Both the position numbers and the translations under genes were made by a program. A stretch of 21,580 nt of DNA, from the NCBI GenBank assembly GCA_018400815.1, contig JAGYLS010000025.1:1-21580 (forward strand), in the 5' to 3' direction. Below are positions 1 to 21,580 of the stretch, in pieces. Each line of letters opens with the position of its first letter. Position 1 is the stretch's first letter. The stretch is from Candidatus Oleincola secundus (lineage in GTDB: Bacteria > Atribacterota > Phoenicimicrobiia > Phoenicimicrobiales > Stramentimicrobiaceae). The notes below the pieces were generated by a model. The model saw only the letters and a list, made by a program, of their open reading frames with translations, did no database searches and was not told where the DNA came from.

Positions 1-669
1 AGGCTTTACCCACTTTAACGTAGGCGGACGGGTGGGAATGGAAAGATAAGATTGATGGATATCAAGTCTTTTAATAAATTTTGCAATTTCATGCAATTCT
101 TTTTCCTGGTCATTCATATCCCGTACTAACATGGTCTCAGTATTTAGATCTCCCTGAAAGATTTGTGAGAAATCTTCTATTCCCTTTAAAATCTTTTCCA
201 GTTCAAGGGAACGGTGTGGCCGATCAATCTTACGCCAAACGGAAGGGGTAAGAGCATCAATTTTTAAGGAAACCCAGTCAGCCTCTTTCAAATCTTCCCT
301 TACTTCCTTTTGCCAGATTAGAGAAGCATTTGAGATCACAGCAATTTTAATACCTAAATCCTTTAACTGCCTTATCTTCTCTCCCAATTCTAAATCAAGA
401 GTAGGCTCTCCATCAGGGACAAAGGATAAATAATCAATACTTTCATTTTTATCCTGAAGTTTTTTAACTGTTTCTCTTACCGCCTGTACTACTTCCTTAG
501 TATCATAAAACAGGGATCGCCCTACTTCCATTTTTAATGTCCTGCCCACCTGGCAATATACACAGGAATAGGTACATATCTTGGGGGGTATATTGTTAAT
601 TCCCAAACTACTCCCCAATCGACGGGAAGGAACCGGACCGAATACGAGGTATGAACTGCTATTTTCCAT
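1..669 (-). CDS. Radical SAM protein, TYW1/COG0731-like family; partial, runs off the left edge; not in the ORF track
   Basis: Manual translation from ATG at 669: MENSSSYLVFGPVPSRRLGSSLGINNIPPKICTYSCVYCQVGRT..., with a CxxxCxxC motif and the family's FGPVPSRRLGxSLGI N-terminus. AAAGG RBS-like sequence upstream. Confidence 0.85.
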   Translation of the reverse strand, partial: MENSSSYLVFGPVPSRRLGSSLGINNIPPKICTYSCVYCQVGRTLKMEVGRSLFYDTKEVVQAVRETVKKLQDKNESIDYLSFVPDGEPTLDLELGEKIRQLKDLGIKIAVISNASLIWQKEVREDLKEADWVSLKIDALTPSVWRKIDRPHRSLELEKILKGIEDFSQIFQGDLNTETMLVRDMNDQEKELHEIAKFIKRLDIHQSYLSIPTRPPTLKWVKP

Positions 670-736
670 TTATGCTCTGCCTTTCTTTAAATACTTTTAA
701 ATAATACTTAAACAACTATCTAATTATTTTAATCTT

Positions 737-1735
737 CTAAGACATTCCTATGCCCTTAATTTTTTCTCCACAAAAAGGACACTTATCGTTCTCAATTTTA
801 TTTCCTATATTAAAATATTCCCTTTTTACCAGCAGTTTACCACAAGAGGGGCAAAAAGTATTTTCTCCATGCCCAACATTACCCTGATATACAAATTGAA
901 GACCTTCATCTTTTCCAATTTGATAAGCAAGCTTTAAGGTAGATAAAGGGGTAGGAGGCGCATCATTTAATTTATAGGTAGGGTAAAAGGCCGTAACATG
1001 CCAGGGTATTCCTTTATCAATATCTGCAATAAACTCAGCTATCTGTTTTAATTCTTCAGCATTGTCATTGTATCCCGGAATAATCAATGTTGTTACCTCT
1101 ATCCAGATTCCTAATTCATAATATTGTTTAATGCGATCCAGTACAGGTTGCAAACTAGCCCCACAAATATCATGGTAAAAATCTTCACTCATGGCCTTTA
1201 AATCAACATTGGCAGCATCCAGGTATGGTGCTATATGGTTGAGTGCCTCTGAGCTGATGTAACCATTGGTAACAAAAATATTTTTAAGCCTTTTCTCATG
1301 GGCAAGACAGGAAATATCGTAAGCCGTCTCATAGTAAATAGTTGGTTCGGTATAAGTATAGGAAATCGATAGACAATCACTAGCTAAAGCATTTTGCACA
1401 ACTCTCTCCGGAGATACTTTTTCTCCTTTAATCACATCTCCTTTAACCTGGGATATAGTCCAATTTTGACAGTGCAAACAATGAAAATTACACCCTATTG
1501 CCGCAATTGAATAGGATTGAGAACCGGGATAAAAATGGAATAAGGGTTTTTTCTCAATAGGGTCCACATGGGCAGCAATTAACCGGTTGTAATTCAGACT
1601 AAATAATATACCTTCCCGATTTTCTCTTACCCGGCATATTCCTCGTTTTCCGGATAAAATCTCACATTGATGAGGGCAAAGTTCACATTTAACTTTACCA
1701 TCGTTTAACGCCTTATAATACATGGCTTCTTTCAT
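737..1735 (-). CDS. amrS: AmmeMemoRadiSam system radical SAM enzyme (PFL-activase-like)
   Basis: N-terminal CELCPHQC...CRVR, DPIEKKPLFHFYPG, radical SAM motif CNFHCLHC, SYTYTEP, C-terminal CPSC/CPFC zinc ribbon. Start placed at ATG 1735 because the track's GTG at 1747 lies within the GAGGTG RBS. Confidence 0.88.
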   Translation of the reverse strand: MKEAMYYKALNDGKVKCELCPHQCEILSGKRGICRVRENREGILFSLNYNRLIAAHVDPIEKKPLFHFYPGSQSYSIAAIGCNFHCLHCQNWTISQVKGDVIKGEKVSPERVVQNALASDCLSISYTYTEPTIYYETAYDISCLAHEKRLKNIFVTNGYISSEALNHIAPYLDAANVDLKAMSEDFYHDICGASLQPVLDRIKQYYELGIWIEVTTLIIPGYNDNAEELKQIAEFIADIDKGIPWHVTAFYPTYKLNDAPPTPLSTLKLAYQIGKDEGLQFVYQGNVGHGENTFCPSCGKLLVKREYFNIGNKIENDKCPFCGEKIKGIGMS

Positions 1736-1759
1736 AGTCAAAATCACCTCTATGCTATT

Positions 1760-2503
1760 TTAAATTCCCATAGACAATCGCTCTGCTAAAAAACCGGGAA
1801 GATTTGCCCTGTTAATCTTATCCTGCGCCCTGGCAATCGGATAATCAATCCTTATGATATGGACAATAAGCTGTTCGGTATCAAAAATAGCAAAACTTGC
1901 CTGAGAATTCCGGTCTCTGGGTTGTCCCACACTACCACAATTAATAATATAACTATGGTCTCGCTTAATAACAACCTCAGCTCCTCTTGATGCACTAACA
2001 TATTGTACTACTTTATTCTTGCGATGAAATGTAAAATATCCGGCAATATGGCTGTGTCCGACAAAATATATTTGAAAATCGAAATAACTAAAAATTTCTT
2101 CGGCGGTTTGCTCATCCAGAATATATTCCCACAAAGGCTGTCGAGGACTACCGTGGACCCCTAAGACATCCTGACAAATTGTAATCCTTCTATTTAGTCC
2201 ACTCAGATAAGCAAGAATATGTTCTTTTAACTGCTTTCTAGTCCATAAGGCCGATAATCGAGCATCTTCATTAAAATAGCCTAGATCTAATTCCCCGGTA
2301 ACTGCGGCTTCATGATTACCCTTAAGGCACGGGATTTCCAGTTCTCTTATCTTTTCGATACAAAATACCGGGTCTGCTCCATATCCTACGATATCACCCA
2401 AGCAGACAATCTTATCCACATTTTTTAATTCCTTTAACACTGCCTGCAAGGCCTCGGCGTTACCATGAATATCAGAAATAATCCCGATTTTCAAAATAGA
2501 CAA
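1760..2503 (-). CDS. Metallophosphoesterase, calcineurin-like (YfcE/MJ0936-type)
   Basis: Motifs SDIHGN, GDIVGYG, GNHE, HGSP, GHSH and NCGSVGQPRD. TTG start with GAAGGGG RBS. Confidence 0.9.
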   Translation of the reverse strand: MSILKIGIISDIHGNAEALQAVLKELKNVDKIVCLGDIVGYGADPVFCIEKIRELEIPCLKGNHEAAVTGELDLGYFNEDARLSALWTRKQLKEHILAYLSGLNRRITICQDVLGVHGSPRQPLWEYILDEQTAEEIFSYFDFQIYFVGHSHIAGYFTFHRKNKVVQYVSASRGAEVVIKRDHSYIINCGSVGQPRDRNSQASFAIFDTEQLIVHIIRIDYPIARAQDKINRANLPGFLAERLSMGI

Positions 2504-2582
2504 CCCCTTCTCTTTATTCTAAAAAATATCTTCCTATCTTATAAAAAATTACGAATCCGATATATCATCCGCTAAAATTCCT

Positions 2583-3782
2583 TTAAAAAATAAGGGAAAA
2601 AAAATTTTCAAACTTTTCCCGATGCCACCCTTTACAAATAAGATGATGATTGGCAATAGATTTTTCCAAAAAATCAGCAACCGGCTCTTTAAAACTTATC
2701 TGTAGTTGAGTGCGGCACAGACTTGGCAATTCTAAATTATTTATCAATTCTCCTTCTGCCAGGAAAAAGCTATCCGCATTTCCATTCAACTTGAATATGG
2801 TCACTGGACCCTCTTTAACCTTACCGCGAATTGCTATTCCCATTCCAGATTCGAAATGAGTTTTCCATTGATAACTTTCACACATATTTAAAGGTATAGT
2901 ACAATGAGCAAAAATAATTTCATTTTTTTCCTGACTAACACAGGCCGGATTAGCCAAAAAAACAGGCTGTTCAGTTAACTGATTGGCAACAATCATGGAA
3001 ACAAGAGCAGGTACATCTCCTTCACATCCGGCTATGATTCCTTCTTTATTTAACAGAGATAAGGACAGGCAACCGGTATTCTTGTAAAAATCCAATAAAT
3101 CAAAACAGCGAACAGTAATGGCATTAAATTTGTATTCCCGGGTTAAATTTTTTAATCCCTGATAAATTCTCAGCGATTGCCGTATCACCTCTGGTTGAAA
3201 ATCTATCGGATTTATATCTATATCAGAGGGGATATCTTCATCTTTTACCTGGTCAATATGTCTAATCATTTCTTCTATAGGAATATCGTAAATCCTGATA
3301 CCTAGTTTCTTTCTGATGGCATTATAATCTGCCCCGCTGGCAATAAGCCAATCAGAGGGTTTACCAAGAACACCAACCCGAAAACGGCGACAGGCTTTTT
3401 TGGTTTCGGTAACTTTTTTTAATAATTTCAAACGGTTAGCAATAAATTCCGCTGAACCATGTAAAATTTCAACTTGTTGACCTCTTTTTGTAAGATATTC
3501 TTTTATTTCCAGAGCTGCCGGTAAGGCATTGTGCAAACAGCCCGCAAGAATAAAATAAGGAGAGGGAAATTGTTGGTAAATTCTCTTAAATTTTTCTTCT
3601 ACACCGCCGGACTTAATCATGATAACTGGGAGGATAGGTTCTTTCTTAAGCTCAGCTGGGCTTAAACTCATCATTGATTCTCCCAGGTAATTTTCAATCG
3701 AATCAATAAATGGTTTTAACGATTTGTCGATAAAGTCTTTATCGTGAATATCTGAAACTAAATGATAAATGCCAATTTTCAA
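2583..3782 (-). CDS. L-fucose/L-arabinose isomerase-related protein (short form); substrate uncertain
   Basis: TVRCF, GCEGD, AHCTIP, HFESG, CRTQ and NHH motifs typical of FucI-related proteins. TTG start with AGGAG RBS. Confidence 0.7.
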   Translation of the reverse strand: MKIGIYHLVSDIHDKDFIDKSLKPFIDSIENYLGESMMSLSPAELKKEPILPVIMIKSGGVEEKFKRIYQQFPSPYFILAGCLHNALPAALEIKEYLTKRGQQVEILHGSAEFIANRLKLLKKVTETKKACRRFRVGVLGKPSDWLIASGADYNAIRKKLGIRIYDIPIEEMIRHIDQVKDEDIPSDIDINPIDFQPEVIRQSLRIYQGLKNLTREYKFNAITVRCFDLLDFYKNTGCLSLSLLNKEGIIAGCEGDVPALVSMIVANQLTEQPVFLANPACVSQEKNEIIFAHCTIPLNMCESYQWKTHFESGMGIAIRGKVKEGPVTIFKLNGNADSFFLAEGELINNLELPSLCRTQLQISFKEPVADFLEKSIANHHLICKGWHREKFENFFSLIF

Positions 3783-3900
3783 AACTATTCTCCTATTATT
3801 AAAAATAATCTATAGATATAGAAAATCAATTCTTTCTTTCATAATTTCTGTTATCTATTTTCTATTAAATCATAAAACACAGTAAGGGACAATGCTGCAC

Positions 3901-5706
3901 CTATTCACCCATGACAGCAATAGCAGTACCACCTTTGCCAATATGCACACTTAATGCGGGAGAGCCTTCAGCAATATATGTTCCTGCTCCGGGAAAACGT
4001 GCTTTTAATTCTTTTTGATACCATTGTGCTAATTTAATATCCTGAATATGGGCAATTCCAAAACAAGGATTTTTCACACTTTCGGCAAACTGACTGGCCA
4101 ATTCTAATGTTTTATCTAACAAACGTTGATAACCAATTACTTTAGCTGCCTCTTCAAAAGCACCTTCCCGGTTAAGACTAATTACCGGTTTTAAATGCAT
4201 CATTGATCCAATTAACCCTTTGATCTTATCTAATCGCCCACTTCTGACCAGGTATTTTAAGGTTGGAATACTGACGAATAATTTACTTTTTTCTATGTGA
4301 TGCTCTAATTTTTTAATAATCTTATCCATTTCCAATCCCTCATCTATGAGGTCTGCAGCTTTCAATATAAGCAATCCCAGGGCAACTGTACTTGTCCTGG
4401 CATCTATTACCTGAATTTTGTCTTTATACTGACTTTTCTTACTGGCAACACAAGCGGCTTGATAAGTACCGCTTAATTTCCCTGAAATGTGAATAGAGAT
4501 AATTGCTTCACTTTCCTGCCCGGCTTGCTGATAGACATCCTCGAAATACTGATAAGGAGGCTGAGAAGTAGTAACATGATGATTAGGCTTTTCCAGGTAG
4601 TCAATAACTTCTCTTGTAGAAATATTTATCCGGTCTAAAAAACTTTCTTGATCGACATGTACAGCGATGGGAACCAATTTAATATGATATTTTTTAATTA
4701 AATCCTCCGGTAAGTCACAGGTAGTATCAGTTACCAGGCAAATTCTCCGTTTTTTTGCTTTCTTATTAATGCTTCCGGTTTGTTCCCACATATCATCTAT
4801 TTTAGTTTCTATTATTTGCCCCATAGAACCAACTTGAGAAATCACGAAATCAGGCTGATTGGTATGAATATGGACCCTTATTTGTTCATCGGAACCTGCA
4901 ATTACCTCGGAATCACCCAAACCAGCCAGCCTTTTTCTTATCAATTCTTTGTCTAATTCTTTTCCTTCTATCAGGCACTCCGTACAATAACGAAACTTGA
5001 CTTTTCTTCTGGAAGAGGAAGCAATTTTTTCTCTTGAATGAATAAGATATTGTTCTTGATTGCTGTTTAATGTTCTTAGCTTGCCATATTCAATAAAGTC
5101 TACAATGCCTTCCAATAAATTGACAAAACCTTCTGCTCCAGCGTCAACTACTCCTGCCTTTTTTAGTATGGCTAATTTATTGGGTGTCTCCAATAATGAT
5201 ACTTTAGCTTTCTTTAAGGATTTTTTGAACAGTTCTACAAAATCCGGTGTTTTGTGAGCTAACTTGTTAGTATAATGTGCCCAGTCTTTCATAACAGTAA
5301 TGATCGTGCCTTCCCGGGGATTAGCTATTGCCATTGTAGCCTGCTCTGCTGCTTTTACTGCAGCCCTGGAAAAGGCAATTGTTGTTAAGCGACTCATCCC
5401 ACGAGTTGCTTCAGCCAGGCCTTGAAAAAACTGAGCAAGGATAGCGCCGGAGTTCCCTCTAGCCCCCATCAGGGCTGCCTTAGCAATGCGCTGAATCATT
5501 TCTTCAAAAGAATTTTTCTGATAATCCTGCACCTCATTGACAATATTATTCATAGTTATGGCTAAATTTGTACCGGTATCACTATCAGCTACTGGAAATA
5601 CGTTGATATCATTGAGATGATTTTTAGTTTGACCAATCCGCTGTGCAGAAGTCATAATAAATCTTCTAAAACGATTCCCATTAATATACTTAATCCGTAT
5701 CCTCAT
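3901..5706 (-). CDS. DAK2-domain fatty acid kinase (FakA-like) fused to a DegV (FakB-like) fatty-acid-binding domain
   Basis: N-terminal LNDINVFPVADSDTGTNL, GARGNSGAILAQ, EGTIITV, GVVDAG, YCTE, VHIHTN. C-terminal DegV motifs VTDTTCDLP, TTSQP, HISGKLSGTY, SGRL, VHIG. Confidence 0.9.
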   Translation of the reverse strand: MRIRIKYINGNRFRRFIMTSAQRIGQTKNHLNDINVFPVADSDTGTNLAITMNNIVNEVQDYQKNSFEEMIQRIAKAALMGARGNSGAILAQFFQGLAEATRGMSRLTTIAFSRAAVKAAEQATMAIANPREGTIITVMKDWAHYTNKLAHKTPDFVELFKKSLKKAKVSLLETPNKLAILKKAGVVDAGAEGFVNLLEGIVDFIEYGKLRTLNSNQEQYLIHSREKIASSSRRKVKFRYCTECLIEGKELDKELIRKRLAGLGDSEVIAGSDEQIRVHIHTNQPDFVISQVGSMGQIIETKIDDMWEQTGSINKKAKKRRICLVTDTTCDLPEDLIKKYHIKLVPIAVHVDQESFLDRINISTREVIDYLEKPNHHVTTSQPPYQYFEDVYQQAGQESEAIISIHISGKLSGTYQAACVASKKSQYKDKIQVIDARTSTVALGLLILKAADLIDEGLEMDKIIKKLEHHIEKSKLFVSIPTLKYLVRSGRLDKIKGLIGSMMHLKPVISLNREGAFEEAAKVIGYQRLLDKTLELASQFAESVKNPCFGIAHIQDIKLAQWYQKELKARFPGAGTYIAEGSPALSVHIGKGGTAIAVMGE

Positions 5707-5747
5707 TTTCTCATCTACCTTTTTATTAATCTAAATATTCTAAATAA

Positions 5748-5813
5748 TATCATGTTTTTATTATATCTTATTATATATTGAATATCAGCTTTTTTCTAAC
5801 TAAAAACATGATA
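5748..5813. promoter_or_regulatory. 13-bp perfect inverted repeat flanking putative -10 boxes upstream of the DAK2-DegV gene
   Basis: TATCATGTTTTTA (5748-5760) and TAAAAACATGATA (5801-5813), 40 nt apart. Minus-strand TATAAT hexamers at 5760-5765 and 5770-5775. Confidence 0.35.
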
Positions 5814-5964
5814 GCAGAGAGACCCATAAAAATGCAATGAGCTATATTAAAGGTGAACTAAGTTAATGGTAATTGAATAAAAGTTAATTTGCAATAATTA
5901 CTGGATTTATGAAAAGATTTTCTGAAGTATAATAAAAATAAAAGAGTTGATGGCAATAATAAGA

Positions 5965-6008
5965 AGGATGGGTTAAAACCTTCTAAAAAAATAAATTTAA
6001 CCCATCCT
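5965..6008 (-). terminator. Hairpin downstream of glnA, probable intrinsic terminator
   Basis: 13-bp perfect stem AGGATGGGTTAAA / TTTAACCCATCCT with an 18-nt loop, ~33 nt after the glnA stop. Followed by a T-rich but imperfect tract (TCTTATTATT) on the minus strand. Confidence 0.55.
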
Positions 6009-6041
6009 ACAAATATTAAGAAATATGTTTGGTCTTTTATA

Positions 6042-7370
6042 TTAATAGACAGAAAGATATTGCTCCAATTCCCAGGGATGTACCTGGAGACTATAACATT
6101 CCCATTCCTGATATTTTGCCCGAAGATAATTGCTTATGATATGCTCCGTTAGACCTTGGTGCAATACTTTGTCCTTCTTGAATTCTTCTAATGCTTCTTT
6201 TAGGTCACTGGGCAAACTTTCAATTCCATATTTTTTAAGTTGTGTTTCATCCATGGCATAGATATTCTCGCCAACAGGATCGGGGGGCATTATCTTTCTT
6301 TGAATCCCATCCATTCCCGCCGAAAGAATCACGGCAAAGGCCAAATAGGGATTGCAAGATGGGTCTGGACAGCGCAATTCAATCCTGGTAGCATCTTCCC
6401 TTGCTATGGGTACTCTAATCAAAGGACTCCGATTACGATGTGACCAGGCAATATAAACCGGTGCCTCATAGCCGGATGTCAAACGTTTATAAGAATTGAC
6501 TAGTGGATTGGTTATTGCTGCCAATCCTTTTGCATGCCTCATTAAGCCACCAATAAAATAGAGTGCTTCCTGACTTAAACCATGCTTATTATTGGGGTCA
6601 TAGAAAGCATTGCTTCCGTTTTTAAATAAAGAAATATTAGTATGCATACCTGAACCGGCAATACCATAAACCGGTTTTGGCATAAAAGTTACATGTAAAT
6701 TATGCCACATAGCAATTGTCTTACTGGTTAGTTTTAACACCATGATACGATCTGCTGTAGTTATTCCATCCGAATACCTAAAATCTATCTCATGTTGTCC
6801 GGGTCCCACTTCATGATGAGAAGCTTCCACTTCAAAACCTAATTTTTCTAAGGTTATCACCATGTCTCGTCTTATCTCTTCTCCTAAATCTACCGGAGAA
6901 AGATCAAAATAACTAGCCTGATCATTGGTTTTGGTAGTTGCAACACTTTGTTCATCTCTTCCAAAAAGATAAAATTCCATTTCAGGCCCAAAATTAGCCG
7001 TAAATCCCAGTTTCTTTAATTCACCAAGAACCCGCTTCAAATTAGTCCTTGCACACCCGGAAAAAGGCGTTTTATCAGGGTTGACAATATCACAAATAAT
7101 ACGGGCAACATCCTGTTCTTCTTCCCACGGGTTAACCATAAAAGTATTAAAATCGGGTTGTAGATACATGTCAGATTCTTCAATACGGCAAAATCCCTGT
7201 ACTGATGACCCGTCAAACATAATCCCCCCGTCTAATGCTTTTTCTAGATCTCTAACCGGTATTTCTACATTCTTGGGGATACCCATAATATCAGTAAATT
7301 TGAGTCGTACAAATCGTATTTTCAATTCTTCGACTTTTTTTAATATCATCTCTTTGGTTACTTCTGGCAT
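6042..7370 (-). CDS. glnA: Glutamine synthetase type I (GSI-alpha-like)
   Basis: FDGSS, ESDMYL, GPEMEF, HHEVGPGQHEI, TFMPKP, GSGMH, NSYKRL, GYEAP, NRSPLIRVP, RIELRCPDPSCNPYLA. 442 aa. AAGGAG RBS. Confidence 0.95.
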   Translation of the reverse strand: MPEVTKEMILKKVEELKIRFVRLKFTDIMGIPKNVEIPVRDLEKALDGGIMFDGSSVQGFCRIEESDMYLQPDFNTFMVNPWEEEQDVARIICDIVNPDKTPFSGCARTNLKRVLGELKKLGFTANFGPEMEFYLFGRDEQSVATTKTNDQASYFDLSPVDLGEEIRRDMVITLEKLGFEVEASHHEVGPGQHEIDFRYSDGITTADRIMVLKLTSKTIAMWHNLHVTFMPKPVYGIAGSGMHTNISLFKNGSNAFYDPNNKHGLSQEALYFIGGLMRHAKGLAAITNPLVNSYKRLTSGYEAPVYIAWSHRNRSPLIRVPIAREDATRIELRCPDPSCNPYLAFAVILSAGMDGIQRKIMPPDPVGENIYAMDETQLKKYGIESLPSDLKEALEEFKKDKVLHQGLTEHIISNYLRAKYQEWECYSLQVHPWELEQYLSVY

Positions 7371-7405
7371 AAATATTTCTCCTTATTTTTAATTGATAAT
7401 GAAAT

Positions 7406-7643
7406 GTAAATATCGCACCCGCAGAGCGGGTGGTTTTAAGAACCTCTAAAAGAGGTTTAACTTTTTAGCTCTTTTTCTTTCAATTTTTGGTTTAACCTTT
7501 AGCTATAATATTTCTAAGCAATATCACTTCCAACTTTGGACTTCAAGTGAATAATTATCATCTAGCTTATCTTAATATTTTTATGGTAAAACCATTTATT
7601 TAACCATTACCACCTTCTTAGAAGGTGGTAATGGTTAAATAAA
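7406..7643. mobile_element. Probable non-autonomous IS200/IS605-derived element or remnant (terminal hairpins, no intact transposase)
   Basis: Minus strand reads AACCTCT-TTT-AGAGGTT...AAAACCACCCGC-TCT-GCGGGTG-CGATATTTAC (hairpins at 7441-7457 and 7416-7432), resembling IS200-type right ends as I recall them. The other side carries an ACCACC-N9-GGTGGT hairpin inside the 7595-7643 palindrome. Boundaries approximate. Confidence 0.5.
7595..7643. repeat. 49-bp palindrome: two perfect 24-bp arms around a single central base
   Basis: TTTATTTAACCATTACCACCTTCT-T-AGAAGGTGGTAATGGTTAAATAAA, checked base by base. Confidence 0.95.
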
Positions 7644-7721
7644 CTGATAAAGCATACATTTATACAAGTAAAAAAAACATTTTTTTGGAAACCAAAATAT
7701 TACCTGTTCTTAAATTATTTC

Positions 7722-8258
7722 TTATTGGTTCAAAGATTTGTATTTATCAATTATTTTCCTGCGCATTTTCGAAACCATGGTATGAGAAATACCTAATTCT
7801 TGGCCAATTTCCCGACTACTTAGTCCTCTGAACCTTAAATTTAGCAAGGCTTTTTCTTTTAAAGATAAATCTTTTTTAAATTCATCATAGTATAAATATT
7901 CGTCAAGATCATAAGAAGTAGGCTCTGGATAGTCCAATTTATTACCTTCACCAATTTCTTTATTTGATTTTTCTGTATTGTAGTAGAAATTATAATTTAT
8001 TTGGTTATCTTTAAATTTAACATACTTCCTGATATGATTTTTTAAATAATAATAACAGCCCTGTAAAATATAGCTATTATTTTTATTTTTCAATTTTCCA
8101 GTATTATACTGTTGCCATAAATACAATATTGCCTCCTGATAAAGATCATCGCTATCAATATATTGATACTTAATATTTAGCTTATGTATTATAGCCTTCA
8201 ACTGATATTTTATTTTATTTATTATCTCGTTTAATTCAGCCTTGCCCTTAATTGTCAT
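7722..8258 (-). CDS. Sigma-70 family (ECF/SigH-like) RNA polymerase sigma factor
   Basis: Region 2-like DDLYQEAILYLW and region 4 HTH LSLKEKALLNLRFRGLSSREIGQELGISHTMVSKMRRKI; ~180 aa. Start is ATG 8258 or TTG 8264. Confidence 0.8.
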   Translation of the reverse strand: MTIKGKAELNEIINKIKYQLKAIIHKLNIKYQYIDSDDLYQEAILYLWQQYNTGKLKNKNNSYILQGCYYYLKNHIRKYVKFKDNQINYNFYYNTEKSNKEIGEGNKLDYPEPTSYDLDEYLYYDEFKKDLSLKEKALLNLRFRGLSSREIGQELGISHTMVSKMRRKIIDKYKSLNQ

Positions 8259-8348
8259 AGACAAACCATTTTATTATCCTTTAAATAATTATAATGAAGA
8301 AAATCATTCTTTAATTGCTAAATTATTGTTTTTAATTCATCTAATAAT

Positions 8349-8740
8349 CTATCTATTTTCCCGTGGATAAGCATCAAGTACTTTCAAATAATTTGCTCTT
8401 TCAAAAACAGCAGGCTCAGAAATTGATTTCTGACTCAGAGAACCATAAATTTGCTGAATTGACTGATAATTCTTGGCTTCCAGCCATTTTTCTAAATCTT
8501 GCAATAGTGATTCCACATGACTATTTCCCTTTTCAAGCAATGCTGAAGCAAGCATGGTCACAGCGGCTTCTTTTCTCTAAATCCTCCTGTTCTTCAAATA
8601 AAGAAGGCAAGACAATTGCCGCAGCCCCTCTTTTTTTCTAATTCCCGAATAGTTTCAATATTTTCTCCCAACGGAGAAGAAGAAACAACGATAGGATTCT
8701 TAAGCTTTAAGCCTGAATATTCAACAGATAAATCAATCAT
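8349..8740 (-). pseudogene. Dihydroorotate dehydrogenase-like protein pseudogene (frameshift plus large internal deletion)
   Basis: From ATG 8740 (RBS AGGAGG): MIDLSVEYSGLKLKNPIVVSSSPLGENIETIRELEK. An extra base in an A7 run (8631-8637) shifts the frame, which continues RGAAAIVLPSLFEEQ. It then jumps out of frame near 8570 to the family C-terminus AAVTMLASALL...FERANYLKVL. The catalytic middle is missing. Confidence 0.85.
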
Positions 8741-8770
8741 ATTAACTCCCTCCTATAAATAATACTTTTA

Positions 8771-10276
8771 TTAATTTAACAAATCTTCCGAACGATCAAG
8801 AGGAATACGGTAAATTTCCAAAATTTCCTGATTACTTTCTGTTACTTTTTCTTTATCAAGTATAACTTTTTTATTCCACTGATCTTCAAATATAATATAT
8901 GGTTCCTGAGAATTTTCAATTTTCTCAACCAGGTCATGCATATTCCATATTTTTTCCCCGTTCACTCGATCAACTACCCAGGTATTTACATTCTGATAAC
9001 CCTGGTTGACTTCTGCAGCCAGAGCCTTTAACAAAACTACAATCTGCTGATCTTCTTTTTCAGGAATATTATTTAATAATTGACATACCAATTCTCTTGG
9101 CGCAGATTGAGCCCATTGAGAACCCCAAATATTTAACAAATCCTTTGTAAGAGGGCAAAAAACCAGACCACCACAAATATAATAAGAAGGCAGGGTTTCA
9201 TATTGTTCCATGGGTACTAGGCGGTCCTTTTTTAAAGACCGGGAAAGATTAAACTTCACTTCTTCCCTTTCTCCTTCCCTTAAAAAAGTCAATTCAATGT
9301 CCTCGCCAATTTGCTTTTGTTGAATAACATAGTTAAGATGCGTTCTTTCATTAGTACGAAACTCAATAGTCCCGTCATTACCAATCGTATAATCTTCGAT
9401 GGAGAGTAATACATCACCAATCTTCAGATTTCCATCAGCGGGAGAACCCGGAACAATCTGGTTAATCAATATGCCGCTCATTTCTGTTTCCATTTGATAA
9501 TATTCGCGTAATCCTTCGTTTTCCATATCCTGTATACTTATACCCAGACTTGGATAACCATCATACATACCGTCTTCCAGGTCCTTAAAAAAATGGCGAA
9601 TAATAGGAACCGGTACCATGTAGCCAATATTTTGAGCAGAGGGAATTCCGGCCATGACTACACCAACAATTTTATCATCCACCAATACCGGTCCACCGCT
9701 ATTACCGGGATTAATGGCGGCATCAATTTGCCCTGCCAGAAAAACATTAGAGCTATGGACATAAGGTTGGTGTTCAATTCGCGAGATCACGCCCTTGGTG
9801 ATGCTTAACATATCTCCACCCATTGGAAATCCATAAACCAAAACTTCCTGCTGAGTCTCCGGTAATTCACCCAGCGACAAAGCGGGTTCTCCCTCAAAGA
9901 AATTCGAATCCTCTACCGTCAACAAAGCCAGGTCAGTTAAATGAGATACGGCTACAACCTGAGCACTGTATCGTTGGGTATCACCATATTTACGTACCTG
10001 CAGAAAAGTTTGGTTGCTGACTACATGAGCATTTGTCAATATCAAACTGCCTTCTATTATGCATCCGGAGCCAGAGCTAGATCTTGGACCTTGCATGCTC
10101 CAGGGATTATAATAATCAGGTGAATTGCTTACCGTGTATACCTTGACAATGGCTTCTCTAACATTTTGAGAGGCAAATGAAATAGAGTATAGAAAAGTAA
10201 ATATCAATAATAAAACAAATATTAAGGTCATTGCTAATCTTCTGTTGATTCTTAATAATATCTTTCCTCTTAACAT
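8771..10276 (-). CDS. Trypsin-like Deg/HtrA serine protease with PDZ domain(s) (Deg2-like), N-terminal signal peptide or anchor
   Basis: Catalytic motifs LTNAHVV, DLALL and IDAAINPGNSGGP. PDZ-like PGSPADG...GDVLLSI. Hydrophobic N-terminus. GGAGG RBS. Confidence 0.9.
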   Translation of the reverse strand: MLRGKILLRINRRLAMTLIFVLLLIFTFLYSISFASQNVREAIVKVYTVSNSPDYYNPWSMQGPRSSSGSGCIIEGSLILTNAHVVSNQTFLQVRKYGDTQRYSAQVVAVSHLTDLALLTVEDSNFFEGEPALSLGELPETQQEVLVYGFPMGGDMLSITKGVISRIEHQPYVHSSNVFLAGQIDAAINPGNSGGPVLVDDKIVGVVMAGIPSAQNIGYMVPVPIIRHFFKDLEDGMYDGYPSLGISIQDMENEGLREYYQMETEMSGILINQIVPGSPADGNLKIGDVLLSIEDYTIGNDGTIEFRTNERTHLNYVIQQKQIGEDIELTFLREGEREEVKFNLSRSLKKDRLVPMEQYETLPSYYICGGLVFCPLTKDLLNIWGSQWAQSAPRELVCQLLNNIPEKEDQQIVVLLKALAAEVNQGYQNVNTWVVDRVNGEKIWNMHDLVEKIENSQEPYIIFEDQWNKKVILDKEKVTESNQEILEIYRIPLDRSEDLLN

Positions 10277-10403
10277 TATTTTCCTCCAGTTTATAAAATT
10301 TTCTACAATTATTGTATACTATAAAGCTATTATTGGACAAATCAATTGTATTCATTATTTTCTACCGTAGCAAGAAAATGATTTGAAAAAAATGACATTC
10401 TTG

Positions 10404-10432
10404 TTCAAAATACGGAGAACTGATGATATAAT
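10404..10432 (+). promoter_or_regulatory. Putative sigma-70 promoter for the Na/Pi cotransporter
   Basis: TTCAAA-N17-TATAAT with extended -10 (TGaTATAAT). Confidence 0.45.
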
Positions 10433-10509
10433 TAAAAAGTTGTTGGTTTAGTTACATATTATCAGAAAATTAAAATTATAAAAATACAAAATAAGGAATA
10501 AAACATTTT

Positions 10510-12129
10510 ATGAATTTATCTTTAATTTTTGGCTTGATTGGCGGATTGGGATTATTTTTATTTGGCATGCAACAACTAAGTGAGGGATTGCAAAAAATTG
10601 CCGGTAATAAAATTCATCAGGTATTGGAGGTTCTTTCTAAAAACCCAATTAAAGGAATTGTATCCGGTACGGTAATTACTGCAATATTACAAAGCAGCAG
10701 CGCAACCAGTATTATAACTATTGGTTTTGTTAATGCTGGCTTATTAAGTCTGAAACAAGCTATAAGCATTATTTTTGGTGCAAATATTGGAACAACTATA
10801 ACGGCACAGATTATTTCGTTCAATCTTAATGAATACATGCTTCCTGCCATAGGAATCGGTTTTGCCATTAATATGTTTGCCAAGAAAAAAGTCTATCAGT
10901 ATATAGGTTCTGTTATGATAGGCTTTGGTCTATTATTTTTAGGTCTTTCCACCATGTCCCATGCTTTGTATCCTTTAAGAGATGATCCTTTTTTTATTAA
11001 TCTATTGGTAAATATGGCTGACAATCCACTGCTTGGCATTTTTCTGGCAGCTGTTATTACTGCCGTTCTACAAAGCAGCAGCGCTGCCACAGCTATTATT
11101 ATTTCATTATCTATTCAGGGTTTGATTGGTTTAGGTGCTGCTATTCCTTTAATACTGGGCACCAATATAGGTACCTGTTTCACTGCGTTACTAGCTGTTA
11201 TAGGTAGTTCCATTACTGGTAAACGGGTAGCTTTAGGTCACCTGTTGTTTAATATTAGTGGAGTTATAATATTTTATCTATTTTTAAATCCATTTATTAC
11301 ACTCTCATCTATGACTGCTGCAACAATTCCGCGCCAAATTGCCAACGCCCACACTCTTTTCAATGTAACTAATACTTTTATTCTTTTGCCTTTCATTCCT
11401 TATTTATTAAAAATTCTAACTCGCGTGCTGCCCGGCGAAGAAAAGGTAATTAAAAAAGGGACCTTGTATCTTGATAAAAGCCTGGTTAACACTCCTTCCA
11501 TTGCCCTCGGGCAGGTAACCAAAGAATTAATACGTATGGGTAATATCTCCCTGGAAATGCTAAAAAATATCTTATTTGCCTTGCTTAATAACAATGAAAG
11601 AATTATTAAAGATACCAACATCAAAGAAGATGTCCTCGATACTATTCATCGCGAAATAACCAGTTATCTGATTATAGTTTCTCAAAAACCTCTGAGTCCA
11701 AAAGAATCGGAAAGTTTAAACAATCTTATGAATATATCTGCTCATCTCGAAAGAGTTGGCGATCATATCGAAAATATTGCAGATATGGCTCAAATCAAGA
11801 TCAACGAAAAATTACCTTTTAGTCAGAAGGCAGAGAAAGATTTGAAATATATCTTTTCCAAAGTTGAAAAATCACTTGGTTATTCCATTAAGGCTTTACA
11901 TGATCACAATATTGAAATGGCCACAGTGGTCACCAAAAGAGAAGATGATATTGATAGAGTCGAAGAAAGTTTGCGTAATGAGCATATTGACCGGCTAAAA
12001 AAACAAATCTGTAATCCTGAAGCAGGAATCATCTATATTGATATATTAAGCAACCTGGAAAGAATTGGAGATCATGCTTATGATATCAGCTTAATGGTAA
12101 TCGGTGAATTATCAAATTCCAGAGAATAA
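10510..12129 (+). CDS. Na/Pi cotransporter family protein with C-terminal PhoU-like domains
   Basis: GGLGLFLFGM, duplicated QSSSA motifs, GANIGTT / GTNIGT, ANAHTLFN. PhoU-like LERVGDH and LERIGDH repeats. Confidence 0.92.
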   Translation: MNLSLIFGLIGGLGLFLFGMQQLSEGLQKIAGNKIHQVLEVLSKNPIKGIVSGTVITAILQSSSATSIITIGFVNAGLLSLKQAISIIFGANIGTTITAQIISFNLNEYMLPAIGIGFAINMFAKKKVYQYIGSVMIGFGLLFLGLSTMSHALYPLRDDPFFINLLVNMADNPLLGIFLAAVITAVLQSSSAATAIIISLSIQGLIGLGAAIPLILGTNIGTCFTALLAVIGSSITGKRVALGHLLFNISGVIIFYLFLNPFITLSSMTAATIPRQIANAHTLFNVTNTFILLPFIPYLLKILTRVLPGEEKVIKKGTLYLDKSLVNTPSIALGQVTKELIRMGNISLEMLKNILFALLNNNERIIKDTNIKEDVLDTIHREITSYLIIVSQKPLSPKESESLNNLMNISAHLERVGDHIENIADMAQIKINEKLPFSQKAEKDLKYIFSKVEKSLGYSIKALHDHNIEMATVVTKREDDIDRVEESLRNEHIDRLKKQICNPEAGIIYIDILSNLERIGDHAYDISLMVIGELSNSRE

Positions 12130-12321
12130 CCGGGAAAAACAATATATTTCTTTACCTGTAAGCTCCAACAATATTTGTCCAAACCATTTTACCCTTATTA
12201 AAAATTGGTCTAATTATATTTTTATCAGACAAATAGATTGAAGGTACCGAAACTGGTAATTTTAGTTAATTTTACTTGACTCATCTGTTATGATTAGAAT
12301 TAGTGTAATATATTAGAGGTT

Positions 12322-13212
12322 ATGATGATTAAAATCCCTGAACGATTAATATATAGCCTTTCAGCAGTTTTTTCCCTGTCGCTTGCTATCTTCTTTAAAA
12401 AAAAGGCTTTATTATCTGAAATACTGCCGTTTGAACTATTAGTACAATTTATGGTTATTTCCGCTATTACTTTAACTCTGAATCTTTTTCTAATCCAGAG
12501 CAAACATGTTAAAAAAATTAAAAAAATAACTCAATCACAATGGTTATTTCTCTTCTTTGCAGGTACATTTCTATTAACTGCCTATCTTTTAACCACTTTC
12601 GGCCTTGAGTTTACTACATCAATTAATTATAGCTTTATTACCAGAAGTAATTTAATTTTTACAACAATTCTAGCTTACTTTTTCTTAAAAGAAAAAATGT
12701 ATTTAGAAAAATCATTATTAATCATTGGTTTTTTTGTTGGAATCTATCTTGTAACCACTAAAGGAAAAATCATTATCCCCCAAATTGGTGATCTGTTGAT
12801 TTTAACCGGTGCATTCTTTTTTGCTTCTTTTTCAGTAACACAGAAAAAAATTAGTGTTCATCTTCCACCGGAAATAATTAGCTGGGGTGTTACTACAATA
12901 GGAGCAATCCTTGCAATCCTGATAGGAATAATATTAAATGTTAGTTTATTACCAGGTACCGGTTTCATATTTGTATTTTTATCCGGGCTAACCGAAGCAC
13001 TCATTATTCTTTTCATGAATAAGACAATTCGAGTTGCTAATGTCACTTATTATGCTATGATGACTATGCTTATTCCCATAATTAATGGAATTCTCGGCTT
13101 TGTTTTTTTAAATGAGTTGCTAACTGCCATTCAAATTATTGGTGGTTCTATTCTTATTATCTGCGGTATTCTCGTCCAGAAGTTAAAATCTGAAAATCAT
13201 AGTTTGGCATAA
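12322..13212 (+). CDS. DMT superfamily (EamA-like) transporter
   Basis: 296 aa, about 10 hydrophobic segments in two repeats. LAYFFLKEK and GFVFLNE...QIIGGSILIICG EamA-type motifs. Confidence 0.85.
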   Translation: MMIKIPERLIYSLSAVFSLSLAIFFKKKALLSEILPFELLVQFMVISAITLTLNLFLIQSKHVKKIKKITQSQWLFLFFAGTFLLTAYLLTTFGLEFTTSINYSFITRSNLIFTTILAYFFLKEKMYLEKSLLIIGFFVGIYLVTTKGKIIIPQIGDLLILTGAFFFASFSVTQKKISVHLPPEIISWGVTTIGAILAILIGIILNVSLLPGTGFIFVFLSGLTEALIILFMNKTIRVANVTYYAMMTMLIPIINGILGFVFLNELLTAIQIIGGSILIICGILVQKLKSENHSLA

Positions 13213-13281
13213 AATATTCTCTTTTTAAAAATGTATTTTTTCTATAATATATTCCTGTAATAGGTGATCAAGTAAAATTAG

Positions 13282-13992
13282 CTATATAATGATTTTCATT
13301 CCGTCATATGCCAAAACTGCCTCAGGATATATTTCTGTAAAAGTATCTTCTTTGCTTAAGGTATTCTTCCCGATATGAGTAAAAATTATATTTTCTATTC
13401 CGAATTTTTTACACCAGTTAATTTGTGTAGGTATCCGGGTATGCCCATAGAAATTTTCTCCCTTTCTTCTCACCAGGTTTGTGTTAATGGTTGAACCATC
13501 ACCTATATAATAATCAGTACCAGGTAAAATATTCTCTTTAGCAATAATATCAACCAAATCGGGATTATAGACCACTACTTTATCATCAGGAAGTTGAATT
13601 TTAAAACCAACAGCAGGACAACGAACTGAATGCATTACTCGATAAGGCAAAATCTGAACAGGTCCAAGTGGAAACCATTGAAAGGGATAGAAAATATGAG
13701 GATTAACAGGGAAAAACTTACCGTATTCTAATGTTTCTATAGTTAAATAAACGGGTGTAGCATTATTTGCTTCCTCTTTAGTCCAGATATAATGATCAGG
13801 ATGAGCATGAGTAATAAGTATTGCATCTGGTTTCAATATACTCAAATCATAGGAATGAATAGTTCCATAATCAATCACTAAACGAAAAGAATAAGGATGC
13901 AATATTTGTAAAAGCAGAGAAGAATGATAATAATGATTCTCTGTCTTTTCTTCAATCTCTGCCCTGGTTCCCAGGAAAGTTAGTCTGGCCAT
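13282..13992 (-). CDS. MBL-fold metallo-hydrolase
   Basis: LTFLGT start, IDYG, HxHxDH motif (ITHAHPDH), downstream H (VMHS), D (NPD) and FTHIG. Confidence 0.85.
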   Translation of the reverse strand: MARLTFLGTRAEIEEKTENHYYHSSLLLQILHPYSFRLVIDYGTIHSYDLSILKPDAILITHAHPDHYIWTKEEANNATPVYLTIETLEYGKFFPVNPHIFYPFQWFPLGPVQILPYRVMHSVRCPAVGFKIQLPDDKVVVYNPDLVDIIAKENILPGTDYYIGDGSTINTNLVRRKGENFYGHTRIPTQINWCKKFGIENIIFTHIGKNTLSKEDTFTEIYPEAVLAYDGMKIII

Positions 13993-14018
13993 TAGGCATT
14001 CTCCTTATCCGGGTTTAT

Positions 14019-14456
14019 TTATGATAAATTAATTTTCAAAACTTCCTGGTAATATTTTAGAATTAAGGAATAAGCTGTTTTGGGGTCATTTGTATCTTTT
14101 GTTAATTTTTCCATGGGACATTGACCATTTTTGCTACGATTTTGAATATAATCAACATATTTTTCATATTGGTAAAATACTGAATATTGGTCCAACACTT
14201 CTTTTGCCTGTTGGCTAAGAATCTCTGTATAAATTTGCTTTACTTTATAAGCTACAGCCAATAGTGCTGCAGCTTTTCCAATCACCTTATCAGCAATCAC
14301 CGCTCCTTGCATCATATCTCGATTATCCCGAATCATTTCCATTAACGGGATAATTCCCTTTTTATGAGAAGTTTTTATTATTTTCCCATCCATCATTAAA
14401 ACAAAAGTGTATCTGTTTTTCTCTAAAATATCTTTCGCTCTTTCAAGATTGTTCAT
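14019..14456 (-). CDS. DUF1893 (TM1506-like) protein
   Basis: KGIIPL, IADKVIGKAAALL and YIQNRSKNGQCPMEK motifs; 145 aa. Confidence 0.8.
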   Translation of the reverse strand: MNNLERAKDILEKNRYTFVLMMDGKIIKTSHKKGIIPLMEMIRDNRDMMQGAVIADKVIGKAAALLAVAYKVKQIYTEILSQQAKEVLDQYSVFYQYEKYVDYIQNRSKNGQCPMEKLTKDTNDPKTAYSLILKYYQEVLKINLS

Positions 14457-14579
14457 ATAACCTTACCCTGTTTCATAGCTTGCTAGTTCTCTCAGTTATT
14501 ATATTCACTTTTCATGAATAATCAAGCTTTTGACAAAACATTCTTGAAATCTTTTAGAAGAATGACAACTAACTATATG

Positions 14580-14619
14580 AATAAAAAAAGACGGGCAGCA
14601 AAACCCGTCTTTTTTTATT
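14580..14619 (-). terminator. Intrinsic (potentially bidirectional) terminator after trpB2
   Basis: AATAAAAAAAGACGGG-CAGCAAAA-CCCGTCTTTTTTTATT: GC stem flanked by A7/T7 tracts, 3 nt after the trpB2 stop. Confidence 0.88.
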
Positions 14620-14622
14620 AGC

Positions 14623-15981
14623 TTAAACTTTTGGTAAATCATGCAAAGCCTGTTCGATTTTATCCTGAGAATATTCATGATCTTTTAGTTTACCGTCAAA
14701 ATAAGCCTGGTAAGCAGCCATATCAACATGACCATGCCCGCTCAAGGCAAGGAGAATAGTTTTTGCTTCACCTGATTCTCGGCATTTAATCGCTTCATCA
14801 ATAGTAGCACGAATAGCATGATCAGCCTCAGGTGCACTAATAATTCCCTCACTTCTGGCAAAATCCACACCAGCCTGGAAAGTACCTAATTGTTGTTCTG
14901 CCCGTGCTTCCACCAAACCTAAGTTCAACAAATGACAGATAATCGGCGCCATGCCATGATAGCGTAATCCACCGGCATGAACCGGGGGTGGAATAAATCC
15001 ATGGCCCAGTGTATACATTTTCATTAAAGGAGTCATGCCTGCTTCATCACCAAAATCATACCGATAAGGACCCCTGGTTAGAGTGGGGCAACTTGCTGGT
15101 TCAACATTGATAATTCTTAAGTCAGGGTATGTACCATCAATTTTATCTTTTATGAAAGGCAAGAACATGCCGGCAAAATTTGAGCCACCTCCTACACAAC
15201 CAATTATGATATCGGGATACTCGTTAATCTTTTCTAATGTTTTTTTAGTCTCCTGACCGATAACTGTTTGGTGTAATAAAACATGATTAAGTACACTACC
15301 CAGTGAGTAATGGGTATCTTCCCTGCTTACCGCCTCTTCCACTGCCTCGCTAATTGCTAATCCCAAACTACCTGGGCAATCAGGGTCTCTTGACAGGATT
15401 GCTCTACCCGCTTTTGTTTGTTCAGAGGGACTGGGTATGCAATCTGCACCCCAGACCTGCATCATGACTCTTCGATAAGGCTTTTGATTATAGCTTATTT
15501 TGACCATATAAACCTTGACTTCAATATCAAAGCAAGCGCCGGCAAAAGCCAGTGCACTGCCCCATTGACCGGCACCGGTCTCAGTGCTAATACGGTTAAT
15601 TCCTTCTTTTTTGTTATAATAAGCCTGGGCAACTGCAGTATTAATTTTATGACTTCCAGGCGGGCTGCTGCCTTCGTATTTATAATAAATTTTAGCAGGT
15701 GTTTTGAGTGCTTTTTCTAATCTTCTAGCCCGAAAAAGTGTTGTCGGCCTCCAGAGGCGATAAATACTTCTTACTTCATCCGGGATTTCAATATATCTCT
15801 CTGTACTTACTTCCTGTTTTATAAGCTCCATCGGGAATAAAGGCGCCAAATCTTCAGGCATGAGCGGTTTTTTTGTACCCGGATGTAATGATGGAGGCAA
15901 TGGTTCGGGCAAATCTGCCTGTATATTATACCAATATTGAGGTATCTCTTTTTCATCTAATATAAATTTGACTTGTTCCAT
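14623..15981 (-). CDS. trpB2: Tryptophan synthase beta chain type 2 (TrpB2), stand-alone
   Basis: [25 protein letters not shown] lysine motif [39 protein letters not shown]; 452 aa. No trpA adjacent. Confidence 0.92.
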
Positions 15982-16040
15982 TTTTTAAATCCTTTCTTTT
16001 TATTTTTATTTTTAAAACGTTGAAAAATTAAATATACAGT

Positions 16041-16109
16041 TTATTTAGTTTCACAAATGTATATACCCCCTGGCGGGGGCCAACGCTTTTCTCTGATTAC
16101 CTCATACAA
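16041..16109 (-). CDS. Candidate 22-aa upstream/leader peptide MYEVIREKRWPPPGGIYICETK
   Basis: AAAGGAGGGGAT (close to a full anti-SD complement) 6 nt before TTG at 16109; TAA at 16041-16043. Lies between the second T-box terminator and trpB2. Confidence 0.4.
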   Translation of the reverse strand: MYEVIREKRWPPPGGIYICETK

Positions 16110-16183
16110 GGTTACATCCCCTCCTTTTATCGGACAATTTTATTTCCTTTTCTATTAACTATTCTTTTATATATAAACTTCCT

Positions 16184-16310
16184 AAAATAAAAAAAGACTT
16201 TTATCCCATATCCTATTTAAGGATTAAAGGGACGAAAAGTCTTTCGTGGTGCCACCCTTTTTCAAATTGTCTCTAATTAAGATTTATGTAAAGATTAAGA
16301 GACAATCGAC
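16184..16310 (-). ncRNA. Second, partial T-box module (stem III, antiterminator, terminator; no Stem I)
   Basis: Stem ATTGTCTCT/AGAGACAAT. T-box AAGGG-TGGCACC-ACGAAAG pairing with TTTTCGT-CCCTT (motif at 16245-16259). Terminator AGACTTTT..GTCCC / GGGAT-AAAAGTCT followed by a T tract. Confidence 0.85.
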
Positions 16311-16336
16311 TCTGTTAGGCTCGGATTAAGTGGGAC

Positions 16337-16633
16337 AAAACAAAAAACCTTTCACCAAGAGGCGAAAGGCTTTATTTTTCGTGTTGCCACTCTCGTTGAA
16401 ACAGTCAGATTACTTATAAAATGCCTGTTTCCACTTATTAAGGTACGGGCAATATTGATACCGATACCCTTTCCCCGTTCACGGAGGGAAACACCGTCAG
16501 AACCTACTTGAAATCTCTATTTCTTTCAGCCTGAAGCTTGTGGGTCCATTTAGTACATCAATGAGGCTGCTTCTCATCGGCAACAGCTTTCTGTACTCAT
16601 TAGCTTAAATACTTATTCTCCCACGCATTGCTT
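16337..16633 (-). ncRNA. T-box riboswitch, tryptophan specifier (UGG)
   Basis: Stem I GTGGG...CCCAC with AGTA loop-E, AG bulge (ACAGAAAG), apical GATGAGA and specifier AAA-TGG-A (16546-16548). Stem II with GAA/AGTA S-turn. Stem III GAAACAG/CTGTTTC. T-box GAGAG-TGGCAAC-ACG (16380-16394). Terminator GCCTTTCGCC-TCTT-GGTGAAAGGT plus T tract. Confidence 0.9.
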
Positions 16634-16713
16634 TTATTATATTATTTTTAACATTTTACCATGAATGTCAAGAAAACTGAAAAATAAATTTAATTCAATC
16701 CGGAACTTTCTTT

Positions 16714-16742
16714 TTAGTAAAAAAATAATGCTGTGTTATAAT
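16714..16742 (+). promoter_or_regulatory. Putative sigma-70 promoter for tamB
   Basis: Extended -10 TGTGTTATAAT (TATAAT at 16737-16742) with a weak -35 TTAGTA 17 nt upstream. Confidence 0.45.
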
Positions 16743-16851
16743 ATTTACAAGTCGTATATTGGCTGCTATTTTAAACCCCTCAATAATGTTTGTTTCTCAA
16801 ATCTTTTAGAAAAAGAGGGTTTTAAAATTAACTTTGAGAGGATAATTAATT

Positions 16852-19800
16852 TTGGTTAATGCTAAGAAAAAAAGGAAACTAATCTATTGGCTAGTGGTGC
16901 CCGTTATTACCCTATTGATTCTTTCGGTAATATTTTATACTTATATCAATACTGAAAGTTTCCGTGAAAATATTAAATCAATAATAGTAACAAAACTGGA
17001 AAATAGTCTTGGAAACACTATAGAAATTGGAGAAATAGAGTCCATATCTTTTCAATCATTAGATATAAATAATATTATACTTTTTGAAAATAGTTCTTCC
17101 GAAGAAAACAATATCTTATTTCAGGCAGAAAAGGCAAAAGCCAGGTTCGGTTTATTATTTCCTATTTTCCAATGGAACCGTTGGCGGCTAAATATCCATG
17201 ATATTACTTTTTACGATGCTTCTGCCACTTTGACTAGAGAATTAAATGGAGAATTTGATTTTATTAAGAAACTACATCTTGATCCAGAAAATTTTCAGGA
17301 AAATATTATCATCAATCGTATCTATTTTCAAAATAGTAACCTAATTTATCATGACAAATTGGTGTACAACTATGATCAGGATTATCTAACCACGCGAGCA
17401 AGAGGTATTAACGGTTATCTTGATCTAACTCGATTACCCAAGATTATGTTTGATTTTCAGGGTACCCAGGAAAAAGATAATGCTCTATTAGCTCTGCAGG
17501 GAACACTATTGATAAACCAGCCTGAATTCTCTTTGGATTTCCACCTGGAGAATGCGGATATTAACCATTTTCAATATTATCTTGAGGTAGCTGAACTATT
17601 CAAGGTAAGCCAGGGCAAATTTAATATTGATTTCAATTTGAGTCATTCTTCTGATTCAGCTCCTTCGGAGATTGACTGGAAAGGGGAAGCAACCTTTCAG
17701 CAAGCTGATTTAAATCCACAATTTTTAAAAGAAATTCCTTTCCGCCAAGTCAGCGGTTCTATGCAGTTTGTAAATCCAGAAATAACTATTTCCGAGATGA
17801 CAGGGCTTTATGGTGATAAAAATGTCCAATTAAGGGGTTCTGTTCTCACTGCCCCAGAAGTTTATTTTGATTTTGACATAAAAGGTGATGAAATAAAAGC
17901 ATCTTATTTAAAAGATGATATTTCTTTATTCTTACCGGATTATAATGATTTTTCTCTGGAGGGGGAAATCGCCTTTAACGGAAATGTCAAAGGGCAACCT
18001 GAAAGCTTTCAAATTGAGGGAAAAGCATTTTCTTCTGAAATTATTTTTGAGAATATTCCATTTCTAGAAACAGATTGCTCCTTTTTGTTGCGTCAAAATG
18101 AACTAATCATTGAATCTCTGGAAACACATGAATTAGAATCTTCTCTATCGGCTAATGGCAAAATTGACTGGTCTGAAGGTGTTCCCTTTTACCAGTTCTC
18201 CTTACAAACAGAAAATCTTTCTCTACAGCATTCCTTATTCAAACAGCTAACTTTTCTAGAAGGATCTTCAGGCACTATAGATAGTCATTTACAAATAGAA
18301 AGTCAAAAGCAAGACAGCTCTATTGTTAATATTGAGGGGCCATTTAGTGTTAAGTCTATAGAAATAGAGGGTTTATCATTGCTTAATCCATTACAGGGCA
18401 ATATAACATCAACTTTGGATTTTTCTGATAAAATATTATCTGTTCAACAATGTGAACTGGAATCCGGCCAGAACCAGGGCACAATAAAGGGAGAAATTAA
18501 TTTTAACGAACTTGTTCAATTCAGAATGGATTTTGGATTTCAAATACCCGAACTAACTGAGCTAGCCAATTCCATGGGTTTAGAAATACAGCCTGCAGGA
18601 AAAGCAAATATTGAGGGGACTTTTTATGGTAATTCAAAAAAACCCGAAATAAAAGCAGGGTTTAACCTACGAGAGCTCTCCATCCAGGATAATCTGTTGG
18701 GCGAACTGACCGGGGAATTGATTGTTCAACAAAACATCATTTCGTTAGAAACAGTTGAATTAATAAATCAGGATACAAAATTAACCGGAAATGGAAAAAT
18801 TATTTTACAGGAAACCAGCTCTCCGGAAATAGATTTTTCCTATCAGCTCCATACTATTGATGTTCATCCATTTATTCAAACAATTACTGATGATATACAA
18901 TTATCCGGCTTGACAAATGGTAGTGGCCAGATCAAAGGTATCTGGCCAAGGCTTGCTATTGAGGGAAATTTTCAATTAGAACAAATTACTTTCGAAGACT
19001 ATTTATTAGGCCAGGGGCAATTTGGTTTCCACCTACAACCGGAACAGGAATTGCTGCCTGAAAATGAAGAAAGTAATTCTACAGAATTGTTCAGTTGGTT
19101 AGGCCATTCCTATTCCTTTGAGCTGGACAACTTTAACCTAGAAAATGAAAATATGAAAATAAATGCAGAAGGCCAATCCAAAATTGGAGAAGACTATCCA
19201 TTTTCTTTAGAAATAGAGTTTGTTCATAAAGCACTAAGCAAGATGATTGATTATTTTTATCCCGGTGATGAGTATTTCAAGATATTTCTACCATCAGAAA
19301 TAACAGGAAAAGTAGATTTGCAAGGGGATATATCCGAACAAAACATTATCTTATCAGCCATGCTTACATCTCAACAACAAGAAAATAATCCCCCTTCTCA
19401 GCTAAAATCAATGATTACTATAAATGATGACAGATGGCTGCTTTCAGATTTTAGCTTAATCCAGACTGAAGGCCAATTTAATGCAAAAGGAACCCTGAGT
19501 GCCACCCAAGCTCTTGATATTGAATTCCAGGCTGATCGATTAGATATGAATGCGCTGATGAACCTGGCTCAGATTGATGAAGAAATACAGGGAATTATGG
19601 ATATCGAAGGTTTTTTTAGCGGTACCATTGAACAACCGCAAGTTTCTATGACTGCACAGATTAAAAAGGGATATTTCCGTGAATTTCAATTTGAAGAACT
19701 CCTGGGTAATTTCCACTGGAATAGCCAAAAAAACGAAATAGAGATAAGAGAATTAGATATTGCCCTGGAAGATGATAATCACATCCAGGCGAAGGGCAAT

Positions 19801-21210
19801 CTACCATTAGATGTATTTATGCTCAGAGAAGAAAGGGAAATCGAGTCAGGCGTTTCAGATATCGTTTATCAGGAAATCCCGTTAGATTTTCAAATTAACA
19901 TGGAGAAAGCCGACCTGAATTTATTAAGACTTTTCTGGAAGGAAGCTTTTTCTGAAATTATGGGAAACATTGACCTTGAACTATATTTAACCGGCACAAC
20001 TGAAAATCCGTTAATGAACGGAACAATCGATATTAACCAGGGTAAAATTGCTATGAATAATCTTCCTCTTCAAATGGAAGAAGTCAATAGCAGAATAGAA
20101 ATATCCAATAATCAGGTCAATATTCCTAATATTCCTTTTATGGCTTATGAAAACAGTTTCAACCTATCTGGTCAATTTGAGATGGTTCATCTTGTACCTG
20201 AAAATATTTTTCTAACTATACAAAATAATGAGGAAAAAATTATTTACCAGAATATATTAGAAACCAAGGCTGATTTTTGGGCAGAAATTAAAGGATCATT
20301 GCTTGAACCATATATTGACGGTAAATTAGTTCTCTCTGAAGGTAGCCTGAATCTTCAGAATTTGCTGCAATTATATGAAGAAAGTAATGTATCGTCATCT
20401 TATAACACTACTACATATGATCGTTCAAAAAGTACCCTTGATTTGAATATTGAAATTGCTGACCCTTTTACCTTAAGACTACCTGATGCAGAAATTAATA
20501 TAACCGGCAATATTAATTTAAGTGGCTCTTTCGCTGAACCTGCCGTGAATGGTAACCTTAATCTAAAAAAAGGATACCTAATATATTTTGAAAAAAGATT
20601 TGTTATCTCAGAAGGACGTGTCAATATTAATGGTCTTACAATTAACGATATTGATATCAACGCTAAGGCTAATACTACTGTACAAGATGTTCAAATTGAG
20701 ATTAATGTTTCCGGAAACCTTGCCAATCCGCAAATATCATTATCTTCTCAGCCTACTTTAAGAGAAACAGAAATCATCTCTTTGCTAACCTTTAATAGAA
20801 ATATTCAAGGCCTGTCCGAAGGCGAAATAAATCAAATTCTATCTCAAGAAATGGTAGATATCGTTTTCCAAAGCTTACAGATTAACCTTTTCAGACGTAT
20901 GGAACGTGAACTGGCAGAAGGATTGGGATTTGAATTTATCAATCTTTCATATGATATCTCGGAAAGTTCAAGTAGCAATCTTTTTTTTCTAGAAGATATT
21001 AATCTTGGAGATTTAACTTTAGAGGTTGGCAAAAGTATCAGTGATGATGTCTTTGTCACCTATTCTACTCCTCTTGATTTCCAGGGTGAAACAAGTCTTG
21101 GTATCGACTATGAAATCTCATCTAATTTTACATTTAGCACTCAATTTGATACTTATTCTTTAAAAGAAGAAGATTATCGGTTCAAATTTGGATTAGAGTT
21201 TAGATTTTAA
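16852..21210 (+). CDS. tamB: Translocation and assembly module TamB / AsmA-like protein
   Basis: 1452 aa. N-terminal basic stretch plus TM anchor, repetitive beta-strand 'GxxxxP' segments, DUF490-like C-terminus ([35 protein letters not shown]), ending in FGLEFRF. Confidence 0.8.
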
Positions 21211-21580
21211 TTGATAAAAGGATTCACTGCAAATGTTTGATATAAGAAATGCAATGTTAAATTTTTCGACTAAAACATTTGTCACATTGGGAGATAAAAA
21301 TGCTGGTAATGTAGGACCTAAATGAATATTTTTAACTCCCAGGTAAAGTAAAGCCAACAATACGATCACTGCTTTTTGTTCATACCAGGCAATGTTGTAA
21401 GAAATGGGAAGTTGATTAATATCATCTAATCCCAGGATTTCTTTTAATTTCAAGGCAATCACTGCCAATGAGTAGGAATCATTACACTGTCCCGCATCTA
21501 ACACTCTGGGTATTCCATTTATATCTCCTAAATCAAGCTTATTATATCTGTACTTCGCACAACCAGCAGTAAGAATAACT
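21193..21580 (-). CDS. hcp: Hydroxylamine reductase / hybrid cluster protein, 3' part (gene starts beyond the window)
   Basis: [37 protein letters not shown]...AWYEQKAV...[11 protein letters not shown]. Confidence 0.92.

Follow-up and report, generated by a model that had tools for sequence, protein, structure and literature searches.

How can a single tRNA-decoding platform serve two transcription terminators that follow it in series? The window considered here, by which we mean the whole stretch of 21,580 nt analysed (Candidatus Oleincola secundus, GCA_018400815.1, contig JAGYLS010000025.1, positions 1 to 21,580), carries on its minus strand, before trpB2, a leader that is a 'partially tandem' Trp T-box. 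One Stem I/II platform is followed by two stop/go modules, each made of a stem III, an antiterminator and a terminator. Lacking a Stem I, a second discriminator ought to be a poor binder of tRNA, and a maintained helix that re-connects it to the platform would offer an explanation that can be tested by mutation. The initial annotation of this locus had proposed such a helix: the 5' strand of a hairpin next to module 1, here called X, was to leave its near partner for a similar segment before the second stem III, and with the help of a nested 7-bp helix module 1 would be looped out, letting the same tRNA-binding platform act twice.

All features named below lie on the minus strand unless stated otherwise. 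The covariance model RF00230 was matched at full length (model positions 1-219) at 16637-16355 with 87.9 bits and an E-value of 1.4e-19, and this complete T-box leader (16355..16637) comprises Stem I, Stem II, the IIA/B pseudoknot, stem III-1, T-box 1 and the start of terminator 1. Upstream of it a consensus scan, the only evidence used for this feature, found a promoter-like site (TTGACA, 16 nt, AAAAAT; 10 of 12 matches) at 16644..16671. The codon aligned to the RF00230 specifier position is UGG (Trp, 16546..16548), and the specifier-loop codon is followed by a purine (UGG plus A, the A at 16545), as in the T-box class. The Stem IIA/B pseudoknot with its F-box (CCGUGAA) was placed at 16471..16496 by the RF00230 alignment, and its IIB pairing, of the loop UUUCCC with GGGGAA, can be read directly from the sequence. 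Module 1 continues with stem III-1 (GAAACAG...CUGUUUC, 16398..16431; RF00230 alignment and fold), T-box sequence 1 (AGAGUGGCAACACG, 16380..16393, with the bulge UGGC at 16389-16386; RF00230 alignment) and terminator 1, a terminator call of 13 pairs and a U tract at 16344..16373.

The second module (16228..16317) consists of linker 2, stem III-2 (16306-16299 with 16273-16266), T-box sequence 2 (16258-16245) and the start of terminator 2, with no Stem I, and is itself a partial RF00230 match (model positions 154-216, 27.0 bits, E 6.7e-4). Terminator 2 (16189..16244), assigned from fold and sequence, is a long interrupted stem with a U tract near 16190. Both terminators share sequence with the antiterminator T-box helix, as expected for T-box terminators, and the two T-box motifs are 135 nt apart. 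The gap between terminator 1 and stem III-2, only about 30 nt, is too short to hold a second Stem I; the leader has a single Stem I and two units of stem III, T-box and terminator. In the RF00230 alignment the T-box bulge reads UGGC in both modules; the two tRNA-Trp(CCA) genes of the genome both have a discriminator G, which fits this bulge. At Rfam gathering scores no match was obtained anywhere in the window, and the T-box became visible only at E-value thresholds: the gathering score of RF00230 is 93, and neither the window leader nor the second module reaches it, the former because of a 32-nt insert described below (the X hairpin). Relatives with the same architecture do exceed it (L062, 109.1 bits; L143, 104.1; L014, 94.1).

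The regulated gene, trpB2 (14623..15981), encodes a TrpB-like PLP enzyme (NF009057, 742.6 bits against a cut-off of 366; PALP domain). Between terminator 2 and trpB2 there is a leader ORF (16041..16109) with a TTG start after AGGAGG, a strong Shine-Dalgarno sequence, encoding ..EKRWPPPGG... It carries a GC hairpin, UGG-CCCCC..GGGGG, in which the UGG-CCC-CC codons form the 5' arm (W codon 16082-16080). The peptide (K/R/G/N)-W-(P/S)-P and the same hairpin recur in 14 of 14 trpB2 leaders of family f1 and in four of family f2, and are absent from every trpE and TAXI leader among the leaders compared. Judged by its sequence, this ORF looks like a third, ribosome-mediated Trp sensor. It is a separate element outside the swap, and trpB2 in the window would then be subject to three controls in a stack, namely the two gates that sense tRNA-Trp and a leader peptide with Trp-Pro-Pro. 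Downstream of trpB2 on the same strand (13282-14456) are a DUF1893 (TM1506) gene and a gene of the metallo-beta-lactamase fold. Divergently upstream (16852-21210, plus strand) lies the gene of a TamB/DUF748 protein of 1452 aa, consistent with the presence of an outer membrane.

The insert between the IIA/B pseudoknot and stem III-1 is a local hairpin of 11 bp with a 7-nt loop (16440..16470) that is part of the minimum-energy fold. Its 5' strand X (AGGGUAUCGG, 16461..16470), defined from sequence, fold and relatives, pairs with the 3' strand X'1 as AGGGUAU/GUACCUU (7 bp), a C.C mismatch (16463/16447) and GGUA/UGCC (4 bp). The words on which the initial annotation was built do lie on the minus strand where it had placed them, namely AGGGTATCGG at 16470-16461, CCGTACCT at 16448-16441 and CCGAGCCT at 16324-16317, together with TAAGTGG at 16437-16431 and CCACTTA at 16333-16327. 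The proposed pairing of X with its near partner CCGTACCT is real, and 45 of 46 related loci retain the hairpin, all 45 with the X core GUAUCGG, but the register differs from the one proposed: CCGTACCT falls inside X'1, the 3' strand of the minimum-energy hairpin. The far partner, X'2 (CCGAGCCU, 16317..16324), is a decayed second copy of the hairpin 3' strand and stands before stem III-2. Its position had been called equivalent to that of the near partner, and so it is, each 3' strand being followed, 4 nt on, by an AGUNG motif at the base of a stem III. In the window this places the 3' strands 9 nt from stem III-1 and, in the second module, 10 nt from stem III-2, and in relatives the distance from 3' strand to AGNGG is mostly 4-6 nt in both modules.

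Whether this second complement of X means anything can be judged from relatives. A DNA search gave matches in 33 of 41 related genomes and in 36 of 52 genomes over the whole order; among 46 loci read, 35 have two T-box motifs, 122-163 nt apart. A pattern of the X core plus two T-box motifs was found in 27 of 86 genomes of the phylum, all inside the order, against 0 of 86 for the reversed-pattern control. Applied to one genome per species, the same pattern returned at least 118 stretches, and 80 loci were fetched. Thirty-four of these, among the matches listed, are T-box leaders of a Bacillota type (L092-L171; Desulfotomaculia, Syntrophomonadia and kin), with records that include Desulfotomaculum, Pelotomaculum, Syntrophomonas zehnderi, Desulfofundulus, Desulfoscipio and Heliobacteriaceae. 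Some of the other fetched loci are titled Atribacterota and have leaders like those of the window's order; the remainder are high-GC chance hits. The Bacillota-type leaders are specific for Phe (specifier UUC, bulge UGGU) and, in the matches listed, have in common the inserted hairpin, both gates and a second complement of X. The T-box motifs are spaced 119-163 nt apart over 69 measured two-gate leaders of both phyla, the Bacillota-type ones being from the matches listed. In the window's order the leaders lie ahead of trpB2, trpE or the gene of a TAXI TRAP binding protein; the Bacillota-type leaders precede genes of a DAHP synthase with an N-terminal regulatory domain or of PaaK/phenylacetate-CoA ligase, named from partial products that score below cut-offs. 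Two-gate leaders with the hairpin thus stand before at least five gene types. The architecture, with its two alternative complements of X, is conserved in two phyla.

The genome of the window itself has 14 full T-box matches, with the X core in only two of them, both Trp leaders. The second of these two-gate Trp T-boxes (L031/L062, contig C24:28392-28786) again has one Stem I, scores 109.1 bits with an additional partial module of 35.9 bits, and lies upstream of a TAXI-family TRAP solute-binding protein gene. Here X:X'2 runs to the full 10 bp, or 15 bp with its extension. At a contig edge of the same genome (C199:1-300, L042) there is a T-box in which two GGTGGCACCGCG motifs stand 116 nt apart and GTATCGG is missing; it is a possible third partially tandem leader of a different type.

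In leaders outside the window's clade, the sequence just ahead of linker 2 and stem III-2 resembles the hairpin 3' strand (CCCGUACNCU), and we refer to it as X'2 throughout. Beyond T-box 1, X finds its best duplex partner at the X'2 site in 27 of 35 leaders. For a formal comparison we used 62 two-gate leaders of the two phyla, Atribacterota-type Trp and Bacillota-type Phe (the latter from the matches listed), and scored a 10-nt core. MAFFT misplaced X'2 in three of 24 rows, and X'2 was therefore anchored by its likeness to a consensus and not chosen by its pairing; rows mis-picked in this way (L110 and L154 in the set of both phyla, L060 in the Atribacterota-type set) count against the pairing. 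The initial annotation had called for its pairings to be tested for covariation in homologous leaders, and for X:X'2 the complementarity is kept above the permuted level. In the Atribacterota-type set (22 distinct rows) 187 of 220 X:X'2 cells are paired, against 179.4 (sd 1.8) when partners are permuted, and in the set of both phyla (45 distinct rows from 62 leaders) 378 of 450, against 349.7 (sd 3.8); none of 5000 permutations reached the observed value in either case. Over both phyla the true register pairs 476 of 560 cells, and slid registers pair 162-297. Two-sided changes occur at positions 1 (A-U 22, G-U 6, C-G 3, G-C 3), 3 (G-C 21, U-A 9, U-G 5, G-U 3, A-U 2, C-G 1) and 4, where the pair types are G-C 26, G-U 13 and A-U 4. 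Opposite C8 of X there is a pyrimidine in either helix, with C.C in 31 of 45 rows. Even the unedited MAFFT alignment, with its three misaligned rows, gave 92.4% paired cells for X:X'2 against 22-51% for slid registers, two pairs with two-sided changes and a covariation of 0.241 against 0.211 (7/500).

In relatives the complementarity is not confined to the core. Immediately upstream of X'2, 8 nt complement the distal arm and loop of the hairpin, and the contiguous run of this extension scores 97 in the Bacillota-type set against 64.4 (sd 6.1) permuted (0 of 5000) and 113 in the Atribacterota-type set against 100.5 (15 of 5000). With it the long-range helix reaches 15-19 bp at most, and the complementarity to the distal arm and loop could possibly serve as a toehold.

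These results bear on a rival explanation, according to which there is no swap at all: X'2 would be a slowly decaying relic of a duplication, or would be kept for some local role, X:X'1 would stay closed, and the second antiterminator would catch the 3' end of the Stem-I-bound or a free tRNA by tethered proximity. A relic would not be expected to track X through U-A, U-G, C-G, A-U and G-C pairs while the adjacent stem III-2 diverges freely. Nor would it follow the variable distal arm of its own hairpin, or persist in two phyla and in four or more operon types; and in family f2 X'2 pairs with X at position 3, where X'1 has a U.U mismatch. The count of independent events speaks on the other side. 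When a tree was built leaving out the X hairpin and X'2, the minimum numbers of changes of X at positions 1-4 were 8, 1, 6 and 3, and a test of independent contrasts had one or two well-supported contrasts per position (2-6 over all branches), mostly concordant, with p >= 0.5; the test is not significant, and it is underpowered. With so few independent contrasts the permutation results partly reflect shared ancestry, and because X'2 arose as a duplicate of X'1 it owes part of its resemblance to a complement of X to descent. As far as an alignment can tell, the covariation of X:X'2 is real in pattern and rests on few independent events.

Predicted folds of sub-transcripts favour the swap in most relatives. 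In unconstrained minimum-energy folds of the sub-transcript from X to stem III-2, X:X'2 forms in 27 of 35 leaders of the order, including 24 of 24 Atribacterota-type leaders outside the window's clade, for which the free fold is 4-15 kcal/mol better than one with X'2 blocked, and in 32 of the 34 Bacillota-type leaders listed. When about 175 nt of upstream leader were added, the swapped state was the minimum-energy fold in only 17 of 24, 0 of 11 (the window's clade) and 16 of 34, respectively. The flip is predicted 66-94 nt past T-box 1, ahead of the synthesis of T-box 2. An RNAalifold consensus of 33 Bacillota-type leaders has the long-range helix and not the local hairpin; on 24 Atribacterota-type rows RNAalifold chose the local hairpin (pair types G-C/A-U/G-U), as the explanation without a swap would have it. 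All these energy models leave out the pseudoknot, the tRNA and tertiary contacts. The latter RNAalifold run also paired T-box 1 with T-box 2 (alignment A2, columns 140-149 with 348-357), the two T-box sequences (GUGGCACCAC) being complementary to one another. This pairing is probably an artefact of the near-palindromic motif and possibly a misfold.

Within the window's own clade the case is weaker. The initial annotation had X pair with CCGAGCCU through 3+3 bp. The two segments are complementary, but a better register than that one is bulged, in which GGGU-(A bulge)-UCGG pairs all 8 nt with a duplex energy of -9.3 kcal/mol. Taken by itself a duplex this good is within chance for a G-rich strand of 10 nt (40 of 200 shuffles of the downstream region), and what supports it is conservation. 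The X'2 sequence is CCGRRCCU in all 11 clade trpB2 leaders, and in the bulged register 86 of 88 cells are paired (97.7%), with slid controls at 6-64%. Five of the pairs are invariant and two vary between U-A and U-G (purines opposite U5 and U7). Among these 11 leaders no compensatory change in X:X'2 was found, and a G2-to-U change of X in L010 and L011 is uncompensated. The extension to the distal arm has been lost in this clade. For the window, the swapped state in its best register lies 5.0 kcal/mol above the minimum-energy fold, with a pair probability of about 0.001; over the clade the gap ranges from 0 to 6.8 kcal/mol, and the swapped state is in the minimum-energy fold of only three of 11 leaders. 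As a separate candidate, pairing of CCGRRCCU with the 3' strand of Stem II (AGGUUC) was inspected by eye in an alignment and set aside; it amounts to 6 bp in five of 11 leaders and 3-5 bp elsewhere, and breaks Stem II.

Much of this is what one would expect were there no swap. The minimum-energy fold keeps the local hairpin in the window and in 8 of 11 clade leaders, and does so in 11 of 11 once upstream sequence is included, and the lack of compensatory change within the clade fits as well. Single-module derivatives exist too (L005, L012, L013, L021 and L049), so that one gate can suffice. In two of them, L021 and L049, T-box 1 is joined straight to a stem like terminator 2, as if the DNA between the T-boxes had been deleted, and in a further single-gate derivative, L030, X'2 is retained and everything from stem III-2 through terminator 2 is lost. 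On balance we consider it rather doubtful that X'2 is a mere relic or is kept only for a local role. The strand swap is supported as a principle of the family, with its maintained complement of X and its folds in relatives; for the window it lacks support in the form originally written, given the gap of 5.0 kcal/mol and the invariant clade. Since X'2 has decayed to a bulged 8 bp here, a swap in the window would have to be assisted by tRNA binding or by tertiary contacts.

The proposed nested helix joins two segments. UAAGUGG (16431..16437), in linker 1, contains the AGUGG motif that precedes stem III-1, and CCACUUA (16327..16333) lies between the modules. As had been claimed, the two form a perfect 7-bp helix nested inside the alternative pairing. 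Some perfect 7-bp helix arises within these 154 nt in 1031 of 2000 dinucleotide shuffles; one between precisely these two segments arises in 309 of 20000. This rarity is the first point for a model, that of the initial annotation, in which two cooperating helices, X:X'2 in 3+3 bp and UAAGUGG/CCACUUA, loop out module 1 at this locus. In addition, 8 of 11 clade leaders have some duplex between linker 1 and the inter-module region that is better than at least 94% of shuffles, and the complementarity is confined to the clade in which X'2 is weakened. The nested helix itself is not conserved: 59.7% of its cells pair in the clade, with 226 of 500 shuffles as good and slid registers at 35-54%, a U-to-C change in AAG(U/C)GG is compensated in none of the four clade leaders that have it, and a counterpart is missing in family f2 and in the Bacillota-type leaders listed. 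Adding the helix to the swapped state gave -53.8 and -51.2 kcal/mol against -62.5 for the minimum-energy fold, and the loss arises from competition of the nested helix with stem III-1 and with a pairing of T-box 1. The exact two-helix model thus sits 11.3 kcal/mol above the minimum-energy fold (-51.2 vs -62.5), and we regard it as improbable. The 7-bp helix is likely a product of chance and is most likely not part of the mechanism.

The competing pairing suggests another role for the same segment. CCACUU forms 6 bp with GAGUGG of T-box 1, and in so doing it could lengthen terminator 1, lock module 1 behind the polymerase that has gone past it and free the tRNA 3' end. This pairing is present in the minimum-energy fold of the window. 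Over the clade 78.6% of its cells are paired; the figure for the nested helix is 59.7%. The segment of L006 complements T-box 1 over 7 bp (0 of 300 shuffles as good), and in L003 this pairing beats the one with the linker. Yet it does no better than column shuffles (280 of 500), slid registers reach 64%, the pairing is poor in L009, L010, L011 and L047, and it is absent from family f2. We consider such a lock on module 1 unlikely, if somewhat less so than the two-helix model.

We now return to the swap through X:X'2. Once polymerase has passed terminator 1, X (16470-16461) would leave X'1 and pair with X'2 (16324-16317), and module 1 would be folded away as a loop. Stem III-2 and its antiterminator would thereby be joined to Stem I/II, with its bound tRNA, by the same helix and by a linker of equal length, and the same platform, likely with the same tRNA, would be tested again at terminator 2. 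Of the mechanisms considered this one has the best support, strong in relatives and weakened in the window's clade. We put the chances that a helix swap docks the second discriminator back onto the one decoding platform at about even, and we infer that the swap would occur during transcription and be needed for read-through at the second gate, so that one platform would act twice. In more general terms, the two-gate leaders may be relays driven by toehold-mediated strand displacement of a dedicated hairpin, with the platform passed from module 1 to module 2 and one tRNA interrogated twice, from Atribacterota (Trp) to Bacillota (Phe); here too we find the arguments for and against evenly poised. 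If the relay is real, the leak through the terminators would be squared and induction would not. The locus would then be a natural case of one sensor with two serial expression platforms connected by strand exchange, which bears on riboswitch kinetics and on the design of RNA switches with low leak.

The canonical transcriptional T-box (RF00230) is represented by the tyrS and glyQS types of B. subtilis. The window leader shares with it the Stem I specifier loop, the Stem II S-turn, the IIA/B pseudoknot, stem III, the UGGN bulge and the competing terminator. It departs from the canonical form in the 32-nt hairpin between pseudoknot and stem III, in a second stem III, antiterminator and terminator without a Stem I, and in a second complement of the hairpin 5' strand. 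Toehold-mediated strand displacement is a general principle in the co-transcriptional folding of riboswitches. As there, a strand made later complements a strand that is already paired, with extra complementarity to the loop in relatives; unlike the usual toehold switching of a single platform, the swap as modeled would exchange expression platforms on a fixed sensor.

Partially tandem T-boxes are listed as a variant in a 2020 review, where, in the part of its text considered here, their mode of action is given as unknown (PMC7583486). The window leader is like those described in that part, with one decoding domain followed by two discriminator/terminator units. The same part of the review (PMC7583486) offers no mechanism; here a specific alternative helix, X:X'2, was identified and compared among relatives. 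In the papers covered by a full-text literature search no description of such a swap was found. The partially tandem layout is already known, and what is proposed here in addition is the X:X'2 swap. Fully tandem T-boxes occur, for example, in trp operons and in thrS of Bacillota, according to the portion of the source considered (PMC12452182). As described there, they resemble the window leader in having serial terminators that must both be read through and in being enriched in tryptophan biosynthesis (PMC12452182). By the same partial account every one of their units carries a Stem I and two tRNAs are required (PMC12452182), whereas the window leader has one decoding platform for both of its gates.
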